From an uncultured Candidatus Saccharibacteria bacterium (lineage in GTDB: Bacteria > Patescibacteriota > Minisyncoccia > Minisyncoccales > CAZKCU01): a stretch of 64,000 nt of DNA. The position numbers and the translations under genes are program-made. Of the stretch, positions 1 through 64,000 are shown in pieces. How positions within the stretch are numbered: position 1 is the stretch's first letter; every line of letters starts with the position of its first letter. The notes under the pieces were generated by a model, which worked only from the letters and a program-made list of their open reading frames with translations, had not been told where the DNA came from and did no database searches. The stretch spans positions 14,013 to 78,012 of the forward strand of contig CAYSLI010000002.1 in the NCBI GenBank assembly GCA_964431915.1, given 5' to 3'.

Positions 1-474
1 AGGATTTACCTTGGTGAAACCGACGAAATGATAAATAAAAAAATAAAGTTAGTTTTGAAAGCAAAATTAAATCCTATTTTATGTGTTGGAGAGACTGAAG
101 AGGAGAGAAGCCAAGGAAGAACCCAGGAAGTTTTAAAAAATCAATTAATATCTGCTCTTTCGAACATTTCTAAATCTATAATTCAAAATTCAAAATTCTC
201 AGTTGCCTATGAACCAATTTGGGCAATTGGAACAGGAAAAGCTTGTGAAACTAACGAAGCTCAAACTATGGGTTTATTCATTCGAAAAATTATAACCCAG
301 CTTTATGGGGGTTTTATTTCTAAAAAGGTTCGGATACTATACGGAGGAAGCATAAACTCCCAAAATGGGCTGAGTTATATTAAAGAGGCAAGAATGCAAG
401 GGCTTTTAGTGGGAGGAGCATCTTTAAATAAGCAAGAATTTATCCAAATTATAAAGAAGATTGCAAGTAGTTGA
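1..474 (+). CDS. tpiA: triosephosphate isomerase, C-terminal part (5' end off-window)
   Basis: Frame open from nt 1; motifs ILCVGETEEER, AYEPIWAIGTGK, LYGGS. Confidence 0.9.
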   Translation, partial: RIYLGETDEMINKKIKLVLKAKLNPILCVGETEEERSQGRTQEVLKNQLISALSNISKSIIQNSKFSVAYEPIWAIGTGKACETNEAQTMGLFIRKIITQLYGGFISKKVRILYGGSINSQNGLSYIKEARMQGLLVGGASLNKQEFIQIIKKIASS

Positions 475-508
475 CTTAATTAGGAACTTTTGCTACATTA
501 ATATTATT

Positions 509-1027
509 ATGGAGAATTTTTCTAAAGGCCATTTTTATAATCCAACCCGAGGAAATTTAACATTGCCAAAGGTAATTGAAGAGATATTAAATTATATTAA
601 AGAGAAGCCAGAGAAATTTTATGACATTATTGTTGGCTGTGATTCATCCTCAAGCCAGGAACCTCATTTCCCCGTGGCAGTAGTTATTTTGAGGACAGGA
701 GAGGGAGGGAGATTTTTTCTTAAAAAAATAAGTTATCCTTTTTCTTCAAAAAAGAAATTTTATAACTGGAAAGAAAGAATTTTGGAAGAAGTTTTGCTAT
801 CTTGCCAGCTGGCCTTATTTTTGAGGGAAAATTTAGAAAAACAAATCAAAAAGTCAGTTTCTCTACCTAATTATCAGTTTCGATATATTCATGCTGATAT
901 TGGAGAAAATGGGCAGACAAAAGATATGATAAAAGAAGTGACTGGCCTTATTCAGGGAAATGGGTTTGAGCCCAAAATAAAACCAGAATCTTTCGTTGCC
1001 TCAACAGTAGCAGATAGATATACCTAG
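509..1027 (+). CDS. YkuK/DUF458 RNase H-like protein
   Basis: C-terminal YIHADIGENGQTKDMI...KPESFVASTVADRY resembles the YkuK family; ATG at 509 preferred over the TTG at 461 that overlaps tpiA. Confidence 0.65.
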   Translation: MENFSKGHFYNPTRGNLTLPKVIEEILNYIKEKPEKFYDIIVGCDSSSSQEPHFPVAVVILRTGEGGRFFLKKISYPFSSKKKFYNWKERILEEVLLSCQLALFLRENLEKQIKKSVSLPNYQFRYIHADIGENGQTKDMIKEVTGLIQGNGFEPKIKPESFVASTVADRYT

Positions 1028-1036
1028 AAATAAAAG

Positions 1037-2785
1037 ATGAATTCAAAAGAGCTTCGTCAGAAATTTTTAGAGTTTTTTGAAAAAAGAGGGCATAAAGTAG
1101 TGCCCTCAAGTTCGTTATTATCAACTGACCCCAGTGTTTTGTTTACTAGTGCCGGAATGCAGCAATTCAAAGTCTATTATTTAGGCGAGAAATCACCCTA
1201 TGGGTTGGATGTTGTTTCCTGTCAGAAATGTTTCAGGACCTCTGATATTGAGGAAGTGGGAGATGAGAGCCATCTTACTTTTATTGAAATGCTGGGCAAT
1301 TTTTCTTTTGGGGGATATTTTAAAAAAGAAGCGATAAATTTGGCTTATCAATTTCTTTTTAAAGAATTAAAATTGCCAATAGAAGAAGCTATTTTCACGG
1401 TTTTTAAGGGTAACAAAGATGTTCCAGAAGACAAAGAATCGATTGAAATTTGGAAGAAATTAGGAATTCCCGAAAATAAGATAAAAAAATGTGGAAAAGC
1501 AGATAATTTTTGGGGCCCGACTGGTAAAGAAGGTCCCTGCGGACCAACAACCGAAATTTATCTTCGAGGCATTGAGGTTTGGAATTTGGTTTTTAACGAA
1601 TATTATCAAGACAAGAACGGAAAATTAACACCATTGAAACAAAAGGGAGTAGATACTGGAATGGGTCTGGAAAGATTAGCTATGGTTGCTCAGGGCAAAA
1701 ATTCAGTTTATGAAAATGATTTATTCAATTCTATAATAAAAGAAATCGAAAAGAGAGAAGCTAAACCTTATTCCCTAAACCCTAAGCCCTATCGTATTAT
1801 TGCTGACCACATTAAGAGTTCGGTTTTTTTGATTTCAGAAGGAATTTTTCCTTCTAATGTGGAAGAAGGTTATGTTTTAAGAAGAATTCTGCGAAGAGCG
1901 ATAAGATTTGGGAAACTTTTAGATTACAGTCCACTCACTACCCAATATAGTTTTTTGATTCCTTTGGCTCAAAAAGTTATTGAAATTTATCAAGACATTT
2001 ACCCCGAAATAAAATCCCGAGAAGCTGATATCTTAACTGTTATTCAAAAAGAAGGAGAGAAATTTGAAAAAACTCTTGAAAAAGGACTCAAAGAGTTTGG
2101 GAAAATTTCAGCCAAAGGCAATATTAAAGGAGACGAAGCCTTTCATCTTTACGATACTTACGGCTTTCCATTAGAGTTGACCGGAGAGTTGGCTAAAGAA
2201 AAGGGACTGAAGGTCGATGTTAAAGGATTCGAGGAATCTTTTAGGAGACATCAAGAGATTTCAAGAGCAGGTGTAGAAAAAAAATTTGGCGGAGTAGGAA
2301 AGGAAATAACTTACGAATCAGCTAAGCTTCATACAGCTACCCATTTACTTCATTCAGCTTTGAGAAAGATTCTCGGTGAACATGTTAAACAAATGGGCTC
2401 AGATATTACTTCCCAAAGACTTCGATTTGATTTCTCTCACTCGCAGAAAATGACACCAGAAGAAATCAAGGAAGTTGAAGATTTAGTTAATCAAAAAATT
2501 AGAGAAAATTTGGGGGTAAAAAAAGAAGAGATGTCATTGAAAGAAGCTCTAAATTCAGGAGCTTTATCTTTTTTTAAAGAAAAATACCCGGAAAGAGTAA
2601 CGGTTTATTCGGCTGGCGATTTTTCAAAAGAAATTTGTGCCGGTCCCCACGTTAACAAAACCTCAGAACTTGGCAAATTTAAAATTATAAAGGAAGAATC
2701 TTCTGGAGCAGGCGTAAGAAGAATTCGGGGAATTTGTTCGCCTTTGGCGAAGAAATCTTCAGCTAAGCCGAACATTTTAAAATAA
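1037..2785 (+). CDS. alaS: alanyl-tRNA synthetase, short form (no C-Ala domain)
   Basis: N-terminus ELRQKFLEFFEKRGH, DNFWGPTG..GPCGP, GMGLERL, editing motifs HTATHLLH and CAGPHV; 582 aa. Confidence 0.92.
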   Translation: MNSKELRQKFLEFFEKRGHKVVPSSSLLSTDPSVLFTSAGMQQFKVYYLGEKSPYGLDVVSCQKCFRTSDIEEVGDESHLTFIEMLGNFSFGGYFKKEAINLAYQFLFKELKLPIEEAIFTVFKGNKDVPEDKESIEIWKKLGIPENKIKKCGKADNFWGPTGKEGPCGPTTEIYLRGIEVWNLVFNEYYQDKNGKLTPLKQKGVDTGMGLERLAMVAQGKNSVYENDLFNSIIKEIEKREAKPYSLNPKPYRIIADHIKSSVFLISEGIFPSNVEEGYVLRRILRRAIRFGKLLDYSPLTTQYSFLIPLAQKVIEIYQDIYPEIKSREADILTVIQKEGEKFEKTLEKGLKEFGKISAKGNIKGDEAFHLYDTYGFPLELTGELAKEKGLKVDVKGFEESFRRHQEISRAGVEKKFGGVGKEITYESAKLHTATHLLHSALRKILGEHVKQMGSDITSQRLRFDFSHSQKMTPEEIKEVEDLVNQKIRENLGVKKEEMSLKEALNSGALSFFKEKYPERVTVYSAGDFSKEICAGPHVNKTSELGKFKIIKEESSGAGVRRIRGICSPLAKKSSAKPNILK

Positions 2786-2829
2786 TCAATATTTGTTTTT
2801 AAATAAAGAGAGTGATAAAATAAGAGGCG

Positions 2830-4086
2830 ATGATAAATTTCTCGTTATTCCAAAAGAAAGAAGAGATATTTTTAGGATTGGATATCGGCACAGAAGCGGT
2901 AAAAGCTATAATTTTTTCTCTCTCAGAAAAAAAAGATAAAAAGATTACTATTTTGGGAAACTCTCTTTCCTACTTTGACAGTTACGGGGTATTTGACAGT
3001 CAGGATTTCGAAGCTGATGTTGTCAAAAGAACTATTTCAAAAACGATTAAAGAAGCTCAAGAAAAAGTTAATCAAAAGCCGAGCGAGGCGGGAGATGAGA
3101 TTTTGTCTCAGCGACCGCCTAATCTGAGATTACTTGAATTGCCAGCTAACATTTTAAAAGGAAGAATTGTTTTTCAGTCTTTTAAAAGAAAAAATTCTCA
3201 ATCCATTATTGACAAAAAAGAGAAAGAAGTGATTTATCAGAAGATTTTAAGCAAAGCTCAAAATGAAATTTCCCAGATTTTTGCCACAGAATCCGGCATT
3301 TTGCCGAAAGATATTCACTTTATTAACCTAAAAATCCTGGAAATAAAAATTGATGGATATCAAGTACCAGCTATTCAAGGGTATGATGGGGAAAATTTAG
3401 ATTTTAGAATTTTAGCTATTTTTTTACCGAAATATTATTTAGAGAATATAAGAAAAATTATTCAGGATTTAATTCCTACTGATTTTTATAAAGGAGAGAG
3501 ATTAAAGATTCTGAACCTTGCAGAACTTTTACCTTATTTTTTCAAAGACAGGATAGTCGATGGAATTTTTCTTGATGTTGGAGGAAATTTGACCCAGATT
3601 TTTTTAGTAAACAATGGAAAACTAAATAATGTCGGTGAATTCGAAATAGGAGGAAAAACTTTTTCCCAAGCTCTTTCTCAGGGTTTGGGAATAGAAATTT
3701 CAGGGGCAAGAGTTTTAAAAGAAAATTATTCTAAAGGAGAATTATCAGAAGAAGTGAGAAAAAGAGTTAGAGAGATTTTTTTTCAATCTTTAGGAGATTG
3801 GTTCAAAAATCTAAAACTAAAATTAAAGACCCAAAGGATTTTTGACGGAGGTCGGACCTCTGCAGGTTTACTACTTCCATCAACTTTTTTTCTTTTCGGG
3901 GGAGGAAGTCAACTGCCCGAAATTCAGGAAATTTTAGAAGAGGGGAATTGGAAGGGCTTTTCTTTTTTTACTCCCCCAAAAGTAAAATTTATTTATCCAA
4001 AGGACTTCAGAAATATTGAAGATATAACAAAAAAATTAAATAGCCCTCAAGACGTCCCTGCCTTACTACTTTGTTATGCCTGCTAA
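2830..4086 (+). CDS. actin-like ATPase, FtsA/PilM-like
   Basis: GLDIGTEAVKA, FLDVGGNLTQI and LFGGGSQLPEI phosphate/adenosine-type motifs. Confidence 0.55.
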   Translation: MINFSLFQKKEEIFLGLDIGTEAVKAIIFSLSEKKDKKITILGNSLSYFDSYGVFDSQDFEADVVKRTISKTIKEAQEKVNQKPSEAGDEILSQRPPNLRLLELPANILKGRIVFQSFKRKNSQSIIDKKEKEVIYQKILSKAQNEISQIFATESGILPKDIHFINLKILEIKIDGYQVPAIQGYDGENLDFRILAIFLPKYYLENIRKIIQDLIPTDFYKGERLKILNLAELLPYFFKDRIVDGIFLDVGGNLTQIFLVNNGKLNNVGEFEIGGKTFSQALSQGLGIEISGARVLKENYSKGELSEEVRKRVREIFFQSLGDWFKNLKLKLKTQRIFDGGRTSAGLLLPSTFFLFGGGSQLPEIQEILEEGNWKGFSFFTPPKVKFIYPKDFRNIEDITKKLNSPQDVPALLLCYAC

Positions 4087-5389
4087 ATCTAAACCCAAAA
4101 AAATTTTTGATATTTTTCCTCCCGAAACTTCTCCGGCTACCTTTAGACCGGAGGAGTTTCAAGCTCCGAAATTACCAAGCAGAAAACATCTGAGAGGGAA
4201 GAAAAGTTTGATTTTAGTTGTTGGAATTTTAATTTTAACCGGGATTTTTGCTTACTTTTTATTACCTCGAGCTCAAATAGAAATTTGGCCGGAAACTCAA
4301 ACTTTGAATTTTAAAGAAAAGGTAGAAGTCTCTTCCCAAGTAATTCAGCCTAATCCTGGCTTTTGGCTAAAGCGTGGGGCTATCCCTGGGAAAGCTTTTT
4401 ATAATCAGAAATCTTCTTCTCAAGAATTTCTTTCATCAGGTAAACTAATTAAAAAAGAGAAGGCAGGAGGTATAATTCGAGTTTACAATGCTTATTCTAC
4501 CTCTTCTCGAGTACTGATATCTTCTCGTTTTATTTCGGCAGATGGAAAATTATTTTGGTCATTAAGAAAAGAGATGATTCCCGGGGCAAAATATAAAGAG
4601 GGAAATCTTATTCCAGGTTACGCCGACATTAAGGCTCAGGCAGCCGAAGTCGGAGAAGATTATAATATTAAACCTTCTACTTTTGCTCTTCCTGCGCTTG
4701 CCGGAAGTCCATTATACACTACCATTTATGGAAAATCTTTCTCTCCTATGACAGGTGGCTTTAAAGGTGAAGTTTCTCAGGTTACTCAGGGAGATTTAGA
4801 GAGGGCAGAAAATATTTTAGCCACCAATCTTTTTGAAGAGGGGAGTAAAGCTTTAGAAAATGAGCTCCAGTCGAATAAAAATTCCTCAGATTTTATCTTG
4901 CTTGATGAAGCTCAAAGTCAAGAAATTATTGAGGGTTCATCTTCGGCCAACCCGGGTGATGAGGTTGAGGCGTTTAATTTCCAGGTTAAAGTTGATTCAA
5001 AGGCTTTAGTATTTAAAAAATCTGATTTAGAAGATTTTTCTAAAGAATTTATTCTTTCTCAAGTACCTCAAAATGATTTAGAGCCAAATATCTTCTGGTT
5101 AAATAAAAAAATTCATAATGAAAGTCTAAAAATAGATTTTAGACCAGAATCAATAGATTTGAAATCAGAGAAGATTGTCTTAAATTTAGATATCACTGCT
5201 AAAATTTATTCAGATATTAATGAGATTAGCCTAAAAAAAGCTCTTTTCGGCAAACCCTTAGAAGAAACCCGAATTCTTTTGGAAGACCAACCTCAAGTTG
5301 CTAAAGTCCAGGTAAAATTTTGGCCATTTTGGGTAAAGAGAATTCCCCAAAATATGGGAAGGATTAGAATAAAACTAAATGTTGACTAG
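4076..5389 (+). CDS. hypothetical single-pass membrane protein
   Basis: 437-aa ORF overlapping the upstream gene by 11 nt; one N-terminal TM (LILVVGILILTGIFAYFLL); no recognisable family. Confidence 0.5.
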   Translation: MPAKSKPKKIFDIFPPETSPATFRPEEFQAPKLPSRKHLRGKKSLILVVGILILTGIFAYFLLPRAQIEIWPETQTLNFKEKVEVSSQVIQPNPGFWLKRGAIPGKAFYNQKSSSQEFLSSGKLIKKEKAGGIIRVYNAYSTSSRVLISSRFISADGKLFWSLRKEMIPGAKYKEGNLIPGYADIKAQAAEVGEDYNIKPSTFALPALAGSPLYTTIYGKSFSPMTGGFKGEVSQVTQGDLERAENILATNLFEEGSKALENELQSNKNSSDFILLDEAQSQEIIEGSSSANPGDEVEAFNFQVKVDSKALVFKKSDLEDFSKEFILSQVPQNDLEPNIFWLNKKIHNESLKIDFRPESIDLKSEKIVLNLDITAKIYSDINEISLKKALFGKPLEETRILLEDQPQVAKVQVKFWPFWVKRIPQNMGRIRIKLNVD

Positions 5390-5421
5390 TTTAGGAAAAT
5401 TTGTTATTGTAAATAATTATT

Positions 5422-5649
5422 TTGATGGTAAATCCAAATAAAAAATTCTTACAAAAATTCGGTCGGGTAATAGAAGCTCTACCCAGTATCCATTTCCGGG
5501 TAAGGTTAGATGATGGGAAAGAAATAATTGCTCATCTGGCTGGGAAATTAAGACTTTATCGAATAAAAGTTTTACCTGGGGATAAAGTAACAGTAGAAAT
5601 GAGCCCTTATGATGAAAAAAGGGGAAGAATAGTATATCGTGGAAAATAA
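5422..5649 (+). CDS. infA: translation initiation factor IF-1
   Basis: S1-like sequence [20 protein letters not shown]...[16 protein letters not shown]. Confidence 0.93.
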
Positions 5650-5712
5650 ATTAAAGATTAAAGTTATAAGATTTGAATTAATTTAACTTTAACCTTCAAC
5701 CTTAAATCGATT

Positions 5713-5826
5713 ATGAAAGTAAGGTCATCAGTTAAAAAAATTTGTAAAAATTGTAAGATAGTTCGGCGAAAAGGCCGACTCTATGTTATCTGTAAAAATC
5801 CCAAGCATAAACAACGCCAAGGATGA
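5713..5826 (+). CDS. rpmJ: 50S ribosomal protein L36
   Basis: Hand-translated [37 protein letters not shown]; below the ORF-track length cut-off. Confidence 0.9.
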
Positions 5827-5866
5827 CCGCTCGGGAAGTAATTTGTATCATTCGCATTATATTTCT

Positions 5867-6256
5867 ATGCCGAGAATAGCTGGTGTAAATATACCAGAAC
5901 AAAAACAAATAGAAATTGCCTTGACCTACATCTTTGGCATAGGGCTGGCTTTGAGTAGAAAGATTTTAGCTACAGCTGGCATTGAGAAATCCAAACTTGC
6001 ATCCAAACTAACTTCAGAAGAAATAAATCTGCTTAAAGAGATTATTGAAAAAAAATATAAAATTGAGGGAAATCTTAAAAGAGAGATAATGATGAATATT
6101 AGAAGATTAAAAAATATATCTTCTTTTCGAGGAATTCGTCATATTAAAGGGCTACCGGTGAGAGGCCAAAGAACCCGAACAAATACTCGGACTGTCCGGG
6201 GGAATGTCAGAAAAACAGTAGGCTCGGGAAAGAAACCTGCTCCAGCCCCCAAGTAA
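5867..6256 (+). CDS. rpsM: 30S ribosomal protein S13
   Basis: MPRIAGVNIPEQKQIEIALTYIFGIG; ATG 5867 chosen because track start 5783 overlaps rpmJ. Confidence 0.92.
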   Translation: MPRIAGVNIPEQKQIEIALTYIFGIGLALSRKILATAGIEKSKLASKLTSEEINLLKEIIEKKYKIEGNLKREIMMNIRRLKNISSFRGIRHIKGLPVRGQRTRTNTRTVRGNVRKTVGSGKKPAPAPK

Positions 6257-6262
6257 TGATTT

Positions 6263-6715
6263 ATGGGTAAAAAGAGAATCGTCACTAAAACAGAAGAAGA
6301 GCTTTTAAAAGAAAGAGAAAAAGTACAAGAGCGCCTGAAAAAAGAGGTTAAACTTAAGCCTTCTCGAAAGATTACAGAAGGTAGAATTTATATTTTAGCT
6401 TCTTATAACAACACCATTATTACCTTAACTGATCTTCGGGGAAATGTTTTGGCCTGGGCCAGTGCAGGCAATATTGGATTTAAAGGAACAAAAAAGGCTA
6501 CTCCTTTTGCCGCCTCGAGAGTAGCAGAAGTTTTAGTTCAGGCTGCTAAAAAATTAGGGATTGAGAAGGTAGCCATTTTAGTAAAGGGAATTGGGTCAGG
6601 CAGGGAATCAGCAGTTAGATCTTTGGCTGCCAGAGGTCTTGATATCGTTTCAATTAAAGATATCACACCGATTCCCCACAATGGATGTAGACCGCCTAAA
6701 GTCCGCCGTGTTTAA
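6263..6715 (+). CDS. rpsK: 30S ribosomal protein S11 with N-terminal extension
   Basis: [18 protein letters not shown]...[13 protein letters not shown]. Confidence 0.93.
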
Positions 6716-6795
6716 AGTGACACAAAGATATCAATACATATTAATGATGTGAATATTGGTATAATTAGTATTAATTTGTATGTTAGCGTCGATTT

Positions 6796-7428
6796 ATGCA
6801 GAATTCTAAATGTAAAATATGTCGCCGATTAGGAATGAAGCTCTTCTTGAAGGGCGAACGTTGTTTGAGCCAGAAATGCCCGATGGTAAAAAGGTCCTAT
6901 CCGCCCGGCCAGAAGAAGAAAAGAAGAACTAGAACTCCTTCTGAATATGGAAAAGAATTAAGGGAAAAACAAAAATTAAAAAAATGGTATAATTTAGGAG
7001 AAAGGCAGTTTCGGAAATACGTCAGAGAAATCTTAGAGTCTCGTCAAGGAGAAAAAAAAGATGTCCTTACTTTATTAATTAAAACTTTAGAAAGTCGTTT
7101 AGACAATGTGATTTTTCGGTTAGGGATTGCCTCTTCCAGGTCTCAGGCTAGGCAATTAGTCTCCCATGGTCACTTTTTAGTTAATTCAAAAGCAGTTAAC
7201 AATCCCGGATATCTTATAAAAAAGGGAGACAAAATTAGAATTTCTCCGGCTTCTCGTAAAAAAAGTATTTTTCAAAATCTCTCTGTTTTATTAAAAAAAA
7301 GAGAGCTACCTTCTTGGATTTCCTTGGATGTCGAAAAGTTAGAAGGGAAGGTGATAGGTACACCTTCTTTAGAGGAGGTTGTTCCTCCGGCTGAAGTTTC
7401 GCTAATATTTGAGTATTATTCAAGATAA
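6796..7428 (+). CDS. rpsD: 30S ribosomal protein S4
   Basis: CKICRRLGMKLFLKGERC, SEYGKELREKQK, S4 domain RLDNVIFRLG. Confidence 0.93.
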   Translation: MQNSKCKICRRLGMKLFLKGERCLSQKCPMVKRSYPPGQKKKRRTRTPSEYGKELREKQKLKKWYNLGERQFRKYVREILESRQGEKKDVLTLLIKTLESRLDNVIFRLGIASSRSQARQLVSHGHFLVNSKAVNNPGYLIKKGDKIRISPASRKKSIFQNLSVLLKKRELPSWISLDVEKLEGKVIGTPSLEEVVPPAEVSLIFEYYSR

Positions 7429-7454
7429 ATTAACATAATCCCAATTATATTTAT

Positions 7455-8288
7455 ATGATTCCTTTACCATCTCAACCAAAAATTATTGAAAAAAAAGGAA
7501 ATAGGGCAATCTTTCAGATGGAGGCCCTCTACCCGGGTTATGGAGTGACCATTGGGAATTCTCTGAGAAGAGTTTTACTTTCTTCTTTAGCGGGAGCAGC
7601 GGTTACTCGAGTGAAAATCAGAGGAATTCAGCACGAATTTTCAACAATACCAGGAATTCTGGAAGATGTGATTGAAATTATACTAAACTTAAAGCAGCTG
7701 AGATTTAAACTTTTTACTTCAGAAATCCAAAAAGCCAGATTAAAAGTAAAAGGCGAAAAGGAGGTGAAGGCCTCGGATTTTGAATTGCCCTCACAGGTTG
7801 AAATAGTAAATAAAACAGCTCATATCGCTACTTTAACTACCAAAAAAGCTGAACTTGAGATGGAAGTCCAAATTGAAAAAGGGCTGGGATATCAGCCAAG
7901 AGAATCAAGAGAGGAGGAAAAATTAGAAATAGGAGAAATTTCCCTTGATGCTATTTTTACTCCGGTAAAAAAAGTAAGTTATCAAATTGAAAATATGCGA
8001 GTGGGGAAAAGAACCGATTTCGATAGACTAAATTTAGAAATCGAAACAGATGGTCAGATTACTCCCGAAGAAGCTTTCAGCCAGGCTTCAGAAATCTTGG
8101 TAAAACACTTTTCTTTATTTACTGAAGCATTCAAAAAGCCAGAAGAGGAAGTGATGCAGGTAGCTCCAGTCAAAAAGAAAAAAACTATAGCTCGACGAAA
8201 AATTCTCTCCAAAAAACATATCAAAAAACATATGAAGGTAAGAAAAAGGAAAAAGCCTTCGGTTCAGCGCCGTACCTCCAAAAAATAA
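7455..8288 (+). CDS. rpoA: RNA polymerase alpha subunit, NTD plus polybasic tail, no recognisable alpha-CTD
   Basis: YGVTIGNSLRRVLLSSL, EDVIEIILNLKQL; 277 aa ending in a K/R-rich 45-aa tail. Confidence 0.9.
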   Translation: MIPLPSQPKIIEKKGNRAIFQMEALYPGYGVTIGNSLRRVLLSSLAGAAVTRVKIRGIQHEFSTIPGILEDVIEIILNLKQLRFKLFTSEIQKARLKVKGEKEVKASDFELPSQVEIVNKTAHIATLTTKKAELEMEVQIEKGLGYQPRESREEEKLEIGEISLDAIFTPVKKVSYQIENMRVGKRTDFDRLNLEIETDGQITPEEAFSQASEILVKHFSLFTEAFKKPEEEVMQVAPVKKKKTIARRKILSKKHIKKHMKVRKRKKPSVQRRTSKK

Positions 8289-8298
8289 TTAAATAAGT

Positions 8299-8652
8299 AT
8301 GCGAAAAGGTAAACAAGGACGAAAATTAAGTCGAAAAAGAGGCCAACGTCAGGCATTATTGAAGGCAGAAATTTCTGCTCTTTTATCGAGAGAAAAAATT
8401 AAGACCACTGAGGCCAAAGCAAAAGAAGTACGGCCCCTTGTAGAAAAATTTATAACTCGGGCTAAAAAAGGAGATTTATCTTCAAGGAGGTTATTGGCAA
8501 AATTTTTTTCTCCGGAGATAGTTACAAAATTGTTTAAAGAAGTTGGACCAAGGTACAAAGAAAGGAAAGGAGGGTATACAAGGATTATTAAACTTGGGCC
8601 GAGAAAGACGGATGGCGCGAGAATGGCGATAATAGAATTAATTGAAAGTTAA
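8299..8652 (+). CDS. rplQ: 50S ribosomal protein L17
   Basis: GRKLSRKRGQRQALL...KGGYTRIIKLGPRKTDGA. Confidence 0.92.
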   Translation: MRKGKQGRKLSRKRGQRQALLKAEISALLSREKIKTTEAKAKEVRPLVEKFITRAKKGDLSSRRLLAKFFSPEIVTKLFKEVGPRYKERKGGYTRIIKLGPRKTDGARMAIIELIES

Positions 8653-8657
8653 AAATT

Positions 8658-9005
8658 ATGGAAAGGAAAACCCATACAATTGATGCTACAGGCAGGGTCT
8701 TGGGCAGGTTAGCAGCAGAAATCGCAATTTTGTTACGGGGTAAACATAGGCCCGATTTTGTCCCTTATAAAGATATAGGTGACATTGTTGTTGTTAAAAA
8801 TATTAATAAAATAAAATTTACTGGTAAAAAATTTGAGTCCAAAATTTATTTCCGCCATTCAGGGTATCTTGGCAGTTTAAAAGAAATTCCTTTAAAAACA
8901 CTTTTTAAGAAAGATTCTCCTAAAGTTTTGCAGAAAGCAGTTTTTGGGATGTTGCCGAAAAATAAACTAAGAGCAAAAATGATAAAGCGTTTAAAAATAG
9001 AATAA
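8658..9005 (+). CDS. rplM: 50S ribosomal protein L13 (short)
   Basis: IDATGRVLGRLAAEIAILLRGKH...FRHSGY.G. Confidence 0.9.
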   Translation: MERKTHTIDATGRVLGRLAAEIAILLRGKHRPDFVPYKDIGDIVVVKNINKIKFTGKKFESKIYFRHSGYLGSLKEIPLKTLFKKDSPKVLQKAVFGMLPKNKLRAKMIKRLKIE

Positions 9006-9541
9006 TGCGAATTAATATGAAGAAAATTAAAAAGACAAAAAAAGCAGTTAAAAAAAAGCCTGCCCTTAAAAAAGTTAAGGAAGCAAAAGTTGTTAAAAAA
9101 GCCAAAAAGATAGGGTCTAAGAAAAAAGTTAGAAAACCAGCGCCGCCGCCAGCTCGCTATTTTGAAGCAGTGGGCAAGAGAAAAACAGCAATAGCCAGGG
9201 TGCGTCTATTTACCCGGGGAGAAAAAGTATTTTTAGTTAATGAAAAACCTTTTACTGTTTATTTTCCCACTCTTAATCTTCAACAAGTTGCTACAGCCAG
9301 CTTAAGAAAGATGCGATGTCTTGATAAATTCAGAGTTTTAGTCAAAGTTAGGGGAGGGGGAGTAAATGCCCAGGCAGAAGCTTTAAGACATGGGATAACT
9401 CGAGCCCTCACTCTTTTTAATCCTGATTTTAAAAAAAGGTTAAGAAGAGTAGGTTATTTAACTCGCGACGCCAGAAAGAGAGAAAGAAAGAAATTCGGAT
9501 TAAAACGAGCAAGAAGAGCTCCCCAATGGCGGAAACGATAA
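9005..9541 (+). CDS. rpsI: 30S ribosomal protein S9 with ~50-aa Lys-rich N-terminal extension
   Basis: GKRKTAIARVRL...GGGVNAQAEALRHGITRAL...LTRDARKRERKK; TAATG overlap with rplM. Confidence 0.9.
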   Translation: MRINMKKIKKTKKAVKKKPALKKVKEAKVVKKAKKIGSKKKVRKPAPPPARYFEAVGKRKTAIARVRLFTRGEKVFLVNEKPFTVYFPTLNLQQVATASLRKMRCLDKFRVLVKVRGGGVNAQAEALRHGITRALTLFNPDFKKRLRRVGYLTRDARKRERKKFGLKRARRAPQWRKR

Positions 9542-9584
9542 CCATAATACAAATGATACGAATTCAACTCAAATACTACGAATT

Positions 9585-10271
9585 ATGCTAAAAGAACTTA
9601 TTGATAAATTTTATTTGGACCAGCAGAGAGATAGAGAACAGGCTCATTTTTATATTACTGATGCCGGGAAATGTCCCCGCTTGGTCTTTTTTAAATTTAA
9701 AAATGCTCCCAGAGAAAAAATGGATCCCAGAATCTTAAGAATATTTGAACGGGGAGAGTATTTACATCGGAATATCTTCAATATTTTATACCGGCTTAAA
9801 ATTGGAGTAACAACAGAGGTGTCTATCCCGGCTCAAGAAATTATTGCCGGTCGAGCCGATGCGATAATAAGCATAAATAAAGAGAATTATGTATTAGACA
9901 TTAAAAGTATGAATAGTATGGTTTTTAGAAATCTAACAGAACCTAAAAAAGAGAATGTCTATCAACTTCAACTTTATCTTCACTATTTTAACATTAAAAA
10001 AGGAATATTATTTTATATTGATAAAGATAAACAAAATATTAAAGAATTTTTGATAAATTACGACCCAAATCTTGTCCAGTCTCTTTTAAAAGATTTTACA
10101 GACCTTAAAATAAAAATTGACAAAAATATCGTTCCTTCAAGAATTCCAGATTATCCAAATAATTGGCAGTGTCAGTATTGCCAGTTTAAAGAAGTTTGCA
10201 GTATGGCTGAAGGAGGAGAAATGAACTGGGAAGATTTTAAAAAGAAAATCGAATCCCAGAATGCAAAATAA
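9585..10271 (+). CDS. Cas4/RecB-like PD-(D/E)XK nuclease with Fe-S cysteines, stand-alone
   Basis: N-terminal Cys (DAGKCPR), GRADAII..LDIKS, YQLQLYLHY, C-terminal CQYCQFKEVC (C-x2-C-x5-C). Confidence 0.6.
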   Translation: MLKELIDKFYLDQQRDREQAHFYITDAGKCPRLVFFKFKNAPREKMDPRILRIFERGEYLHRNIFNILYRLKIGVTTEVSIPAQEIIAGRADAIISINKENYVLDIKSMNSMVFRNLTEPKKENVYQLQLYLHYFNIKKGILFYIDKDKQNIKEFLINYDPNLVQSLLKDFTDLKIKIDKNIVPSRIPDYPNNWQCQYCQFKEVCSMAEGGEMNWEDFKKKIESQNAK

Positions 10272-10293
10272 ACGATTATTTGTTTAATATTTT

Positions 10294-10318
10294 AAAAAAG
10301 CTCTTAGGGAGCTTTTTT
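10294..10318 (+). terminator. rho-independent terminator
   Basis: AGCTC-TTAGG-GAGCT stem-loop flanked by an A-run and T6. Confidence 0.6.
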
Positions 10319-10323
10319 GTAAA

Positions 10324-10893
10324 ATGAAACTAAAAAGACTTTCCCGGAAATTTTATACTCGCAAAACTTTAACTGTAGCTAAAGACCTTTTAGGTAAACA
10401 CATAATCAGGAAAATTGGTTCCAGAAAATCGGTCGGTAAAATTGTTGAGACCGAGGCTTATATTGGACCAAAAGATAGAGCTAGTCATGCTTTTGGGGGA
10501 AAGGTGACTCCCAGAAATAAAACAGAATATTTAAAAGGTGGCCACATTTATATTTATCTTTGTTATGGAACGTATTGGCAGTTGAATATTACAACTGAGA
10601 AAGCTGGGAAACCAGAGTGTGTTTTAATTAGAGCCTTGGAACCAATTGGTAAGGTGAAATCAAAAAAAATTGCTTCAGGGCCTGGGAAACTTTGCAAATG
10701 GATGAAATTAGATAAATCTTTTAATGGAGAAGATTTAGTAAATTCAAAAAGAATATGGTTGGAAGCCGGTGAAAAATTAAAAAAGCAACAGATTGTATCT
10801 GCAAAAAGAATAGGCATTGATTATGCCGGTATCTGGAAAGAAAAACCCTGGCGCTTTTATCTCAAGAATAATCCTTTTGTTTCCTATTTTTAG
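10324..10893 (+). CDS. mpg: DNA-3-methyladenine glycosylase (MPG/AAG family)
   Basis: FYTRKTLTVAKDLLGK, GKIVETEAYIGPKDRASHAF, GHIYIYLCYG. Confidence 0.85.
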   Translation: MKLKRLSRKFYTRKTLTVAKDLLGKHIIRKIGSRKSVGKIVETEAYIGPKDRASHAFGGKVTPRNKTEYLKGGHIYIYLCYGTYWQLNITTEKAGKPECVLIRALEPIGKVKSKKIASGPGKLCKWMKLDKSFNGEDLVNSKRIWLEAGEKLKKQQIVSAKRIGIDYAGIWKEKPWRFYLKNNPFVSYF

Positions 10894-10919
10894 TCTGTCG
10901 GTATTTGATACCGACAGAC
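10893..10919. repeat. GC-rich palindromic hairpin (terminator-like); second copy at 24801-24823
   Basis: GTCTGTCGGTAT-TTG-ATACCGACAGAC directly after the mpg stop. Confidence 0.6.
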
Positions 10920-10982
10920 AGATACAGAACTGTTTTCTGTGAAACGCTAAAAATTGACAATCTTTTTAATACCTTCATAACG

Positions 10983-12413
10983 TTACTTTATCAACTTTTC
11001 TGAAACGTATAAATTTCCTTCACCTAAGAGATATAATTTTTTATTTTTTTGATTAAAAAAGATTTTTGGACTTTGAAATTCTCTTAAATCCCAAGTTTGG
11101 ACTCTATCTCGGTCGTCAATCTCGGCGATTTTTATTTTGTTCCCGGTATCAAAGATTAAATAATGGCTTGTTAGCCAAAAAACTTCTCCAATTTCTTCTG
11201 AAAAACGAGTTAAAAAAATTTCTTCTCCAACTTTTTTTTGAGGTTGGCCTAATTTTTCCTCCAGAAATAGAATCCAGATTTCATAGTTGTTAAAATAAAC
11301 AATTTTTTTGAGGTCTGGAGAAAAGCTAAGACTATTAGCCGGGGCAGAAAGTTTTTTAAAATTCTTTAAATCTTGATTAAAAAAGTAAAGATTGTCGTCT
11401 TCTTTGAGTAAAATTTTAGGAAAATTTACCAGAAGTTGATAATCAGACTCCTTTTTAATCGGGAATGGCGAGAAAGAAAGTTGTTCCTGTCTTTTTCCAG
11501 AAAAGTCGGTTCTAAAGAGAAACCCTCCACTTGAAATCAAGAATATATTTCCTCCAGAAGCCTCGTAGGCTATTAAATTACTTGAGATAGCTTGAGAGAT
11601 TTCTTTAGTTTCCCAGTCAGCTTCAAAGAGCTCCGAGTTTTTTGAAATTTTGTTTTCCTTAATTTTTTTCTTAGATAGCTTGGTAAAAAATAGTTTTTGA
11701 GGAACTTGAGGATTAAAAGAAATATTCTCAATGTCAGCTTCCAAGAGATTGAGGGAAATTAAGTCGGGAGGAGTTTTTTCCAGGTCCAAAATAAAATATT
11801 TCTCTTTCCCTTCAAAACCGACTTCTAATAAAATTTTTTTAGAATCTGGAGAAAATTCTAAACTAAGAAAATCAACTTTAATTTTCTTACCTTTGGCGAT
11901 GTCTTTTTCTCCAATCAAATAACTTTTAACATTGTTTTTTAAATCATAAAGATTAATCTGCCAACCGTTTTCTCTGATTTCTTCAAGAATTATTTTTCCC
12001 CCATCAGGTGAAAAAAAGAAATCTTTTACTTCTTTGCTTAAAACAGCAAAGCCGGGCCCTTCAGGGATTAAAAGAATATTTTTTGCTTCAGTAACTTGTT
12101 TTTCTTTTATTTCTAAAGTTTTTTCCCAGGCGAGATATCCTTCTTTCTTTATTTGGATGTTGTAGGTTTTGGGTAAGAGATTTTCAATCAGGACCGAACC
12201 AAAGAAAAAATCAGTTTTCTTTTTTAGTTTACCGTCGAAATAAATTTGAACACTTTTTGGCAAAACCTTAAAATAAAAAGCCCCGGTTTGAGTAACCTTT
12301 TTCTTTTCGAAGTCAAACCTATAACCCTGAGAATAAGAAATAATGACCAGAGCGCTTAAGAGAAATAAAAAGAAACAAAGAAAGAATAAAATAGTTCGAG
12401 TTTTCCGAGTCAT
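10983..12413 (-). CDS. membrane-anchored PEGA-domain / TolB-like beta-propeller protein
   Basis: N-terminal TM; PEGA-like YNIQIKKEGYLAWEKTLEI; repeated FSPDG/FSPDS/FSPDL blades. Confidence 0.55.
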   Translation of the reverse strand: MTRKTRTILFFLCFFLFLLSALVIISYSQGYRFDFEKKKVTQTGAFYFKVLPKSVQIYFDGKLKKKTDFFFGSVLIENLLPKTYNIQIKKEGYLAWEKTLEIKEKQVTEAKNILLIPEGPGFAVLSKEVKDFFFSPDGGKIILEEIRENGWQINLYDLKNNVKSYLIGEKDIAKGKKIKVDFLSLEFSPDSKKILLEVGFEGKEKYFILDLEKTPPDLISLNLLEADIENISFNPQVPQKLFFTKLSKKKIKENKISKNSELFEADWETKEISQAISSNLIAYEASGGNIFLISSGGFLFRTDFSGKRQEQLSFSPFPIKKESDYQLLVNFPKILLKEDDNLYFFNQDLKNFKKLSAPANSLSFSPDLKKIVYFNNYEIWILFLEEKLGQPQKKVGEEIFLTRFSEEIGEVFWLTSHYLIFDTGNKIKIAEIDDRDRVQTWDLREFQSPKIFFNQKNKKLYLLGEGNLYVSEKLIK

Positions 12414-12480
12414 AATAAATAATTTTAACCTTTCTAAAAGGATTTGCCAAGTTTTGAATTTTAATATAAGATAAATTATA

Positions 12481-13740
12481 ATGGCTGAGAAATTTATAAT
12501 TGAAGGCGAAAAACCTCTTAAGGGAGAGATTGAGGTGAGGGGCTCTAAAAATGCGGCCGGAGCCCTTTTAGCTACAACTTTACTTACTCCAGAAGAATGT
12601 GTTATTGATAATCTTCCATTGATTTCAGATATCTTAAATTTAATTGATATTCTAAAAGAGATGGGAGCAGAGATTGAATGGCTTGGAGAGAGGAAAGTTA
12701 AAATCAGAGCCGGGAAGAGAATTGATCCTCAAAAAATGGACTTTAAAAAAATTTCTAAATCAAGAGTATCGGTGCTTTTAATCGGCGCTCTTTTGCCAAG
12801 ATTTAAAGAATTTAAGATTTCCAGACCGGGGGGAGATAGAATTGGATTAAGACCAATTAGCACTCATTTACAAACCCTCAAACAATTGGGAGCTGAAATT
12901 AAAGAAGCTGGTGATTTTTACTATTTTAAGTCAACTGGACTTGAGGGGAAAGAAATTGTTTTACCGGAATTTAGCGTTACCGCAACCGAAAATTTGATGA
13001 TGGCAACTACCTTGTTAAAAGGCGAAACCATAATAAAAGGAGCAGCCTGTGAGCCTCATGTTCAGGATTTAGCTAAAATGCTAAAAAACATGGGCGCGGA
13101 AATACATGGCGTAGGAACTCATACTCTGAAAATCAAAGGTGTCAAAGAATTAAAAGGGACTGAGCATAAAATTATTCCTGATATGATTGAGGCCGGAACA
13201 TTTATTGTTATGGGCGCAGCATCAGAAGGCAGGATTTTAGTAAAAGGTATAGACCCAGGGCATTTAGATTTGTCTTTAGCAAAACTAAAAGAGATAGGAG
13301 TTGAGTATAAAAGGTATGATGGTTCAATTGAGGTTTTTGGGAGAGGAGATTTAAAAGCATGCCGGGTTCAAGCTCTTCCTTATCCTGGTTTTCCGACTGA
13401 CTTATTGCCCCTTGTTGTTCCTCTTTTGACCCAGGCAAAAGGCAAAAGTTTAATCCATGACCCCTTATATCCGAATAGATTTAGTTATGTGGATGAACTA
13501 AGGAAAATGGGGGCTGATATTGAAATAGTTGACCCACATCGAGCTTTCGTTTTCGGCAAAACTCCTCTGAAAGGATTTAGAATTGAATCGTGGGATATAA
13601 GAGCTGGAGCGGCTTTGGTTTTAGCTGGACTTTTAGCCCGAGGCAGGACTATAATTGAGAATGTGGAGCAAATTGATAGAGGATATGAGAGAATAGAAGA
13701 AAGACTGCAGAAGTTAGGAGCAGATATTAAAAGAATATAA
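12481..13740 (+). CDS. murA: UDP-N-acetylglucosamine 1-carboxyvinyltransferase
   Basis: GSKNAAGALLA, RPGGDRIGLRP (Asp at the usual Cys115 position), FPTDL. Confidence 0.93.
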   Translation: MAEKFIIEGEKPLKGEIEVRGSKNAAGALLATTLLTPEECVIDNLPLISDILNLIDILKEMGAEIEWLGERKVKIRAGKRIDPQKMDFKKISKSRVSVLLIGALLPRFKEFKISRPGGDRIGLRPISTHLQTLKQLGAEIKEAGDFYYFKSTGLEGKEIVLPEFSVTATENLMMATTLLKGETIIKGAACEPHVQDLAKMLKNMGAEIHGVGTHTLKIKGVKELKGTEHKIIPDMIEAGTFIVMGAASEGRILVKGIDPGHLDLSLAKLKEIGVEYKRYDGSIEVFGRGDLKACRVQALPYPGFPTDLLPLVVPLLTQAKGKSLIHDPLYPNRFSYVDELRKMGADIEIVDPHRAFVFGKTPLKGFRIESWDIRAGAALVLAGLLARGRTIIENVEQIDRGYERIEERLQKLGADIKRI

Positions 13741-13741
13741 T

Positions 13742-14749
13742 ATGTTTATTAAAAAAATCGGCATTGATCTTGGAACCTGTAATTCATTAGTTTTTATCCC
13801 TGGTAAAGGGGTGGTTTTAAAAGAGCCTTCAGTGGTAGCGGTAACTCTTTCCGAAAATAAAATTTTAGCAGTAGGAGCTGAAGCCAAAGAGATGACTGGC
13901 CGGACTCCTGATACTATAAGAGTTTACCGTCCCCTGAAAGATGGAGTTATTGCTGAATACCGAATTACTGAAGCCATGTTGAGATATTTTATTACTAAAA
14001 CAGGTGGTAATTTCCGACTTTTCAAACCTGAGTTAATGATTGGAGTACCGGCCGGTATTACTTCCACTGAGAGAAGAGCGGTAATTGAAGCTGGCATTAG
14101 TGCTGGAGCTAAGGCTGTCTATGTGGCAAAAGAGCCAATTTTAGCGGCTATTGGGGCCGGTATTCCTATTAATTCTTGTTCCGGACATATAATTGTTGAC
14201 ATTGGTGGCGGGACATCCGAGGTGGCGGTAATTTCTCTTGGAGGAATAGTTGCCTCCAATTCCGTAAGGATTGCCGGTGATAAAATGGATTCGGCAATCG
14301 CAGACTATATTAAGAAAAAATATAATTTAGCCATAGGTTCCCAGACTGCCGAGGAAATAAAAATAAAAATCGGCACTGCTTCCCCTGAGGAAGAAGAAAA
14401 ATATTTGGAAATTCGGGGAAGGGATTTAATTTTAGGGCTACCACGAACGATTAAAATTTCTTCTAATGAGGCCTGCGAAGCAGTTTCTGATGTCTTGACT
14501 GAAATTATCCAGGTAGTTAAACAAGTTCTAAGAGACACTCCGCCTGAGTTATCTGCTGATATTATGGACAAAGGAATGATTCTTTCAGGAGGTGGAGCCT
14601 TGCTTAGAAATATTGATGAGCTAATCAGCCAGACAACCGGCATACCCTGTTTTATAGCTGAGGAACCTTTGTTGTGCGTGGCTAAAGGAACAGGAATCGT
14701 CTTGGAAAACTTAGAAGCATATAAAAAGAGCATAATGAGCAAAAAGTAA
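13742..14749 (+). CDS. mreB: rod-shape protein MreB, paralogue 1
   Basis: IGIDLGTCNSLVF, VDIGGGTSEVAVISLGG, LSGGGALLRNIDE. Confidence 0.9.
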   Translation: MFIKKIGIDLGTCNSLVFIPGKGVVLKEPSVVAVTLSENKILAVGAEAKEMTGRTPDTIRVYRPLKDGVIAEYRITEAMLRYFITKTGGNFRLFKPELMIGVPAGITSTERRAVIEAGISAGAKAVYVAKEPILAAIGAGIPINSCSGHIIVDIGGGTSEVAVISLGGIVASNSVRIAGDKMDSAIADYIKKKYNLAIGSQTAEEIKIKIGTASPEEEEKYLEIRGRDLILGLPRTIKISSNEACEAVSDVLTEIIQVVKQVLRDTPPELSADIMDKGMILSGGGALLRNIDELISQTTGIPCFIAEEPLLCVAKGTGIVLENLEAYKKSIMSKK

Positions 14750-14755
14750 CCGCTT

Positions 14756-15649
14756 ATGATTGTGGGTCACCAAAAACAATGGCAATTTTTAAGAAAATCG
14801 GCAGAAATCGGAAGAACTTCCCATGCCTTACTATTTGTCGGTCAGGCCCAATTAGGGAAAAAAACTTTAGCTATTGAATTTGTTGAAAGTCTTTTTAATG
14901 AGAATATCCAGGGAAAACAACATCCTGATTTTATTTTTGTTGAGCCCCAAAAAGGTAAAATCCAAATTTCTCAGATTAGAGAATTTATCAGAAGGTTGTC
15001 TTTTAAACCCTTAATAGCTCCTTTTAAAGCAGCAATTATAGATCAGGCTCATTGTATGAATCAGGAAGCTCAGAACTGTCTTTTAAAAACCCTTGAGGAA
15101 CCAAAAGGCAAAGCCATTTTAATTTTAATAACTGAATATCCAGAAATGTTATTTCCGACCATTCTCTCACGATGCGAAGTCATAAAATTCTATCCAGTGA
15201 GAGAAATAGAGATTAAAAAATATTTAGAAAATCAAGGAATTTCCCAAAAAGAATGGATTGAAGAATTAATCCGCTTTTCTATGGGAAGACCGGGAGTAGC
15301 CATAGATTTTATTTCTGAGCCTCGGAAATTAGAAAATCAAAGAAAAAGGATAAAAGATTTAATTAAATTTTCAAATTCAGAATTATCTGCTCGTTTTCAA
15401 TATGCCAAAGATTTGTCTCAAGACCCTCAGAATACAAGAAAAATTTTAGACATTTGGTTGAGATACTTTAGGAATGTTTTACTGGCTCGGAGTACAGGTC
15501 AAGAGCATTTAAACGGCCTTCAATTTAATAATTACTCTTTCTCCAAAATAAGAAAAATTCTTAAACTTTTGCAAAAAATAAATTTTTTAATCCAAAAGAC
15601 CAATGTTAATTCAAAACTGGCTTTGGAAATATTAATGGTAGAATTATAG
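14756..15649 (+). CDS. holB: DNA polymerase III delta' subunit
   Basis: SHALLFVGQAQLGKKTLA, NCLLKTLEEP, ILSRC. Confidence 0.8.
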   Translation: MIVGHQKQWQFLRKSAEIGRTSHALLFVGQAQLGKKTLAIEFVESLFNENIQGKQHPDFIFVEPQKGKIQISQIREFIRRLSFKPLIAPFKAAIIDQAHCMNQEAQNCLLKTLEEPKGKAILILITEYPEMLFPTILSRCEVIKFYPVREIEIKKYLENQGISQKEWIEELIRFSMGRPGVAIDFISEPRKLENQRKRIKDLIKFSNSELSARFQYAKDLSQDPQNTRKILDIWLRYFRNVLLARSTGQEHLNGLQFNNYSFSKIRKILKLLQKINFLIQKTNVNSKLALEILMVEL

Positions 15650-15650
15650 T

Positions 15651-16205
15651 ATGTTTATAGAAATTATTAACAAAATCAAACCTGAACTCGACAAAACCAT
15701 TAATTTTTTAGACAGGGAATTAGCTAAAATTCGAACTGGACGGGTTTCAGCTTCCTTGGTCGAAGATTTAATGGTTGATTACTACGGGAAAAAAACTCCC
15801 TTAAAACAACTATCTTCAATTTCAAGTCCCGGTCCCAGAACTCTTTGCATTCAGCCCTGGGATCATTCGATTCTTCTAAATATTGAAAAAGCTATCTTGG
15901 AATCAAATTTGGGTATAAACCCAATTGTCGAGAAAGATTTAATTAGGCTTTCTTTTCCTCCTCTAAGCGAAGAATATCGAAAAAATCTTCTCCGAGTTTT
16001 AAATGAAAAATTAGAAGCAGCTCGTTTGACTTTCAGGCGCTGGAGAGAGGAAGCCTGGCGCCAGATTCAAGAGGGGTTTAGGCAGGGAAAAATTCGAGAA
16101 GATGATAAATTTCGGGCAAAAGACGAACTTCAAGAATTGATTGATGAATATAATGAAAAGATTAAAGAGATGGAGGAAAGAAAAAAGAAGGAGATAATGA
16201 AGTAA
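15651..16205 (+). CDS. frr: ribosome recycling factor
   Basis: LAKIRTGRVSASLVEDLMVDYYG, LNIEKAILESNLG, typical length. Confidence 0.93.
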   Translation: MFIEIINKIKPELDKTINFLDRELAKIRTGRVSASLVEDLMVDYYGKKTPLKQLSSISSPGPRTLCIQPWDHSILLNIEKAILESNLGINPIVEKDLIRLSFPPLSEEYRKNLLRVLNEKLEAARLTFRRWREEAWRQIQEGFRQGKIREDDKFRAKDELQELIDEYNEKIKEMEERKKKEIMK

Positions 16206-16211
16206 TCGTTC

Positions 16212-16336
16212 GGGAAGCTAATTTTTGGTACGCGCGGTTTTTTTCCAGCGAAAAATCGCTGCTACTCGCGAATTGCTCGCCGCGAAACGGCGAGACCAAG
16301 CCAATTCGCTGCGGATTGTCCCGAAAATTACTTCCC
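16212..16336 (+). ncRNA. candidate structured RNA (unknown class), GC-rich multi-stem element
   Basis: Outer stem 16212-16228/16321-16336; hairpins CAGCGA-AAAA-TCGCTG and CTCGCCG-CGAAA-CGGCGAG nested in GCGAATTG/CAATTCGC; strand assumed from flanking genes. Confidence 0.4.
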
Positions 16337-16365
16337 TCACATCGGAGGTTTAAAAAGAAAAATTG

Positions 16366-17445
16366 ATGATTCTTACAATTTTTATCGCTTTTATCAGCTT
16401 AATGAGCTTATTAATTTTACATGAGTTTGGCCATTTTATTTTAGCCAAGCGCTTTGGAGTGAAAGTTGAGGAATTTGGAATTGGCTATCCCCCTAGATTG
16501 TTTGGGAAAAGAATTGGCGAGACGATTTATTCTTTAAATCTTTTACCTTTTGGAGCATTTGTTAAAATTTATGGAGAGGAAAAGAAGATTGAGCGCGAGC
16601 GAAGTTTTTCTCAAAAACCAATCTGGCAGAGAGCTTTTATTGTTTTAGGTGGAGTGGTTAGTTTTTGGATAATTTCAGCAATTTTGTTGAGCATCGTGAT
16701 GAGTTTGGGAGCGCCGACCGCTATTTCTGATGAAGAAAATAGTGGATTGATAAACCCGAGAGTTCAGATTGCCTCTGTGAGTCCTGACTCGCCGGCAGAA
16801 GAAGCTAACTTAGAAGTTGGTGATACTATAAAAAAATTAACAATTAACAGCCAGCAATTAACAATTAATAAGGTAAAAGAAGTTCAAGAATTTACAAATT
16901 TACATAAAGGAGAAGAGATGACTTTAGCGATTGAAAGGGGAAAGGAAGTTTTTGAAGTTTCTTTGGTTCCGAGAGTTTCGCCGCCAGCTAAAGAGGGGGC
17001 AATGGGAATAGCTTTAGTCCGGACGGCGATTAAAAGTTATCCCTGGTACAAAGCTCTCTTTCAAGGAATTTTGGCTACTGGGAATTTAACAATAGCAGTA
17101 ATTCAGGGTTGGATTCTGGCTTTGGGCAATCTAATAAAGGGATTACCGACCGGAGTTCAATTAATGGGGCCGGTAGGAATTTTTTCTTTATTTGCCCAGG
17201 TTAGTCAATTAGGAGTAATTTATTTTTTACAATTTATCGCCACTATTTCTATTTATATTGCTTTATTCAACATTTTACCAATTCCAGCACTTGACGGAGG
17301 AAAACTTTTATTTTTAGGAATTGAAGCAGTAAGAAGAAAACCAGTTTCTCAAAAAATTGAACAAAATATAACTTTTGCTTTCTTTATGATATTGATTGTT
17401 CTAATGGTTTTGGTAACAATAAAAGATATTGCCAGGCTATTTTAA
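16366..17445 (+). CDS. rseP: RIP metalloprotease RseP (site-2 protease) with PDZ domain
   Basis: HEFGHFILAK, PDZ region SPAEEANLEVGD, NILPIPALDGG. Confidence 0.85.
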   Translation: MILTIFIAFISLMSLLILHEFGHFILAKRFGVKVEEFGIGYPPRLFGKRIGETIYSLNLLPFGAFVKIYGEEKKIERERSFSQKPIWQRAFIVLGGVVSFWIISAILLSIVMSLGAPTAISDEENSGLINPRVQIASVSPDSPAEEANLEVGDTIKKLTINSQQLTINKVKEVQEFTNLHKGEEMTLAIERGKEVFEVSLVPRVSPPAKEGAMGIALVRTAIKSYPWYKALFQGILATGNLTIAVIQGWILALGNLIKGLPTGVQLMGPVGIFSLFAQVSQLGVIYFLQFIATISIYIALFNILPIPALDGGKLLFLGIEAVRRKPVSQKIEQNITFAFFMILIVLMVLVTIKDIARLF

Positions 17446-17452
17446 ATAAGTT

Positions 17453-18709
17453 ATGAGACAATCTCAACTTTTTACAAAAACAATTAGAGAAACACCGAGA
17501 GATGAAAAAAGTATAAATTCTCGTCTTTTAATTAAGGCTGGCTTTGTTGATAAATTAACAGCCGGAGTTTATTCTTATTTACCTTTAGGATTTAAGGTGC
17601 TCAAAAAAATTGAAAATATTATTCGAGAAGAAATGAATAAAATTTTAGGCCAAGAGGTTCTTTTACCAGCTCTTCATTCTAAAAAAAACTGGGAGATAAC
17701 GGACCGTTGGCATTATAAAGAAATGTTTAAAGTAAAAAGTCGGGAAGGAAAAGATTTTAGCTTGGGTTGGACCCACGAAGAAATTATTACTCCTTTAGTT
17801 AAAAAATTTGTTCAATCATATAAAAACTTACCAGTTTTTGTTTATCAAATTCAAGATAAATTTAGGGACGAACTCCGAGTCAAATCTGGATTATTAAGGG
17901 GAGTAGAGTTTATTATGAAGGACCTTTACTCTTTCCATCGAGATGAAAAAGATTTGGATAAATATTATGAGAAAGTGAAAAAGGCTTATTTCCGAATTTT
18001 CGAGAGATGCGGTTTGAAGAAACAAACTTTTTTAACCCTGGCTTCTGGAGGGACTTTTAGCAAATATTCTCACGAATTTCAAACAATAACTCCTGCCGGT
18101 GAAGATGAAATATATCTTTGTCAAAAATGTAAATTAGCTGTCAATAAAGAGATTATTGAAAAAGAGAAATATAAATGTCCAAAGTGTAAAAGTAAAAAAT
18201 TAGAAATTAAAAAAGCCATTGAAGTAGGAAACATTTTTAAATTAAAAGACAAATTTAGCAAACCGTTTAATTTTAAATTTAAAGATAAAGATGGAAAAGA
18301 AAAGCCGGTTTTGATGGGTTGTTATGGTATAGGGCTTGGCAGACTTATGGGGGCTGTAGTTGAGGTTCATTATGATAAAGATGGAATTATTTGGCCAAAA
18401 GAAGTAGCTCCTTTTGATTGTCATTTGTTAGCCCTATCTGGCAGTAAAAAAAAGTTTGAAAGAAAAATTGGAAAAGTTAGTGAGAAATTATACCAAGATT
18501 TAGAAAGAGCTGGCCTCGAAGTATTATATGATGATAGAAAAGACAAGACAGCTGGTGAAAAATTTGCCGAAGCCGATTTAATTGGAATACCAATCAGAAT
18601 TATAGTAAGCGAGAAGACATTAAAAAGAGGCTGTGTTGAAATCAAAAAAAGGAAAGAAGAAAAAACAAGATTAATAAAACTAAATCAGATAATAAATTAT
18701 GTTAAATAA
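17453..18709 (+). CDS. proS: prolyl-tRNA synthetase, short form with CxxC..CxxC knuckle in place of the INS domain
   Basis: MRQSQLFTKTIRETP, FRDELRVKSGLLRGVEF, YLCQKCK..(15)..CPKCK, CYGIGLGRL. Confidence 0.9.
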   Translation: MRQSQLFTKTIRETPRDEKSINSRLLIKAGFVDKLTAGVYSYLPLGFKVLKKIENIIREEMNKILGQEVLLPALHSKKNWEITDRWHYKEMFKVKSREGKDFSLGWTHEEIITPLVKKFVQSYKNLPVFVYQIQDKFRDELRVKSGLLRGVEFIMKDLYSFHRDEKDLDKYYEKVKKAYFRIFERCGLKKQTFLTLASGGTFSKYSHEFQTITPAGEDEIYLCQKCKLAVNKEIIEKEKYKCPKCKSKKLEIKKAIEVGNIFKLKDKFSKPFNFKFKDKDGKEKPVLMGCYGIGLGRLMGAVVEVHYDKDGIIWPKEVAPFDCHLLALSGSKKKFERKIGKVSEKLYQDLERAGLEVLYDDRKDKTAGEKFAEADLIGIPIRIIVSEKTLKRGCVEIKKRKEEKTRLIKLNQIINYVK

Positions 18710-19751
18710 AATTTGGAGGACATTTTTTCAAGATATTGCTATTGATTTGGGAACAGCCAACTCTCTTGTTTATGTCAGAGGTCGAGGGATTATAATCGCA
18801 GAACCTTCGGTAGTAGCTATAAATCGAAAAACTGGTCAAATTTTAGCCATAGGAGAGGAGGCTCGAAAGATGGTTGGTCGAACCCCAGCTCATATTGTAG
18901 CTACCAGGCCCTTGGTTTCAGGAGTAATTTCTGATTTCGATGTTACTGAACAAATGCTGAGATATTTTATTGAAAAAGTTTATAAAAGAAGATTTATCCT
19001 TAATCCTAGGCCTCGAGTAATCATTGGTATTCCTTGCGGGGTAACTGAGGTGGAGAAAAAGGCAGTTGAAGATGCGGCAAAAAATGCTGGAGCAAGAGAA
19101 GTCTATTTAATTGAACAACCGATGGCAGCTGCCATCGGCGCCCGGCTCCCGGTTCAAGATGCCGGAGGAAACTTTATTGTTGACATTGGAGGAGGAACAA
19201 CTGAAGTAGCAGTAATTTCTTTAGGGGGAATAGTTATTGCCAAGAGCCTGAGAACTGCCGGAGATAAACTTTCAGAAGACATAATTCAATTTGCCCAAGA
19301 AGAATATAAGTTATTAATTGGAGAAAGAACGGCCGAGGAAATTAAAATTAACATTGGTTCTGCCTATCCGCTCAAAGAGAAAAAAGAAATGCCTCTTCGG
19401 GGAAGGAACTTAGTTACAGGTCTTCCTGAAGAAATTTTAGTTTCTGACGAAGATATTAGAAGGGCTTTAAAAAAATCGGTTAGCCAAATTATTGCAGCCA
19501 TAAGAACTACGGCAGAGGAAACTCCTCCAGAACTTCTCGCTGATGTTATGGCAAGAGGTATTTATCTTGCTGGCGGCGGTAGTCTCTTGCGGGGGTTGGA
19601 TATCTTGGTTGCAAAAGAGACAAAAATTCCTGCCAAAATCGTTGATGATCCTCTAACAGCGATGGTTAGGGGAGGAGGGTTGGTTTTAGAGAACCTTGAT
19701 GAACTACATGAGGTCTTGGTAGAGACAGAGTATTTAGAACCACCCCATTAA
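18699..19751 (+). CDS. mreB: rod-shape protein MreB, paralogue 2
   Basis: IAIDLGTANSLVYV, VDIGGGTTEVAVISLGG, LAGGGSLLRGLD. Confidence 0.88.
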   Translation: MLNKIWRTFFQDIAIDLGTANSLVYVRGRGIIIAEPSVVAINRKTGQILAIGEEARKMVGRTPAHIVATRPLVSGVISDFDVTEQMLRYFIEKVYKRRFILNPRPRVIIGIPCGVTEVEKKAVEDAAKNAGAREVYLIEQPMAAAIGARLPVQDAGGNFIVDIGGGTTEVAVISLGGIVIAKSLRTAGDKLSEDIIQFAQEEYKLLIGERTAEEIKINIGSAYPLKEKKEMPLRGRNLVTGLPEEILVSDEDIRRALKKSVSQIIAAIRTTAEETPPELLADVMARGIYLAGGGSLLRGLDILVAKETKIPAKIVDDPLTAMVRGGGLVLENLDELHEVLVETEYLEPPH

Positions 19752-19752
19752 T

Positions 19753-20043
19753 ATGGTTACGCAAAAAGAAGTAAAAAGAGTAGCAAAATTAGCGAGAATT
19801 GGTTTAACTAAAAAGGAAGAAGAAAAGTTTAGCAGGGAGCTTTCTTTGATTTTGAATTATGTGGAAAAATTAAAAGAAGTTAATATTTCAAAAACTCTAC
19901 CAACCAGCCACTCAATTAAAATGGAAAATGTAATGAGAGAAGACTTAGAAAACGAAAAATTAAAAATGAAAAATGGAAAATTATTGAAGTTGGCACCCGA
20001 GACTAAAAACGGCTATTTAAAAGTAAAATCTATTTTTAAATAA
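19753..20043 (+). CDS. gatC: Asp/Glu-tRNA amidotransferase subunit C
   Basis: VKRVAKLARIGLTKKEEEKFSRELSLILNYVEKL; directly upstream of gatA. Confidence 0.88.
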   Translation: MVTQKEVKRVAKLARIGLTKKEEEKFSRELSLILNYVEKLKEVNISKTLPTSHSIKMENVMREDLENEKLKMKNGKLLKLAPETKNGYLKVKSIFK

Positions 20044-20095
20044 AAGTTGGACAAAAGTATACCGTTATGTAGCAGCATGCTTTTACACTAAATCT

Positions 20096-21514
20096 GTGGA
20101 ATTAAAAAATTTAACAATAAAAGAAATTCATGATAGTTTATTAAAAAAAGAGTTTTCAGCTTTTGAACTCTGTAAAATTCATTTAGAGAAAATCAAAAAA
20201 GAAGACAAAAAATTCCAAGCTTTTTTAAGTGTAAGTAAGGATTTAGCAATTAGTCAGGCAAAGGAAATTGACGAGATGATTTCTCAAGGGAGAGAAACTT
20301 CAATTCTGGCCGGTATTCCTCTGGCAGTTAAAGATAATATTTTAGTTGAAAATATTAAATGTACAGCTGGCTCAAAAATTCTGGAAAATTATATCGCTCC
20401 GTATGATGCCACTGTCATAAAGAAACTGAAAGAAATTGGGGCAGTAATTTTAGGAAAGACAAATATGGATGAATTTGCCATGGGTTCTTCGACCGAAAAT
20501 TCAGCTTTTGGGCCAACCTGTAATCCCCATGATTTAACCCGGGTCCCCGGAGGGTCTTCCGGGGGATCGGCAGCTGCTGTTTCTGCTAATCTCAGCTGTT
20601 ATGCTTTAGGCTCTGATACTGGAGGCTCTATACGTTTGCCAGCTTCTTTTTGCGGAGTAGTTGGACTAAAACCAACTTATGGAGCAGTTTCTCGTTATGG
20701 CTTAATTTCTATGGCTTCTTCCTTAGACCAGATAGGGCCTATTACTAAAACAGTCAAAGACGCTAAAATAGTTTTTGAGACTATTCAAGGAAAAGACAGA
20801 ATGGACTCAACAAGCGTTGAAAAGTCAAAAGCCAAAAGTCAAAAATTAAAAATTAAAGAATTACGCATTGGCATCCCTAAAGAATATTTTATTAAAGGAA
20901 TGGATGCTGAGACAGAAAGAATAATAAGAGAGGCAATTAAAAAAATTGAAGCCTTGGGAACAAAAATTGAAGAAATAAGTTTACCTCATACCGAATATGC
21001 CCTTGCCACTTATTATTTAGTGATGCCTTCTGAAGCCTCAGCTAATTTAGCGAGATATGATGGGATAAGGTATGGATATTCCTCTAAAGAAACAGGTACT
21101 TTATTAGATGTTTATTTAAAGTCAAGGGAAGAAGGTTTTGGCCCAGAGGTAAGACGCCGAATTATGCTTGGAACCTATGCTTTATCTGCAGGTTATTATG
21201 AAGCCTATTATTTAAGAGCTCAAAAAGTTCGGACTAAGATTTTAGAAGATTTTAATAAGGCTTTTGAAATGGTTGACCTTATTTTGACTCCTACTTCGCC
21301 AGCTCCGGCTTTTAAGATTGGAGAAAAAATTACCAACCCCTTAACAATGTATCTATCTGATATTTTTACTGTTTCAGTAAATTTGGCCGGATTACCCGCT
21401 CTTTCTCTGCCTTGCGGTAAAACTCATGACCTTCCGGTAGGGCTTCAAATCATTGGAAAGGCTTTTGAGGAAAACAAAATTTTAGAGTTTGGAGAAGTTT
21501 TCGAAAAATTATAA
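20096..21514 (+). CDS. gatA: Asp/Glu-tRNA amidotransferase subunit A
   Basis: Amidase signature GGSSGGSAAAV, GSDTGGSIRLPA; GTG start. Confidence 0.93.
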   Translation: MELKNLTIKEIHDSLLKKEFSAFELCKIHLEKIKKEDKKFQAFLSVSKDLAISQAKEIDEMISQGRETSILAGIPLAVKDNILVENIKCTAGSKILENYIAPYDATVIKKLKEIGAVILGKTNMDEFAMGSSTENSAFGPTCNPHDLTRVPGGSSGGSAAAVSANLSCYALGSDTGGSIRLPASFCGVVGLKPTYGAVSRYGLISMASSLDQIGPITKTVKDAKIVFETIQGKDRMDSTSVEKSKAKSQKLKIKELRIGIPKEYFIKGMDAETERIIREAIKKIEALGTKIEEISLPHTEYALATYYLVMPSEASANLARYDGIRYGYSSKETGTLLDVYLKSREEGFGPEVRRRIMLGTYALSAGYYEAYYLRAQKVRTKILEDFNKAFEMVDLILTPTSPAPAFKIGEKITNPLTMYLSDIFTVSVNLAGLPALSLPCGKTHDLPVGLQIIGKAFEENKILEFGEVFEKL

Positions 21515-21528
21515 AGAAAATTTCAGCT

Positions 21529-22035
21529 ATGTTAGAGGATTTAATTTATTTAAAATTCATTACCCCGGGAATTTTTCTGTTTCTAAAAATTATTTTTATA
21601 GTTATTTCTTTGTTTTTCCTTGTTGTTATTTTTTATTCTCTTAGAAAAAGTAGCTGGCTAAAATATAGATTTTTGCAAGATGTGGTAGAGATTTTAACTT
21701 ACCGGCCTTATGGAGTAAAAAAAATGGCCAAAATCTGGTCAAAGATTAAGGGAAGATTAGAACTTGGCGCTGAATCAGAATATAAGCTGGCAGTGATTGA
21801 AGCAGATAGTATGTTGAACGACGTCCTGGAAAGAATGGGTTTTAAGGGAGAGATCCTGGGAGATAGGTTAAAGCAGGTGACCACAGATATCCTTCCAAAC
21901 GTTGAAGAAAGCAGGGAAGCTCATAAGATTCGTAACAATATTGTCTATGACCCGGATTACAAGTTAACCTTAGACCAGGCCAAAAAAGTATTGAAAATTT
22001 ATGAACAGGCCCTTCAGGATTTACAGGTATTTTAA
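21529..22035 (+). CDS. hypothetical membrane protein
   Basis: 168-aa ORF with an N-terminal hydrophobic region; no family recognised. Confidence 0.5.
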   Translation: MLEDLIYLKFITPGIFLFLKIIFIVISLFFLVVIFYSLRKSSWLKYRFLQDVVEILTYRPYGVKKMAKIWSKIKGRLELGAESEYKLAVIEADSMLNDVLERMGFKGEILGDRLKQVTTDILPNVEESREAHKIRNNIVYDPDYKLTLDQAKKVLKIYEQALQDLQVF

Positions 22036-22041
22036 TTTCGC

Positions 22042-22070
22042 TTGATTTTCATTAAAAAGTACGATATAAT
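22042..22070 (+). promoter_or_regulatory. sigma70-like promoter of the tRNA/HE transcription unit
   Basis: TTGATT-17 nt-TATAAT; -10 ends 6 nt before C1 of tRNA-fMet. Confidence 0.45.
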
Positions 22071-22075
22071 AACAC

Positions 22076-22378
22076 CGCGCCGTGGAGGAGTAGTACCTTG
22101 CGAGGCCCATAAAATCTTGTGGCCCAGAATGGCAACATTCTGTGGAAAATTCCCGAAATTGCTGGGAACCCCCGTAAGATAGCGAGCTTGTGAGCTCTAT
22201 CTCATGGGGCAATCAGCAGCCAAGCCGAGCACATAAAGTGTTATGTGCTTGGAAGGTTCAGAGGCTATAATGGGAACTTCCTTTTTAAAGAAGGAAGATG
22301 GTATAGTCCATTCCATTTGGAAACAAATGGTTAATATTAAAGAACCTCGAGACGTCCGTGCAATTCGGACCGGCGCAA
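22076..22378 (+). tRNA. initiator tRNA-fMet(CAU), split by a group I intron (exons 22076-22110 and 22343-22378)
   Basis: Joined exons form a cloverleaf: CGCGCCG/CGGCGCA acceptor with C1xA72, A11:U24, stem CGAGG/CCTCG, loop CCCAUAA, T arm GTCCG-TGCAATT-CGGAC, A73. Confidence 0.8.
22111..22342 (+). ncRNA. group I intron (IC3-like core, no ORF) in the anticodon loop after CAU
   Basis: P1 CCAU/GUGG with U.G at the 5' splice site; P/Q/R/S-like AAATTGCTGGGAA, AATCAGCAGCC, GTTCAGAGGCTATAA, AAGATGGTATAGTCC; P2-P9 helices all pair; terminal G22342. Confidence 0.8.
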
Positions 22379-22386
22379 CTAGATTA

Positions 22387-22458
22387 GCCGGTGTAGCTTA
22401 ATGGTTAAAGTGGGGCTCTCATAAGGCTTAGATGAAGGTTCGATTCCTTCCATCGGCA
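22387..22458 (+). tRNA. tRNA with CAU anticodon (elongator Met or Ile2), wobble-rich anticodon stem
   Basis: GCCGGTG/CATCGGC acceptor, D loop AATGGTTA, loop CTCATAA, T arm GAAGG-TTCGATT-CCTTC; anticodon stem has 3 G.U pairs. Confidence 0.7.
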
Positions 22459-22469
22459 CTCAAATTTTT

Positions 22470-22518
22470 GGTGGGTAAGTAAGACTGAAGTCGGGGATTC
22501 GATTCCCGTCACCTGCAC
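22470..22518 (+). pseudogene. tRNA-like remnant (T-arm plus 3' acceptor strand only)
   Basis: CGGGG-ATTCGAT-TCCCG followed by TCACCTG-C; no matching 5' acceptor, D or anticodon arm. Confidence 0.35.
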
Positions 22519-22523
22519 TAAAT

Positions 22524-23477
22524 ATGAGGAAAATAAAGGAATCTGTTAGAATAAAAGAAATTGGAACCAAATGGAATGACTCTATCGAGAATCTTTTATA
22601 TAATTGGCATTGGAAGGAGAATTTAATGCACAAAGAAATTGGAAAGAAACTTGGTATTCCACGCCCCACTATAACCCGTTGGTTTAGACAGTTAGGAATT
22701 CCTTCTCAGAGTTGCGCTCGGTTTACAAATAATAATCTATTGTATGTAGGACCTAACCGTCTGCCTAAAAAACCAAGATTACCAAAAAAGCCTCACTTCC
22801 GCATTTCGGTTGATGAAAATTTCTTTAAAAATTGGTCTTCACAGATGGCTTATGTTTTAGGGTATTTTACTGCTGATGGAAATATGTTTGTTAATCCGAA
22901 TGGATCTCATTATATAGGATTTACTTCCACGGACTATGATTTAATATCTAATGTGCGAGAAATTTTAGGCTCTGAGCATAAAATAGGAGTACAAGAATAC
23001 GAAAACCGCAAAGGCAGAATTCAATATTGTTTACAAATCGGAGGTAAGAAGCTATTTCAGGATTTACTTAATCTTGGATTAACGCCAAATAAAAGTAAAA
23101 AGGTAGAATTACCTAAAATCCCTAAAGTTTATTTTAAGCATTTTATTAGAGGATATTTTGATGGAGATGGGTGTGTGAGCTTTGGGTTTTATCAGAAAAA
23201 AGATAGAAGAAAACTTGGCTCTACTTTAATCACAAGGTTTAGTTCTGGTAATAGAAAATTTCTTAAAGATTTATTAAAATTTCTTCGAATATATACAAGA
23301 ATAAAAGGAGGTTGCATTTATCGGAAACAAGAAGGAAGTTATGATTTAGCATTCAGTATTAGAGATAGCTTCAGGCTTTATGAATTTATGTATAAAGATG
23401 CTACAGAGAATCAATTTTTGGAAAGAAAATATAATAAATTTCAAGAAGCAATAAAATATTATGCGGGTGTAGCTTAG
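22524..23477 (+). CDS. free-standing homing endonuclease: N-terminal HTH + double-motif LAGLIDADG
   Basis: HTH EIGKKLGIPRPTITRWFRQLGI; LAGLIDADG motifs YVLGYFTADGNMF and FIRGYFDGDGCVSF; stop codon 23475-23477 lies inside tRNA-Asp. Confidence 0.85.
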   Translation: MRKIKESVRIKEIGTKWNDSIENLLYNWHWKENLMHKEIGKKLGIPRPTITRWFRQLGIPSQSCARFTNNNLLYVGPNRLPKKPRLPKKPHFRISVDENFFKNWSSQMAYVLGYFTADGNMFVNPNGSHYIGFTSTDYDLISNVREILGSEHKIGVQEYENRKGRIQYCLQIGGKKLFQDLLNLGLTPNKSKKVELPKIPKVYFKHFIRGYFDGDGCVSFGFYQKKDRRKLGSTLITRFSSGNRKFLKDLLKFLRIYTRIKGGCIYRKQEGSYDLAFSIRDSFRLYEFMYKDATENQFLERKYNKFQEAIKYYAGVA

Positions 23478-23537
23478 TTCGGATAAAGCGCCACTCTGTC
23501 ACAGTGGAGATCGTGGGTTCAAGTCCCATCGCCCGCG
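23463..23537 (+). tRNA. tRNA-Asp(GUC)
   Basis: GCGGGTG/CGCCCGC acceptor, loop CTGTCAC on CCACT/AGTGG, T arm GTGGG-TTCAAGT-CCCAT, G73. Confidence 0.9.
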
Positions 23538-23543
23538 CCTGAA

Positions 23544-23607
23544 TAGTTAGACACGAACTCTCTTTGTTGAAGGAGGGTTGTGGGTTCGAGTCCCATCGTC
23601 CCCGCCA
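23544..23607 (+). pseudogene. 5'-truncated tRNA pseudogene (Asn GUU-like loop) with intact T-arm, 3' acceptor strand and encoded CCA
   Basis: TA-GTT-AGACACG-AAC, TCTCT-TTGTTGA-AGGAG (mismatched), GTGGG-TTCGAGT-CCCAT, CGTCCCC-G-CCA; no 5' acceptor strand. Confidence 0.5.
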
Positions 23608-23634
23608 AAAATCGCCCTCAGGGCGATTTTTTTT
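23607..23634 (+). terminator. rho-independent terminator of the tRNA/HE unit
   Basis: AAAA-ATCGCCC-TCA-GGGCGAT-TTTTTTT. Confidence 0.75.
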
Positions 23635-23736
23635 GGTTTATTCTTCAAATTGAGTTCAAATTTTGACCATATTTTAGTAGTAGTTATCCACATATTTTTA
23701 CTTGAAATCTGTTTAAAATTAGGGTAAAATGGATTA

Positions 23737-24798
23737 ATGAAGACGCCAAATATCGACTTAAAAAATCTTAAAAATAAGGCTAAAAATGAGATTGAAAAAG
23801 CTGAAGATTTAAAAGAATTGAATGATATTTTTAAGAGATATTTAGGGAAGCGAGGAGAGCTTACTCAGGTTTTGCGTTCTTTAGAAAGGTTGCCAAAAGC
23901 AAAAAGAGTTAAAGTTGGCAAGGAGGCAAACGAACTTAAGAATTTTTTGAGAATCAAATGCGAGCAAAAAGTAAAGGAGATTAAAGAAAAAATTAAAAAA
24001 GAAACTGCCAAAATCGAATGGATTGATATAACTCGACCAGGAAAAAAACTAGTTCTTGGGCATTTACATCCTCTATCACAAGTTAAAAACAAAACTGAAG
24101 AAATTTTTCAATTAATGGGTTTTTCAGTGGTTGAAGGTCCGGAGGTTGAGACTGAATGGTATAATTTTGACGCCTTAAATATTCCCAAAGACCATCCAGC
24201 CAGAGACATATGGGATACCCTCTGGCTCAAAGAGCCAGAAAATCAAAAATCAAAAATCAAAAATCAAAAATTATTATTACGAACTCATACTTCACCAGTT
24301 CAAATTCGCTATATGAAAAAAAATAATCCTCCCTTACGTATTATTGTTCCAGGCCGAGTTTTCCGCCATGAAGCCACTGATGCCAGCCATGAAATTAACT
24401 TTTATCAAATTGAGGGATTAATGGTTGATAAAAAAGTCACAGTAGTCAATTTTAAAGCGATTATCCAGGAATTTTTTCAGAAATTTTTTGAAAAACCGAT
24501 TAAAATTCGTTTAAGACCAGGTTTCTTCCCTTTTACTGAACCTTCATTTGAAGTTGATATGAGCTGTTTGGCTTGTAAGGGAAAGGGTTGTTCTGTTTGT
24601 TCTCATACGGGATGGCTGGAAATGATGGGGGCTGGGATGGTTCACCCTAATGTTTTTAAAGCAGTCGGGCTTAACCCAAAAAACTGGCAGGGGTTTGCCT
24701 TTGGAATGGGTTTAGATAGATTAGCTATGATGAAATACAAAATCAACGATATTAGGTTGTTCTATTCTGGAGACCTCCGCTTTCTCCACCAATTTTAA
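23737..24798 (+). CDS. pheS: phenylalanyl-tRNA synthetase alpha subunit
   Basis: LLRTHTSPVQIR, FRHEATDASH, GFAFGMGLDRLAM. Confidence 0.93.
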   Translation: MKTPNIDLKNLKNKAKNEIEKAEDLKELNDIFKRYLGKRGELTQVLRSLERLPKAKRVKVGKEANELKNFLRIKCEQKVKEIKEKIKKETAKIEWIDITRPGKKLVLGHLHPLSQVKNKTEEIFQLMGFSVVEGPEVETEWYNFDALNIPKDHPARDIWDTLWLKEPENQKSKIKNQKLLLRTHTSPVQIRYMKKNNPPLRIIVPGRVFRHEATDASHEINFYQIEGLMVDKKVTVVNFKAIIQEFFQKFFEKPIKIRLRPGFFPFTEPSFEVDMSCLACKGKGCSVCSHTGWLEMMGAGMVHPNVFKAVGLNPKNWQGFAFGMGLDRLAMMKYKINDIRLFYSGDLRFLHQF

Positions 24799-24800
24799 TC

Positions 24801-24823
24801 CTGTCGGTATCAAATACCGACAG
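24801..24823. repeat. GC-rich palindromic hairpin, inverted copy of the 10893-10919 element
   Basis: CTGTCGGTAT-CAA-ATACCGACAG directly after the pheS stop; the loop is the reverse complement of the other copy. Confidence 0.6.
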
Positions 24824-24830
24824 ACAAAAT

Positions 24831-26858
24831 ATGATATTTTCATACGATTGGCTACAATCATTTTTTAAAAAAAGATTACCTAAGCCAGAAAAATTGGCTA
24901 AGCTTTTGACTATGTATTTTTTTGAAGTAGAAAGTCTAGGAAAAAAAGGTAAAGATTGGGTTTTCGATATCGATGTCTTGCCAAATAGGGCCTCTGATTG
25001 CTTTTCTCACTTAGGAATAGCAAGGGAAATAGCAGTTATCATAAACACTAATTGTCAACATCCGAGGTCCATTATTAAAGAAGACCAGAGGCAGAAAGCC
25101 AAAGACTTTGTTCAGGTTCAGGTCAAAAATAAACCAGCTTGTCCTCGATATACCGCCAGAGTGGTTACTGATGTTAAAGTTGGTTCTTCACCAAAATGGG
25201 TAAAGGCGAGACTAAAAGTTTGTGGGTTAAAGCCAATTAATAATGTAGTAGACATCGCTAATTATGTAATGTTAGAAACTGGCCAACCTTTGCATACTTT
25301 TGATGGTCAAAAGCTCGAGGGTAGAAAAATTGTGGTTAGACTTGCTAAAAAGCGAGAAAGAATTATTACCTTAGACGAAGAAAGATATGATTTGAATGAA
25401 GATATTTTAGTAATTGCTGATGCCAAAAAGCCAGTAGCTATTGCCGGAATTAAAGGTGGTAAAAATCCGGAAATTAATAGAAAAACAAAAATTGTGATAC
25501 TGGAGTCAGCTAATTTTAATCCTCGGGTAGTTCGAAAAGCTTCCAGAAAATTAGACCTAAAAACTGATGCTTCCCTAAGGTTTGAACATGGGATTGATCC
25601 AAATTTAACAGAATTGGCAATTAATAAAGCAGCCAGCTTGATTCAGGAAATTGCCGGTGGCAGGATAACCCAGGGTTTAGTTGATTTTTACCCAAAAAAA
25701 GTTTCCCCAAAAAGAATTAAATTGGATTTTGATTATGTTGAGAGATTATTAGGAGTAAAGATTTCAACTAAAGAGATAAAAAATATTCTAAGAAGATTAC
25801 AATTTAAAACTATCGAGAACGGTTCTCGATGGATATTGGTGGAAGTACCTACTTTTAGATTAGATATTTCAATTCCGGAAGATTTAATTGAGGAGATCGG
25901 CAGGATTTATGGATACCAAAAAATTCCTTCTCACTTCCCAATAGCAGCTTTAATTCCGCCCAAAAGAAACCTTGATATTTTTTGGGAAAATATGGCAAAA
26001 GATATTTTAAAGCAAGCTGGATTTACTGAAGTTTATAATTATTCTTTCATTGGTGAAAAGGAGGCAAAGATTTTTGGAGCCAAAAATCTAATTGAAGTAG
26101 AAAACCCGGTGAGTATAGAACAAAAATATTTGAGAGCAAGTTTGCTCCCGAATTTATTAAAAAATATCAGAAATAATATAAAAGAGTTGCCAGAGATTAA
26201 GATTTTCGAATTAGGGAAAGTGTTTAAGAAAACCAAAGATTTAAAAGAAAAAAGGATGCTTGGAGGAGCAATTATCGGCGATGCCTTTTTTGAAGCAAAA
26301 GGAGTCATCGATTTGTTGCTCAATAAATTTGGGATTTCAAATATTTGGTACGATGAATATCAACCGACTCCAGAAGAAAGTAAATTATCAATTTGGCAGC
26401 CACAAAAATGTGCTGAAATTAAAGTCAATCGTATGGAAATCGGATTTTTAGGAGAGATTTTGCCAAAAATTTTAGATGATTTTAAAATAAGCAGCAAAGT
26501 AGTCGTTTTTGACCTAGATTTTGAAAAATTACAAAAATTAACCTCTGAGGAACAAGAATACCAGCCAATTTCTTCTTATCCGGCAGCAGTTAGAGATATA
26601 GCTATCTTAGTTCCCAGAATGGTCAGGGTGGAGGAAGTTTTGAATATAATTAATGCTGCTGGTAGCTCTCTAATTAGAGATGTTGACCTTTTTGATATTT
26701 ATGAAGGAGAGGAGCTGCCCGAAGGAAAAAAGAATTTAGCCTTCCATATAGTTTATCAGTCAGAGAGTAAAACTTTATCTTCAAGAGAAATTAATAAGAT
26801 TCACCAGAAAATAATTAAAACCTTGGAAGAAAATCCAGGGTGGGAAGTAAGAAGATAA
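24831..26858 (+). CDS. pheT: phenylalanyl-tRNA synthetase beta subunit (no N-terminal OB/tRNA-binding domain)
   Basis: MIFSYDWLQSF start, B3/4 region NNVVDIANYVMLETGQPLHTFD, C-terminal FDIYEG...KNLAF. Confidence 0.92.
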   Translation: MIFSYDWLQSFFKKRLPKPEKLAKLLTMYFFEVESLGKKGKDWVFDIDVLPNRASDCFSHLGIAREIAVIINTNCQHPRSIIKEDQRQKAKDFVQVQVKNKPACPRYTARVVTDVKVGSSPKWVKARLKVCGLKPINNVVDIANYVMLETGQPLHTFDGQKLEGRKIVVRLAKKRERIITLDEERYDLNEDILVIADAKKPVAIAGIKGGKNPEINRKTKIVILESANFNPRVVRKASRKLDLKTDASLRFEHGIDPNLTELAINKAASLIQEIAGGRITQGLVDFYPKKVSPKRIKLDFDYVERLLGVKISTKEIKNILRRLQFKTIENGSRWILVEVPTFRLDISIPEDLIEEIGRIYGYQKIPSHFPIAALIPPKRNLDIFWENMAKDILKQAGFTEVYNYSFIGEKEAKIFGAKNLIEVENPVSIEQKYLRASLLPNLLKNIRNNIKELPEIKIFELGKVFKKTKDLKEKRMLGGAIIGDAFFEAKGVIDLLLNKFGISNIWYDEYQPTPEESKLSIWQPQKCAEIKVNRMEIGFLGEILPKILDDFKISSKVVVFDLDFEKLQKLTSEEQEYQPISSYPAAVRDIAILVPRMVRVEEVLNIINAAGSSLIRDVDLFDIYEGEELPEGKKNLAFHIVYQSESKTLSSREINKIHQKIIKTLEENPGWEVRR

Positions 26859-26861
26859 GAT

Positions 26862-28880
26862 ATGCCAAGAAAATCCAAAAAAATAAAAAAGCCAGACATA
26901 ATCAGAAAGACAACCAGAAAAAAAGCAACTTCGGATTATACAGCTAAAGACATTTATGTTCTCAAAGGTCTTGAGCCGATCCGCAAAAGGCCGGGAATGT
27001 ACATTGGCTCAACTGGTCCCGATGGTCTTCATCATTTAATATATGAAACCTGTGATAACGCATTAGATGAATTTATGGCCGGATACGGAAATCAGATGGA
27101 AGTTATGCTTTTGCCGAATAATCAAGTTAAAACTGTAGATAATGGTCGTGGTATCCCGGTAGAAAAACATCCCCAGACGAAAAAATCAGCCTTAGAAACA
27201 GTAATGACTACCTTGCATGCCGGAGCAAAATTTGGAGGTAAGGCTTACCGGGTAGCCGGAGGGCTTCATGGAGTTGGAGTTTCGGTAGTTTGCGCTTTAT
27301 CTAAATGGATGAAGGTTGAGGTTTGTCGGGGAGGATTAAAATATTCTCAAGAATATTCAAAAGGAAAAACGAAGACTAAAGTTAAAAAAATTGGCAAGTG
27401 CCGGGAGACAGGAACCACGGTTATTTTTGAGCCAGATCCAGAAATTTTTAAGGAAATAAATTTCGACCTCAAAAAAATTTTAAACCATCTTCGCCAGCAA
27501 GCCTATCTAACCAAAGGAATAAAAATAACTGTTTCAGATGAGAGAACAAAACAAAAGCAAAGTTATGCTTTTTATTTTGAAGGAGGCCTAGCTGCCTATG
27601 TCAAGTATCTGGTTGGGGGAGCGGTTCCCCGTCACTCAAATATTTTCTATTGTTCAGGCCTAAAAAATGGAATAATTGTGGAAGCTGCTTTTCAATATAC
27701 CCAAGAGTATGAATGTTATGAAGAAAGCTTTGCCAACAACATCTGGACCCAGGAAGGCGGCACTCATCTAACAGCTTTCCGAACTGCTTTGACCCGAACT
27801 TTTAATGATTATGCCAGGAGATTGGGCTTACTTAAGGGAACCGATGAAAACTTATCAGGCAAGGATATAAGAGAAGGTTTTACCGGAGTGGTCTCAGTTA
27901 AAATAAAAGAGCCCCAATTTGAAGGGCAGACCAAGGCGAAATTAGGAAACCCCGAAGCTAAGGTGGTAGTAGAAGGAGTAGTTTCTGAAGGTTTGACTGA
28001 TTTTCTGGAAAGAAATCCGGCAGACGCCAAAGCTATCATTGAAAATTGCCTCTTAGCTCAAAAAGCTAGAGCGGCAGCTAAAGCTGCTAGAGAAACAGTT
28101 TTAAGAAAAGGAATTTTGGAAGGTTTAGCATTACCGGGGAAATTAGCTGATTGCGCCTCAAAAAAACCTGAAGAATCAGAACTTTACATAGTGGAAGGCG
28201 AGTCAGCTGGAGGAAGCAGCCGTCAGGGCCGAGATAGAAAATTTCAAGCTATTTTACCTCTTCGGGGTAAAATATTGAACGTAGAAAGAGCTCGCTTAGA
28301 CAAAATTTTAGCCTCAAAAGAAATAAAATCTCTAATAATTGCTTTAGGGACAGCCATTGCCGAAGATTTTAATTTAGAGAAACTAAGATATCATAGGGTA
28401 ATCTTGATGGCCGATAGCGATGTTGATGGCCAACATATCCGGACTCTGCTTTTAACTCTTTTTTACCGTTATTTTAAACCAATTATTGAAAAAGGATATC
28501 TTTACATTGCTCAACCCCCGCTCTATAAAATTCAGGCTGGGAAAAAGATTGAATATGCCTATACCGAAGCTGATAAAGCTGAAATTCTTTCAGAATTTCG
28601 CAAAGGCAAAAAACAAAAGAAAAATGGCAAAAAAGAAGAAACAAAAGAAGAAAAACTCACCGGTATAACCATTCAACGATATAAAGGTCTGGGAGAAATG
28701 AATGCGATTGAGCTTTGGGAAACAACCATGAATCCAGAGAATAGAGTTTTATTAAAAGTCGATATTGAAAATAACAAACAGACAGATCGAATTTTTGATA
28801 CTCTAATGGGAAAAGAGGTATTACCGAGAAAGAAATTCATCCAGACCTATGCGAAAAAGGTTAAGAATTTAGATATCTAA
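26862..28880 (+). CDS. gyrB: DNA gyrase subunit B
   Basis: GLEPIRKRPGMYIG, GGLHGVG, EGESAGGS, PLRGKILNVE, MADSDVDGQHI. Confidence 0.95.
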   Translation: MPRKSKKIKKPDIIRKTTRKKATSDYTAKDIYVLKGLEPIRKRPGMYIGSTGPDGLHHLIYETCDNALDEFMAGYGNQMEVMLLPNNQVKTVDNGRGIPVEKHPQTKKSALETVMTTLHAGAKFGGKAYRVAGGLHGVGVSVVCALSKWMKVEVCRGGLKYSQEYSKGKTKTKVKKIGKCRETGTTVIFEPDPEIFKEINFDLKKILNHLRQQAYLTKGIKITVSDERTKQKQSYAFYFEGGLAAYVKYLVGGAVPRHSNIFYCSGLKNGIIVEAAFQYTQEYECYEESFANNIWTQEGGTHLTAFRTALTRTFNDYARRLGLLKGTDENLSGKDIREGFTGVVSVKIKEPQFEGQTKAKLGNPEAKVVVEGVVSEGLTDFLERNPADAKAIIENCLLAQKARAAAKAARETVLRKGILEGLALPGKLADCASKKPEESELYIVEGESAGGSSRQGRDRKFQAILPLRGKILNVERARLDKILASKEIKSLIIALGTAIAEDFNLEKLRYHRVILMADSDVDGQHIRTLLLTLFYRYFKPIIEKGYLYIAQPPLYKIQAGKKIEYAYTEADKAEILSEFRKGKKQKKNGKKEETKEEKLTGITIQRYKGLGEMNAIELWETTMNPENRVLLKVDIENNKQTDRIFDTLMGKEVLPRKKFIQTYAKKVKNLDI

Positions 28881-28895
28881 AAATCTTGACCGGGG

Positions 28896-28924
28896 TTGAC
28901 ATATAAGTTCTCTTTGGTTATTAT
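28896..28924 (+). promoter_or_regulatory. sigma70-like promoter upstream of secE-nusG-rplK
   Basis: TTGACA-17 nt-TATTAT. Confidence 0.45.
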
Positions 28925-28977
28925 AAAACTTGATGGCCAAGGAGGCCATTTTTAAAACTTCGAAAAGTTTTATAACT

Positions 28978-29178
28978 ATGAATATTCGCCAGTTTCCTAA
29001 AAAAATCTTAACATTTCTAAAAGAAGTCCGCCTGGAGATGAAAAAGGTTAATTGGCCAACAAGGCAAGAGACTTTAAGATACACTCTGATTGTCATTGGG
29101 GTTTCAATAGCCGTCGCTATATTTTTAGGAGGAATAGATTTTATATTCACTACCTTGCTTAATAAATTTGTATTATAA
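28978..29178 (+). CDS. secE: preprotein translocase subunit SecE
   Basis: FLKEVRLEMKKVNWPTRQET followed by one TM; position upstream of nusG; start uncertain (TTG 28930 also possible). Confidence 0.8.
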   Translation: MNIRQFPKKILTFLKEVRLEMKKVNWPTRQETLRYTLIVIGVSIAVAIFLGGIDFIFTTLLNKFVL

Positions 29179-29207
29179 ATTAACATCTTCGCTAGGGTAT
29201 TACCACT

Positions 29208-29753
29208 ATGCCAAAACAGCGTTTACCACAACAAAAAAATTGGTATGTTATTCACACTTATTCTGGATACGAGGACGCAGTTACCAAAAATTTAAAACAA
29301 AGAATTGAGTCTTTAGGCATGGAAGATAAAATTTTTAACGTCCTGGTGCCAAAAGAAAAAAAGATTAAAATTAAAAATGGGAAAAGAAAAGTAGTTGAAG
29401 AAAAAATTTACCCGGGTTATGTTTTAGTTGAGATGATTGTTACTGATGATTCCTGGTATGTGGTTAGAAATACTCCTAATGTAACTGGTTTCGTGGGAGC
29501 AGGAACTATTCCTGTTCCAGTTTCCGAAAAAGAAATTGAGATTTTAAAAAAGAGAATGGGAGTAGAAACTCCTCAATATAAAATTGATGTTAAAATTGGG
29601 GATCCAGTAAAAATTATTGACGGACCATTTAGAGACTTTGACGGAAAAGTTTCAGAAATTGATGCAGAAAGAGGGAAATTAAAGGTTTTAGTCAATATGT
29701 TTGGCCGTGACACACCAGTGGAATTGGATTCATTACAAATTAAGAAAATGTAA
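29208..29753 (+). CDS. nusG: transcription termination/antitermination factor NusG
   Basis: WYVIHTYSGYE, YPGYVLVEM, KOW motif GDPVKIIDGPFRDFDGKV. Confidence 0.93.
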   Translation: MPKQRLPQQKNWYVIHTYSGYEDAVTKNLKQRIESLGMEDKIFNVLVPKEKKIKIKNGKRKVVEEKIYPGYVLVEMIVTDDSWYVVRNTPNVTGFVGAGTIPVPVSEKEIEILKKRMGVETPQYKIDVKIGDPVKIIDGPFRDFDGKVSEIDAERGKLKVLVNMFGRDTPVELDSLQIKKM

Positions 29754-29756
29754 AAT

Positions 29757-30182
29757 ATGTTAAAGAAAATTAAAGCAGTAATTAAGATTCAAGCTCCGGC
29801 TGCCAAGGCAACACCAGCACCGCCAGTAGGACCTGCTTTAGCTCAGTATGGTTTAAATATCGCTGAGTTTTGTCAGAAATTTAACGAGGCAACAAAAAAC
29901 CAGGAAGGTTTTACTATTCCGGTAGAAATTACAGTTTATGAAGACCGGACTTATGATTTTAAATTAAAATCTCCACCAGCTTCTGAACTTTTAAAAAAAG
30001 CTGCCGGAATCGAAAAAGGCTCCGGCGAACCTAACAAAACAAAAGTCGGAAAAATTACCAGAGAGCAATTGAGAAAAGTAGCTTTGCAAAAAATGGCCGA
30101 TTTAAATACTGATGATATTAAAAAGGCAATAAAGATAATTAAAGCTACTGCCGAAAATATGGGAATTGAAATCAGCGACTAA
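29757..30182 (+). CDS. rplK: 50S ribosomal protein L11
   Basis: [33 protein letters not shown]. Confidence 0.93.
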
Positions 30183-30197
30183 CTTAGCATTATTACT

Positions 30198-30776
30198 ATG
30201 ATTTTGTCTGATAGAGAAATTAAGAAATATTTAAGAACAGGTCAGATTAAAATAACTCCCAAACCAAATTTAAAAGAGCAATTAGGCCCTTGTTCCTTAG
30301 ATTTGCGATTAGGAAATGTTTTTAAAATATTTAAACGTACTAAATTTCCTTACATTGACCTTAAACAAGAACTACCGATTGATGAAATAATGGAGGAAAT
30401 TAAAATTAAAAGGCCCGACTCCTTGATTATGCAGCCGGGAGACTTTATTTTGGCTGTAACTGAAGAAGAAATTATACTGCCTTCGGATTTGATGGCTCGA
30501 CTTGATGGCAGGTCTTCTTTAGGAAGACTTGGAATAGTTGTTCATTCAACTGCTGCCAGATTTGATCCGGGTTGGAGAGGGCGAGCAGTAATGGAGCTTG
30601 GTAATTTGGGGGCTCTTCCGGTAGCTATTTATCCCGGGATGAGGGTTTGTGCCCTAACTTTTGAAACTCTTTCTAGTCCTTCTGAAACTCCATATTTAAA
30701 ACAGAAAGACCATAAATACGCAAAACAAAAATTTCCTTTGGCTAGCAAAATAAACCAGGAACCCAAATTAAAATAA
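30198..30776 (+). CDS. dcd: dCTP deaminase
   Basis: MILSDREI, GPCSLDLRLG, DGRSSLGRLG. Confidence 0.85.
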   Translation: MILSDREIKKYLRTGQIKITPKPNLKEQLGPCSLDLRLGNVFKIFKRTKFPYIDLKQELPIDEIMEEIKIKRPDSLIMQPGDFILAVTEEEIILPSDLMARLDGRSSLGRLGIVVHSTAARFDPGWRGRAVMELGNLGALPVAIYPGMRVCALTFETLSSPSETPYLKQKDHKYAKQKFPLASKINQEPKLK

Positions 30777-32362
30777 TGCCTTTTTTAACTTCTAACTTAA
30801 AAGTAAAATTTTTAGGCATTACTCCTGTTTTAAATAATAAAACAGGAGTTTTGAATCCTCAACAAATCGTGGCCCTGTCCAGCCTGACAACGTTTAAGGG
30901 AAAATCAATTGAAAAACTTCTAAAAGGAATTAAGAAAAAAGGTCAAAATTTAGATGAGAGAGTGAAATTAATTTTACAAAAGTCTTCTCTAAGAGGGCAT
31001 GCTTCTTTATCTACTACCCCCAGCCTTTGTTTGGCATTTGAGGGAAGTAAATTTTTAGATTCAGCTTTAACCGGGATTGTTTTTTCTTCATCTTTAATGG
31101 CTTCTGGCCGTCGGACTGATACTGCCATTAGAGATATTGTTTATCCAGATGAAATTTTTATCAATAAAAAAGCAAGGGAGATTTACAACAAAGTTTCAGA
31201 AAAAATTATTGAAACATTTAATTATTTTAGATCTCAGGGAGTCAGCAAGGACGAAGCAAGTAAAATTTTACAGTATGGAATTTACGGCACGGGTCTCATT
31301 CAGCTGCCAGTAGAATCGATTATTGGTTTAAAAAAAGAATATGAAGCTGAAAAAGATTGGATGCCAGCAGAAGTTGGAATGTTTTTAAGAAAAATAGAGA
31401 AGCAGGCTAAGAAATTGGGAATTGACAGGCTTTACGCTACCCGCCGAGCTGCCCCAAGAAATGTTTATCCTTATCCTAATATTTTTAAAAATCCCAAAAA
31501 ATCAAATATTGTTCGCGAAATAAGAAAAGAACAAAGATTATTTAAAGGAACAAAGTTAATTTCAATGGATGCTTTAATTACGCCAGCTTTGAAGAAAAAA
31601 CTCGCCAACTTAGAAAAGAAGAGCCGGAAAACATTTAGTTCTTTAAAACAAATTAAAAAAAATTGGATGGAACTTCTTGACTTACGTCAGGAAATTCTCA
31701 GAGACTACAATTTAGCTTTAAGATTTAAAGTATTGTCTTCTATTCCTTGGCGGGTTTGGGGAGAAAAAAAGAGACATCGAACTGTACCTCAGACTATAGA
31801 GTCAATATATTATTGCATTGAAAGAGCAATAAAGAAGTTTAACAATTTTAAAAAGCAAATTGGGAAAACAAAAATTAATAAAAAATTAATGAGAGAAATT
31901 GAAGAAGTTTTTTCTATCCCGCCTTCAATCAAAAAAAATCCCGAATTTTTGTCAGAATATCTTTTAACTGCCTTAAAATCTTTTGAAGGTTATCAAAAAT
32001 TACTTAAATTAAAAATTAAACCCAGAGAAGCTGTTTTTTTAATTCCTCGGGCAGTAAAAATTGATATTCTGCAGGATTATGATCTCTACAATCTTTTAAC
32101 TGGATATTATCCACTTAGATTATGCCCAACTGCTGAGGAGGAAATGAGAAGAAATACTTTAAAAGAAGTTTCGGAAATAAAAAAGGTCTTAAAAGAAAAA
32201 GGATATGGTTGGCTAAATAGATTTGTTGGTCCCAAATGTCAAATTATGGGTTTTTGTCCCGAAGAGAAAAGTTGCGGTATGATTTTGAGTTCAGTTAAAA
32301 ATTATAATGAAAAATTTCATCAGGAGATGAAAGATGAGTTAAAAAATTTAGCCAAACGATAA
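30776..32362 (+). CDS. long divergent ThyX-like (flavin-dependent thymidylate synthase family) protein, tentative
   Basis: RGHASLS...LAFEGSKFLDSAL and SSSLMASGRR in the N-half, KKRHRTVPQTIESIYY in the C-half resemble split ThyX motifs; dcd/tmk context. Confidence 0.4.
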   Translation: MPFLTSNLKVKFLGITPVLNNKTGVLNPQQIVALSSLTTFKGKSIEKLLKGIKKKGQNLDERVKLILQKSSLRGHASLSTTPSLCLAFEGSKFLDSALTGIVFSSSLMASGRRTDTAIRDIVYPDEIFINKKAREIYNKVSEKIIETFNYFRSQGVSKDEASKILQYGIYGTGLIQLPVESIIGLKKEYEAEKDWMPAEVGMFLRKIEKQAKKLGIDRLYATRRAAPRNVYPYPNIFKNPKKSNIVREIRKEQRLFKGTKLISMDALITPALKKKLANLEKKSRKTFSSLKQIKKNWMELLDLRQEILRDYNLALRFKVLSSIPWRVWGEKKRHRTVPQTIESIYYCIERAIKKFNNFKKQIGKTKINKKLMREIEEVFSIPPSIKKNPEFLSEYLLTALKSFEGYQKLLKLKIKPREAVFLIPRAVKIDILQDYDLYNLLTGYYPLRLCPTAEEEMRRNTLKEVSEIKKVLKEKGYGWLNRFVGPKCQIMGFCPEEKSCGMILSSVKNYNEKFHQEMKDELKNLAKR

Positions 32363-32410
32363 ATGTAACGAGCTTTTACTTCGTCACATTTCTTCGTTAG
32401 CTGTGAATTT

Positions 32411-32950
32411 ATGATTTTGGGGACTAAAAAACTTTTAGAGTTAGTTAAAACAAAAAAACTAATAGAGAATCTCTCTGAAAGAGAGTTAAAGAATCCTGAA
32501 GGAGCCGGTTTTGATTTAAGAATAGGGGAGTTATATACTATAAAGGGAAAAGGATTTTTAGGAATTAAAAAAAGAAAGACACCAGAAATAAAATTGGTTT
32601 CTAAATATCATAGTAAAAACCCAAAAAAAGTAATTCTTCAACCTAAGACCTATTACTTAATGAAAACTATTGAGAAATTAAATATGCCGAATAATCTTTT
32701 AGCTTTTTTTACTCCTCGCTCAACTCTTTATCGTTCAGGGGTCTATATTTTTGGTGGTCAAACTGCCCCTGGTTACAAGGGTGAGCTAACCACTGGAATT
32801 TATAATTTTAGAGCAGAGCCATTTGAATTAGAAATGGGTTCCAGAGTTTTACACCTGATGTTTTTTGAAGTCAAAGGAAAATCAAATTTATACCGTGGAC
32901 AGTGGCAAGGAGGTAGAATAACAACTAAGAAAAAAGAAAAGCAAATTTAA
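32411..32950 (+). CDS. dCTP deaminase/dUTPase-superfamily protein (second paralogue)
   Basis: NPEGAGFDLRIGELY, PRSTLYRSG; 179 aa. Confidence 0.6.
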   Translation: MILGTKKLLELVKTKKLIENLSERELKNPEGAGFDLRIGELYTIKGKGFLGIKKRKTPEIKLVSKYHSKNPKKVILQPKTYYLMKTIEKLNMPNNLLAFFTPRSTLYRSGVYIFGGQTAPGYKGELTTGIYNFRAEPFELEMGSRVLHLMFFEVKGKSNLYRGQWQGGRITTKKKEKQI

Positions 32951-32951
32951 A

Positions 32952-33575
32952 ATGCTTCAAAATCCCTATACGGGAAAACTTATTGTGATGGAGGGTTTAG
33001 ATGGTTCGGGGCAAAGCACTCAGGCAAACCTTTTAAAAGATTTTTTATTAAAGAAGGGCTATCAAACGGTTTTGACTAAAGAACCGACTCAAGATTCCAA
33101 AGATGGAAGAAAAATTAGAGAAGTTTTAGACAAAAAATCAGAGATTCAGCCTCAAAAATTACAAGAATTATTTGCTCAGGACAGAAAAGAACATTTAGAA
33201 GGTGTCATAATTCCTGCCTTAAAAGAAGGAAAAATTGTTATCTCTGATCGTTATTTCTTTTCCTCTTTTGCTTATGGTACAACTTCAGGTCTTGATCTAG
33301 GGTGGTTAATTGAAATAAATAATGATTTTCTTTTGCCCGACATTACTTTTTTCTTAAAAGTTTCTCCCGAGATTTGCCTAAAAAGAGTTGATGTGAGAAA
33401 TAAAAATAAAGAAAGAACTCTTTTTGAAGAAAAAGAGAAATTATCCAAAGTTTGGCAGGTCTATCAAAATCTTCCTAATCGTTTTGATAACATTTCCGTA
33501 ATTAATGGGGAAAAATCCATTGAAGAAGTTGCAGGATTTGTTAAAAAAATCATAAAGAAAGAACTAAAAATATGA
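32952..33575 (+). CDS. tmk: thymidylate kinase
   Basis: GKLIVMEGLDGSGQSTQ P-loop, ISDRYFFSSFAY. Confidence 0.9.
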   Translation: MLQNPYTGKLIVMEGLDGSGQSTQANLLKDFLLKKGYQTVLTKEPTQDSKDGRKIREVLDKKSEIQPQKLQELFAQDRKEHLEGVIIPALKEGKIVISDRYFFSSFAYGTTSGLDLGWLIEINNDFLLPDITFFLKVSPEICLKRVDVRNKNKERTLFEEKEKLSKVWQVYQNLPNRFDNISVINGEKSIEEVAGFVKKIIKKELKI

Positions 33576-34237
33576 AAATTGCTAAATTTATTGACCACAC
33601 AAATATAAATCTTAAAGCCATGACAAAGGACATCAAAAAGACTTGTCAGGAAGCTAAAAGGTATGGTTTTAGGGGAGTTTGCGTAAATCCCAAATGGGTA
33701 AAATTAGTTAAAAAAGAATTAAGAGGAACTGATATTAAAGTTGTTTGCTTAATAGATCCGCCAATAGGAGGCAGTTCCCACCAAAAGAGGATGGAACAAT
33801 GCCTAAAAGTAAAACAAGATGGAGCTGATAATTTGGATGTAGTAATGAAAATTAATGTGGCAAAACAAGGGAAGTGGGATGAGGTTTTAGAAGATTTAAA
33901 AGAGATCTGCGAAATTGTACCAAGTAAAGTAATTATTGGTTCGGGTTATTTGACTGATGAAGAAATAAAAAAAGCCTCAGAAGTTGTTAAAAAAGCAGGG
34001 GCTATTTGTGTTAAAACTTCAACTGAAAAAGGACCTTTAGAACACCGAGAATTAAAAGAAAAAGCTATTCATTTAAAAATTATGAAAAAAGCAGCTCCCG
34101 GACTTTTAATTAAAGCTGCTGGAAAAATTAAAACTCTAAAGGACTTAAAAATGATGGTAAAAGCCGGAGCAGATATTATTGGAACTAGTTCGGGAGTTGA
34201 GATTATAAAAGAGCTAAAAAATAAAAAAAGGAGCTAA
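33572..34237 (+). CDS. deoC: deoxyribose-phosphate aldolase
   Basis: IDHTNINLKA, YGFRGVCVNP, ICVKTSTE (Schiff-base Lys region), GTSSG. Confidence 0.78.
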   Translation: MKIAKFIDHTNINLKAMTKDIKKTCQEAKRYGFRGVCVNPKWVKLVKKELRGTDIKVVCLIDPPIGGSSHQKRMEQCLKVKQDGADNLDVVMKINVAKQGKWDEVLEDLKEICEIVPSKVIIGSGYLTDEEIKKASEVVKKAGAICVKTSTEKGPLEHRELKEKAIHLKIMKKAAPGLLIKAAGKIKTLKDLKMMVKAGADIIGTSSGVEIIKELKNKKRS

Positions 34238-34256
34238 TCTCTTTTTAGAGAATTAT

Positions 34257-34284
34257 AAAAAAGACTTGTGGACAGGTCTTTTTT
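34257..34284 (+). terminator. rho-independent terminator
   Basis: A-run, AGACTTG-TGGA-CAGGTCT, T6. Confidence 0.65.
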
Positions 34285-34334
34285 GTGTATTTTATACCCT
34301 TATTTTTTTCGTATAAATTTGGTATAATTTAATA

Positions 34335-35543
34335 ATGGCTAGACCTAGAGTTGTAATAATACCTAAAGACAAATTAAAAGGTTTATATCTGCGGAAAAAA
34401 TTATCCTCAGTTCAAATTGCAAAAAGGTTTAATTGTGGCGAAAGAACTATTTATAGTAGATTATACGAATATAATATTCCAATAAGACACGATGTTAGAA
34501 GAACAGATATAACAAAAGATAAATTAAAAAAGTTGTATATCGATAGAAAATTAAGTATTCGTAAAATTGCTAAAATATTTAAATGTGGTCCAAGCACAAT
34601 ATGGACGAAATTATGTCTTTTGGGTATTAAGGTGAGAACAAAGAGCGAAGCGAATAAAGGAAAATATAAGATTAAGATACCCGAGGAGATAAAATTATTG
34701 TATGTAAATGATAAATTATCAATCTGCGAAATTGCTAGAAGATTTGCTTGCTGTACTAAAACCATATCGCAGAGACTTCATGATTATAATATTGCCATCA
34801 GAAAAGAAAAGGTAGAAATCAAAAAAGAAGACCTTGAGGAATTATACGTTAGAAAAAGAATGACGATTTATCAAATTGGAGAGAAATTTAATGTAAACGG
34901 AGTTACCATTTTGAACAGATTAAAGTATTATAATATTCCAAGAAGGAGCAAAACCGAATTGAATACAGAAAAATATAGGATTAAAATTCCTGTAGAGAAA
35001 GCGAAAAATTTATATGTAGATAAAAAACTACCTATTTCAGAAATTAAAAAATTATTTAATTGTCATCATGAAACCTTACGCAAAAGATTATTAAGATCTG
35101 GTATTTCTATAAGAAATATAAGCGAAGCGTTAAAAGGAAAACCTTCAACATTTAAAGGGAAACATCATACACTAGAAACAAGAAAGAAATTAAGCATATT
35201 AACTGTTAAACAATTAGCCTCAGGCAAAATGAAACGGCAAGATACTACAATCGAACGAAAAATAGAAGAGGGGTTGAAGAAAAACCATATTTATTATAAA
35301 AAACAGATTCCTCTATGTAATATTACTGTAGCAGATTTTTACCTGCCGAAATTTAAACTCGTAATCTATGCTGACGGAGATTATTGGCATAGCTTGTCTT
35401 TAGTCAAAAATAGGGATAAAAAACAGAGTGTTATTCTAAAACAAAATGGATATAAAGTTTTTAGATTTCAGGAATATAAAATCAATAAATCAGTAGATGA
35501 TTGCATTAGAAGAATTAAAGAACGAATTTCATCTATAAATTAA
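34335..35543 (+). CDS. homing-endonuclease-like protein: 5 tandem HTH modules + NUMOD3-like motif + Vsr/DUF559-like PD-(D/E)XK nuclease
   Basis: Five ~45-aa repeats (L.LY....LS...IA..F.C...TI..RL....I); GKHHTLETRKKLS; DTTIERKIEEGL...ADFYLPKFKLVIYADGDYWH. Confidence 0.65.
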   Translation: MARPRVVIIPKDKLKGLYLRKKLSSVQIAKRFNCGERTIYSRLYEYNIPIRHDVRRTDITKDKLKKLYIDRKLSIRKIAKIFKCGPSTIWTKLCLLGIKVRTKSEANKGKYKIKIPEEIKLLYVNDKLSICEIARRFACCTKTISQRLHDYNIAIRKEKVEIKKEDLEELYVRKRMTIYQIGEKFNVNGVTILNRLKYYNIPRRSKTELNTEKYRIKIPVEKAKNLYVDKKLPISEIKKLFNCHHETLRKRLLRSGISIRNISEALKGKPSTFKGKHHTLETRKKLSILTVKQLASGKMKRQDTTIERKIEEGLKKNHIYYKKQIPLCNITVADFYLPKFKLVIYADGDYWHSLSLVKNRDKKQSVILKQNGYKVFRFQEYKINKSVDDCIRRIKERISSIN

Positions 35544-35556
35544 ATTCATAAAAAAT

Positions 35557-37005
35557 ATGTATAAACCAATCCTGGGCATTGAGGTACATGTAGAGCTCAA
35601 GACAAAAAGTAAAATGTTTTGTTCTTGTCTGAATGATCCAAATGAGCATCACCCGAACATTAATATTTGCCCAATATGTACGGCACAGCCGGGAAGTCTT
35701 CCTGTGATTAACAAAGAAGCGGTTAGAAAAACAATAAAAACCGGCCTATCTTTGAATTGCCAAATTCCTGAATATTCCAAGTTCGATAGAAAAAATTATT
35801 TTTATCCTGACCTTCCCAAAGGTTATCAGATAAGTCAGTATGACATGCCTCTTTGTAAAGAAGGTTATTTAGAAATCGACGATAGAAAAATTAAAATTAG
35901 AAGGGTTCATTTGGAAGAAGATACAGGCAGATTAATTCATAAAAAAGATTATTCTTTAGTCGATTTTAATCGAGCTGGCATTCCATTAATGGAATTGGTG
36001 ACCGAACCAGGTTTAAGGTCAGCCAAAGAGGCAAGGAAATTTGCCGAGGAATTGCAGTTAATCTTGAGGTATTTAGATGTTTCTAATGCTGATATGGAGA
36101 AAGGACAATTCAGAGTGGAGGCAAATATATCCTTATCAAAAACAAAGAAATTAGGAACTAAAGTCGAGATTAAAAATCTTAATTCTTTTCGGGCAGTAGA
36201 AAAAGGGATTGATTACGAAATTAAAAGACAGACGGAAATTTTAAAATCTAGTAAAAAAGTCATTCAGGAAACTCGGGGCTGGGATGAAATTGCAGAAGTG
36301 ACAGTAGGGCAGAGAGAGAAGGAGGAAGCTCATGATTATCGATATTTTCCCGAGCCAGATTTACCAATGCTTCATTTGGGCGTGGCAGATTATATTAATG
36401 AAGTAAAAGTAGAAATACCCGAACTTCCCCAGGCAAGACGGGAGCGCCTTCAAAAAGAATATCACATAGATGAAAAAACTATCGAAGTTTTTATTCAAAA
36501 TAAAGATTTTGGCGAGTATTTTGAGAAAGTAGTTTCGGAGTTTGGTCCAAGGCTTTCCCAAGAAAAAATTTTGGGATTAATAAAATTGGCGACAAATTAT
36601 TTGATTACTGATTTACAGGGTTTATTAAAAGGAGCCGTAGTTTGCGGCGAAGATTTTCTGATTACTCCGGAAAATTTTGCAGAATTTATTACTCTAATTT
36701 ATGAAGGTGCAATTTCAAGTAAAATTGCCAAACAGGTTCTTGCTGAAATGTTTTCTACAGGTGTCGATCCTTCTCATATTATTGAAGAAAAAGGATTATC
36801 GCAAATAACTGATGAAGCTGAAATTGAAAAAATTATAAAAGAAGTCATTTCCAAAAATTCAAAAGCAGTTCAAGATTTTAAAAAAGGAAAAGAAACAGCT
36901 ATCCAATTTTTAATTGGTCAAATAATGTCTCAGACAAAAGGAAAAGCCAATCCCAAAATAGTTAAAGATATTTTGAATAAACGCTTGATCCCCATGTCTA
37001 ATTAG
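35557..37005 (+). CDS. gatB: Asp/Glu-tRNA amidotransferase subunit B
   Basis: GIEVHVELKTKSKMFCSC, KNYFYPDLPKGYQISQ, HLEEDTG, C-terminal YqeY-like tail. Confidence 0.93.
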   Translation: MYKPILGIEVHVELKTKSKMFCSCLNDPNEHHPNINICPICTAQPGSLPVINKEAVRKTIKTGLSLNCQIPEYSKFDRKNYFYPDLPKGYQISQYDMPLCKEGYLEIDDRKIKIRRVHLEEDTGRLIHKKDYSLVDFNRAGIPLMELVTEPGLRSAKEARKFAEELQLILRYLDVSNADMEKGQFRVEANISLSKTKKLGTKVEIKNLNSFRAVEKGIDYEIKRQTEILKSSKKVIQETRGWDEIAEVTVGQREKEEAHDYRYFPEPDLPMLHLGVADYINEVKVEIPELPQARRERLQKEYHIDEKTIEVFIQNKDFGEYFEKVVSEFGPRLSQEKILGLIKLATNYLITDLQGLLKGAVVCGEDFLITPENFAEFITLIYEGAISSKIAKQVLAEMFSTGVDPSHIIEEKGLSQITDEAEIEKIIKEVISKNSKAVQDFKKGKETAIQFLIGQIMSQTKGKANPKIVKDILNKRLIPMSN

Positions 37006-37013
37006 GCTAGAGG

Positions 37014-37042
37014 TTGACAAAATTAAAATAAAGTAATATAAT
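37014..37042 (+). promoter_or_regulatory. sigma70-like promoter
   Basis: TTGACA-17 nt-TATAAT, consensus in both hexamers. Confidence 0.5.
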
Positions 37043-37075
37043 TATAATATTAGTATCTTTAAAAAGGAAGTAATA

Positions 37076-37369
37076 ATGATTGTAAAAGAGTGTAATACGA
37101 TAGATTCAAAAGGACGGTTTTACTTTCCCAAAAAGGATAGGGAAGATTTTAAAGATAAAGTAGTTATATTCAGGTTTCATGATTATCTTTGTTTTTCGAC
37201 CATGCAAGAATGGAATCAGCTATTAACTAAGAAACTCAGAGGCCTTAAAGGGAAAGAATTTCATATGATGGAACGATATCTTTGGAGTTCTGTTTTTGTT
37301 AAAAAAATAGATAAATGGAAAAGGGTATATGTTCCTTCCGGATTAAGAGAAAGGAGGAAACATAAGTGA
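37076..37369 (+). CDS. short MraZ/SpoVT-AbrB-like DNA-binding protein
   Basis: Two MraZ-type motifs DSKGRFYFPKKDRE and DKWKRVYVPSGLRE; only 97 aa. Confidence 0.55.
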   Translation: MIVKECNTIDSKGRFYFPKKDREDFKDKVVIFRFHDYLCFSTMQEWNQLLTKKLRGLKGKEFHMMERYLWSSVFVKKIDKWKRVYVPSGLRERRKHK

Positions 37370-37557
37370 TGAAAAAGATGGGAGAAAAAGAGAAAGAGGT
37401 TGTAGCTATTCAGTGGAATTCCAGCGAAGGACAGGTAACGTTTCGTGAGCGGTATGCAGATGAGTCAGTAGGACCCATTGAAAACACTTCGCTCGAGACA
37501 AATAACCCCAATAAATTTCTGCTTTTAAAAAACAAAATTGAGAGGGAAAGGTTATAA
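37366..37557 (+). CDS. small hypothetical protein, translationally coupled to the MraZ-like gene
   Basis: AAGGAGG 8-11 nt upstream of the GTG/ATG start; 4-nt overlap with the upstream stop. Confidence 0.45.
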   Translation: MMKKMGEKEKEVVAIQWNSSEGQVTFRERYADESVGPIENTSLETNNPNKFLLLKNKIERERL

Positions 37558-37565
37558 AGTCAAAG

Positions 37566-37596
37566 CGGGGAGAAGGTATTTTATATCTTCTCCCCG
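37566..37596. terminator. bidirectional terminator hairpin between convergent genes
   Basis: CGGGGAGAAG-(11 nt)-CTTCTCCCCG, T-rich on the 3' side. Confidence 0.6.
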
Positions 37597-37599
37597 TAT

Positions 37600-38487
37600 T
37601 TATTTTAGGAATTTTTCGACTAATTTTTCTGCTACCTTTTTATTTTTCACCCAGTGAATTCTTTTATCAGGTTTCCACCAGGTTATTTGGCGCTTGGCAT
37701 AATTTTTAAGTTCTATCAGGGAATTTTCAATCATTTCTTTGTCGGTAATTTTATTCTGCAAATATTGAGCTGCTATTCGATAATGTATTCCAAATTCTTC
37801 AATTTTCTGCCAAGAAATACCAAATTTCCTCAATTTTAGAATTTCTTTTAAAAATCCTTGCTCCAACCATTTAAAAAATCTTTTTTCTATTAATTCTCTG
37901 AGTTTTTCTTTACCCTTTTTTATTCCAATCATTAAAACAGGGTAGGGAAGTGGTTTTTTCTTTAAAGTAGGTACTGGTTTTTTTGTTTTAATTACAATTT
38001 CTAAAGCTCGAATCAATCTTCTGGGATTTTTCTTTTCAATTGTTCTTGCTCTTTTGGGGTCAAGTTTTTTTAATATCTTATATAATTCCTTAACTGTTTT
38101 TTTTGCCAAATTTTTTCTTAATTTCCAGTCAGGAGGAACTTCCGGAATTAAAATGCCATCAACTATTGCTTGAATATAAAATCCTGTTCCACCGCATAAA
38201 AAAGGCACTTTCCCCTTTTTTAAAATTTTACTTATTGCTCCAAGCGTCAATTTTCGATATTGAGTCACGGTAAATCTTCTCTTTGGACTAGCTACATCCA
38301 GGAGGTGATGGGTGATACCCAGCATCTCTTTTTTAGTTACCTTTCCGGTCCCAATATTCATTTCCTTATAAACCTGACGGGAGTCAGCCGAAATAATCTC
38401 ACCATTGAATTTTTTAGCAAGTTTTATTGCCAGCTCTGATTTACCTGAAGCTGTTGGCCCTAAAATAACAATTAATTTTTTGTCCAT
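37600..38487 (-). CDS. miaA: tRNA dimethylallyltransferase
   Basis: ILGPTASGKS, ISADSRQVYKEMNIGTGK. Confidence 0.92.
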   Translation of the reverse strand: MDKKLIVILGPTASGKSELAIKLAKKFNGEIISADSRQVYKEMNIGTGKVTKKEMLGITHHLLDVASPKRRFTVTQYRKLTLGAISKILKKGKVPFLCGGTGFYIQAIVDGILIPEVPPDWKLRKNLAKKTVKELYKILKKLDPKRARTIEKKNPRRLIRALEIVIKTKKPVPTLKKKPLPYPVLMIGIKKGKEKLRELIEKRFFKWLEQGFLKEILKLRKFGISWQKIEEFGIHYRIAAQYLQNKITDKEMIENSLIELKNYAKRQITWWKPDKRIHWVKNKKVAEKLVEKFLK

Positions 38488-39497
38488 TTTTTTTCAATAA
38501 TTTCTCTTAAAATTTTTTCTCTCCTCTTTTTTTCTAATAATGGAACATTATCTTCCAATCGAGAAGCAGCTGTTCCTGGACGAGGAGAATATTTAGCAAT
38601 ATAAGCCCAGTCAAATTTAATTTCTTTGAACAATTTAACTGTATTTTGAAATTGTTTTTTTGTTTCTCCAGGAAAACCAACAATAACATCGGTTGATAAT
38701 TTAATTTCCGGTATTTTTTTTCTAATTTTTTTCACCAAATTTTTATATTCTTTTAGGGTATAATTTCGGTTCATTTTCTTTAAAATTTTGTCGTCGCCAG
38801 ATTGGACCGGTAAATTAAAATATTTTCCGAATTTTTCGCAATTAGCCAAAACCTGAATTAATTCATTTGAAAAATTACTGGGATGAGGAGAGGTAAAAAG
38901 AATTTTAAAATCTCCAGGAATATCATTTATCATTTTTAAAAGTTTTGGAAAACCGACTGAAGAATCAAGAGGGGATTGGTAATCATTAACAATCTGGCCC
39001 AAAAGCCAAATTTCTTTAAATCCTTTCTTTACTAAATCTTTAACTTCCCTTAAAACTTCTTGATGATTACGACAGACCAAAGGACCACGCGTGAAAGGAA
39101 TAACGCAGTAAGTACAGAGATTATTACAGCCATTAGAAATCGGCGCGAAAGCTAAAGATTTACTTTTGCATTTTGGGGGAATATCAAAATAATTTCTAAG
39201 GGCCCAAATTGAATCAAAAATTTTTTTAAATTTCTTTTTATCTTTTTTTAAAATACAGCCCGTCAAAACAGTTTTTAATCTTGGATTTTTGGTTTTTAAT
39301 TTTTTGAATTTTGGTGCGAGACCATAAACTCTATCTACCGCCGATTGTCTGACTGAACACATATTAACCACAATTAAATCAGCTTCAGAAATATCAGAAG
39401 CTGGTTTATATCCTGTATTCTCTAAAACTGTGGCAATTCTTTCCGAATCTGATTTATTCATTTGGCACCCATAAGTTATAATGTAATATCTTGGCAT
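38472..39497 (-). CDS. MiaB-like radical-SAM methylthiotransferase without TRAM domain
   Basis: YYIITYGCQMNKSDSE, CNNLCTYC radical-SAM motif; start at MPRYY; 16-nt overlap with miaA. Confidence 0.8.
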   Translation of the reverse strand: MPRYYIITYGCQMNKSDSERIATVLENTGYKPASDISEADLIVVNMCSVRQSAVDRVYGLAPKFKKLKTKNPRLKTVLTGCILKKDKKKFKKIFDSIWALRNYFDIPPKCKSKSLAFAPISNGCNNLCTYCVIPFTRGPLVCRNHQEVLREVKDLVKKGFKEIWLLGQIVNDYQSPLDSSVGFPKLLKMINDIPGDFKILFTSPHPSNFSNELIQVLANCEKFGKYFNLPVQSGDDKILKKMNRNYTLKEYKNLVKKIRKKIPEIKLSTDVIVGFPGETKKQFQNTVKLFKEIKFDWAYIAKYSPRPGTAASRLEDNVPLLEKKRREKILREIIEKKWTKN

Positions 39498-39552
39498 ATT
39501 CAATATTTTACAATAGAAAAACGGCCCTGAAAAGGCCATTTTTCTTATATAA

Positions 39553-41169
39553 TTAATGAATCTCTTCTTTCTTTTCTTTCAAAAAATACCTCCATTGTTC
39601 TAGGAATTCCACAAAAACCAAAAAGGGCATATCAATCAAGACGTTAAAGAAAACGGCAATAGCATTATACTTTTTCCACTTGTTGGACAACCACCGTCCT
39701 AAAGAAGCCATGGGCAAAGATAAGATATCAAACACAAACCCTAAAAATCCACCCTTTTTCTCTTCTACTGTGAGTTCCTTACCTCTATTTCTAATTGCTA
39801 ATCCTGCAAAAGTAATCAGTGCTACAAATATAATATTAATGATAACAGAAGTCGGAGGAAATTTTGCAAGTTTAAAAATTCCAACTATCGCCCCTAGTGA
39901 AATACAAGCGCCCAAAAGATAGATGAGGCCAATAATAGATCTTATTATGACCCCTCTTTTTTTAGGAATTTTTATTTCGTAAGTGTCAATTTTACCATAA
40001 ATAATTTTCATTGTTTCCATAATTACTAAATCTAAATTATTTTTTGAGGGAGGCTTAATCGTGACTACTAAAAGAAACATTAAAAAAGTAGGGCCAAGAA
40101 TATCTACCAATATCGTAATGGGCATAAAACGGCCGGTAATCAGCCTGGCTAGAGGTATTTCTAGGATTAATAAAGAAAGGCTATTAGCCAGCAGGATAGA
40201 AAGAGTAGAATAAACAGCCGCCCGAAAAAGGCGTGTTTTTAGAGTAGAGAATCTCTTATTGTAAGCTTTTTTGATAAGGCCCTCAAAAATTTCCGGTTCA
40301 GAGATTTTTTTTGAAATTTCTGCAGGATTTTCTTCAGATAACACATCGCCCAAAAGCAAATATGGAGTGTCGTATTTTTCACAGATAGTATAAAATTTTT
40401 TGCCGAGAGGATGAGATAAATCTTTTTCAATATCGTTCCATATTGTATATATATTTTTAGTTATTCCAGAAAGCCATTCTCCGCTTTTGTCATTCCACTG
40501 TGGGAATTTATATTTCAAAAGATTGTAGCTTATAATCGGACGGTCTAGCTTGAAAAGAGCTTGCTGAACTGCAATGTAAATTTGAATATTTTTTCCTTCC
40601 TCTTTTATTCTCTTGAAAACAAAGACCCCTTCGTTTAGAGTGATTCGTTCTTTCATCAACTCAAACATATAGCCTATTAAGGCTTTTTCCTTGATAAAGG
40701 GAGCGAGAACATCTTCTACTTCGCAGGCAGCAATTTCTAAAATCCAGTTATAAAATTGTAATTTTTCGCGTCCTGATTTTGCCGGTGGGCTGTTTTTGAG
40801 AATAAAAACATATTTGTTAATTACTCTTTGAACATCGGCTATTTTCGTTTCTTCAATTCTATCATTGGGGAAATGACCGCCCCTGATTAATTCTAAAACC
40901 AAGGGCTCTGCAATCTCTTTACTCTTAGAAAGATTATTTAATTCCCAATCTAAAAACCTTCTTTTTAATTTTCTGATGATAGCGGCTCGGCGCATCAGAT
41001 GTTCTTCTTTCCAGTCAACTATTTCTCTTATTTTTTCATAAAAAGCAGCCACTTTTGAGGCAACTTCATCTACGTGAATAGTTGACACCCCTTCTTTTGG
41101 CTGTAGCTGCTGATACCATCTTTGATAATGGGAAATTAATTTTTGAGTAGGTTGGGATAATTGGTGCAC
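39553..41169 (-). CDS. hypothetical polytopic membrane protein
   Basis: 538 aa; soluble N-terminal ~300 aa then several TM helices; no family recognised. Confidence 0.5.
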   Translation of the reverse strand: MHQLSQPTQKLISHYQRWYQQLQPKEGVSTIHVDEVASKVAAFYEKIREIVDWKEEHLMRRAAIIRKLKRRFLDWELNNLSKSKEIAEPLVLELIRGGHFPNDRIEETKIADVQRVINKYVFILKNSPPAKSGREKLQFYNWILEIAACEVEDVLAPFIKEKALIGYMFELMKERITLNEGVFVFKRIKEEGKNIQIYIAVQQALFKLDRPIISYNLLKYKFPQWNDKSGEWLSGITKNIYTIWNDIEKDLSHPLGKKFYTICEKYDTPYLLLGDVLSEENPAEISKKISEPEIFEGLIKKAYNKRFSTLKTRLFRAAVYSTLSILLANSLSLLILEIPLARLITGRFMPITILVDILGPTFLMFLLVVTIKPPSKNNLDLVIMETMKIIYGKIDTYEIKIPKKRGVIIRSIIGLIYLLGACISLGAIVGIFKLAKFPPTSVIINIIFVALITFAGLAIRNRGKELTVEEKKGGFLGFVFDILSLPMASLGRWLSNKWKKYNAIAVFFNVLIDMPFLVFVEFLEQWRYFLKEKKEEIH

Positions 41170-41178
41170 AGTAAATCG

Positions 41179-42915
41179 TTATTTTTTATCTTTTATTTCT
41201 TTTTTAATCTTTTCAATAAACTTCGTAAGTTTTATTATTCCTGTATCTCCTTTTTTTCTTTCTCTGGCTCTTACAGATTTCTCTTTCATCTCTTTAGAAC
41301 CCACAACTAATATGTAAGGAATTTTTTGTATTTCTCCTTCTCGAATTTTTTTGGAAACGGTCTCATTCTTATCTTTGACCTTCGTTCGATATCCAATGTT
41401 GGACATCCGATGTCCAACATCTTGGGCGTATTTTTTGTGGTGAGAGCCAACCGGAATTATCCAGATTTGCTCAGGAGAAAGCCACAGAGGAAAGGCCCCA
41501 GCATAATTTTCAATTAAAACTCCAATGAATCTTTCCAAAGACCCTAATAAAGCGCGATGAATCATAAGAGGCCGTTTCTTTTTACCTGACTTGCCAATAT
41601 AAGTCATTTTAAATCTTTCGGGTGAGTTAAAATCAATTTGAATTGTTGTACACTGCCAGGGTCTACCCAGAGAGTCTTTAATTTTAATATCAATTTTGGG
41701 TCCATAAAACACGCCTCCTCCGGGATCGGTTTGATATTTTAATTTAAGTTTTTTGAGAACATATTTTAGAGAATTGGTAGCTTTTTCCCATCCTTTCAAA
41801 GTTCCGGCATATTTTTCTGGTCTGGTCGAAAGATAGATGTCGTAATCTCGGAATCCAAAAGTTTTAAGAATTTTAAAGCCGGCTCTAAGAAGCTTCACTA
41901 CTTCTTGCGATAACTGCTCAGGTTCGCAAACAATATGAGCATCGTCTTGGGTGAAACCTCTTACCCTTGTTAAGCCATGTAAAACTCCAGATTTTTCATA
42001 ACGATAAACTGTCCCTAATTCTGCGAGGTATATAGGTAATTCTCTATAACTTCTAACTTTAGAATTATAAACTTTAACATGGAAAGGACAGTTCATTGGT
42101 TTTAATAAATATTCTTCCTGGTCAATTTTGATGGGGGAATACATATTTTCTCGGTATAAATTCCAATGACCAGAAGTCTTCCATAAGTCTAATTTTCCAA
42201 TATGAGGAGTGACCAGCCATTGATAACCCTGAGAGGTTAATTCCTTATATAGATGATCTTCAATTACATGACGCAAAATTGTTCCTTTCGGAAGCCATAA
42301 AGGAAGTCCTGCTCCTACTTCTTCGTCAAACATAAATAGCTCTAATTTTTGTCCCAGAATTCGATGATCCCGTTTTTCCGCTTCTTCCTGTCTTTCTAAA
42401 AATTCATTGAGTTCTTTTTTAGTTTTAAAAGCTATTCCGTAAATTCTAGTTAACATTGGGTTTCTTTCCGATCCCCGCCAATAGGCACCGGAAATTTTTA
42501 TTAATTTGAAAGCATCAATTACTTCTTCAGCTTTCCCTGAATGAAGTTGAAGGGTCGATTTAATATGTGGGCCCTTACACAAGTCAACAAATTCACCACT
42601 TTCATAAATTGATACAGTTTTTTCAGGAATTTCCTCAATCAACTCTAATTTATAAGTTTGCTCTTTAAATATTTTTTTTGCCTTCGTTTTAGAAATGATT
42701 TTTTTCCTGAAAATAATATTTTTTTCAATTAATTCTCGCATTTTTTCTTCAATTTTTGGTAAATCTGAAGGAACTAATCTTCTTTTTAAGTCAAAATCAT
42801 AATAAAAACCGTTTTCAATAGCAGGCCCAATACCAAACTTAACTCCTGAATAGAGTTCTTGAACGGTGTAAGCCATGATATGGGCTAAGGAATGACGAAT
42901 AGTGTCTATTTGCAT
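41179..42915 (-). CDS. thrS: threonyl-tRNA synthetase (no TGS domain)
   Basis: RHSLAHIMA, RGFTQDDAH, HRALLGSLERFIG. Confidence 0.93.
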   Translation of the reverse strand: MQIDTIRHSLAHIMAYTVQELYSGVKFGIGPAIENGFYYDFDLKRRLVPSDLPKIEEKMRELIEKNIIFRKKIISKTKAKKIFKEQTYKLELIEEIPEKTVSIYESGEFVDLCKGPHIKSTLQLHSGKAEEVIDAFKLIKISGAYWRGSERNPMLTRIYGIAFKTKKELNEFLERQEEAEKRDHRILGQKLELFMFDEEVGAGLPLWLPKGTILRHVIEDHLYKELTSQGYQWLVTPHIGKLDLWKTSGHWNLYRENMYSPIKIDQEEYLLKPMNCPFHVKVYNSKVRSYRELPIYLAELGTVYRYEKSGVLHGLTRVRGFTQDDAHIVCEPEQLSQEVVKLLRAGFKILKTFGFRDYDIYLSTRPEKYAGTLKGWEKATNSLKYVLKKLKLKYQTDPGGGVFYGPKIDIKIKDSLGRPWQCTTIQIDFNSPERFKMTYIGKSGKKKRPLMIHRALLGSLERFIGVLIENYAGAFPLWLSPEQIWIIPVGSHHKKYAQDVGHRMSNIGYRTKVKDKNETVSKKIREGEIQKIPYILVVGSKEMKEKSVRARERKKGDTGIIKLTKFIEKIKKEIKDKK

Positions 42916-42932
42916 AAATTAGAAATTAGTTA

Positions 42933-45900
42933 TTAGGAATTTTCGACGATTTCTTCGATATCATCGCAAATCAGTTTTGGAACGCCATCTCGGTTGTTAA
43001 CCCGACCTGAGACTAAGACAATTTTATTTTCCTGAAAAGCTGTTGGATTTTTTTCAATTACTCCGGGAAAAACAATTACTTCAATTTTATCATCAAGGTC
43101 TTCTAATTTCATAAAAAGCATTGGTTTACCTGTTTTAGTAATAATTCTTTTAATTGAAGAAATGAGGCCGCCAACTTTAACTGGACGATTTGCCAAAATA
43201 GTTTTTATCTTGAGAATAGACTGGGTTTTCTTTTCCAAGACCCTTTTGAAATTTTCTAAAGGATGAGAACTGACAAAAAGACCCAACAATTCTTTTTCCC
43301 AGGCTAATTTTTCAGCTTTGCCAGCTTCCTTTACCGGATTAAATCGGAAGTTTGTATTTTGACTTATTTTATCAAAAAGACCTCTTTGGCCATTAGCTTT
43401 AACTCTTTGAGTTTCTCTAGCAGATTCCAGTAATCTTTCTAAATTAAATAAAAGTTGGTTTCTTTCGGCTAATTTATCAAAAACTCCGGCCTTAATTAAG
43501 CTTTCTAAAGATTTTTTGTTTAAATCTTTAGAATTAACTCGGCTAACGAAATCAGTAACTGATTGATAGGGTCCTTTTTCCTTTCTCTCTTGAACAATGG
43601 CCTTTACTACATTAGAACCAACATTTTTTATTGCTGTTAATCCAAAGCGAATTTTGTTTTGCTTTGGTACGACCGTGAAGTTTTTCAAGCTCTCATTTAT
43701 ATCCGGGGAGAATACCTCAATTTCCATCTTTCTACATTCTGAAATTAAAAAACCAATCCTTTCAACATCGGCTTTCTCAGAGGTTAAGAGAGAGGCCATA
43801 AACTCGACTGGAAAATGTGACTTTAAGTAGGCGGTTTGATAGGCAATAAGAGCATAGCAGGTTCCATGACTTTTGTTAAATGAATATCTGGCAAAAGGTT
43901 CAAACCAGTGCCAAATTTTTTGGGAAATATCTTCTGAAATTTTATTTTTTTTGCATCCAGTAATAAATTTCTCTTTTTGATTCATAAGTAAACTTCTAAT
44001 TTTTTTACCGATGGCCTTTCTTAGAACATCAGCTTCAACCAATGTAAATCCAGCAAGATCTTTCGCAATTTTCATGATTTGTTCTTGATAAACGGGGATT
44101 CCGTAAGTTGATTCTAAAGTTGGTTTTAGTTTGGGATGCAAAAATTCAACTTTCTTTTTTTTATACTTTCTGGCAATGTAATCAGGAATAAGAGCCATTG
44201 GACCAGGCCGATAAAGAGATACCATAGCTATAATATCTTCCAGTTGGGTTGGTTTTAATTGTTTGAGATATCTTCGCATCCCTTCTGACTCCAATTGAAA
44301 GAGACCTACACAATTACCAGCTTGCAATAATTTAAAAGTTTTTTTATCATCTAAGGGAATATTTTCAATATCTATTTTTTTATTTTGGACCACATAGATT
44401 CGGGACAAAGTATCTTCAATGATGGTTAGATTTTTCAATCCCAACAAGTCCATTTTTAATAATCCCAAGTCTTCAATTGAATGCATTTCGTACTGGGTAA
44501 TAATATTTTCTTCGTTCTGGGTGGGATGTTGCAGGGGTACGAGTTCGTCTAATGGTTCAGAAGAGATTACGACTCCGCAGGCATGAGTTGAGGCATGACG
44601 GGCACAACCCTCTAATTTTTTCGCAAAATCAATCAATTTTTGAGCTTTAGGGTCATTTAAATAGGTCTGGCGAAATTCGTCAACAGTAGCTAAAGTTTGG
44701 TTTAAAGTTGAGCCAAAAGGAATCATTTTAGCAATTTTATCGCAATAGTTGTAAGGATAGCTCAAAGCCCGGCCAACATCTCTGACCACCGCTCTGGATG
44801 CCATTGTTCCAAAAGTAATAATTTGAGCCACATTATCCCGACCATATTTTTGAGCAACGTAGTTTATTACTTCGTCTCTTCTTCGGTCGGTAAAATCAAG
44901 ATCAATATCAGGAAGTGATATTTTCGCCCGACCAAGATTAAGGAAACGCTCAAACAAAAGATTATATTTTAATGGGTCAACATTAGTAATGTTCAAGAGA
45001 TAGGCAACCAAAGACCCTCCGACTGAGCCCCGGCCTGGACCGCAGACAATCCTATTTTGTTTTGCCCAATTGACAAAATCCTGGACAATTAAGAAATAGG
45101 AAGCAAAGTTAGTTTCTCCGATAACTCCTAATTCATAATTGAGCCGGTCTAAAATTTCTTTTTTTGGATGACTGCCGTATTTTCTTTTTATTCCTTCAGA
45201 ACAAAGTTTTTCTAGATATTCATCTGCCGATTTTCCATTAGGAACTTCAAATTGAGGTAATTTGATTTCCCCTAACTCAAATTGAAAATTACAGATATCT
45301 GCAATTTTTTGAGTGTTTTCAATCGCCTCGGGTAAATGTTTAAAATCTTTCATCATCTGCTCAGGACTTCTCATTGAAAAATCATCCCGTGTCATTGTTA
45401 ACCTTTCGGGGTCGTTCGGGTCAGAGCCGGTGTTAATTAGCATTAAAATGTCTTGAGCCTGGGCATCCTCAGATTTTAAATAATGGACGTCGTTGGTAGC
45501 AACCAAGGGAATTCCATATTTTTTAGAAATAAGAAATAGTTGTTTGTTAACTATTTTTTGCTCTTTAATATTTGGATGATGTTGGACTTCTAAGTAAAAA
45601 TTATCTTTGCCAAAAATTTCCTGATATTTCAGAGAAAGCTGTTCTGCCTCAGTTATTTTTTTTGCCAGAATCAACTGAGGTATTTTTCCCATAAGACAGG
45701 AAGAGAGGCAGATGAGACCGGAAGCATGTTTTGATAAGAGCTCTTCATCAATCCTTGGCTTATAATAAAAGCCTTTCAGATGGGCTTTGGTAATAAGTTT
45801 AACTAAGTTTTTATATCCCTCTTTGTTTTTTACCAGTAAAACTAAATGGTATCTTTTGTTATCAATATTTGGGCGGTGCTGCTCCATTTTCTCTAAAGCC

Positions 45901-46106
45901 ATATATATTTCAGCGCCGATTATCGGTTTTATTCCCCGCTCAATTGCTTTTTTATAGAACTCAACCGCTCCATACAAAACCCCGTGATCGGTTAAGGCAA
46001 TCGAGTCCATCCCAAGTTCTTTCACATAATCCAAAAGCTCATCAATCTTGGGAAGGCCATCTAATAAAGAGTAGTGTGAATGGACATGAAGATGGGTGAA
46101 TTTCAT
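42933..46106 (-). CDS. dnaE: DNA polymerase III alpha subunit
   Basis: PHP FTHLHVHSHYSLLDG, GPGRGSVGGSLVAYLL, DIDLDF, OB fold near the C-terminus. Confidence 0.95.
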   Translation of the reverse strand: MKFTHLHVHSHYSLLDGLPKIDELLDYVKELGMDSIALTDHGVLYGAVEFYKKAIERGIKPIIGAEIYMALEKMEQHRPNIDNKRYHLVLLVKNKEGYKNLVKLITKAHLKGFYYKPRIDEELLSKHASGLICLSSCLMGKIPQLILAKKITEAEQLSLKYQEIFGKDNFYLEVQHHPNIKEQKIVNKQLFLISKKYGIPLVATNDVHYLKSEDAQAQDILMLINTGSDPNDPERLTMTRDDFSMRSPEQMMKDFKHLPEAIENTQKIADICNFQFELGEIKLPQFEVPNGKSADEYLEKLCSEGIKRKYGSHPKKEILDRLNYELGVIGETNFASYFLIVQDFVNWAKQNRIVCGPGRGSVGGSLVAYLLNITNVDPLKYNLLFERFLNLGRAKISLPDIDLDFTDRRRDEVINYVAQKYGRDNVAQIITFGTMASRAVVRDVGRALSYPYNYCDKIAKMIPFGSTLNQTLATVDEFRQTYLNDPKAQKLIDFAKKLEGCARHASTHACGVVISSEPLDELVPLQHPTQNEENIITQYEMHSIEDLGLLKMDLLGLKNLTIIEDTLSRIYVVQNKKIDIENIPLDDKKTFKLLQAGNCVGLFQLESEGMRRYLKQLKPTQLEDIIAMVSLYRPGPMALIPDYIARKYKKKKVEFLHPKLKPTLESTYGIPVYQEQIMKIAKDLAGFTLVEADVLRKAIGKKIRSLLMNQKEKFITGCKKNKISEDISQKIWHWFEPFARYSFNKSHGTCYALIAYQTAYLKSHFPVEFMASLLTSEKADVERIGFLISECRKMEIEVFSPDINESLKNFTVVPKQNKIRFGLTAIKNVGSNVVKAIVQERKEKGPYQSVTDFVSRVNSKDLNKKSLESLIKAGVFDKLAERNQLLFNLERLLESARETQRVKANGQRGLFDKISQNTNFRFNPVKEAGKAEKLAWEKELLGLFVSSHPLENFKRVLEKKTQSILKIKTILANRPVKVGGLISSIKRIITKTGKPMLFMKLEDLDDKIEVIVFPGVIEKNPTAFQENKIVLVSGRVNNRDGVPKLICDDIEEIVENS

Positions 46107-46173
46107 AAAGCTATTGTATTATTCTACTTTTTTACTAAAAGCAAGTCAAACATGTTAAAATAGAAGTACTGAG

Positions 46174-46899
46174 ATGAAATACCCTAATTTAAACGAAGAA
46201 AAAAAGTTGCGGAGGAAGGGATATAGGGTAGTTGCCGGATTAGACGAAAGTGGTCGCGGTCCATTAGCAGGTCCAGTAGTTGCGGCAGCAGTTTGTTTAA
46301 GAAAAAACCTAAAAAGTGGCAAAGAACCGTTCTCTGCCAAACTGGCAGAGAACGGTTCTCTGGTTATTAAAGATTCAAAGAAATTATCTCCAAAAAAACG
46401 GGAAACTCTTTATAAGCTATTGATTAAAAATCCAAATATAAAATGGGGGATAGGAAGAGTTTCAGAAAAGGTGATTGATAAAGTTAATATCCTGGAAGCC
46501 ACGAAATTAGCAATGATTAAAGCAATTAAAAAACTTAAAAAGACTACAACCCACCCACCGCGTCCTCCCACCCGCCTTTCGGCGGGTGGGCCCCTACCCG
46601 ATTTTTTAATAATTGATGGTAATTTCAAACTTAATTTACCGATTCCTCAAAAATCAATCATCAAAGCTGATGAAAAAGTATTTTCTTGTGCTGCAGCCTC
46701 AATTATTGCCAAGGTTTATCGTGACAGGATAATGCGGAGATATCACAAAAAATATTCTCAATATGGCTTTGATAAACATAAAGGATATCCAACCAAGCAA
46801 CACCGCAAAATGCTTAAAAAACATGGACCTTGCAAAATCCACCGAAAAACTTTTAAACCAGTAAAATCTTGCAAACATAAGAATTATTTGCTATCTTAA
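46174..46899 (+). CDS. rnhB: ribonuclease HII with two in-frame palindromic insertions
   Basis: VAGLDESGRGPLAGPVVAAAV, DSKKLSPKKRE, IIDG, ASIIAKV. Confidence 0.88.
   Translation: MKYPNLNEEKKLRRKGYRVVAGLDESGRGPLAGPVVAAAVCLRKNLKSGKEPFSAKLAENGSLVIKDSKKLSPKKRETLYKLLIKNPNIKWGIGRVSEKVIDKVNILEATKLAMIKAIKKLKKTTTHPPRPPTRLSAGGPLPDFLIIDGNFKLNLPIPQKSIIKADEKVFSCAAASIIAKVYRDRIMRRYHKKYSQYGFDKHKGYPTKQHRKMLKKHGPCKIHRKTFKPVKSCKHKNYLLS
46323..46359. repeat. 17-bp perfect inverted repeat inside the rnhB coding sequence
   Basis: AGAACCGTTCTCTGCCA-AAC-TGGCAGAGAACGGTTCT; encodes KEPFSAKLAENGSL. Confidence 0.85.
46567..46590. repeat. GC-rich hairpin inside the rnhB coding sequence
   Basis: CCCACCCGCC-TTTC-GGCGGGTGGG within a ~50-nt GC-rich island encoding THPPRPPTRLSAGGPLP. 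Confidence 0.85.
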
Positions 46900-46933
46900 A
46901 GAAGAATTGTTTTTTTTATTAAATGATAAAATT

Positions 46934-47218
46934 ATGGCTGTACCAAAACAACGTCATACAAAATCAAGAAGAAATAAACGGCGAATGCATATTTACACCA
47001 AAATGCCGGTTTTGACAAAATGTTTAAAATGTGGAAAATTGATTTTGCCTCACACTATCTGTTGGAGTTGCGGGTATTACAAAGGCCGGGAGGTAATTAA
47101 TGTTTTGGAAAAATTGAGTAAAAAAGAGAAAAAAGAACGAAAAAAAGAAATAAAAGCAAAAGAGAAGGAAGAAAAGAAAGTAAAGCCATTAAGCATGGAA
47201 GAATTGTCAAGAAAATAA
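46934..47218 (+). CDS. rpmF: 50S ribosomal protein L32 with K/E-rich C-terminal tail
   Basis: [17 protein letters not shown], CxxC..CxxC zinc ribbon. Confidence 0.9.
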
Positions 47219-47223
47219 CAAAA

Positions 47224-47661
47224 ATGTCCTCAAGACACTTATCAAGGTCAATAGTAATGCAGAGTTTGTACGAGTGGGATTTCTCTGGCAGGAAATCGGA
47301 AGCATTAAAGAAAATTGTTGAGAAAAACATCAAAGAATTTGGGCCAGGGTTAGATGATGAGACTTTTGTCTGGCAGCTAATTACCGGTGTTGTGGAACAT
47401 CTTCCCCAGATTGATAAAATTATTGAAAAGGCAGCTCCGGAATGGCCAATAGAGCAAATAACCATTGTTGACCGCAATGTTTTAAGAATTGGGCTTTATG
47501 AGCTATTATATGAAAACAAAGAGGAGGTTCCCCAGAAAGTAGCCATAAATGAAGCCATTGAATTAGCCAAAACTTTCGGCGGAGAGAGTTCCGGCAAGTT
47601 TATTAATGGTGTATTGGGAACAGTGTATAAGGAAGTTGAAAAAAAACGATCAATGAATTAA
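47224..47661 (+). CDS. nusB: transcription antitermination factor NusB
   Basis: [37 protein letters not shown]. Confidence 0.88.
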
Positions 47662-47701
47662 AAATTCATTTCAATCTTCAATAAATTTTCAATTTATTTC
47701 G

Positions 47702-48391
47702 ATGAAAGATTTTTCTTTATTTGAGAAAAAATTAAATCTAAAATTTAAAAATAAAGATTTACTCATTCAGGCTTTTTGTCACCGTTCTTATTTGAACGAA
47801 AATCCTGATTTTTATTTATCAAATAATGAAAGGTTAGAGTTCTTGGGCGACGCGGTTTTGGAATTAATTATCACTGAATATCTTTATCAAACTTATCCTA
47901 AAAAATCAGAAGGGGAGTTGACCAATTGGCGGGCGGCTCTAGTAAATGCTAAAATGTTATCCAGAATTGCCAAGAATCTTGATTTTAATGATTTTCTTTT
48001 ACTTTCCCGGGGGGAATTGAAAGAAATTGGCAAAGCTCGCCAATATATTTTAGCAGATACTTTTGAAGCAGTTATTGGAGCAATTTATCTTGATTTAGGG
48101 TACAAGGTCTGCCAGAACTTTATAAAAAAATATTTGATAAAAGAGCTGCCCCATATTATTAAGGCTCGGCTTTTTAAGGATGCCAAATCTCAATTTCAGG
48201 AAGAAGCCCAGGAGAGGGTGGAGACTACTCCGACTTATAAAGTTTTAAAAGAGTGGGGACCAGATCATGTCAAGCACTTTATCGTTGGAGTTTTTCTTGA
48301 TAAAACATTGGTGGCTGAAGGCGAAGGTTCTTCAAAACAGGAAGGAGAAGAAAAGGCAGCCAAAAATGCCCTAGAAATTAAACACTGGTAA
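47702..48391 (+). CDS. rnc: ribonuclease III
   Basis: NERLEFLGDAVLEL, dsRBD at the C-terminus (GSSKQEGEEKAA). Confidence 0.92.
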   Translation: MKDFSLFEKKLNLKFKNKDLLIQAFCHRSYLNENPDFYLSNNERLEFLGDAVLELIITEYLYQTYPKKSEGELTNWRAALVNAKMLSRIAKNLDFNDFLLLSRGELKEIGKARQYILADTFEAVIGAIYLDLGYKVCQNFIKKYLIKELPHIIKARLFKDAKSQFQEEAQERVETTPTYKVLKEWGPDHVKHFIVGVFLDKTLVAEGEGSSKQEGEEKAAKNALEIKHW

Positions 48392-48396
48392 ATTAT

Positions 48397-48885
48397 ATGT
48401 TAGTTATAAGATTATTTCGTGTCGGTAAAAAAAATCAACCTTTTTTTAAGATTGTGGTCACTGATAAAAGAAGGCCTCCTAGGGGTGGCCGTTTTGTGGA
48501 AGAGTTAGGTAATTATAATCCTCTGACTAAAGAAAAAATTTTGAAAGGAGAAAGAATTAAATATTGGCTTTCAGTTGGAGCTAAACCTTCATCCAGTATT
48601 TATAATTTATTAGTTTCAGAGAAAATTATTGAAGGTAAGAAGATTCCGGTTCACAAAAAAGCGAAAGAGAAAAAAGAGGAAGTTCCTGAAAAACCAGCAA
48701 AGGAGAAACCAGCCGAGAAAGCGGCAGAAAAACCAGCTGAGAAACCCAAGAAAGAAGAGAAACCCAAGGAAGAGGTTCCAAAAGAGAAAAAGAAGGAAGA
48801 AAAACCAAAAGAGAGAAAAAAGGAAGAAGCAAAAGAAGAGAAAGCCAAAGAGCCGGAAAAAGGATCGGAAGCCAAAAAAGAGTAA
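48397..48885 (+). CDS. rpsP: 30S ribosomal protein S16 with ~80-aa K/E/P-rich C-terminal extension
   Basis: MLVIRLFRVGKKNQPFFKIVVTDKR. Confidence 0.9.
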   Translation: MLVIRLFRVGKKNQPFFKIVVTDKRRPPRGGRFVEELGNYNPLTKEKILKGERIKYWLSVGAKPSSSIYNLLVSEKIIEGKKIPVHKKAKEKKEEVPEKPAKEKPAEKAAEKPAEKPKKEEKPKEEVPKEKKKEEKPKERKKEEAKEEKAKEPEKGSEAKKE

Positions 48886-49077
48886 ATTATACCTACAACA
48901 CTCTTGACAAAAATTTAAGATGAGATAAAATATTAAAATAGTAGCTTTTTCAGTCTCGCCGATTCTCCCCTTAAAGAAAGAGAGTTAGGTGAGGAGCAAA
49001 GGTCGGGCTACTTGAATGAACTAAGCGATTGAATGCAGTCTCCAAATACGAATAGCGATTTTGGGGAGTTTAAGAAT

Positions 49078-49404
49078 ATGCCAAAAGCAACTTCTGATCA
49101 GGAATTCCTTGAGTATATTATTAAGGGTTTAGTTGATCACCCAGAGGATGTTAAGATTGATAGAAAAGTTGATGAGATGGGAGTTTTACTTTCTTTAAAA
49201 GTAAATCCCGAAGACATGGGTCAGATTATTGGAAGAGCCGGGTCAACTGCCAGAGCAATAAGGTCTTTGGTTCGGATTATTGGTCTAAAAAATCACGCCA
49301 GAGTGAACCTAAAGATTGAAGAACCAGCTGGTGGTAGACCTCCTGTTACTCGAGGGAAAAGAGCTCCTGCCGAAGGAGAAGAGCTCGAAGAGCTAAAGTT
49401 GTAA
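49078..49404 (+). CDS. KH-domain RNA-binding protein (YlqC-like)
   Basis: LVDHPEDVKI, GQIIGRAGSTARAIRSL; GGGGAG RBS upstream of ATG 49078. Confidence 0.8.
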   Translation: MPKATSDQEFLEYIIKGLVDHPEDVKIDRKVDEMGVLLSLKVNPEDMGQIIGRAGSTARAIRSLVRIIGLKNHARVNLKIEEPAGGRPPVTRGKRAPAEGEELEELKL

Positions 49405-49478
49405 ACTCATAATTCCGTTAAGTTTACAAAAATCTGAAAGCCGTGCTATTATTGATAGTGCGGTTTTCGTTTTATTTT

Positions 49479-50174
49479 ATGATTAAATTTGATATTATTA
49501 CAATTTTTCCTGAGATTTTTAATTCCTATTTAAAAGAAAGTTTAATCGCTCGCGCTCAAAAAAAGAAATTAATTAGAATTAATATCCACGATTTGAGAAA
49601 ATGGACATCCGATGCCCATCATACGGTGGATGATAGACCTTTTGGGGGAGGAATAGGAATGGTGTTAAAAGTTGAACCGATTTATAAAGCTGTAAGAGAA
49701 ATAAATAAACATGTCTCCGCTAAAGTTTCGGCGAGGCGAGGAAAATCAAAAGTAATATTGTTTACTCCAAGAGGAAAAAAATTTAATCAAAAATTAGCTT
49801 TTTCTCTTAGTCAAGTTAATCAACTTATTTTAATTTGCGGCAGATATGAAGGAGTAGATGAGAGAGTGGCAAAATATATTGCCGATTTAGAATTATCAAT
49901 TGGCGATTACGATTTAATGGGAGGAGAATTACCGGCAATGGTGCTTATTGAGGCAGTAACTCGATTAATTCCTGGAGTTTTAGGAAAACCAGAATTATTA
50001 AAAGAAAGAATTACCAAGGAAAAGGGATTTATTGAATATCTTCAATATAGTAGACCGGAGATTTTTTCGCCCAAGAAGGGAGTTTATTGGAAAGTTCCGA
50101 AGGTTTTGTTATCCGGCTATCACAAAAAAATTGAAGAGTGGCGAAGAAAACATAGAAAAATCATTGAAAAATAA
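49479..50174 (+). CDS. trmD: tRNA (guanine37-N1)-methyltransferase
   Basis: FDIITIFPEIF, VDDRPFGGGIGMV, ICGRYEGVDERV. Confidence 0.92.
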   Translation: MIKFDIITIFPEIFNSYLKESLIARAQKKKLIRINIHDLRKWTSDAHHTVDDRPFGGGIGMVLKVEPIYKAVREINKHVSAKVSARRGKSKVILFTPRGKKFNQKLAFSLSQVNQLILICGRYEGVDERVAKYIADLELSIGDYDLMGGELPAMVLIEAVTRLIPGVLGKPELLKERITKEKGFIEYLQYSRPEIFSPKKGVYWKVPKVLLSGYHKKIEEWRRKHRKIIEK

Positions 50175-50204
50175 CTGTTTTGTGGTAAAATAAAAAATTG
50201 AGAA

Positions 50205-50287
50205 GGGTAGGTACTCAAGTGGACAACGAGGTGTGGCTGTAAACCACATGGCTTCGGCCTACGGGGGTTCGAATCCCTCCCTACCCA
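50205..50287 (+). tRNA. tRNA-Tyr(GUA)
   Basis: GGGTAGG/CCTACCC acceptor, loop CTGTAAA, long variable arm, T loop TTCGAAT. Confidence 0.9.
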
Positions 50288-50299
50288 CAAACTTTTTAT

Positions 50300-50373
50300 G
50301 CCTGAGTAGCTCAGTTAGATAGAGCATTCGCATGGTAAGCGAAAGGTCGGCGGTGCAACTCCGCCCTCAGGCT
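50300..50373 (+). tRNA. tRNA-Thr(GGU) with non-canonical T loop
   Basis: GCCTGAG/CTCAGGC acceptor, TTCGC-ATGGTAA-GCGAA, T arm GGCGG-TGCAACT-CCGCC, D loop AGTTAGATA without GG. Confidence 0.85.
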
Positions 50374-50381
50374 CATATGCC

Positions 50382-50448
50382 CCGTAGAGAAATTTCGACT
50401 GCTGCGGGGTAGTAAAATAAATAATAATTTGTCGAAATTCTTCTACGG
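50382..50448 (+). promoter_or_regulatory. long imperfect hairpin ending 3 nt before the rpmG start
   Basis: CCGTAGAGAAATTTCGAC pairs with GTCGAAATTCTTCTACGG (18 positions: 1 mismatch, 1 G.U). Confidence 0.4.
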
Positions 50449-50451
50449 AAT

Positions 50452-50613
50452 ATGCCAACAAAAAAACCATTTATAAAACTTCAGTGTTCAGAGTGCAAAA
50501 GGATTAATTATTTTACTCATAAATCAAAAAAAATAACTGAGAAGAAATTAGAATTGAAAAAATTCTGTAAGTGGTGCAGAAAACATACGGTGCATAAAGA
50601 AACCAAGAAATAA
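50452..50613 (+). CDS. rpmG: 50S ribosomal protein L33
   Basis: Hand-translated [27 protein letters not shown]...[16 protein letters not shown]; below the ORF-track cut-off. Confidence 0.88.
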
Positions 50614-50616
50614 AAA

Positions 50617-50687
50617 GGGGACTTAGTTTAGCGGTAAAATAGAGCTCTCCAAAAGCTCAGTCGGGGGTTCAATTCCCTCAGTCCCCG
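50617..50687 (+). tRNA. tRNA-Trp(CCA)
   Basis: GGGGACT/AGTCCCC acceptor, GAGCT-CTCCAAA-AGCTC, T loop TTCAATT. Confidence 0.88.
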
Positions 50688-50691
50688 CAAA

Positions 50692-52212
50692 ATGATAAAT
50701 TTTAACCGAAAAACCATCGTTATAATTATTATTGCGGTCTTAATCGTTGGTTTTGGGGTTTGGCAAGGTTTTTTTAAAAAAGAAGAACCGAGTTTTACTT
50801 TGATTGAGGTGGTTCGAGGAAATATTTCGCAGGAAGTTTCTGAAACTGGAAAAGTTAAACAAGGAGAAGAAATAAACCTTAATTTTGAGAGTTCGGGAAA
50901 GGTTGAAAAAATTTATGTTGAGGTAGGGGATAACGTCATAACCGGGCAGGATTTAGCTAAGCTTGATACCAGCCAGCTTTTTATTCAACTTACTGAAGCT
51001 CAAGCCGCACTTGAAGTAGCCAAAGCAAAAAGAGCGGATACTCAAGTTTCTCTTGAAAATGCCAAACAGGATTTGGATAATATAAAGGATAAAGCGGAGG
51101 AGGACTTAAATAATGCTTATGAAGACGCCCTCATCGTTTTTGATGATGCTTATCTAAAAATCTATAATACTTTTAATGTGGTATACAATGTTCAGAAAAC
51201 ATACTTTTATACACTTAATGATTATGGATTAAGAGTTATCGAAGAAAAATACAGAATAAAAAGTTCCCTTAAAAAAGTCAAAAGTTTAGTAAGTGATATG
51301 AAAAGTAATCCTCAACACGAAAACATAGACTCTGCGTTTCCTGAAACTAAGGCGGCATTAGAAAAAGTAAGTAATGCCTTAAAAAAAATTAGGGACATAA
51401 CTGAGAATGCAGTTTATCGCGAGATTGTTTCAAACACTGATAAATCGTCTTTAGATACCCAAAAATTAAATATTAACAGCGTTCTCAATGACGTCCTTAA
51501 TTCTCAGCAAAATATTTCAACTATTAAAATTAATAATAAAACAAATATCAATGCTGCCGAAGCTAAGGTTTCCACGCTCGAGGCTCAGTTACAATCAGAG
51601 GGAGAGACTACAGGTTTATACCAGGCTCAGTTAAAACAAGCCGAGGCCCAAATCAAACTTTTAGAAAACCAAATCAAAGATAGCCACTTAAAAAGCCCCA
51701 CTCAAGGACAGATAACAAAAATAAACAAAAAAGTGGGGGAGCAATCTATGTTGGGAGATAATATAATTTCTCTTTTACCCGTTGTTCCATTTAGTATAGA
51801 GGCAGATATCTATGAAGAAGATGTGGTTAAAATTAATATTGATAACCAGGTGGATATTTCCTTAGTTGCTTTTCCTGAACAAGTTTTTGAAGGAAAAGTA
51901 ATCTCAATTGACCCTGCTGAAAAACTAATTGAAGGAGTGGTTTATTACCGAGTATCTATTGCTTTTAAGAAATTACCGGAAGGAGCTAAACCTGGAATGA
52001 CCGCAGACTTAGTAATTAAAACTGCTTCAAAAGAAAACGTCTTAGTTATTCCTGAAGATGCAGTTCAGGAAAAAGACGGCAAAAATATTGTTCAGGTTTT
52101 CCGAGACAATCAGGTTGAAAACCGGGAAATAGAAATAGGTTTAATGGGTAGTGACGATATGATTGAGGTTGTTTCTGGATTAGCGAAAGGTGAAAAAGTG
52201 ATTGTCGAATAA
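50692..52212 (+). CDS. HlyD/MacA-type periplasmic adaptor (membrane fusion protein)
   Basis: N-terminal TM, lipoyl-like GKVEKIYVEVGDNV, long coiled coil, beta-barrel tail; upstream of a MacB-like pair. Confidence 0.78.
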   Translation: MINFNRKTIVIIIIAVLIVGFGVWQGFFKKEEPSFTLIEVVRGNISQEVSETGKVKQGEEINLNFESSGKVEKIYVEVGDNVITGQDLAKLDTSQLFIQLTEAQAALEVAKAKRADTQVSLENAKQDLDNIKDKAEEDLNNAYEDALIVFDDAYLKIYNTFNVVYNVQKTYFYTLNDYGLRVIEEKYRIKSSLKKVKSLVSDMKSNPQHENIDSAFPETKAALEKVSNALKKIRDITENAVYREIVSNTDKSSLDTQKLNINSVLNDVLNSQQNISTIKINNKTNINAAEAKVSTLEAQLQSEGETTGLYQAQLKQAEAQIKLLENQIKDSHLKSPTQGQITKINKKVGEQSMLGDNIISLLPVVPFSIEADIYEEDVVKINIDNQVDISLVAFPEQVFEGKVISIDPAEKLIEGVVYYRVSIAFKKLPEGAKPGMTADLVIKTASKENVLVIPEDAVQEKDGKNIVQVFRDNQVENREIEIGLMGSDDMIEVVSGLAKGEKVIVE

Positions 52213-52277
52213 GAACCTCTCTCTTCGCTCGAGAACCTTGATTCGCTATCGTATAAATATATAATCTTGAATTAAAA

Positions 52278-52991
52278 ATGCCAGAGCCTGTTATAAAATT
52301 GGAAAATGTCTGGAGGATTTATCAGTTGGGAAAAACTCAAGTTCACGCTTTAAGAGGATTAAGCCTGGAGATTTCTCCAGGTGCTTTTGTAACTATTATG
52401 GGTCCTTCAGGTTCTGGGAAATCCACTCTTTTGAATATGATCGGCTGTTTGGATTTTCCGACCAGAGGAAAAGTTTATTTAAAAGGAAAAAACATTTCAG
52501 AAATGTCAGAAAGTCAGTTGGCCCAATTTAGAGGAAAGATATTGGGGTTTGTTTTCCAGGAGTTTAATTTATTACCCAACTTGAGTGCCTTAGAAAATGT
52601 CATATTGCCTATGGTGTTTCAAAAGGTGCCTTTGGCCGAGAGAAAAGAAAAAGCCCAAAGTATTTTGGAAAAAGTTGGATTGAAAGAAAGAATTTTTCAT
52701 CAGCCCTCAGAGCTTTCCGGCGGAGAGAGACAAAGGGTGGCTTTGGCTAGAGCTTTTGCCAATGACCCGGAAGTAGTAATTGCCGACGAGCCGACCGGTA
52801 ACCTGGATTCGGTTACCGGCAAAATGATAATGGAAACTTTGACTGATTTTCATAAGAAGCAGGGTAAAACTATGGTGGTGGTTACCCATGATTCGAAAAT
52901 CGCCAATTACGCTGAAGAAATTATTAGCATAAAAGATGGTCAAGTAGTTGAAAACCATCAAACCGCTCAAGAGTATTTATGGAAGACTTAA
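52278..52991 (+). CDS. ABC transporter ATP-binding protein (MacB/LolD-like)
   Basis: Walker A GPSGSGKST, LSGGERQRVALARA, Walker B VVIADEPT. Confidence 0.92.
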   Translation: MPEPVIKLENVWRIYQLGKTQVHALRGLSLEISPGAFVTIMGPSGSGKSTLLNMIGCLDFPTRGKVYLKGKNISEMSESQLAQFRGKILGFVFQEFNLLPNLSALENVILPMVFQKVPLAERKEKAQSILEKVGLKERIFHQPSELSGGERQRVALARAFANDPEVVIADEPTGNLDSVTGKMIMETLTDFHKKQGKTMVVVTHDSKIANYAEEIISIKDGQVVENHQTAQEYLWKT

Positions 52992-54202
52992 AAGAATATT
53001 TTAATATAGCTATAAAGAGTATTAAAACAAGAACATTGAGAAGTTTTCTTACTATTTTAGGTATTGTTATTGGTGTGTTTTTAATAATTTCCTTACTCTC
53101 TTTAAGTGAAGGATTAAAATCAACCATTAATCAGCAACTGCAGGCCATGGGTGGAGAAATGATTATGGTTATGCCGGGTAGCGACATGTTTTCTAGTATG
53201 ATATTCGGTGGAGCAAAATTACAAAAAGAAGATATTGAGGCAATCCAAAAAGCAAAGGACGTGGACATCGTCATAGGATATTCTTACACAGGGACTATTG
53301 CCAGGTACGAGGGTGAATCAAAGCAAGTTGCCATAGCTGGTCTTGGTCCTTGGAAAGAAGCTTTGGATATTTTTAGCATCTTTCAGGGATGGAGTTTGCG
53401 AAAGGGAAGGTGGCCGAGTAAAGGAAACCAGGTTTTAATTGGTCAGCAGGTAGCCGATAAAATTTTTTCAGAAAAAATAACAGCGGGCTCTAAAATAACA
53501 ATAAAGGGGAGGAAGTTTGAAGCAACGGGAATATTGAATTCCCTGGGAAGCCAGCAGGACGACAGTATGGTTTATATGAATATGGACGTATATCAGGATT
53601 TAACCGGAGAGAAACGGGGAACTGCTTCATACGCTATGGCTAAGATTGAAAAGGGAGCAGAGGAAAACGTGGTGGCCGAAGCTATTGAAGAAAGCCTTAA
53701 AGAAACCAGAAAGAGGCGGCTGGGCACCGATGAGGCGGATTTCTCAGTGATTACTTCAGAAAAAATGGGAGAGTTGGCCGGTAATATTTTAGGCATTATC
53801 CAGGTTGTGATTATTGGTTTTGCTAGTATTGCCATCGTGGTGGGCGGTATTGGTATTACCAATAGCATGTTCACTTCGGTCAGGGAAAGAACCAGGGAGA
53901 TTGGTATTATGAAAGCAATTGGTGCCACCAACTCAGCAATTCTTTCAATTTTTCTGATAGAAGCGGGTATTATCGGAATTCTAGGAGGCGTCGGCGGCCT
54001 GTTACTGGGCAGCATCCTGGCCGAAGTTATTAATTATTACGCCCAGACTGACCCTTCTTTTTATTTCACTGCCACGGTTTCTCCTTGGATGATTGTTTTT
54101 GCTTTGGTTTTTTCGCTTTTTGTAGGTTGTCTGGCGGGATTCCTGCCGGCTCGTCATGCAGCAAAACTCAAACCGGTAGATGCTTTAAGACGACATGAAT
54201 AA
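52979..54202 (+). CDS. ABC transporter permease (MacB/FtsX-like)
   Basis: N-terminal TM, large periplasmic domain, C-terminal FtsX-type TMs (REIGIMKAIGAT). Confidence 0.88.
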   Translation: MEDLKEYFNIAIKSIKTRTLRSFLTILGIVIGVFLIISLLSLSEGLKSTINQQLQAMGGEMIMVMPGSDMFSSMIFGGAKLQKEDIEAIQKAKDVDIVIGYSYTGTIARYEGESKQVAIAGLGPWKEALDIFSIFQGWSLRKGRWPSKGNQVLIGQQVADKIFSEKITAGSKITIKGRKFEATGILNSLGSQQDDSMVYMNMDVYQDLTGEKRGTASYAMAKIEKGAEENVVAEAIEESLKETRKRRLGTDEADFSVITSEKMGELAGNILGIIQVVIIGFASIAIVVGGIGITNSMFTSVRERTREIGIMKAIGATNSAILSIFLIEAGIIGILGGVGGLLLGSILAEVINYYAQTDPSFYFTATVSPWMIVFALVFSLFVGCLAGFLPARHAAKLKPVDALRRHE

Positions 54203-54205
54203 ATT

Positions 54206-54700
54206 ATGGTTCTTGATATAAAAAAATATCCTAATTCAATTTTGAGAAAAAAATGTAAAAGAGTAAAGGAAGTGACTCCAGATATAAAACAGCTGATTAA
54301 TGATATGATAGCAACAATGCAAAAGAATAATGGAGTAGGATTGGCTGCTCCACAGGTTGGAGTTTCAAAAAGAATTATCGTTGCCCAGACAGATTATGGG
54401 CCTAAGGCTTTTATTAATCCGGAAATTATCAAAAAAACAAAAGAGAAAGAAATTATAGAAGAGGGCTGTTTGAGTTTTCCCGATCTTTGGCTGAAAGTAG
54501 AAAGAGCAAAAGGAGTAGAAATTACCGCCTTAGATGGCAATGGAAACAAAACAAAAGCAGAAGGTCTCCTATCTATAATATTACAGCATGAAATTGATCA
54601 TTTAGGTGGCATTTTGTTTATCGATAGGATTTCTTTTTGGCAGAGATTGAAAATTAGAAAAAAATTAAAAGAGATTGAAGAAAAATATGGCTCTTATTGA
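54206..54700 (+). CDS. def: peptide deformylase
   Basis: GVGLAAPQVG, EGCLSFP, HEIDHL. Confidence 0.92.
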   Translation: MVLDIKKYPNSILRKKCKRVKEVTPDIKQLINDMIATMQKNNGVGLAAPQVGVSKRIIVAQTDYGPKAFINPEIIKKTKEKEIIEEGCLSFPDLWLKVERAKGVEITALDGNGNKTKAEGLLSIILQHEIDHLGGILFIDRISFWQRLKIRKKLKEIEEKYGSY

Positions 54701-55304
54701 TAATCTGATTGAACAAGGTTGGTTGAAAACTTCGAGAATTATTGAAGCTTTTAAAAAAATTAAAAGAAAGGATTTTTTGCCGGAGGATATTAAAAATTTA
54801 GCTGAACTAAATGAAGCCCTGCCAATCGGTTATGGCCAGACTATTTCTCAACCCCTGGTAGTAGCTTTTATGTTAGAATTGCTTCAGCCTCAAAGAGGCG
54901 ATAGAATTTTAGATATTGGTTCTGGTTCTGGCTGGACCTCAGCTCTCTTAGCTGAAATTGTAGGTTCAAAAGGAAGAGTAATTGCCATTGAAATTATTCC
55001 CGAATTAAAAGAGTTCGGTGAAAAAAACGTTTCAAAATATAATTTTATAAAAAAGGGACAGGTTCAATTTATCTGTGCCGATGGTTCAAAAGGATACGAA
55101 AAAGAAGCTTCTTTTAATGGGATTTTAGTTTCAGCCAGTGTCCAAACTGAGGTTCCTCAAGCCTGGAAAGACCAGATAAAAACCGGTGGGAGAATTGTTA
55201 CTTCGCTCGGTTCCTCAATTTGGCTTTTAATTAAAAAAAACGAAAGAGAATTTCAGGAAACTGAACATCCCGGCTTTGTCTTTGTTCCATTAATTGAAAA
55301 ATAA
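54687..55304 (+). CDS. pcm: protein-L-isoaspartate O-methyltransferase
   Basis: GYGQTISQP, ILDIGSGSGW. Confidence 0.85.
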   Translation: MALIDNLIEQGWLKTSRIIEAFKKIKRKDFLPEDIKNLAELNEALPIGYGQTISQPLVVAFMLELLQPQRGDRILDIGSGSGWTSALLAEIVGSKGRVIAIEIIPELKEFGEKNVSKYNFIKKGQVQFICADGSKGYEKEASFNGILVSASVQTEVPQAWKDQIKTGGRIVTSLGSSIWLLIKKNEREFQETEHPGFVFVPLIEK

Positions 55305-55305
55305 A

Positions 55306-56229
55306 ATGAAAAAGGGACTAATTTTAATTATTTTATTTATTATTTTATTTTTTGTTATAGGAGTTTTCTTTTGGCGGGGAATTTACTTTCCAAAAACACC
55401 TGCTTCTCTGGAAGAAAAATTATTTTTAGTTGAGAAGGGTGAAAATCTTTTTCAGATTGCCGAAAATTTAGAAAAAGAAGATTTAATTAAAAATAGATTT
55501 TTCTTTGATTTTTATGTATTGATAAAGGGAGGTCAGGGCGAACTTCGGGCCGGGGAGTATTTTTTCAGTCCATCAATGAATATTACTGAAATTGCCAGAA
55601 AAATCATTTTAGGAGAAACAGCAAAAATGATGGTGACGATACCAGAGGGATTTACGGTAAAACAAATTGAAAAGCTACTTGGATTAAAGTTGCCCGGCAC
55701 GGATCTGGAAGGATTTTTGTTTCCCGATACATATCAATTTCCGATAAGGGTAGGCGGAGAAGAAGTCGTTAAAAAAATGCGAGATAATTTTGAGAAAAAA
55801 CTAGCACAAGATTTACGAGGAGAAATTGAAAAACAAGGCAAAACGGTCCGGGAAATAATAATTGTGGCTTCTTTAATTGAAAAAGAAGTCAAAACAAAAG
55901 AAGACAAAAGATTAGTTTCGGGAATTTTGTGGAAGAGGCGAAATCATAATATTCCCTTACAGGTTGATGCAACTATAAATTACATTACTGGGAAAAAAAC
56001 CATAAAAACCTCAATTGAGGAGACTAAAATTGATTCTCCATACAACACTTACAAGTATTTGGGGTTGCCCTTGGGCCCGATTTGCAATCCGGGCCTTGAA
56101 AGTATTGAAGCTGCAATATACCCCAAAAGTAGTCACTATTGGTATTATTTGTCGACGTCGAATGGAGAAACTTATTTTAGTGAAACTCTAGAAGATCACA
56201 ACATTAAAAAAGCAAAATACTTAAAATAA
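55306..56229 (+). CDS. mltG: endolytic murein transglycosylase MltG (YceG)
   Basis: N-terminal TM, ASLIEKE, SPYNTYKYLGLPLGPICNPG. Confidence 0.88.
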   Translation: MKKGLILIILFIILFFVIGVFFWRGIYFPKTPASLEEKLFLVEKGENLFQIAENLEKEDLIKNRFFFDFYVLIKGGQGELRAGEYFFSPSMNITEIARKIILGETAKMMVTIPEGFTVKQIEKLLGLKLPGTDLEGFLFPDTYQFPIRVGGEEVVKKMRDNFEKKLAQDLRGEIEKQGKTVREIIIVASLIEKEVKTKEDKRLVSGILWKRRNHNIPLQVDATINYITGKKTIKTSIEETKIDSPYNTYKYLGLPLGPICNPGLESIEAAIYPKSSHYWYYLSTSNGETYFSETLEDHNIKKAKYLK

Positions 56230-56230
56230 T

Positions 56231-56776
56231 ATGCCTGAGAAAAATTTAACAGGAAAACAAATTGCCATAGTTGTTTCTTTTAAAGATTTTCGTGATGAGG
56301 AATATTTTGTACCAAGAGAAATTTTAACAGCAGCCGGAGTTGAAATAAAAACTGTTAGTACTCAAGAAGGTACAGCTGTCGGAGCTGATGGGGGAGAAGT
56401 AGAAATTGACCTTTTACTTGGAGATTTAAATCCAGCCGATTTCGATGGGATAATTTTTATTGGAGGCCCAGGATGTCTAAAATGTCTTGATAATGAAGAT
56501 TCTTACAGGGTGGCAAAGGAAACTCTATCACAAGATAAACTAATAGCTTCAATTTGTATTAGCCCGGTTATTTTAGCCAAAGCCGGGGTTCTGGAAGGAA
56601 AGAGGGCAACGGTCTGGTCAAGTTCAATGGATAAAGAGCCTGTTAGAATTTTGAAAAATTACGGAGCAGTTTATCAAGATGCGCCGATAGTAATAGATGG
56701 AAAAATTATTACTGGAAATGGTCCAGCTGCTGCTGAGGAATTTGGAATGAAAGTTGTGGAGATATTAGGAAGATAA
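56231..56776 (+). CDS. DJ-1/PfpI family protein
   Basis: IFIGGPG, nucleophile elbow IASICISPVILAKAG. Confidence 0.8.
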   Translation: MPEKNLTGKQIAIVVSFKDFRDEEYFVPREILTAAGVEIKTVSTQEGTAVGADGGEVEIDLLLGDLNPADFDGIIFIGGPGCLKCLDNEDSYRVAKETLSQDKLIASICISPVILAKAGVLEGKRATVWSSSMDKEPVRILKNYGAVYQDAPIVIDGKIITGNGPAAAEEFGMKVVEILGR

Positions 56777-56782
56777 ATTCCC

Positions 56783-56811
56783 TTGACAAAGTTTTTGCCA
56801 TTCTATAATAT
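56783..56811 (+). promoter_or_regulatory. sigma70-like promoter for the rplJL leader
   Basis: TTGACA then TATAAT (15-nt spacer) or TAATAT (17-nt spacer). Confidence 0.4.
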
Positions 56812-56891
56812 AGATATAGGATAGACACAGGGACCAGTCGAGAAGGAGGACTTAGGTAGTGGAAGAAAGGCTGGAACTTGATTATTCTGGC

Positions 56892-57081
56892 AAAGAGGTT
56901 GGTGATTCGCCATAAGATTGGTTTTTGTGTATCGGTAATACTCCTTCGCGGTAAGAATTACCAACCTCTTTAACATATACTTAAATATCCGCAGACAGCA
57001 GGCAATTTATGTAAGTCCTGCCGAGGATAAAATACATAGGTTCTAGCTATGTAATCTGTCTGCGGTAAAACGCAGATTTTT
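56892..57081 (+). promoter_or_regulatory. rplJ (L10) leader with long helices and a terminator/antiterminator arrangement
   Basis: AAAGAGGTTGGT/ACCAACCTCTTT (56892/56960); CCGCAGACAG/CTGTCTGCGG (56989/57056) competing with TCTGCG-GTAAAA-CGCAGA-TTTTT (57059-57081). Confidence 0.55.
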
Positions 57082-57091
57082 AATTAAAGAA

Positions 57092-57604
57092 ATGGCCTTA
57101 ACTAAAACTCAAAAACAAAAAATCCTTGAAGATTTGAAAGAAAAAATCGCTAGGCAAAAAGCAATTATTTTTGTTAATTTCTCAGGTTTAAAGGTAAAAG
57201 ACCTTTTCGACCTAAGAAAAAGATTGAAGAATGTAAACAGCGAATTAAAAGTAAGTAAAAAAACCTTATTAGCTTTGGTTTTTAAGGAAAAGAAGCTAAA
57301 AATTGATATAGAAGAATTAAAAGGAGAGATTGCCTTGATTTTTGGATTTCAAAACGAGACATCTCCAGCAAAAACAGCTTATCAGTTTTCCCAGGAAAAT
57401 AAGAATTTAAAAATTTTGGGCGGGTTTTCTGAGAATAAATTCGTTGAGCCAGAAAAGATTATTGAATTAGCAAAATTGCCAACGAGAGAAGAACTTTTGG
57501 CAAGATTAATTTCGAGCGTTTCAGCTCCAGTTTCAAATTTTATCAATGTTTTAGAAGGAAACATTAAAGGTCTGATTTACATTTTATCTAAAGCTAAAAT
57601 GTAA
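57092..57604 (+). CDS. rplJ: 50S ribosomal protein L10
   Basis: FVNFSGLKVKDLFDLRKRL, position upstream of rplL. Confidence 0.92.
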   Translation: MALTKTQKQKILEDLKEKIARQKAIIFVNFSGLKVKDLFDLRKRLKNVNSELKVSKKTLLALVFKEKKLKIDIEELKGEIALIFGFQNETSPAKTAYQFSQENKNLKILGGFSENKFVEPEKIIELAKLPTREELLARLISSVSAPVSNFINVLEGNIKGLIYILSKAKM

Positions 57605-57634
57605 AATTACTAATTTTTCACTTTGTTCAAAATT

Positions 57635-58252
57635 ATGGCAGAAGAACAAAAAGAAGAAAAAACAAAAGAAGAGCAGGAAGCAGAAAAGAAAGAGCCTGCT
57701 ACTCCTGCTACAAATCCTCCAAAAGAAGAGCCAAAGAAAGTACAAGAAGAAGTCAAGGATGAGCCAAAAGAAGAAAAAAAAGAAGAACCTAAAGAAGAGA
57801 AAAAGGAAGAACTGAAAGAAAAACCTAAAGAGGAGAAGAAAAAAGAGCCCGTTAAGGTTCCAGAAAAGTTTAAGAAATTGATAGCAGAAATTGAAAAAAT
57901 GACTGTTTTAGATTTGGCAGAATTGGTGAAAATTTTGGAAAAGAAGTTTGGAGTTTCAGCCGCTACTCCTGTAGCTGTTGCGGCTGCTTCGGCAGCTGGT
58001 GCTCCGGGTGCTGCTCCAGAAGCCGAAGAAAAAAGTGTTTTTAATATTGAACTGAAAGAAGTAGGTGAAAAAAAGATTGAAGTAATTAAGGCAGTCAGAG
58101 ATATTACCCAGAAGGGCTTAAAAGAATCCAAAGATTTGGTAGATGCAGTAGCTACTGGTTCCCAGGTGATTAAAGAAAATGTTAAAAAAGAAGAAGCTGA
58201 AGAGATGAAAAAGAAACTTGAAACAGCCGGAGCAAAAGTAGAGTTAAAGTAG
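57635..58252 (+). CDS. rplL: 50S ribosomal protein L7/L12 with ~80-aa K/E/P-rich N-terminal extension
   Basis: [26 protein letters not shown], Ala-rich hinge, [24 protein letters not shown]...AGAKVELK. Confidence 0.88.
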
Positions 58253-58323
58253 GTAGGACAGAGGTAGGACATTAAGACTTGACAAGGTCATTTGGGTTTG
58301 CTAAATTCAAAGTAGAAGATTTA

Positions 58324-58400
58324 TAACCACCGTGGAGGGCGAATTAAGGAATTTTTACTTCTAAATCAGATTGAGGAGTGATTTTAAGCGGTGGTTTTTT
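58324..58400 (+). terminator. long hairpin with U-tract downstream of rplL
   Basis: AACCACCG...(56 nt)...CGGTGGTT followed by T7. Confidence 0.4.
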
Positions 58401-58433
58401 TGGTGGCTGTGAAGAACTTGTGGAGAACTTAAA

Positions 58434-58468
58434 CTTGACTTTTCTTTTAATATTAGGTATTATAATAC
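58434..58468 (+). promoter_or_regulatory. sigma70-like promoter with a 14-bp perfect palindrome over the -10
   Basis: TTGACT-17 nt-TATTAT; GGTATTATAATACC at 58455-58468. Confidence 0.45.
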
Positions 58469-58609
58469 CATCCATTTTAAAGCTAAATTTATAATTTGTG
58501 CTTCAAAAATTTTATAGCGAAAATTTAATTGAGAGCTTCTGGAAAGAAAGTTTGTATTGTTTTTGCGGAGTATAAACTTCGCCTTTTTATTTATTAGAAA
58601 AGCGAGGTT

Positions 58610-58732
58610 TGGACTCCACAATAAAAAAAATAACGGAGGGTTCTAGTGGGGAGTTGAGCTTCCTCTAAAAAGAGGGAGTGAAAGCTCCCTTAATGGGGAG
58701 CTGAGCTCCCGATGGAATTTTTTGTGGAGACC
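58610..58732 (+). promoter_or_regulatory. structured GC-rich leader: three tandem GGGAG/CTCCC hairpins closed by a long-range stem
   Basis: GGACTCCACAAA (58610) pairs with TTTGTGGAGACC (58721), 11/12; hairpins at 58649-63, 58673-90, 58696-710; neighbouring arms also pair with each other. Confidence 0.45.
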
Positions 58733-58776
58733 TACAAAGGTCGAAAGAAAATAATTAACTAATTAACAAAAGAATT

Positions 58777-59862
58777 ATGAACAAAAAAATATTAATTAGT
58801 TTGAGCGTAATTGGTGCTGTTGCTGCAATTGCCATTGGTGGAACCGTTGCTTATTTCTCAGACACTGAAACCAGTGCTGGCAATACTTTCAGTACCGGGG
58901 TTATTGACATTAATATTAATCGCAAAAATCCTTGGACAGGAAGTTGGCATATTGAAGATATGAAACCCTGCGAGACTGGATATATAACTTTTGATATCAG
59001 GAACCCGGGAGACAACCCGGTTAATGTTTGGAAGACGATTAAAAACATTGAAACTAATGATGGAGTTATAACGGAGCCGGAATGTGTGTACGGAGGAGGA
59101 AAGTGGGATTCTACCAACCAAGAATGTGATGTAAAAGGAGGTGAAGGAGAAGGAGCTTGGGAATATAATGAGCGATCTTGGCTCCCACCTCACATAAATT
59201 ATGACCTGTCAGTTTTGGTCAATGTTAAAGACAACCCAAAGGGTTGGTACCAGACTATCTACAAAGACGAGGACAATGTTAGAATTTCAGATATTAGTGG
59301 CCAAAGTATTTTCCTGGGTATGATTCCGGCACGTAGAAAAATGACAGTAACCCAGAGTTATCACTTAGTTCCTGAAACAAAAAACTGGGCACAGGCTGAC
59401 ACAATGACGTTTGATATTGAGATTTATGCTGAGCAACTTACCGGTTCCCTTGTTTTGGAAAACAAAACAGGAGATCCTGATTGGCAGATTATAGGAAACG
59501 ACAAACCCAAAGCTACTTTAACTTACAATCTTACTGGTCCAACTTTTGACTATAATTTGACTGGAAAAGTACGCCTGAAGGATACTGAGTACTGTTTAAT
59601 CTACTATGCCGACCCATGGGCAGGAGATAAGCCTGGTGCTTTGATTGGTTGCGGAACAAGTGTTAGTAGAAAGATCAGCTTTAGCGGTAGCGTTGAACTC
59701 GGAATGGATCTTCCAAACTCACTTGACCAGAATTACCCAGAAGGTGCCAAGATTTGGTTAGTTACGGCTAGCGACTACGATACTAATAAGATGACTGCTT
59801 GGAATCCTGACGATTATCTGTTTGAGACTGGGTTGATTACTTACGAAGACACAAATAATTAG
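58777..59862 (+). CDS. TasA/camelysin-like secreted protein with SipW-type signal peptide
   Basis: N-terminus ...IGGTVAYFSDTETSAGNTFSTGVIDI; extra C-terminal domain. Confidence 0.72.
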   Translation: MNKKILISLSVIGAVAAIAIGGTVAYFSDTETSAGNTFSTGVIDININRKNPWTGSWHIEDMKPCETGYITFDIRNPGDNPVNVWKTIKNIETNDGVITEPECVYGGGKWDSTNQECDVKGGEGEGAWEYNERSWLPPHINYDLSVLVNVKDNPKGWYQTIYKDEDNVRISDISGQSIFLGMIPARRKMTVTQSYHLVPETKNWAQADTMTFDIEIYAEQLTGSLVLENKTGDPDWQIIGNDKPKATLTYNLTGPTFDYNLTGKVRLKDTEYCLIYYADPWAGDKPGALIGCGTSVSRKISFSGSVELGMDLPNSLDQNYPEGAKIWLVTASDYDTNKMTAWNPDDYLFETGLITYEDTNN

Positions 59863-59938
59863 TTCTTGAAACTTTTTCGGTTGCCTCAAGGCTTCCTTGT
59901 GGCTGATTTGGGGCAACTTGTAAAGGATTTGAGAAACA

Positions 59939-60472
59939 ATGAAATCATTTAAGATAATTTATTATATTTTTATTGCCTTAATTGCAGTGATTGCGATTTT
60001 GCTGATTGTTTCGGTTTTTCCGATTACCGGAAATTATAAATTATTTATTGTTCAATCAGGTTCAATGGCACCGGCAATTAAAATGGGAAGTATTGTGATG
60101 GTAAAGCCGGTGAATGATTATAAAATTGGTGATGTCGTTTCTTTTGGCGAAGTGACTAAAATTAAGTCGCCGACTACTCATAGAATCAACGATATTAAAG
60201 TATCTGGCGGCGAACCTTATTATATTACTAAAGGCGACGCTAACAATGCTCCCGACCAGAGAGAGATTACAAAGAGAGAAGTTATTGGTAGGGTATTGTT
60301 TTCTGTTCCTTATATGGGTTATGCAGTAGATTTTGCCAAAAAGCCGGTTGGGTTTATGCTGTTAATTCTTGTGCCGGCGACTGTGATTATTTATGACGAA
60401 ATAAAAAAGATTTTTGGAGAAATCAAAAAAAGGAAGGAGAATAAAAGCACAAAATTAGAAGATAATGCATAA
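59939..60472 (+). CDS. sipW: signal peptidase I, SipW/archaeal-ER type
   Basis: N-terminal TM, SGSMAPAIKMGSIVMV, TTHRI, KGDANNAPD, C-terminal TM. Confidence 0.82.
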   Translation: MKSFKIIYYIFIALIAVIAILLIVSVFPITGNYKLFIVQSGSMAPAIKMGSIVMVKPVNDYKIGDVVSFGEVTKIKSPTTHRINDIKVSGGEPYYITKGDANNAPDQREITKREVIGRVLFSVPYMGYAVDFAKKPVGFMLLILVPATVIIYDEIKKIFGEIKKRKENKSTKLEDNA

Positions 60473-62696
60473 ATCATTTATAAAAATTTTATCAATATTA
60501 TTAATTATCGGTCTTAACTGGGCCGGGCTTTCGGCTGTTGGCAAAACCTTTGCTTATTTTTCTGATACTGAGGATTCCGCAAGTAATAGTTTCCAAACAG
60601 GAATTTTAGATATGACTGTTCGTTCCGGACAGAACAATTTTACCCCTAATGCGGAAAATATGGTGGCGGGAGATCAAGTCAATAGAGATATCTATGTTGG
60701 AAAAACAGCTGGTAGTTCACCCTTACAATATAGAGTGAGCTATGAGCTTATAGACGGCAACGAGGATTTATGCAATCAACTGGATTTGAAGATTTGGTAT
60801 GATCATTATCAATGCGAAGGAAGCTACGAAGACTGCAGGGATATGAGGCTAACCTATAATGGAAAATTGTCTGCTCTTGATAAATATACTAATACTGATT
60901 TTATCATCCCTCATCCTGATGACCAGTTTGACACCGATCCAAGCGATGGCACAGAACAATGGTTTTATTACAGTATTGTTGTGCCAAACGATATTGCCGA
61001 TTCTTTCCAAGGCGAAGTTTGTGAATTTAAATTTGTGTTTGAAGGATGGCAAGATAACATAGATAATTACGAAGATGGCGGATTTACTGATGTTGAGGAA
61101 ATTGAAAATACTATTAAAATTGGCTATTGGAATCCTCCTGTAGTTTTAAATGAATTTTTGCCAAACGCCGGAAACTATCCAGAATTTATTGAGCTTTATA
61201 GTAAGACCGCTTCTTCAATTGACTTGAATGGGTTTTACATAAAGGCAAACGGCGACACTATTCCTATAAATACTACCACTACCAGTACTTATTCGGGTGG
61301 TTCTACGATAATACCAGCAAATGGTTGGCTTGTGGTAACTGCGGGTGGAGACAAGATTGGTGACAGTTCCGGTACTATTGCCCTTTATAACAGAAACAAT
61401 GTTTTGGTTGATTCTTATACTTATGGAAACCCTGACCACAATGTTAATAACACTCCGGGTTCAACAAATAATATGGCGCTCTATCTGCCTCTTGATAATG
61501 ATTTACTTGACCAGAGCGGAAATGGCAATAACGGAATAAATAATGGAGCAGTATTCGCAGCTGGAAAAATTAATCAGGGATTAAGTTTTGACGGAGTAGA
61601 TGATTATGCGATTATTACAAATAGTGATGACTTTGATTTTGGTTCGGGAGAATTTAGTGTGGAATTCTGGACTAAGACAGATTCTAGTTCAAGACAATGG
61701 GTAGGAACAAGATATGAAAATTATGGTCCTGGATGGGGATTAGGAACGCAAAATAGTCATACATTGGGTTATATCAGAACATCAGAGAGCGGAACGAATA
61801 AAACAGAAGCAGAGGGAACTGTTGATGTTGCTAATGATGATTGGCACCATCTTATAATGGTAAGAATAGGAGGTAAAATAAAAATCTATACTGATGGAAG
61901 TTTTGAGAAAGAGGGAACCTTGGCGGGTGATGTAAATAATGATGAACCCATTGAAATTGGAAGAATATCATGGTCTGGCGGGTCTCAATACTTTAAAGGA
62001 CTCATTGACGAAGTTAAAATTTATAATCGGGCTCTGAATGCAACGGAAATTTCAGAGCACTATAGCGATGTTGGTTCTTCGGGCGCAGTGCCATCAGATA
62101 AGTCATATGCCCGAATTCCGGATGGTGCTGATAATTGGGTAGATCCTATTCCTACGCCCGGTGAACCAAATATTTTAGAAGCAGAGATTATAAAACAAGA
62201 AGAAGTTATTGAAGAGGAACCAATTGTTGAAGAACCTATTGCAGAAGAACTACTCGTTGAAGAAACTCCAGTTGCCGAGGAAGAACCGGTTAACAAAGGA
62301 GAGCCAGTTATCGAAGAAGAACCAGCTGAGGAAATCCCGGTTATTGAAGAAGAATTAGTAATTGAAGAAGAATCAACCGAGGAAGAGATAATAGCTGAAG
62401 AAAATCAAGAACAGGAAGGAATAATAGAGGAAATAAATGAAATAATTGATGAGGTGATTGATGAAATAGTAGATGAAATAATGCCAGACGAAGAAATAGG
62501 GGATGGGGTAGTTTCGGAACCAGAAGCCCCAATTATTGAAGATATCCTAATCATTGAGGAGGCGTCCGCAGATGAAATTCCGGCAGTTGATGAACAACTA
62601 GCTACTGTGCCAGATGATAGTTCTTCTGTCCAAGACGGAGCTGTAGAAAGTGGCGGTGATTTATCAGGTGATGCCGGAGACAATATTAGTGAATAA
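60465..62696 (+). CDS. large secreted protein: SipW-type signal + TasA-like domain + lamin-tail domain + LamG-like domain + acidic tail
   Basis: GKTFAYFSDTEDSASNSFQTGILDM; VVLNEFLPNAGNYPEFIELY; FDGVDDYAII...WHHLIMV...GLIDEVKIYNRAL; E/I/V-rich C-terminus. Confidence 0.7.
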   Translation: MHKSFIKILSILLIIGLNWAGLSAVGKTFAYFSDTEDSASNSFQTGILDMTVRSGQNNFTPNAENMVAGDQVNRDIYVGKTAGSSPLQYRVSYELIDGNEDLCNQLDLKIWYDHYQCEGSYEDCRDMRLTYNGKLSALDKYTNTDFIIPHPDDQFDTDPSDGTEQWFYYSIVVPNDIADSFQGEVCEFKFVFEGWQDNIDNYEDGGFTDVEEIENTIKIGYWNPPVVLNEFLPNAGNYPEFIELYSKTASSIDLNGFYIKANGDTIPINTTTTSTYSGGSTIIPANGWLVVTAGGDKIGDSSGTIALYNRNNVLVDSYTYGNPDHNVNNTPGSTNNMALYLPLDNDLLDQSGNGNNGINNGAVFAAGKINQGLSFDGVDDYAIITNSDDFDFGSGEFSVEFWTKTDSSSRQWVGTRYENYGPGWGLGTQNSHTLGYIRTSESGTNKTEAEGTVDVANDDWHHLIMVRIGGKIKIYTDGSFEKEGTLAGDVNNDEPIEIGRISWSGGSQYFKGLIDEVKIYNRALNATEISEHYSDVGSSGAVPSDKSYARIPDGADNWVDPIPTPGEPNILEAEIIKQEEVIEEEPIVEEPIAEELLVEETPVAEEEPVNKGEPVIEEEPAEEIPVIEEELVIEEESTEEEIIAEENQEQEGIIEEINEIIDEVIDEIVDEIMPDEEIGDGVVSEPEAPIIEDILIIEEASADEIPAVDEQLATVPDDSSSVQDGAVESGGDLSGDAGDNISE

Positions 62697-62702
62697 TAAA
62701 TT

Positions 62703-63830
62703 ATGAATAAAGCATTAAAAATAATTTTAATTAGTTCAATAGCGATTTTTGGCGTAGGATTTTTACTTATACCCTCAAGTTTTGCGCAGGCAAAAGATTT
62801 AAATGTTCAATTCGAACAAACACCTTTATTTGATGAAGCAAACTTTTTACCCGGTTATAACATTACTCGTTGGGTCAAAGTAACTAATAACAGTTCTACT
62901 AGTCAAAAAATCGCGGCTGAAACGATAAAAGAAAGAGACCCAGACAATCTCGCCTCTCAAATGAATATAATCATCAAGGAGGGTGCGACAACTCTCTATA
63001 ACGATACTCTAGCAAGTTTTTTTGCCGCTGGAGAAGTTTTTCTTTCTAATTTAGCTGGAAATAGCGCTCAAACTCAATATGATTTTATTGTAACTTTTGA
63101 TTCAGCGACAGATAATCCATATCAGGGCAAAAGCTTGGGTTTTGACCTCTTAGTCGGCTTTCAGGGGACAGAAGGCGGCGGCGGAGGTGGCGGTGGTTTC
63201 TTGCCACCTGGGTTAACTATTGCGGAAGAATCAATTAAAGTAATTGCCACTGCTGAAACCAGTGTAACTATAATTTGGACAACTTCTTATTCTTCCACCA
63301 GCCAGGTGATTTATGCAGCTGCAGGAGAAACCCATACTTTAGATTTAACCGATAACGCTGGGATACCACCAAAATATGGTTACGCCCACACTACTCTTGA
63401 ATATGATACAAGCCCAAAAGTTACTGACCATTCAGTAACTATTACGGGTTTAACTCCTGGCACAACCTACTATTTTCGTTCTATTTCTCACGCTTCCTTA
63501 GCAGTTAGCTATGAATATAGTTTTACAACCAAAGGAGTAGCAGGAGGAATGGTAGAAGAAAGAGAAGAGGGAAAAATGGAAGAAAAAGAAAAACCTCTTG
63601 AGGAAGTTAAAGAGGAATTAGAGGGAAAAATACCACCTGAGGAAGAAATTAAAGAAGAAACGCCAAAAGAAGAAAAAAGATCTTTGGGAGAGATATTTGC
63701 CGCCGAGGGATTATTAGCGGCAATTGGCGCTATGCCCTTTAATCTGAGAGTAATTTTAATTATAGGCGGAATTATTATAATTGGATTGATTATCTTGCGG
63801 ATAATTAGAAAGAAAAAAATTAAAAGTTAA
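62703..63830 (+). CDS. secreted, C-terminally membrane-anchored protein with TasA-like N-domain and FN3-like domain
   Basis: Sec signal ..SSFAQA|KD, PGYNITRWVKVTNNS, poly-Gly linker, TIIWTTSYSSTSQVIY..TPGTTYYFRS, E/K-rich spacer, C-terminal TM + RKKKIKS. Confidence 0.55.
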   Translation: MNKALKIILISSIAIFGVGFLLIPSSFAQAKDLNVQFEQTPLFDEANFLPGYNITRWVKVTNNSSTSQKIAAETIKERDPDNLASQMNIIIKEGATTLYNDTLASFFAAGEVFLSNLAGNSAQTQYDFIVTFDSATDNPYQGKSLGFDLLVGFQGTEGGGGGGGGFLPPGLTIAEESIKVIATAETSVTIIWTTSYSSTSQVIYAAAGETHTLDLTDNAGIPPKYGYAHTTLEYDTSPKVTDHSVTITGLTPGTTYYFRSISHASLAVSYEYSFTTKGVAGGMVEEREEGKMEEKEKPLEEVKEELEGKIPPEEEIKEETPKEEKRSLGEIFAAEGLLAAIGAMPFNLRVILIIGGIIIIGLIILRIIRKKKIKS

Positions 63831-63999
63831 TCTGGTATACTTTTAAGCCATTCAAAAGATAGATTGCTTTTCCGTTATCGGAAACTGCAAAATCTTTTAG
63901 ATTGTCAAATTTTTCACTTTGGAATTGCTTAATAATTTTGCCAGTTTTGTCTAAAATAATTATTCGGTTCTGAATTGGTTCTAAAATATAAAAATAAGA
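63820..63999 (-). CDS. C-terminal fragment of a hypothetical protein (5' end off-window)
   Basis: Hand-translated open reverse frame ...ILDKTGKIIKQFQSEKFDNLKDFAVSDNGKAIYLLNGLKVYQINF*; not in the ORF track because it has no start. Confidence 0.35.
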   Translation of the reverse strand, partial: SYFYILEPIQNRIIILDKTGKIIKQFQSEKFDNLKDFAVSDNGKAIYLLNGLKVYQINF

Positions 64000-64000
64000 A

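Follow-up and report, generated by a model that had tools for sequence, protein, structure and literature searches.

A putative free-standing LAGLIDADG homing endonuclease gene at the 5' boundary of tRNA-Asp in Patescibacteria

Introduction

How does a gene for a LAGLIDADG enzyme come to stand by itself in a bacterial tRNA operon, with the end of its reading frame inside a tRNA gene, and what would such an enzyme cut? We address this question at a locus of an uncultured Candidatus Saccharibacteria bacterium, within a stretch of 64,000 nucleotides that we call the window (contig CAYSLI010000002.1, positions 14,013 to 78,012). A sequence-only reading of this DNA had proposed that the enzyme targets either an intron-less tRNA-fMet gene or neighbouring tRNA genes, and that the overlap with tRNA-Asp throttles the nuclease. 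From the layout of the operon, the predicted fold of the protein and a comparison with related loci, we conclude that the open reading frame at 22524-23477 is most probably a homing endonuclease gene (HEG) of the LAGLIDADG class, selfish and free-standing, from a family whose home is immediately 5' of tRNA-Asp(GUC).

Results

Layout of the tRNA operon

The features of the operon are listed here in order; L087 and L088 are the closest relatives of the window, and both are gene-less at this site.

22042-22070, plus strand: promoter-like site (TTGATT-17-TATAAT) from a consensus scan, near-identical in L087 and L088
22076-22110, plus strand: tRNA-fMet exon 1, ending with U36 of the anticodon CAU; folds when spliced
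22111-22342, plus strand: ORF-less group I intron of 232 nt at anticodon-loop position 36/37 of tRNA-fMet (Rfam RF00028, 84.2 bits)
22343-22378, plus strand: tRNA-fMet exon 2, 36/36 identical to L088
22387-22459, plus strand: resident tRNA-Met(CAT), called by ARAGORN and Rfam, 71/72 identical to the tRNA-Met of L087
22470-22517, plus strand: 5'-truncated tRNA-Met-like remnant, the left end of the inserted block, alignable with the intact tRNA-Met of L001
22524-23477, plus strand: HEG, 317 aa from an ATG start, HTH plus double-motif LAGLIDADG, free-standing
23463-23539, plus strand: tRNA-Asp(GTC) of a 'foreign' type (GCGGGTGTAGCTTAG...), called by ARAGORN (Rfam 66.5 bits)
23540-23607, plus strand: resident tRNA-Asp pseudogene, its 3' 33 nt (23575-23607) identical to L087 and L088
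23607-23641, plus strand: intrinsic terminator-like hairpin (23607-23631) with T-run at the operon end, similar to one in L088

The borders of the tRNA-fMet intron were set by the U/...G rule and by comparison with L088; the Rfam match itself spans 22100-22330. The two exons match the tRNA-fMet of L088, which has no intron, at every position and, when spliced, fold as a tRNA-Met(CAT) with the initiator C1-A72 mismatch. Exon 2 closes at 22378, which leaves 145 nt up to the open reading frame, and Rfam finds the single group I core upstream, within tRNA-fMet, with no second core around the gene. The HEG thus lies outside any self-splicing intron and is bounded by tRNA sequences, as the sequence-only reading had it. 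That reading had also recognized a tRNA-like remnant ahead of the gene, which in our alignment matches the intact tRNA-Met that L001 has at this position; the remnant is separated from the ATG by 6 nt (CTAAAT) and has a 7-nt internal deletion in common with the remnants of L002, which carries the gene, and of L158, which lacks it.

On the other side, the pseudogene at 23540-23607 has a 5' portion that is scrambled or lost, having diverged beyond what simple decay explains, and its anticodon reads GTT. We rejected its assignment as tRNA-Asn (GTT), since its 3' 33 nt are those of the resident tRNA-Asp of L087 and L088 and it has no tRNA fold; neither ARAGORN nor Rfam calls a tRNA there.

A promoter and a terminator shared by the gene and the tRNAs had been proposed as well. 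Both signals are found, the promoter is conserved in gene-less relatives, and between 22042 and 23607 there is no terminator-like site besides an intron hairpin. Both calls are consensus matches only, and since promoter-like matches in the region are no more frequent than in shuffled sequence, we regard the operon signals as plausible and unproven; the HEG is plausibly co-transcribed with the operon tRNAs.

The encoded protein resembles monomeric LAGLIDADG endonucleases

Pfam matches LAGLIDADG_3 (1e-14, in two stretches) and LAGLIDADG_1 to the 317-aa protein, together with a weak HTH_23 match at residues 37-56 that recurs in 16/26 family members. The two LAGLIDADG motifs read LGYFTADG and RGYFDGDG, and their catalytic aspartates (D118 and D215) are invariant across 26 diverse members of the family. 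In an AlphaFold model (pLDDT 87), an N-terminal domain of four helices (residues 8-56) is followed by a linker and by a pseudo-dimeric core with a double alpha-beta-beta-alpha-beta-beta-alpha fold, for which the top Foldseek matches are the monomeric LAGLIDADG enzymes bI3, I-Tsp061I, I-AniI, I-OnuI and I-SceI (probability 1.0), at just 11-18% identity to the solved structures. The protein therefore has both the motif pair and the fold of a monomeric, double-motif LAGLIDADG enzyme, in agreement with its first description as a free-standing HTH-LAGLIDADG protein of monomeric type in a tRNA operon; cleavage is predicted. Enzymes of this kind make double-strand cuts at sites of ~20 bp and leave 4-nt 3' overhangs. 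NCBIfam holds no curated family name for the protein, its sole matches being intein-containing proteins far under the cut-off.

The gene is under purifying selection (dN/dS 0.13-0.20). Its ATG start (M1) is backed by N-terminal residues kept family-wide. We also considered an internal start at M35 (ATG at 22626, accompanied by AAGGAG and by a promoter-like site spanning 22576-22604) and ruled it out: residues 1-34 are conserved across the family, homologues begin at the same Met as M1, M35 itself is variable, and the AAGGAG 'Shine-Dalgarno' is made up of codons of a conserved W-K-E.

A family bound to tRNA-Asp

The family comprises 1,292 clusters (50% identity, E <= 1e-30), with 513 hits in species-representative genomes, and spans Patescibacteria and Omnitrophota. 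Among 80 species-level loci, every one of the 78 assessable relatives ends at the 5' end of a tRNA-Asp(GUC): in 58 of the 80, the tRNA-Asp called by ARAGORN starts at most 56 nt downstream or 102 nt upstream of the end of the reading frame, 17 further loci have an intron-split tRNA-Asp there, and another 3 have a tRNA-Asp 5' fragment. The upstream tRNA is tRNA-Met in Patescibacteria and tRNA-Val in Omnitrophota, with the ATG 3-19 nt past it and mostly no Shine-Dalgarno sequence. The element is thus close to a bare reading frame, with no leader, usually no Shine-Dalgarno and often no stop codon of its own; in the window, the element proper is 22524-23462 and lacks one.

The suggestion that the enzyme probably targets tRNA genes nearby gains from this constancy, and we conclude that the predicted target of the window enzyme is the tRNA-Asp 5' junction. 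A phage origin was considered and ruled out, as viral contigs hold distant relatives only (at most 37% identity), of which 3/80 are near any tRNA and none is linked to tRNA-Asp. We found no account in the literature of LAGLIDADG genes adjoining tRNA-Asp in bacteria, and so no published description of this large tRNA-Asp-bound HEG family.

Empty sites and imported tRNAs

If the gene is mobile, related genomes should differ in its presence at one fixed site. We collected 56 related loci anchored on the neighbouring 168-aa gene, and only 4 are filled (L099, L151, L159 and L160); in 33 of the 56, the tRNA-Met to tRNA-Asp spacer is 0-16 nt. In L087 and L088, which match the window at 91-92% in GatA, 92-93% in the 168-aa neighbour and 87% in PheS (84-93% over the flanking proteins), the site is empty, with tRNA-Met and tRNA-Asp 2-5 nt apart and near-identical flanks. 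The empty junction of L087 reads ...CCATCGGCACAT/GGGGATGTAGCTCAATTGG..., also given as ...GGTTCGATTCCTTCCATCGGCACAT/GGGGATGTAGCTCAATTGGCTAGAGCAC.... The survey of relatives that had been called for therefore reveals presence/absence polymorphism at a single site with intact empty alleles, the mark of a mobile gene. It shows that the HEG is a gain in the window lineage.

The tRNA genes beside the HEG have changed with it. In alignment, the tRNA-Asp of the window resembles the type found in L001, L126 and L130, unlike the resident type of L087 and L088. The HEG thus has a tRNA-Met fragment on one side and a tRNA-Asp of donor type on the other, and of the resident tRNA-Asp only a 3' stump survives. 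The incoming block spans about 22460-23574 and consists of the donor tRNA-Met fragment, the HEG and the donor-type tRNA-Asp. Among close relatives generally, tRNA-Asp and tRNA-Met are mosaic. Other loci bear scars of break repair at the same junction: L247, with a flank structure similar to the window, has a 16-nt tRNA-Asp 5' fragment upstream of the HEG, in L093 a stretch of 27 nt from the 5' end of tRNA-Asp is duplicated, and L016, L042 and L009 have short tRNA-Asp 5' fragments 3' of the HEG. These fragments stop at about nt 10-27 of tRNA-Asp, which is suggestive of a break within the 5' third of the tRNA gene and is not decisive.

The tempo of divergence is less telling. Between genomes the HEG is 77% and 62% identical where GatA and PheS are 74% and 60-63% identical, about equal, and at such a housekeeping-like pace vertical persistence with repeated loss is inseparable from horizontal spread. 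A profile search of three-frame translations found no degraded HEG at those empty loci where the Met-Asp spacer is longer (L098, L166, L117, L132, L150, L164, L147 and L101). In L101 the spacer is occupied by an unrelated gene that runs on the other strand.

tRNA-Asp supplies the stop codon

Since tRNA-Asp begins at 23463, the last four sense codons and the TAG of the HEG (GCG GGT GTA GCT TAG, 23463-23477) are nt 1-15 of the tRNA, which encode AGVA and the stop. The overlap noted by the sequence-only reading is thus real, and it recurs family-wide: about 68% of family loci (51/75) overlap tRNA-Asp, typically by 15 or 10 nt, and read their stop from U8-A9-G10 or U13-A14-G15. The tail [GA]x[VM][AV], a frame-0 translation of the tRNA 5' end, closes 43/119 of the top homologous proteins, which are independent of one another. 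After cleavage by RNase P, the window mRNA would retain no in-frame stop, and the proposed 'throttle' is in this sense a logical consequence of the sequence.

Is the overlap then an adaptation that trades tRNA-Asp maturation against endonuclease synthesis, or a neutral by-product? Its presence in most of the family across two phyla, the loss of the stop on processing and the missing Shine-Dalgarno, which likewise suggests low expression, all speak for adaptation. Against this, the overlaps vary (10, 11, 15, 21-24 and 47-102 nt) and use three reading frames, and about 32% of the family have their own stop codon 1-56 nt ahead of the tRNA. Furthermore, UAG occurs at tRNA positions 8-10 and 13-15 in gene-less tRNA-Asp genes too, so the tRNA needs no special adaptation. 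Given the own stops in roughly a third of the family and the three frames, the overlap seems to be chiefly a side effect of inserting a bare reading frame directly against the tRNA; with the promoter-like sequence that the HEG of L247 has of its own, these stops also indicate that coupling to tRNA processing is not obligatory. An adaptive throttle is a serious contender that we nevertheless hold to be the less probable of the two.

Introns in the adjoining tRNA-Asp

The reading of the gene as a tRNA-Asp-bound HEG raises a question at the level of the family, the window tRNA-Asp itself being intron-less: could the HEG be the mobility factor that is missing from the group I introns, themselves ORF-less, found at position 35/36 of tRNA-Asp in Patescibacteria? 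Such an intron lies only ~35 bp from the insertion point and would for that reason be co-converted with the HEG. Intron-split tRNA-Asp genes (exon 1 ...CUGU / AGA...GCAGC ... AUAGUC ... G / CAC...) occur at 15-18 of 80 filled loci (~20%) and at 0 of ~52 empty loci of the anchor clade, and in 3/95 complete Patescibacteria genomes (PMC13011429). The excess at filled loci over this genome-wide frequency (Fisher p = 1e-4 to 8e-4, for samples that differ in taxon composition and with kinship ignored) suggests that introns hitch-hike with the HEG. On the other hand, ~77% of filled loci are intron-less, which means that the intron is not required for immunity, and both elements may merely build up in the same lineages. 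We offer hitch-hiking as a tentative idea, less likely than not as things stand.

Two improbable alternatives: domestication and collaboration with the tRNA-fMet intron

Could the protein instead be a domesticated host factor (for instance a regulator, either WhiA-like or acting on the tRNA operon, or a maturase for group I introns in tRNAs), inherited vertically at a fixed locus? Purifying selection, divergence at about the housekeeping pace and a position fixed over two phyla would all fit, as would the presence of a maturase (bI3) and of a bifunctional enzyme (I-AniI) among the best structural matches, and a weak match to the WhiA LAGLIDADG model in 3/26 members. Domesticated forms such as WhiA have lost their catalytic residues, and here the catalytic Asp is invariant. 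The HTH is N-terminal and the distribution patchy, with the gene in just 4/56 loci of the immediate clade and missing in the closest relatives; the foreign tRNA-Asp and the junction scars point to DNA breakage and repair, and tRNA-Asp introns of the same type self-splice in vitro without protein (PMC13011429). We judge domestication to be improbable.

Least credible is the collaborative homing first proposed for this locus, in which the endonuclease cuts intron-less tRNA-fMet, the intron protects the gene and the two spread together: they do share one operon at a distance of ~145 nt, are both missing in the nearest relatives L087 and L088, and have a precedent in cyanophage psbA (F-CphI), but the window is the only locus with both, at least seven loci having the HEG without the intron (L001, L002 and L003, the closest gene-bearing relatives, and L099, L151, L159 and L160) and four having an intron at the fMet position without the HEG (L114, L130, L137 and L139). 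As the two elements occur independently, their link is unsupported; the family-wide partner is tRNA-Asp, not tRNA-fMet, and the resident tRNA-Met between them is unchanged, so intron and HEG did not arrive in one conversion tract.

Proposed route of homing and expression

For the preferred reading, a selfish HEG at the tRNA-Asp boundary, we propose the following course of events. In empty alleles the enzyme would cut where tRNA-Met and tRNA-Asp meet uninterrupted, or else within the 5' part of tRNA-Asp; repair of the double-strand break would copy the HEG and co-convert flanking tRNA sequences. Insertion would split the recognition site and filled alleles would thereby be protected. The HEG would be transcribed from the promoter of the tRNA operon within the tRNA precursor, and 3' maturation of the upstream tRNA would yield a nearly leaderless mRNA. 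Because RNase P cutting at tRNA-Asp +1 would strip the stop, full-length protein would come solely from unprocessed precursors, and expression would be kept low.

Discussion

The locus and its relatives may represent an undescribed class of homing element at tRNA gene boundaries of ultra-small bacteria, a proposal that we make with considerable reserve as it joins three properties: an ORF-only insert whose mRNA would be carved from a tRNA precursor, with a tRNA-Asp stop and processing-gated expression; homing that would drive horizontal replacement of tRNA-Asp and tRNA-Met between lineages; and mobilization of the ORF-less tRNA-Asp 35/36 group I introns, recently judged immobile for want of endonuclease genes. 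Several points make such a class worth pursuing. The 5' boundary of a tRNA gene would be a new type of homing site in cellular chromosomes, and the HEG offers an explanation for the mosaicism of tRNA-Asp and tRNA-Met in otherwise near-identical Patescibacteria loci, as well as a possible mobility route for the tRNA-Asp introns described in 2026. Being all reading frame and taking its stop from a tRNA, the gene is a compact example from nature of mRNA translation in competition with tRNA processing. The family is also a reservoir of monomeric LAGLIDADG scaffolds that have an additional HTH and whose predicted natural targets lie in a universally conserved gene.

How does this element compare with known systems? 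The phage T4 tRNA gene cluster contains SegB, a free-standing GIY-YIG homing endonuclease. Both are free-standing endonuclease genes between tRNA genes, with a target (predicted, for the window) in the tRNA region of alleles without the gene and co-conversion of flanking tRNA. SegB differs in being GIY-YIG and not LAGLIDADG, in residing in a phage genome and not a cellular chromosome, in having its own expression signals, and in showing neither fusion to a tRNA 5' end nor a tie to a single tRNA species across phyla. With I-Tsp061I, I-AniI, the I-OnuI family, I-SceI and I-DmoI, the window enzyme shares the fold and the two LAGLIDADG helices with catalytic acidic residues. The genes of those enzymes lie within introns, either group I or archaeal, of organellar or rRNA genes, whereas the window enzyme is free-standing at a tRNA gene boundary and has an extra N-terminal HTH on a ~40-residue linker.

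WhiA, a domesticated regulator of Gram-positive bacteria, likewise has an HTH domain joined to a LAGLIDADG scaffold. The HTH of WhiA is C-terminal, in contrast to the N-terminal HTH, invariant catalytic Asp and patchy occurrence of the window gene. Closer in host range, LAGLIDADG genes in rRNA insertions and introns of CPR bacteria were reportedly described by Brown and co-workers in 2015. They have the same phylum-level hosts and superfamily as the family studied here and also home to highly conserved structural-RNA genes, but they lie inside rRNA insertions, whereas the window element is intergenic and flush with tRNA-Asp. A later survey of CPR bacteria places such genes inside the introns and insertion sequences of 16S and 23S rRNA and nowhere mentions tRNA (Tsurumaki et al. 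2024, PMC11270868).

For expression, the nearest parallel is the 'tRNA punctuation' of polycistronic mitochondrial transcripts, which Ojala and colleagues are said to have described in 1981. There, as in the sequence geometry of the window, an mRNA lies between tRNA processing sites with near-zero untranslated regions and a reading frame left incomplete at the cleavage site. In mitochondria polyadenylation completes the stop codon after cleavage; in the window, cleavage would remove a stop located inside the tRNA. For intron mobility, the parallel is F-CphI of cyanophage, a free-standing endonuclease that takes part in collaborative homing with an ORF-less psbA intron. About 20% of the family loci similarly have an ORF-less group I intron in the adjoining tRNA-Asp, within co-conversion distance, but the only intron of the window operon is in tRNA-fMet and is unassociated with the HEG. 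Since intron-less filled alleles are the majority, the intron insertion site is probably not the target of the family, a further difference from a collaborative pair.

Organization of the operon and the encoded protein

The 317-aa ORF, a free-standing homing endonuclease gene (HEG), lies in a single compact tRNA operon (22040-23640), with gatA and a 168-aa gene on one side and pheS/pheT on the other. The features of the operon are:

22042-22070, +, promoter-like site (consensus match only)
22076-22110, +, tRNA-fMet exon 1 (our placement)
22111-22342, +, ORF-less group I intron of 232 nt at position 36/37 of tRNA-fMet (Rfam, 84 bits; boundaries placed by us with the U/...G rule)
22343-22378, +, tRNA-fMet exon 2 (our placement)
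22387-22459, +, tRNA-Met (tRNA prediction)
22470-22517, +, 5'-truncated tRNA-like remnant
22524-23477, +, HEG ORF, 317 aa
23463-23539, +, tRNA-Asp(GTC)
23540-23607, +, second tRNA-like stump
23607-23631, +, terminator-like hairpin (consensus match only)

When spliced, the tRNA-fMet exons give an initiator-type tRNA fold with a C1-A72 mismatch. The final 15 nt of the ORF, GCG GGT GTA GCT TAG, are nucleotides 1-15 of tRNA-Asp, just as the sequence-only reading had described the overlap. Elsewhere in the window, we saw nothing unusual at 50205-50688 and 56971-57091, which hold an ordinary tRNA-Tyr/Thr/Trp cluster and an L10 leader in front of ribosomal protein genes.

The protein matches the Pfam models LAGLIDADG_3 (1e-14, in two stretches), LAGLIDADG_1 and, weakly, HTH_23, the last also found in 16 of 26 diverse relatives. 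When aligned, all 26 retain the acidic residues D118 and D215 that close the two LAGLIDADG motifs; conservation of the N-terminus from Met1 across relatives fixes the start codon at 22524. An AlphaFold model (pLDDT 87) has a four-helix N-terminal domain (residues 8-56), a low-confidence linker of ~40 residues and a double alpha-beta-beta-alpha-beta-beta-alpha core, and its Foldseek matches are monomeric LAGLIDADG enzymes (bI3 maturase, I-Tsp061I, I-AniI, the I-OnuI family, I-SceI); sequence-level matches in the PDB are I-Tsp061I and I-MsoI only. Taken with a dN/dS of 0.13-0.20 against three relatives, motifs and fold mark this as a functional, probably catalytically active enzyme of the monomeric LAGLIDADG type that carries an extra DNA-binding domain. 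By motifs, fold and mobility, each of which we tested, it belongs to the monomeric LAGLIDADG homing endonucleases, with cleavage as the predicted activity.

A fixed site at the 5' end of tRNA-Asp

In a 90% cluster database we count 1,657 relatives of the protein, and there are 1,292 clusters at 50% identity (E <= 1e-30). They come in two lengths: a long one of ~315 aa with HTH and core, and a commoner short one of ~225 aa that is core alone. Those most similar on contigs, at 77-79% and 62% identity, all share the order tRNA-Met, tRNA-Met, ORF, tRNA-Asp, with the ORF stop 15 or 10 nt inside tRNA-Asp and a group I intron in none. We then consider a species-level scan with one genome each, which gave 513 relatives, the best 80 of which were analysed. 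ARAGORN places a same-strand tRNA-Asp(GTC) at the ORF end in 58 of these 80, starting anywhere from 56 nt after to 102 nt before that end; in 17 more the tRNA-Asp is interrupted at 35/36 by a group I intron, the ORF end of three others (L009, L016, L042) carries a short tRNA-Asp 5' fragment, and 2 run off the contig. Patescibacteria have tRNA-Met(CAT) upstream, genomes labelled Omnitrophota have tRNA-Val(TAC). The constant partner is therefore the 5' end of tRNA-Asp, not tRNA-fMet.

Overlap with tRNA-Asp is a trait of the family: 51/75 ORFs (~68%) read into it, with the stop supplied by U13-A14-G15 in one frame (tail G/A-x-V-A/V) and by U8-A9-G10 in another, and, as an independent check, the frame-0 tail ends 43/119 top homologous proteins. 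Among viral relatives (<=37% identity) we saw no tRNA association, only 3/80 lying near any tRNA.

At L024:1240-4095 one frame is open over 2.8 kb and finishes with the endonuclease domain and a tRNA-derived tail, AGVV; a fusion, something intein-like or a gene-calling artefact could account for it. At L016:3528-4960 (Omnitrophota), a 245-nt spacer with repeats separates tRNA-Val from an intact tRNA-Asp; next come a terminator, the HEG and only an 18-20-nt tRNA-Asp 5' fragment, and the HEG appears to have moved, or been duplicated, along with the first nucleotides of the tRNA.

Empty sites and imported flanks

A metagenome scan anchored on the neighbouring 168-aa gene gave 80 related loci (the anchor clade), with a readable Met-to-Asp interval in 56. 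The HEG, whose presence or absence in relatives the sequence-only reading had proposed to survey, is polymorphic: only 4/56 loci are filled (L099, L151, L159, L160), and the tRNA-Met to tRNA-Asp gap is 0-16 nt in 33/56. L087 and L088, to which the window organism is most closely related, are empty, with the order fMet-Met-Asp, a Met/Asp spacer of 2-5 nt, and neither HEG nor intron. Their identity with the window is 91-92% for GatA, 92-93% for the 168-aa protein and 87% for PheS, and their flanks match at 82/83 positions over promoter and fMet exon 1, 36/36 over exon 2 and 130/144 downstream; tRNA-Met is 71/72 identical between window and L087. Because the CTAAAT just 5' of the window ATG resembles native Met/Asp spacers (TAAAAT, AAAAT), the ORF begins where tRNA-Asp begins in the empty site. 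By these comparisons the HEG is a mobile insertion. Between genomes it has diverged about as much as housekeeping genes have, which is compatible with long persistence and loss as well as with horizontal spread. In some loci (L003:5700-7100; also L135, L136, L141, L154) the tRNA block, with or without HEG, is inverted relative to gatA and pheS.

The sequences on either side of the HEG bear on how it arrived. The tRNA-Asp after it (GCGGGTGTAGCTTAG...CGCCCGCGCC) is of another type than the L087/L088 resident (GGGGATGTAGCTCAATTGG...CGTCCCCGCCA) and resembles that of L001, L126 and L130. The stump at 23540-23607 has a scrambled 5' two-thirds and an anticodon reading GTT, and over its last 33 nt it matches the resident tRNA-Asp of L087 and L088 without a difference, which rules out a tRNA-Asn and marks it, on sequence, as the resident tRNA-Asp gene. 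Upstream, the remnant at 22470-22517 aligns with the intact tRNA-Met preceding the HEG in L001, and its 7-nt deletion is common to the remnants in L002 (filled) and L158 (empty). Foreign tRNA-Asp, resident stump and tRNA-Met remnant thus define an inserted block of ~1.1 kb, comprising a donor tRNA-Met fragment, the HEG and a donor tRNA-Asp, with the 5' part of the resident tRNA-Asp destroyed.

Similar scars occur elsewhere: L247 (83% identical protein) has nucleotides 1-16 of a resident tRNA-Asp upstream of the HEG and a different tRNA-Asp after it, and in L093 the tRNA-Asp 5' end is duplicated over 27 nt. Across the anchor clade tRNA-Asp has many sequence types in two deep classes (GTAGCTYA... 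and GTRGTGTAGCC..., from the starts compared in L087-L166). The resident tRNA-Asp of L087 and that of L088 are of one type, with no difference over the stretches read, and their tRNA-fMet genes are much alike. Despite identical flanks, their tRNA-Met genes (L087:5195-5267, L088:1574-1647) differ sharply, the window copy being 48/72 identical to that of L088. Such mosaicism would be the expected product of repeated break-and-repair with divergent donors.

The truncated remnants (window 22470-22517; L002:165-219; L158:1260-1320) share one deletion and have differing T-stems, each still pairing (CGGGG/TCCCG, GTGGG/CCCAC, ACAGG/CCTGT); selection may still act on this hairpin directly 5' of the ATG, for instance if it serves as a processing signal. 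Before the HEG of L247, the closest relative, L247:1-140 holds the 16-nt tRNA-Asp fragment, a 12-nt stretch (TAAATATTATGG) similar to the 3' terminus of the endonuclease ORF, and TTGAAA-17-TATAAT, a good promoter-like sequence. This suggests that several events took place in succession and that the lineage has an independent promoter.

Relation to group I introns

The sequence-only reading proposed collaborative homing with the tRNA-fMet intron, and the distribution of the two elements speaks against it. Introns at the fMet position occur in four HEG-less loci (L114:4968-5204, L130:870-1142, L137:1345-1543, L139:2319-2517), and none occurs in the seven filled loci examined (L099, L151, L159, L160, L001, L002, L003). 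Since the resident tRNA-Met between them is unchanged, intron and HEG do not come from one conversion tract. The window intron (22111-22342) is itself polymorphic, being absent from L087/L088 and present in the four more distant loci; its position (36/37) may differ from the 33/34 listed for Patescibacteria Met(CAU) introns (Nakagawa et al., 2026, PMC13011429).

The tRNA-Asp intron, which is ORF-less, is a different case. It occurs at 35/36 in 3/95 complete Patescibacteria genomes, where tRNA introns were considered of limited mobility because they lack endonuclease genes (Nakagawa et al., 2026). Against this, 15-18/80 filled loci is an excess (p = 1e-4 to 8e-4 in a naive test, with differing taxon sampling). 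Since only ~35 bp separate the intron from the site where the HEG inserts, it would be co-converted in homing; that it hitch-hikes on the HEG is a lead, not a result.

Proposed mechanism and expression

From sequence we have a catalytically intact LAGLIDADG gene, an insertion point that stays at tRNA-Asp -1/+1, a patchy distribution in which the empty sites are intact, and imported flanks with scars. We infer a recognition site spanning the Met/Asp or Val/Asp junction and the first 10-20 bp of tRNA-Asp. The enzyme would cut empty alleles, the HEG would be copied in by repair, and insertion would split the site and make filled alleles immune.

Family loci often have only 3-19 nt between upstream tRNA and ATG, mostly with no Shine-Dalgarno, and a consensus scan between the operon promoter and 23607 finds no terminator-like site except the intron hairpin. 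With no intervening terminator-like site and no leader or stop of its own, the HEG should be part of the tRNA precursor transcript. Once the 3' end of the upstream tRNA is matured, a near-leaderless mRNA would remain, and RNase P, by cutting at 23463, would take off the stop codon. The resulting non-stop mRNA should be handled by trans-translation, and only ribosomes finishing before tRNA processing would make full-length enzyme. That this throttle on the nuclease, which the sequence-only reading proposed, is adaptive is plausible but somewhat doubtful: in roughly one third of family members the ORF has a stop of its own 1-56 nt before the tRNA, three reading frames are used at the overlap, UAG triplets also occur in tRNA-Asp genes with no adjoining HEG, and L247 has a promoter-like sequence of its own.

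Other spacer ORFs and comparison with known systems

In relatives of the window organism, the tRNA-fMet/tRNA-Met junction also holds small selfish-type ORFs:

L090:3287-3973, LAGLIDADG_2 gene
L100:5231-5962 (also L103, L141, L154), 225-243-aa HTH protein family, reading into tRNA-Met (L100 tail ...AGVVQLARTPHS)
L127:5099-5902, weak LAGLIDADG_3 match
L128:3078-3431 and L164, 23S_rRNA_IVP four-helix proteins
L145:5147-5401, GIY-YIG gene

In this operon, tRNA-tRNA spacers seem to act as a general landing zone.

A full-text literature search found no description of LAGLIDADG genes abutting tRNA-Asp, and we found no NCBIfam model for the family. The tRNA 5'-boundary site, the ORF-only architecture with a borrowed stop codon and the breadth of the family appear undescribed, as does a possible role of the HEG in moving tRNA genes and introns. 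The class of mechanism is familiar. Phage T4 SegB is a free-standing enzyme in a tRNA cluster and the closest functional analogue, although SegB is GIY-YIG and the window enzyme LAGLIDADG. LAGLIDADG genes of CPR bacteria are described inside rRNA insertions, with tRNA not mentioned (PMC11270868), whereas the window HEG sits at the boundary of tRNA-Asp.

What the first reader, a model, noticed from the sequence alone, without database searches (positions are those of the whole stretch)
34335..35543. Second homing-endonuclease-like gene: five HTH repeats + NUMOD3 + Vsr-like nuclease between deoC and gatB
The gene has its own terminator upstream (34257-34284). It contains five ~45-aa HTH modules and a NUMOD3-like GKHHTLETRKKLS. 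The C-terminal domain, DTTIERKIEEGL..ADFYLPKFKLVIYADGDYWH, matches the Vsr/DUF559 PD-(D/E)XK fold. The HTH modules resemble the N-terminal HTH of the LAGLIDADG protein at 22524 (..EIGKKLGIPRPTITRWFRQLGI). This suggests shuffling of a common DNA-binding module between different nuclease domains, as in phage free-standing HEs. It separates gatB from gatCA, which lie 14 kb upstream.
Basis: partly seen in the sequence, partly recalled or inferred. Interest (0 to 1): 0.55.

Follow-up and report, generated by a model that had tools for sequence, protein, structure and literature searches.

The report
Mobile nuclease gene parked beside gatB
This is a selfish, site-specific "homing" nuclease gene of a known family (Vsr-like, EDxHD) with an unusually long array of five DNA-binding modules; in some tiny Parcubacteria, and not in their close relatives, it sits directly in front of the essential gene gatB.

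Summary
The ORF 34335-35543 (402 aa) is real and its domains are as described: five ~50-aa HTH modules, a NUMOD3 motif and a C-terminal Vsr-like nuclease. The nuclease's best sequence and fold match is I-Bth0305I, the EDxHD homing-endonuclease prototype. All five catalytic positions are invariant in 36 homologues.

Every homologous lineage checked lies immediately upstream of gatB (-8 to +25 nt for called genes), whatever gene precedes it. Yet 0 of 80 species-representative genomes with the closest GatB carry it. That includes a near relative with 90-95% identical flanks, where deoC abuts gatB.

Against other carriers, DNA identity peaks in the gene's 3' half (82-95%) while flanks are 55-86%. 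Truncated remnants and 1-5-module variants occur at the same site. The gatB 5' ~850 nt is mosaic among close relatives.

Best reading: a free-standing EDxHD homing-endonuclease cassette (terminator hairpin, own promoter, ORF) specialised on the gatB 5' flank.

Two claims fail. The HTH similarity to ORF 22524 is not significant, although the same module is fused to LAGLIDADG, GIY-YIG and HNH nucleases elsewhere. The gene does not separate gatB from gatCA. This is a new variant of a known kind.

The parts
34257..34284 (+). Terminator-like hairpin (AAAAAAGACTTGT GG ACAGGTCTTTTTT) just after the deoC stop codon. It forms the left part of the conserved cassette.
   Evidence: It is the only terminator-like site in the scan of 33900-35800 and appears as inverted repeat I7. 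The same hairpin precedes the gene in seven carrier lineages. The stem is kept through G-U and one compensatory change.
34320..34328 (+). Extended -10 promoter-like element TGGTATAAT. It ends 6 nt before the ATG, so the transcript would be leaderless or nearly so (inferred).
   Evidence: The block TTTTTTCGTATAAATT(T/A)G(G/C/A)TATAATTTAATAATGG is almost invariant in 7 lineages whose proteins are only 59-76% identical to the window's. The simple promoter scan did not call it because there is no -35 match.
34335..35543 (+). Homing-endonuclease gene, 402 aa (5 HTH modules, NUMOD3, EDxHD nuclease).
   Evidence: GC is 28.2%, against 35.1% for the window.
34335..35120 (+). Five tandem three-helix HTH modules: R1 34335-34499, R2 34500-34664, R3 34665-34811, R4 34812-34970, R5 34971-35120.
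   Evidence: The repeats align in register. The repeat HMM delimits them at 83-91 bits each. The AF2 model has 5 x 3 helices with pLDDT 73-87.
35103..35195 (+). NUMOD3 motif (..GKHHTLETRKKLS..), the linker between the HTH array and the nuclease.
   Evidence: Pfam PF07460 scores 30.5 bits against a cutoff of 20.4. G275, H277, H278 and K285 are invariant in 36 homologues.
35217..35528 (+). EDxHD (Vsr-like) nuclease domain. Catalytic codons: E307 35253-35255, D334 35334-35336, D347 (the 'x' position) 35373-35375, H352 35388-35390, D361 35415-35417.
   Evidence: The best PDB sequence hit is 3r3p, I-Bth0305I, at E 2.7e-5. The best fold hit is 3r3p_B, with target-normalised TM-score 0.84 and rmsd 2.6 A. 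All five residues are invariant in 36 homologues. Codons were checked. Residue roles are taken from PMC3239194.
35544..35556 (+). 13-nt spacer between the endonuclease stop codon and the gatB ATG.
   Evidence: Coordinates are. In other carriers the spacer ranges from -8 nt (the overlap ATGTATAA) to +25 nt.
35557..36400 (+). The 5' ~850 nt of gatB. This is the likely region of the homing site and of the co-conversion tract (inferred).
   Evidence: This stretch is 68-83% identical between the window, L021 and L022 in all three pairs. The gatB 3' ~500 nt and the outer flanks are about 85-98% identical, with isolated lower windows. The nearest relative also changes along the gene.
33572..34237 (+). 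deoC, the upstream neighbour. In relatives without the element its stop codon lies 5-57 nt from the gatB start.

Best explanation
The gene is a free-standing homing-endonuclease cassette of the EDxHD (Vsr-like, I-Bth0305I-type) family. It is resident in the chromosome of a Parcubacteria/Nealsonbacteria-like bacterium.

Shown:
- The protein has five HTH modules and a NUMOD3 motif upstream of an EDxHD nuclease with an intact catalytic set.
- The gene with its own upstream hairpin and promoter-like block forms a 1.3-kb segment (34238-35556) that is absent from the closest relatives.
- In every carrier the gene abuts the gatB start codon, whatever lies upstream.
- It is more similar between carriers than the housekeeping genes around it.
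- Decayed and shortened copies exist at the same site.

Inferred:
- The HTH/NUMOD3 array reads a long stretch, probably several tens of bp, of the conserved 5' end of gatB or its start-codon junction in alleles that lack the element.
- The nuclease cuts there, perhaps as a dimer like I-Bth0305I.
- The break is repaired by recombination with a carrier allele. This copies the cassette in and co-converts neighbouring gatB, deoC and tmk sequence.
- Because there is no room for a promoter between the gene and gatB, the two are co-transcribed. This ties the element to an essential gene.
For: Family:
- 3r3p (I-Bth0305I) is the top hit by sequence and by fold.
- E307, D334, D347, H352 and D361 are invariant in 36 homologues. 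They align to the E, D196, N208, H213 and D222 positions described in PMC3239194.

Site specificity:
- 12 of 12 lineages with called genes have the gatB start -8 to +25 nt from the endonuclease stop codon.
- In the metagenome scan, 30 of 30 near-full-length homologues with downstream sequence, plus 4 shorter close-homologue matches, also precede gatB. So do about a dozen distant relatives with 39-47% nuclease identity.
- The upstream neighbour varies: deoC, DHFR, NUDIX, Ham1, tmk on the opposite strand, or small ORFs.

Patchiness:
- 0 of 80 GTDB species representatives with GatB 49-82% identical carry the gene.
- In 57 of 74 of these, an upstream ORF ends 60 nt or less from gatB.
- L021 has flanks about 84-96% identical to the window and deoC 44 nt from gatB.

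Horizontal movement:
- The window's endonuclease 3' half is 82-95% identical in DNA to L109, L121 and L111. The flanking tmk, deoC, gatB and miaA are 55-86% identical.
- L010 versus L013: GatB 54%, endonuclease 74%. L001 versus L002: GatB 58%, endonuclease 73%. L001 versus L018: GatB 78%, endonuclease 58%.
- GC is 28% against 35% for the window.

Life-cycle signs:
- L144 keeps only a 91-aa 3' remnant between deoC and gatB.
- L142 has an atpF-endonuclease fusion.
- Versions with 1 to 5 modules exist.

Flank effects:
- The gatB 5' ~850 nt is mosaic among three close genomes.
- The gatB start is MY(K/E) in 10 of 11 carriers against 13 of 80 non-carriers.

Other:
- The upstream cassette is conserved.
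- Phage contigs encode shorter relatives of the nuclease, median 237 aa.
Against: - No cleavage activity or target site has been shown, and the recognition sequence could not be deduced.
- Over 26 lineages, endonuclease and GatB identities are positively correlated (Mantel r=0.48, p=0.002). Part of the history is therefore vertical, or transfer is limited to related hosts.
- The gatB 5' region is intact in carriers, so how the carrier allele escapes cutting is unknown. The discriminating positions found are not phylogenetically independent.
- The GTDB candidates were found through exact peptide patterns. The figure of 0 of 80 is a biased sample, not a frequency.
- The gatB 5' mosaic also separates two non-carriers, L021 and L022. 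It fits repeated invasion and loss but does not prove it.
Confidence: 0.75

Rival explanations
1. The gene is domesticated and vertically inherited. In this reading an ancestral Parcubacteria gene upstream of gatB now serves the host, for example as a transcription factor for the gatB operon or a repair nuclease, and has been lost many times.
For: It always forms an operon-like arrangement with gatB, sometimes with overlapping stop and start codons. The reading frames are intact and conserved at 50-82% identity. There is a positive Mantel correlation with GatB. Remnants show that losses occur.
Against: It is absent from all 80 closest species representatives. An island of 82-95% DNA identity sits inside flanks of 55-86%. 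There are strong pairwise discordances. GC is low. It carries its own terminator and promoter cassette. The same modules and nuclease occur in phage and in intron/intein homing enzymes.
Confidence: 0.12
2. The gene is an inactive relic kept for its regulatory DNA. In this reading the endonuclease no longer cuts, and the segment persists and spreads by ordinary homologous recombination because it carries the promoter and ribosome-binding context that now drives gatB.
For: There is no space for a gatB promoter between the two genes. Remnants keep precisely the 3' end next to gatB. The promoter block is more conserved than the protein.
Against: All five catalytic residues and the NUMOD3 core are invariant across 36 sequences as divergent as 50% identity. 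That indicates selection on the nuclease itself. Full-length ORFs predominate.
Confidence: 0.08
3. The gene is a defence or restriction-type nuclease, or a classical Vsr mismatch-repair enzyme.
For: Pfam DUF559 and Vsr match. There are weak PADLOC hits. JGI labels some homologues 'very short patch repair endonuclease'.
Against: NCBIfam vsr scores 29.5 bits against a cutoff of 97.85. The stretch after H352, which aligns to the loop that carries Vsr's zinc site, has no Cys/His cluster. The best PADLOC nuclease hit is itself the 'homing endonuclease' model. There is no methyltransferase or other defence partner nearby. The fixed position beside gatB is not expected for a defence gene.
Confidence: 0.03
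4. The gene belongs to an insertion sequence or transposon, with a transposase-like HTH protein.
For: The HTH repeats hit transposase HTH models. IS256_Zn_var scores 45.6 bits, far below its cutoff of 150.
Against: There is no DDE or other transposase catalytic domain. No terminal inverted repeats or target-site duplication bound the segment. There is a single copy in the window. The insertion point is the same in all genomes.
Confidence: 0.01

Closest known systems
I-Bth0305I and the EDxHD (Vsr-like) homing-endonuclease family (Dassa et al. 2009; Taylor et al. 2011, PMC3239194)
   Same: The domain order is the same: an N-terminal HTH/NUMOD DNA-binding region and a C-terminal Vsr-like nuclease. 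The E, D, x, H, D positions are conserved. I-Bth0305I is the best sequence and fold match. The family includes free-standing members.
   Different: I-Bth0305I has two NUMOD2/HTH motifs, is 266 aa long, lies in a group I intron in phage recA, and has N at the 'x' position. This protein has five HTH modules plus NUMOD3, is 402 aa long, is free-standing in a bacterial chromosome beside gatB, and has D at 'x'. The nuclease domains are only about 30% identical.
Free-standing phage homing endonucleases (T4-type Seg, Mob and Hef; 'intronless homing')
   Same: The gene sits between conserved genes and has its own expression signals. It is patchy among relatives and marks a boundary of elevated recombination and co-conversion. 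According to PMC3239194, Hef is itself EDxHD-like.
   Different: The host here is a cellular CPR/Patescibacteria chromosome, not a phage. Phage relatives of this nuclease found here are short (median 237 aa) and lack this HTH module.
E. coli Vsr very-short-patch repair endonuclease (PDB 1vsr, 1cw0)
   Same: The core fold is shared and the catalytic Asp, His and Asp positions align.
   Different: There is no zinc site, no long DNA-intercalating helix and no cognate Dcm context. The score is below the NCBIfam cutoff and marginally below the Pfam Vsr cutoff. This protein has a 290-aa sequence-reading N-terminal region that Vsr lacks.
I-TevI / I-HmuI-type modular enzymes built from NUMOD motifs and HTH units
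   Same: A nuclease is tethered to an extended, modular string of small DNA-binding units, including NUMOD3.
   Different: The domain order is reversed and the catalytic fold is different. The number of identical-type HTH units is far larger: five here, and up to 12 in relative P0049.

Membership tests
EDxHD (Vsr-like) homing endonucleases | Catalytic domain with the Vsr-like fold, closest to I-Bth0305I | tested here: met
   phmmer against PDB puts 3r3p_A on top at E 2.7e-5. Foldseek puts 3r3p_B on top, with target-normalised TM-score 0.84, rmsd 2.6 A and probability 1.0, followed by Vsr 1cw0 and 1vsr. The model's pLDDT in this domain is about 72-90.
EDxHD (Vsr-like) homing endonucleases | Composite motif E...D...x...H...D conserved | tested here: met
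   E307, D334, D347 (x), H352 and D361 are invariant in 36 homologues. They align to the E, D196, N208, H213 and D222 positions of I-Bth0305I.
EDxHD (Vsr-like) homing endonucleases | N-terminal NUMOD/HTH DNA-binding region preceding the nuclease | tested here: met
   Five HTH modules and NUMOD3 lie N-terminal to the nuclease.
EDxHD (Vsr-like) homing endonucleases | Gene behaves as a mobile, site-specific insertion, with occupied and empty alleles of one site | tested here: met
   Occupied sites are always at the gatB 5' flank. Empty sites occur in 80 of 80 sampled relatives. There is an island of high identity relative to the flanks.
EDxHD (Vsr-like) homing endonucleases | Sequence-specific cleavage of the empty allele near the insertion point | not testable with these tools
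   This needs an in vitro or in vivo cleavage assay. No target sequence could be derived computationally.
Vsr mismatch-repair endonuclease (TIGR00632 / PF03852) | Score above the curated family cutoffs | tested here: not met
   TIGR00632 scores 29.5 bits against 97.85. PF03852 scores 26.5 bits against 27.
Vsr mismatch-repair endonuclease (TIGR00632 / PF03852) | Zinc-binding Cys/His cluster after the catalytic His | tested here: not met
   The sequence after H352 is SLSLVKNRDKK, with no Cys or His. PMC3239194 notes the same absence in I-Bth0305I.
DUF559 (PF04480) | Pfam gathering score | tested here: met
   The score is 43.7 bits against 20.6. This is an umbrella domain family with no defined function, so membership adds little.
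IS / transposon | Transposase catalytic domain, terminal inverted repeats, target-site duplication | tested here: not met

The most novel reading that the evidence does not exclude
The ~50-aa HTH unit may be a natural plug-and-play DNA-reading module of mobile nucleases in CPR bacteria. Arrays of 0 to 12 units are seen. They are attached to four different nuclease folds: EDxHD, LAGLIDADG, GIY-YIG and HNH. Units are gained, lost and swapped between alleles at one and the same target, the gatB 5' end. In the same reading, the cassette has captured transcription of the essential gatB gene with its own terminator and leaderless promoter. This would make the element hard to lose and would turn the gatB 5' end into a standing hotspot of inter-species gene conversion in these reduced genomes.
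Probability: 0.25. Interest if true: 0.65.

Novelty: new variant of a known kind. Interest (0 to 1): 0.45.

Why it matters
Homing endonucleases are mostly known from phages, organelles, introns and inteins. A whole clade of free-standing ones fixed on a single essential housekeeping gene in bacterial chromosomes is an unusual niche. It comes with clean empty sites, decayed copies, module-number variants and a mosaic target gene. This gives a tractable natural system for studying the invasion-decay-loss cycle and homing-driven gene conversion in Patescibacteria. Mechanisms of genetic exchange in that group are poorly known. The tandem HTH array is also a candidate modular DNA-recognition scaffold for long targets. 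For annotation, the gene should not be labelled 'very short patch repair endonuclease'.

Tried and rejected
1. Link to the window's LAGLIDADG ORF 22524. BLASTP gave E 0.16. The repeat HMM found no hit in the six-frame window and E 0.2-0.75 in a direct test. Pfam HTH_23 was below its cutoff. Rejected as a specific relationship.
2. IS/transposon reading. There are no TIRs, no TSD and no transposase domain.
3. Defence-system reading. PADLOC gave only weak hits, the nuclease one being 'homing endonuclease'.
4. Simple co-conversion gradient in GatB protein identity against L021. There is no clean 5'-to-3' gradient at the protein level. The DNA three-way comparison was more informative.
5. Endonuclease versus GatB distance correlation. 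It was not significant in 10 lineages but significantly positive in 26 lineages that include near-duplicates and distant subfamilies. 'No co-divergence at all' is therefore rejected.
6. Deriving the target site from positions that discriminate carriers from non-carriers. This gave candidates in gatB codons 2-6 only, confounded by relatedness and hitch-hiking.
7. Other copies in the window: none.
8. Other HTH-module genes at gatB in non-carrier loci: none.
9. Literature search for a gatB-associated homing endonuclease or free-standing ones in CPR found nothing relevant.
10. Source names for the protein: none on record.
Full report
OBSERVATION

The ORF is present exactly as reported: 34335..35543 on the + strand, ATG to TAA, 402 aa.

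Pfam finds repeated HTH matches over residues 1-262. It finds a NUMOD3 motif at 257-287 (30.5 bits, cutoff 20.4). It finds DUF559 at 295-398 (43.7 bits, cutoff 20.6). Vsr scores 26.5 bits, just below its cutoff of 27.

The N-terminal 262 residues split into five units of 49-55 aa that align in register, with the consensus ..I(P/K)k..Lk.LYv.kKLSi.eIAk.F.C...TI..RL..ynI.iR. A profile built from these five units re-delimits them at 83-91 bits each, which is circular by construction. That profile hits nothing else in the six-frame translation of the window. The units are also visible as 67-83% identical DNA repeats. An AlphaFold2 model built on 36 homologues (mean pLDDT 74.6) shows five separate three-helix bundles, then a linker helix, then an alpha/beta domain.

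The hairpin at 34257-34284 followed by a T-run is the only terminator-like site in 33900-35800. One such site is about what chance gives in 1.9 kb (0.8 expected), so its position and conservation are what matter.

WHAT THE NUCLEASE IS

By sequence, the best solved-structure relative of the C-terminal 147 aa is 3r3p, the catalytic domain of I-Bth0305I (E 2.7e-5), followed by the DUF559 protein 3hrl. By fold, the best match of the model is again 3r3p (target-normalised TM-score 0.84, rmsd 2.6 A, 29% identity), followed by E. coli Vsr (1cw0, 1vsr) and 3hrl.

I-Bth0305I is the prototype of the EDxHD homing-endonuclease family. That family has N-terminal NUMOD/HTH motifs and a C-terminal Vsr-like nuclease with conserved E, D, x, H, D. 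The enzyme is a homodimer that contacts up to 60 bp and leaves 2-nt 5' overhangs. Family members occur in introns and inteins and as free-standing genes, including phage Hef (PMC3239194).

The crystal form is a D196A/H213A mutant. This explains the two apparent mismatches in the alignment. The corresponding residues here are E307, D334, D347 (the 'x' position), H352 and D361. All five are invariant in an alignment of 36 homologues whose identity to the window protein falls as low as 50% (codons checked).

The protein fails the tests for a true Vsr. NCBIfam vsr scores 29.5 bits against a cutoff of 97.85. There is no Cys/His zinc cluster after H352.

WHERE IT SITS: ALWAYS AT gatB, BUT USUALLY ABSENT

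A search of 5.8 billion proteins found about 36 full-length or nearly full-length homologues at 50-82% identity. It also found a more distant group at about 35% identity with one or two HTH modules and several NUMOD3 repeats.

I looked up the genomic context for eleven clusters. These were P0001, P0006, P0026, P0028, P0010, P0016, P0029, P0050, P0046, P0034 and P0031. In every case the gene lies directly upstream of gatB on the same strand. From stop codon to gatB ATG the distance is -8 to +25 nt. In several lineages the two genes overlap by ATGTATAA.

The upstream neighbour differs between carriers. It is deoC, DHFR, a NUDIX gene, Ham1, tmk on the opposite strand, or small ORFs after rplK.

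A pattern scan of metagenome contigs with the alignment extended this result:
- All 30 near-full-length matches that have downstream sequence are followed at once by gatB.
- So are four shorter matches at 59-87% nuclease identity.
- So are about a dozen relatives at only 39-47% nuclease identity.
- Other distant relatives, including contigs classed as viral, are not next to gatB.

Conversely, I fetched the 80 GTDB species-representative loci with the most similar GatB (49-82% identity). These are labelled Nealsonbacteria, Paceibacterales, Parcubacteria and similar. None contains the gene or any fragment of it, and none contains any ORF with the HTH module. In 57 of 74 of these loci an upstream same-strand ORF ends 60 nt or less from the gatB start. 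Where deoC is recognisable, it ends 5-57 nt from gatB in most of them.

The closest relative is L021. Its neighbouring proteins are ThyX-like 92%, Dcd 91%, DeoC 86%, MiaA 88% and MiaB 90% identical to the window's. It has deoC, a 57-nt spacer and then gatB. The window therefore carries a 1.3-kb insertion (34238-35556) relative to an empty site.

This sample was assembled through exact peptide patterns. It shows that empty sites are common. It does not measure frequency.

EVIDENCE FOR HORIZONTAL MOVEMENT

1. Against other carriers, DNA identity peaks in the 3' half of the gene. It is 82-93% with L109, 87-89% with L121, and up to 95% with L111. The housekeeping genes on both sides are only 55-86% identical.
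2. Pairwise identities are discordant. L010 versus L013 gives GatB 54% and endonuclease 74%. L001 versus L002 gives 58% and 73%. L001 versus L018 gives 78% and 58%.
3. In nine of ten carrier lineages the nearest GatB neighbour is a non-carrier.
4. The gene has 28.2% GC, against 33-34% for its neighbours and 35.1% for the window.

There is a caveat. Over 26 non-redundant carrier lineages, endonuclease and GatB identities are positively correlated (Mantel r=0.48, p=0.002). Vertical descent or host-range-limited transfer therefore explains part of the pattern. In the 10-lineage set the correlation was not significant (rho 0.16, p=0.29).

SIGNS OF THE INVASION-DECAY CYCLE AND OF FLANK CONVERSION

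L144 and L145 keep only the last ~91 codons of the nuclease between deoC and gatB. In L142 the N-terminus of atpF is fused to the NUMOD3-nuclease part, again just upstream of gatB. Versions with one module (P0050, L140), two (P0042, P0046), three (L137), four (P0006, P0015, P0027-P0036) and five modules all occupy the same site. Within the family the modules themselves are mosaic, with two alternative forms of R3 and R5 in different combinations.

A three-way DNA comparison of the window with L021 and L022 (the latter a complete Nealsonbacteria genome) gave the following:
- Outer flanks and the last ~500 nt of gatB: about 85-98% identity, with isolated lower windows.
- First ~850 nt of gatB: 68-83% in all three pairs.
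- tmk: 50-68% for the window against either relative (Tmk protein about 40% identical).

Along gatB the nearest relative of the window changes. In the 5' part it is other lineages, including carriers. In the 3' part it is L022 and L021. This is the pattern expected if repeated homing events drag in flanking DNA from diverse donors. It does not prove that.

The gatB alleles of carriers start with MY(K/E) in 10 of 11 lineages, against 13 of 80 non-carriers (Fisher p=1.7e-6). They also differ at the codon before GLEVH. These counts are not phylogenetically independent. They may reflect hitch-hiking, the overlap with the endonuclease stop codon, or target immunity.

THE CASSETTE

In seven carrier lineages whose proteins are only 59-76% identical to the window's, the ~75 nt before the ATG are strikingly conserved, with 82% mean column identity. 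This stretch contains the hairpin plus T-run, whose stem is maintained through G-U and one compensatory change. It also contains the nearly invariant block TTTTTTCGTATAAATT(T/A)G(G/C/A)TATAATTTAATA-ATG.

The extended -10-like TGGTATAAT (34320-34328) ends 6 nt before the start codon, and there is no Shine-Dalgarno sequence. I infer a leaderless or near-leaderless transcript from the element's own promoter, insulated from deoC by its own terminator.

A second class of carriers has a different, shorter upstream region..AAATTTAGAAAAAGAAA-ATG.

The distance to the gatB ATG is -8 to +25 nt, so gatB must be co-transcribed with the endonuclease gene. That follows directly from the sequence. The claim that the element now drives gatB expression is inference.

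No terminal inverted repeats or target duplication bound the segment, so it is not an IS.

MODULE SHUFFLING

The profile of the five repeats matches the following with high significance:
- Two N-terminal modules in LAGLIDADG proteins P0059/62/64/69/73/83, at per-module E from 1e-9 to 1e-20.
- Four significant modules, plus two weaker matches, C-terminal to a GIY-YIG domain and a NUMOD3 motif in P0063.
- Two or three modules in HNH proteins P0082 and P0084.
- Twelve modules in the 701-aa protein P0049.

The particular comparison offered, with the window's ORF 22524, is not supported: the score is -0.3 bits, E 0.2-0.75.

Phage-contig relatives of the nuclease are short (median 237 aa) and lack this module.

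MECHANISM

Shown:
- The architecture, with an intact EDxHD catalytic set.
- Insertion polymorphism at one site.
- Higher similarity of the element than of its flanks.
- Decayed copies at the same site.

Inferred:
- The HTH/NUMOD3 string binds a long stretch of the conserved gatB 5' region or the start-codon junction of empty alleles.
- The nuclease, possibly as a dimer as in I-Bth0305I, makes a double-strand break near the insertion point.
- Recombinational repair from a carrier allele copies in the cassette and converts adjacent sequence.

I put 0.75 on this overall. I put about 0.95 on the family assignment, about 0.8 on 'mobile, site-specific element', and about 0.65 on cleavage within or next to the gatB 5' end.

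Rivals are a domesticated gatB-linked gene with many losses (0.12), an inactive relic kept because it carries the gatB promoter (0.08), a defence or repair nuclease (0.03) and an IS (0.01).

The gene does not separate gatB from gatCA. gatC (19753-20043) and gatA (20096-21514) were identified from their translations and are 14 kb away. In non-carrier relatives gatB occupies the same deoC-gatB-miaA neighbourhood.

NOVELTY

The enzyme family (2009/2011) and free-standing homing endonucleases are known. I found nothing in the searchable literature on a gatB-associated homing endonuclease or on free-standing ones in Patescibacteria. The sources give the protein no name, or call homologues 'very short patch repair endonuclease'.

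What is new:
- The five-module HTH array on an EDxHD nuclease.
- The existence of a whole clade specialised on the 5' flank of one essential chromosomal gene in CPR bacteria.
- The associated terminator-promoter cassette.
- The recombination hotspot in gatB.

I rate it a new variant of a known kind, with interest 0.45.

Noticed in passing
window 22100-22330 (+), with tRNA-Met 22387-22459, ORF 22524-23477 and tRNA-Asp 23463-23539: There is an Rfam group I intron match (RF00028, 84 bits) just upstream of a tRNA-Met. The LAGLIDADG ORF that follows runs into the start of tRNA-Asp. The intron's host gene was not identified.
   Followed up: partly
window 32952-33575 (tmk): Tmk is only about 40% identical in protein (50-68% in DNA) to that of L021 and L022, although the genes on either side are 86-92% identical. 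This looks like a local gene replacement two genes upstream of the endonuclease.
   Followed up: partly
window ~37000-37560 (mraZ-like ORF 37076-37369 and ORF 37366-37557): This stretch is 55-63% identical to L021 and L022, while those two are 83-87% identical to each other here. It is a second divergent patch, just downstream of gatB.
   Followed up: no
L021 3944-4000 (empty deoC-gatB spacer): The 57-nt spacer of the closest non-carrier holds two tandem copies of a hairpin-forming motif, ACAGAGGACGGG(C/T)CTCTGT, which is absent from the window. It could be a terminator or a footprint.
   Followed up: no
P0049 (701 aa, metagenomic; found): This protein consists of 12 consecutive copies of the same HTH module. 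No nuclease family appears among its best 25 of 72 Pfam hits. It may be a pure DNA-binding array or a partner of a separate nuclease.
   Followed up: partly
L142 161-718: The N-terminal ~45 residues of an ATP synthase subunit b-like ORF are fused in frame to the NUMOD3 and nuclease part of the endonuclease, directly upstream of gatB. This is a deletion or rearrangement product.
   Followed up: partly
cluster of P0016: members P0239 (281 aa) and P0234 (85 aa): Shorter members of 281 aa and 85 aa are recorded with the same longest-contig length (12,078 nt). This suggests a split or frameshifted copy of the endonuclease in some strains.
   Followed up: no
window 34451-34765 (-): A 104-aa antisense ORF lies inside the endonuclease gene. 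It was not searched against any database. It is most likely a by-product of the AT-rich repeated sequence.
   Followed up: no
L108, L110, L008, L112, L122 (upstream of the endonuclease ATG): A second class of 5' region, ..AAATTTAGAAAAAGAAA-ATG, lacks the hairpin and the TATAAT block. It replaces the conserved cassette in some carriers, so the element has at least two alternative expression contexts.
   Followed up: partly

Follow-up and report, generated by a model that had tools for sequence, protein, structure and literature searches.

The question raised by this locus is what kind of element is formed by a tight cluster of GGGAG and CTCCC segments in the 524-nt spacer between rplL and a four-gene operon that opens with a TasA-like gene. 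The window, by which we mean the whole stretch of 64,000 nucleotides that was analysed, is 65% A+T and derives from a small-genome bacterium of the Patescibacteria/CPR type; in protein searches the nearest RplL and TasA-like proteins came from MAGs with labels such as Pacebacteria, Parcubacteria and Saccharibacteria. How these bacteria, which are not growable alone, regulate their genes is almost entirely uncharted. The TasA-like fibres are likely to be surface or attachment structures. A scan for tRNA and tmRNA genes gave none in the intergenic region, and pairing of the leader with an upstream sRNA-like transcript, sought by eye, was limited to 6-nt complementarities.

A sequence-only reading of this DNA had described the cluster as three tandem hairpins, GC-rich in an AT-rich spacer, bracketed by a long-range stem and placed just ahead of a start codon that lacks a Shine-Dalgarno (SD) sequence. 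The three units were read off the window with the same sequences and coordinates (Table 1). The contrast in composition also stands, with a G+C fraction of 0.48-0.50 in the array against 0.20-0.35 in its flanks, as does the closeness to the gene, there being 44 nt (formerly given as 45) from 58732 to the ATG at 58777. Exact matches to GGGAG-N4-7-CTCCC occur twice in the 64 kb, both of them within the array, where 0.13 would be expected.

Table 1. Features of the spacer and the neighbouring genes, with positions in the window; RNA structures are predictions from folding calculations.
Feature	Position	Strand	Sequence or form	Remark
L10 leader	56971-57091		Rfam match	precedes rplJ-rplL
rplJ-rplL	57092-58252			upstream of the spacer
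Candidate sigma-70-like promoter	58435-58463	+	TTGACT-17-TATTAT	10/12 matches
Hairpin T	58554-58630	+		-27.0 kcal/mol; pair probabilities > 0.9 (P > 0.99 in the full leader)
Hairpin t1	58565-58592	+	GCGGAGU-AUAA-ACUUCGC then CUUUUUAUUU	terminator-like; inside hairpin T
Bracket stem, 5' arm	58611-58621	+	GGACUCCACAA	partner upstream (hairpin T) or downstream (58722-58732)
A-tract before the long hairpin	58620-58632	+		length differs among relatives
Array	58633-58725	+	single irregular hairpin, 37 pairs (11 G.U)	predicted MFE
Unit H1	58649-63	+	GGGAG-TTGAG-CTTCC	
A-rich internal loop of array hairpin	58665-58671	+		
Apical hairpin H2	58672-58691	+	GAGGGAGU-GAAA-GCUCCCUU	GNRA tetraloop; P = 0.95
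Unit H2	58673-90	+	AGGGAG-TGAAAG-CTCCCT	
Unit H3	58696-710	+	GGGAG-CTGAG-CTCCC	
U6 tract	58718-58723	+		directly 3' of hairpin 58641-58717; invariant in 4/4 loci
Bracket stem, 3' arm	58722-58732	+	UUGUGGAGACC	near-repeat of 58560-58570 and 58418-58429
AAAGGUCG box	58736-58743	+		partly masked by small hairpin GACCU/AGGUC (58729-58742), predicted P > 0.9
AU-rich stretch to ATG 58777	58744-58776	+		predicted unpaired; without SD
TasA/camelysin-like protein gene	58777-59862		PF12389	operon gene 1
SipW-like signal peptidase gene	59939-60472			operon gene 2
Large TasA-N/LTD/LamG protein gene				operon gene 3
FN3-like protein gene				operon gene 4

Folding calculations indicate that the array acts, if it acts at all, as RNA. 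For the sense strand of 58632-58726 the folding energy is -50.8 kcal/mol (z = -7.1), and none of 200 shuffles does as well; two further fold calculations gave z = -6.3 and, for the entire 326-nt leader, z = -7.5. The antisense strand of the array reaches only -26.2 kcal/mol (z = -3.4) because 11 of the 37 pairs are G.U, and this strand asymmetry of 24.6 kcal/mol points to a transcript of the gene's strand and away from a DNA palindrome. The proposal that the TasA-like/SipW leader holds a structured, non-coding RNA on the sense strand is supported. The array is a real RNA structure, most likely folded as one long hairpin, and the picture of three tandem hairpins does not describe the favoured state: an outer stem carrying three hairpins comes to -40.0 kcal/mol against an MFE of -57.8, some 18 kcal/mol worse than the nested form. 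In the nested hairpin the arms of H1 are predicted to pair with those of H3 (58649-55 with 58704-10 and 58657-64 with 58695-702), under a cap at 58672-91. Only H2 of the three units stays local, the ensemble probabilities of local H1 and local H3 being 2e-5 and 0.002. What survives well from the sequence-only reading is the idea of mutually exclusive arm pairings. Shifted helices joining 58659-65 to 58672-78 and 58683-89 to 58696-702 lie within 1.6 kcal/mol of the MFE (-66.9 vs -68.5 kcal/mol), enclosed by the helix H1a:H3b, and for a nascent transcript ending at 58692 the shifted helix is itself the MFE. In the full fold the U6 tract is engaged in G.U pairing with GGAGGG at 58635-40.

The array belongs to a longer leader. 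A transcript begun at the candidate promoter, its start being inferred from the consensus match, would have a leader of about 300 nt, and the promoter scan found no better promoter-like site from there to the ATG. Upstream of the array lies hairpin T, whose weak miRNA-precursor-like Rfam hits reflect no more than a long hairpin. Within it, t1 (-7.8 kcal/mol) is the MFE of a nascent transcript up to 58592 and is kept in the related loci L060, L075 and L076, with the loop changed from AUAA to GUAA in L075. The bracket stem takes its 5' arm from the 3' arm of hairpin T, GGUUUGGACUCCAC (58605-58617). That stem does exist, but its 5' arm reads GGACTCCACAAT and does not end in AAA, and the stem makes 10 of 11 pairs and not 11 of 12; with the A/T runs included, the inverted repeat extends to 15 nt at 87% (58611-25 and 58718-32). 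As an enclosure of the array it is not favoured. In the full leader it has a probability of about 0 and could be forced only at a cost of 8.4 kcal/mol, since it loses to hairpin T, which uses the same GGACUCCAC segment. The two segments with which this arm can pair, TTTTTGCGGAG at 58560 and TTTTTGTGGAG at 58719, are direct repeats. What the region holds is therefore not a simple enclosure but something switch-like, in three parts. Complementarity of the GGAG/CUCC type is also found in upstream (GCGGAGU, ACUCCAC) and downstream (GUGGAGA) segments of the leader, and several mutually exclusive pairings are therefore available.

The distribution and conservation of the array were examined in about 75 related loci collected by searches with the TasA-like, RplL and SipW-like proteins. 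The array is present in four distinct loci only: the window, L060/L061, L075 and L076. A covariance model of the array, searched against the window and 79 loci (367 kb), matched the training sequences only and found no copy in 75 other related loci, which include about 20 distinct TasA-like leaders. The expectation that the motif would recur upstream of orthologous operons accordingly fails beyond these four lineage-mates. Among them it is strikingly constant. Compared with L060, the window shows 97% identity in the array, 95.5% in the promoter region 58405-58470 and 91% in the segment 58733-58776, set against 72% in the leader segment 58471-58553 and, at third codon positions, 72% in rplL, 81.5% in the SipW-like gene and 68.5% in the tasA-like gene, a hypervariable cassette behind a frozen leader. 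Because 97% stands against a neutral-like identity of about 72%, the sequence comparison indicates that the array is under strong purifying selection. The few differences among the four loci respect the fold. T58644C turns a predicted U.G into C-G, T58679C does the same for the closing U.G of H2, A58682G exchanges GAAA for GAGA (both GNRA loops), and indels are confined to the A-runs of the internal loop and of the 5' A-tract. All changes keep the fold, and every cell pairs in all four sequences; 3 of 58 pairs vary, each on one side only, and no double-sided change occurs. With four closely related sequences and 55 of 58 pairs invariant, covariation neither proves nor refutes the helices. The frozen loops and spacers suggest instead a sequence-specific constraint, which could come from several partners for each arm or from a bound factor. 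L075 keeps promoter, hairpin T and array at 92% although the sequence downstream of 58730 has been replaced, marking a recombination or deletion breakpoint at that position. Among close relatives found through RplL, the 96%-identical one has no TasA locus after rplL, its array lying elsewhere on the same contig.

Seen across the relatives, long leaders are the rule for the TasA-like gene family, since sigma-70-like promoters can be read from their sequences 150-350 nt upstream of the ATG. Common to these leaders are a homologue of hairpin T, a downstream GGAG(CC) segment and an AAAGGYCG box. Hairpin T homologues with the conserved 3' arm GCUUGGGCUCC were found in 13 related leaders (duplex z from -1.0 to -6.6); they contain G.U pairs, and changes such as that of CUCC/GGAG to CUCUU/AAGAG are matched in the downstream partner. 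The downstream GGAG(CC) segment of the relatives can pair with this same arm. About 20 other TasA-like leaders have structured modules of different kinds arranged about the common box, and the place of the array is filled differently from lineage to lineage. In L001, L007, L015 and L065 there is a U-rich loop of about 10 nt, and hairpin T is followed directly by a T-run, with the look of a canonical terminator; in L008, L011, L021, L022 and L062 there is a conserved three-way-junction domain, GGGCCGUG...UAGGGUCC (type X). Many relatives have a further module after the box, module B (AGUGGCUUACC...GGCRAGCCACU), with a 19-pair closing helix that varies only by wobble-type changes, and L066 and L011 carry additional structured modules between the array-equivalent point and the ATG. 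Scans of related leaders (20 + 6 loci) gave no relevant Rfam match, and none of the modules is a described family. From these comparisons the array is best described as a lineage-specific insertion into a conserved leader scaffold.

Across the related loci the box itself occurs 32 times in sense and 6 times in antisense orientation; it is present in 16 or more independent TasA-like leaders, and reads AAAGGCCG in both TasA-like leaders of L076. In the window AAAGGUCG is found three times, and the box is also present in the leader of khpA, which encodes a KH-domain RNA-binding protein in the same window, there as GGAGC-AAAGGUCGG inside an outer stem. A literature search for AAAGGUCG returned unrelated matches only. 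We rejected it as an alternative SD, given distances of 37-208 nt from start codons and only three copies in the window, and likewise rejected AAAGGTCG as a promoter -10 or transcription-start element, as there is no consistent -35/-10 at a fixed spacing across the leaders.

How might such a leader work? We tentatively favour a cis-acting leader RNA of about 300 nt, probably a terminator-like attenuator, whose apical part in this lineage is formed by the array. The grounds are a stable hairpin with an A-tract and U6 placed 53 nt before the AUG, folds that are nearly isoenergetic, and terminator-like hairpins at the same relative position in several relatives. The segment 58637-58717 forms the stable G+C-rich stem-loop typical of intrinsic terminators (-41.5 kcal/mol, with core helices GGGAGUU/AGCUCCC and AGCUUCCU/GGGGAGCU), U6 follows directly after A58717, and other terminators in the window share the form of a hairpin and then TTTTTTG. 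The helix beside the U-tract is weak, its last five pairs (UUCUA/UGGAA) comprising one G-C, one G.U and three A-U, and the array was not flagged in the terminator scan, whose format cannot represent so long a stem. According to the proposed mechanism, hairpin and U6 would serve as a factor-independent terminator or pause, and re-pairing would remove the helix beside the U-tract and allow RNA polymerase to read into the operon. Candidate re-pairings are those of free ACUCC with 58650-54, of 58659-65 with 58672-78 and of 58683-89 with 58696-702. The shifted helices still retain H1a:H3b, and adding ACUCC:GGAGU costs about 11 kcal/mol (-57.1). If each arm must fit several partners, paired and unpaired bases would both be frozen, and the obvious candidate for a trigger would be some factor with specificity for hairpin T or the AAAGGYCG box. 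Alternatively, the high conservation of the array could reflect a sequence-specific protein site. Attenuation would in any case not be universal in the family, since in L011, L021, L022, L062 and L066, which hold other inserts, no U-run follows hairpin T. A leader peptide was considered and rejected, the 16-codon ORF at 58712-58762 (MEFFVETYKGRKKIIN) being broken by a 1-nt indel in L060.

It is possible, if on balance unlikely, that no switching takes place and that the array is an mRNA stabiliser or an RNase III processing helix, protecting the 5' part of a strongly expressed message for a structural protein or setting its mature 5' end. S-layer, ompA and aprE mRNAs are stabilised by long structured 5' UTRs. 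The roughly 36 stacked pairs are long enough for RNase III, which is encoded in the window (47702-48391), other long helices stand at the same place in relatives (the 19 pairs of module B, hairpin T), and a start region that is always unpaired (58744-58790, in both the MFE and the constrained fold) leaves no obvious control of initiation. However, a helix of this kind should show compensatory drift and free loops, whereas stems and loops are both near-invariant at about 28% neutral divergence, and the A-tract, the U6 flanks and the interchangeable repeated arms would be left unexplained. The same geometry of hairpin and U6 might instead end a separate small RNA of about 255 nt, running from the promoter at 58435 through hairpin T and the array, with the operon served by a weak promoter of its own. 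L075, where promoter, hairpin T and array persist despite the replacement beyond 58730, is in keeping with this, as are a weak candidate operon promoter in 58727-58760 (GAGACC-17-AATAAT, by eye) and the frequency of short leaders in SD-less genomes. We nevertheless hold it to be improbable. No promoter-like site with at least 9/12 matches lies between 58726 and the ATG, the promoter match at 58763-58790 ends beyond the ATG, L066 and L011 have their further structured modules in the corresponding stretch before the ATG, and the downstream AAAGGYCG box and module B are RNA-like and conserved.

A role at the level of DNA, in which the three GGGAG-N5/6-CTCCC palindromes would be the binding sites of a dimeric transcription factor, either a repressor or an activator, is less likely still. 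The B. subtilis tapA-sipW-tasA operon is under the control of DNA-binding proteins, the perfect 7-1-7 palindrome at 58696-58710 is longer than an RNA hairpin needs, and what is conserved is sequence and not structure alone. Yet H1 is imperfect as DNA (GGGAG/CTTCC) while it pairs as RNA through G.U, T58644C, which lies outside the palindromes, turns a predicted U.G into C-G, and the strand asymmetry speaks for RNA; the palindromes are spaced 25.5 and 21.5 bp centre to centre, out of helical phase, the site would lie at +165 to +240 from the sole good promoter, and the operon has no regulator gene. It is very unlikely that the purine arms serve the ribosome as decoy or standby binding sites, with the pyrimidine arms as anti-SD mimics, in the control of an SD-less start. 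STAB-SD elements are a known precedent in Bacillus, and relatives repeatedly have motifs resembling GGAGG in their leaders (such as CTAGAGGAGGAACTAGA and, in module B, GGAGGAC). Against this, the arms are all buried in helices (P > 0.9), and none of the computed states has the start region paired. Moreover, a GGAG, GAGG or AGGA core at -20 to -4 precedes 4 of the 64 likely genes of the window against 7.3 expected by chance, in upstream regions that are 75% A+T. The lineage thus seems to initiate translation without SD pairing, and a published survey reports one subgroup of Parcubacteria in which 16S rRNA is devoid of the anti-SD motif (PMC9297842). The start codon does lack an SD, as had been pointed out, but this is the norm in the genome and no special feature of the operon, and the description of the arms as SD-like and anti-SD-like loses its basis. 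Nor, with an unpaired start region and no SD use, does the leader resemble an SD-sequestering translational operator or RNA thermometer. We give the least credence to an invertible or mobile 92-bp DNA insertion between the inverted repeats 58611-25 and 58718-32 that has no RNA function, even though the relatives hold only a loop of about 10 nt there, by comparison with which the array counts as inserted, the repeat is 15 nt long and the gene that follows is a hypervariable cassette. In relatives the flanking repeat has its homologue in a CUCC...GGAG stem, which surrounds about 10 nt there and cannot invert; the orientation is the same in 4/4 loci, there is no recombinase gene nearby and no promoter inside the array, and its 97% conservation argues for function. 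In viral contigs GGGGAGYTGAGCTYCC was matched 29 times, each time singly and at scattered places, and never as an array; we estimate this to be at chance level.

The remark that the motif fits no known riboswitch class agrees with an Rfam 15 scan of the whole window, which at the gathering threshold gave no match in 58253-58776; with E up to 10 the best sub-threshold matches on the array were 'drum' (18.4 bits vs 43) and Clostridiales-2 (14.5 vs 58.6). An array confined to four near-identical loci, with no double-sided changes and with different modules in other lineages, does not have the profile of a riboswitch. A CRISPR mini-array would have direct repeats of at least about 23 nt, unique spacers and usually cas genes; here there are two 20-nt copies with 85% identity, 47 nt apart, and no cas-like genes nearby. 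An attC/integron site was rejected by eye in the absence of R'/R'' consensus boxes.

A bolder proposal, and a doubtful one, is that the array is a plug-in module of an undescribed, modular leader-RNA family in SD-less Patescibacteria, with hairpin T, a CUCC/GGAG stem and the AAAGGYCG box, as a single strand, for its common scaffold. This would amount to a regulon read in trans by a KhpA/KhpB-like protein or a base-pairing RNA, the GGAG/CUCC arms being a register-shifting 'domino' through which the U-tract, about 100 nt further on, would receive the state of the 5' hairpin. The box shared with the khpA leader, together with AAAGGCCG in both L076 leaders, points towards a regulon with a trans-acting reader. 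As an element of one narrow lineage, the array by itself is of modest general importance, and the AAAGGYCG-box family with its echo at khpA is the more interesting lead. Together, a conserved multi-state leader RNA and the box family would give a testable handle on the control of a major surface structure, and would supply candidate RNA families for catalogues.

It is instructive to set the leader beside systems that it resembles. Common to the window and the related Patescibacteria leaders are hairpin T, the AAAGGUCG box, the CUCC...GGAG stem and an AU-rich stretch before the start, whereas the array is peculiar to the window, L060/61, L075 and L076. Like the attenuation leaders of the trp, pyr and T-box systems, it has a stable hairpin and then a U-tract between promoter and start codon, mutually exclusive segments, and a sequence frozen by multiple partners. 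Unlike them, it has neither a leader peptide nor a recognisable tRNA- or ligand-binding domain, matches nothing in Rfam, has a weak helix beside its U-tract, and in place of the 1-2-3-4 scheme forms a chain of repeated GGAG/CUCC arms. Stabilising or RNase III-processed 5' UTRs are known from ompA, aprE, the S-layer gene slpA and, as STAB-SD, cryIIIA. The likeness to these lies in a long structured leader before an operon for secreted structural protein, in SD-like purine motifs distant from the start codon and in an RNase III encoded in the window; the differences are that this organism makes no use of SD sequences, that the purine motifs are paired and not exposed, and that loops and spacers are conserved beyond the needs of a stabiliser. 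Among the biofilm RNAs of Firmicutes, EAR is a processive antiterminator of eps, and c-di-GMP riboswitches precede pilus or adhesin genes. These too are cis-acting RNAs in or before a matrix or fibre operon, but the array, unlike them, has no Rfam match even at E = 10. The array is an undescribed conserved leader structure of a familiar kind, that of the structured 5' UTR or attenuator, and stands outside the known families.

The AAAGGTCG box is found on the sense strand in at least 16 independent leaders of TasA-like genes, at distances from the ATG that range from 37 to 208 nt. In L076, one of the related loci collected through their TasA-like, RplL or SipW-like proteins, there are two TasA-like genes and the leader of each carries the box as AAAGGCCG. 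From its sequence this variant would fit either a base-pairing partner having G opposite the changed position or a tolerant protein. The leader of a further gene in the window, encoding a KhpA-like RNA-binding protein (PF13083) and flanked by rpsP and trmD, contains a box that matches, together with its context, the TasA-like leaders of relatives (for example AGAGCAAAGGTCGACC in L065). The best promoter match of the region, TTGACA-16-TAAAAT (11/12), lies upstream of this leader, within which AGTAGC/GGCTACT encloses GGAGC-AAAGGTCGG; the fold z of the leader is only -1.1.

Other structured modules recur in the leaders of the relatives. A conserved three-way-junction-like domain, which has no Rfam match, takes the position in the leader that is occupied in the window by the GGGAG/CTCCC array. 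It has many G.U pairs, loops of the GNRA/UNCG type and interchangeable arms. Module B, a leader domain that follows the box in many relatives, is 85-124 nt long and is closed by AGUGGCUUACC...GGCRAGCCACU, a helix of 19 pairs with conserved single-base mismatches in which the variation is solely of the wobble type; competing copies of GGAGGAC lie inside it. Two more hairpins recur in leaders of L001, L010, L066 and L070 (near the leader 5' end) and of L011, L021 and L052: one is CTAGAGGAGGAACTAGA, with GGAGG held in its loop, the other CACCCCGTTAAAT...ATTTAACGGGGTAAAAA. Because the leaders carry helices of 20-37 pairs, the presence in the window of a gene for RNase III (PF14622, PF00636, dsrm), which is adjoined by nusB, rpmF and rpsP, is relevant here.

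Coordinates of leader modules and other features (window positions; positions in related loci follow the locus handle)
Feature	Window	Related loci	Layout
Apparent interrupted tRNA (CAU)	about 22077-22377		
Group I intron	22100-22330		
Intact tRNA-Met	22387-22459		
RNase III gene	47702-48391		
KhpA-like gene leader	48904-49032		
KhpA-like (KH-domain) gene	49033-49404		
AGGTAGGACA repeats	58251-58271		
Small unit 3' of rplL	58279-58404		promoter-like TTGACA-17-TAAATT, then ~85 nt, then terminator-like CCACCG...CGGTGG + T7
CTGTGAAGAACT and TTGTGGAGAACT	58407-58429		
TTGTGGAGACCT	58722-58733		
AAAGGTCG box	58736-58743	L001, L007, L010-L012, L015, L021, L022, L052, L058-L070, L076 (437, 1684)	
Regions compared for the TasA-like gene	58712-59862	L075 1899-2918; L076 478-2989	
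Hairpin between tasA-like and sipW-like genes	59870-59920		
29-nt deletion		L058 vs L059, about 1499-1530	
Three-way-junction-like domain		L008, L011 (e.g. 850-920), L021, L022, L062	GGGCCGUG-(hairpin)-GCGA/CGAAAG-(hairpin)-UAGGGUCC
Module B		L001 2880-2967, L007 148-236, L052 1599-1683; L010, L058, L064, L065, L066, L070	

Downstream of the conserved leader, the TasA-like gene itself behaves, to judge from sequence comparison, as a hypervariable cassette: between the window and L060 the TasA-like protein is 72% identical and the leader array 97%. Similarity of L075 to the window ends at 58730, and the ORF called there begins at an ATG internal to the array (MEFFVEKDIKPC...) and lacks a signal peptide; this break may reflect a deletion, recombination or an assembly chimera. 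Contigs L058 and L059, which encode an identical TasA-like protein, differ by a deletion that takes out the AU-rich spacer and thereby brings module B right up to the ATG in L058. The tasA-like and sipW-like genes of the window are separated by a hairpin, GGTTGCCTC...GGGGCAAC, a possible partial terminator that would set the TasA:SipW ratio; in L076 the homologous hairpin has TTTT after it.

Immediately 3' of rplL is a small independent transcription unit, 94% identical in L060, with GGAGGG and GAGGAG in its body and no Rfam match. A longer version adjoins TasA-like loci away from rplL (L062, L075, L076), and the unit is a candidate sRNA tied to the TasA locus. Just 5' of its -35 sit two tandem direct copies of AGGTAGGACA spaced by 11 bp, which look like a binding site of the response-regulator type; in L001, L060, L062, L073 and L075 the corresponding promoter has comparable (G)TAGGACA repeats ahead of it. 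Beyond the unit, CTGTGAAGAACT and TTGTGGAGAACT overlap with starts 11 bp apart, 5 nt 5' of a -35 TTGACT, and a third copy, TTGTGGAGACCT, makes up the 3' arm of the stem that would bracket the array. These copies could be a common protein site or a chance occurrence, the chance expectation for such matches being roughly estimated at 0.3.

Elsewhere in the window, a tRNA bearing the anticodon CAU, which ARAGORN does not call, seems to be split by a group I intron (Rfam RF00028, 84 bits); its exon halves, as assigned by eye, are GCGCCGUGG...CCCAUAA and ...CCGGCGCA. A distinct, intact tRNA-Met lies downstream.

Across the whole window, Shine-Dalgarno use was not detectable, the core motif preceding 4 of the 64 genes against 7.3 expected, and the 20 nt 5' of these starts are 75% A+T. 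A subgroup of Parcubacteria without an anti-Shine-Dalgarno sequence has been described (PMC9297842), and the pattern in the window is consistent with that subgroup.
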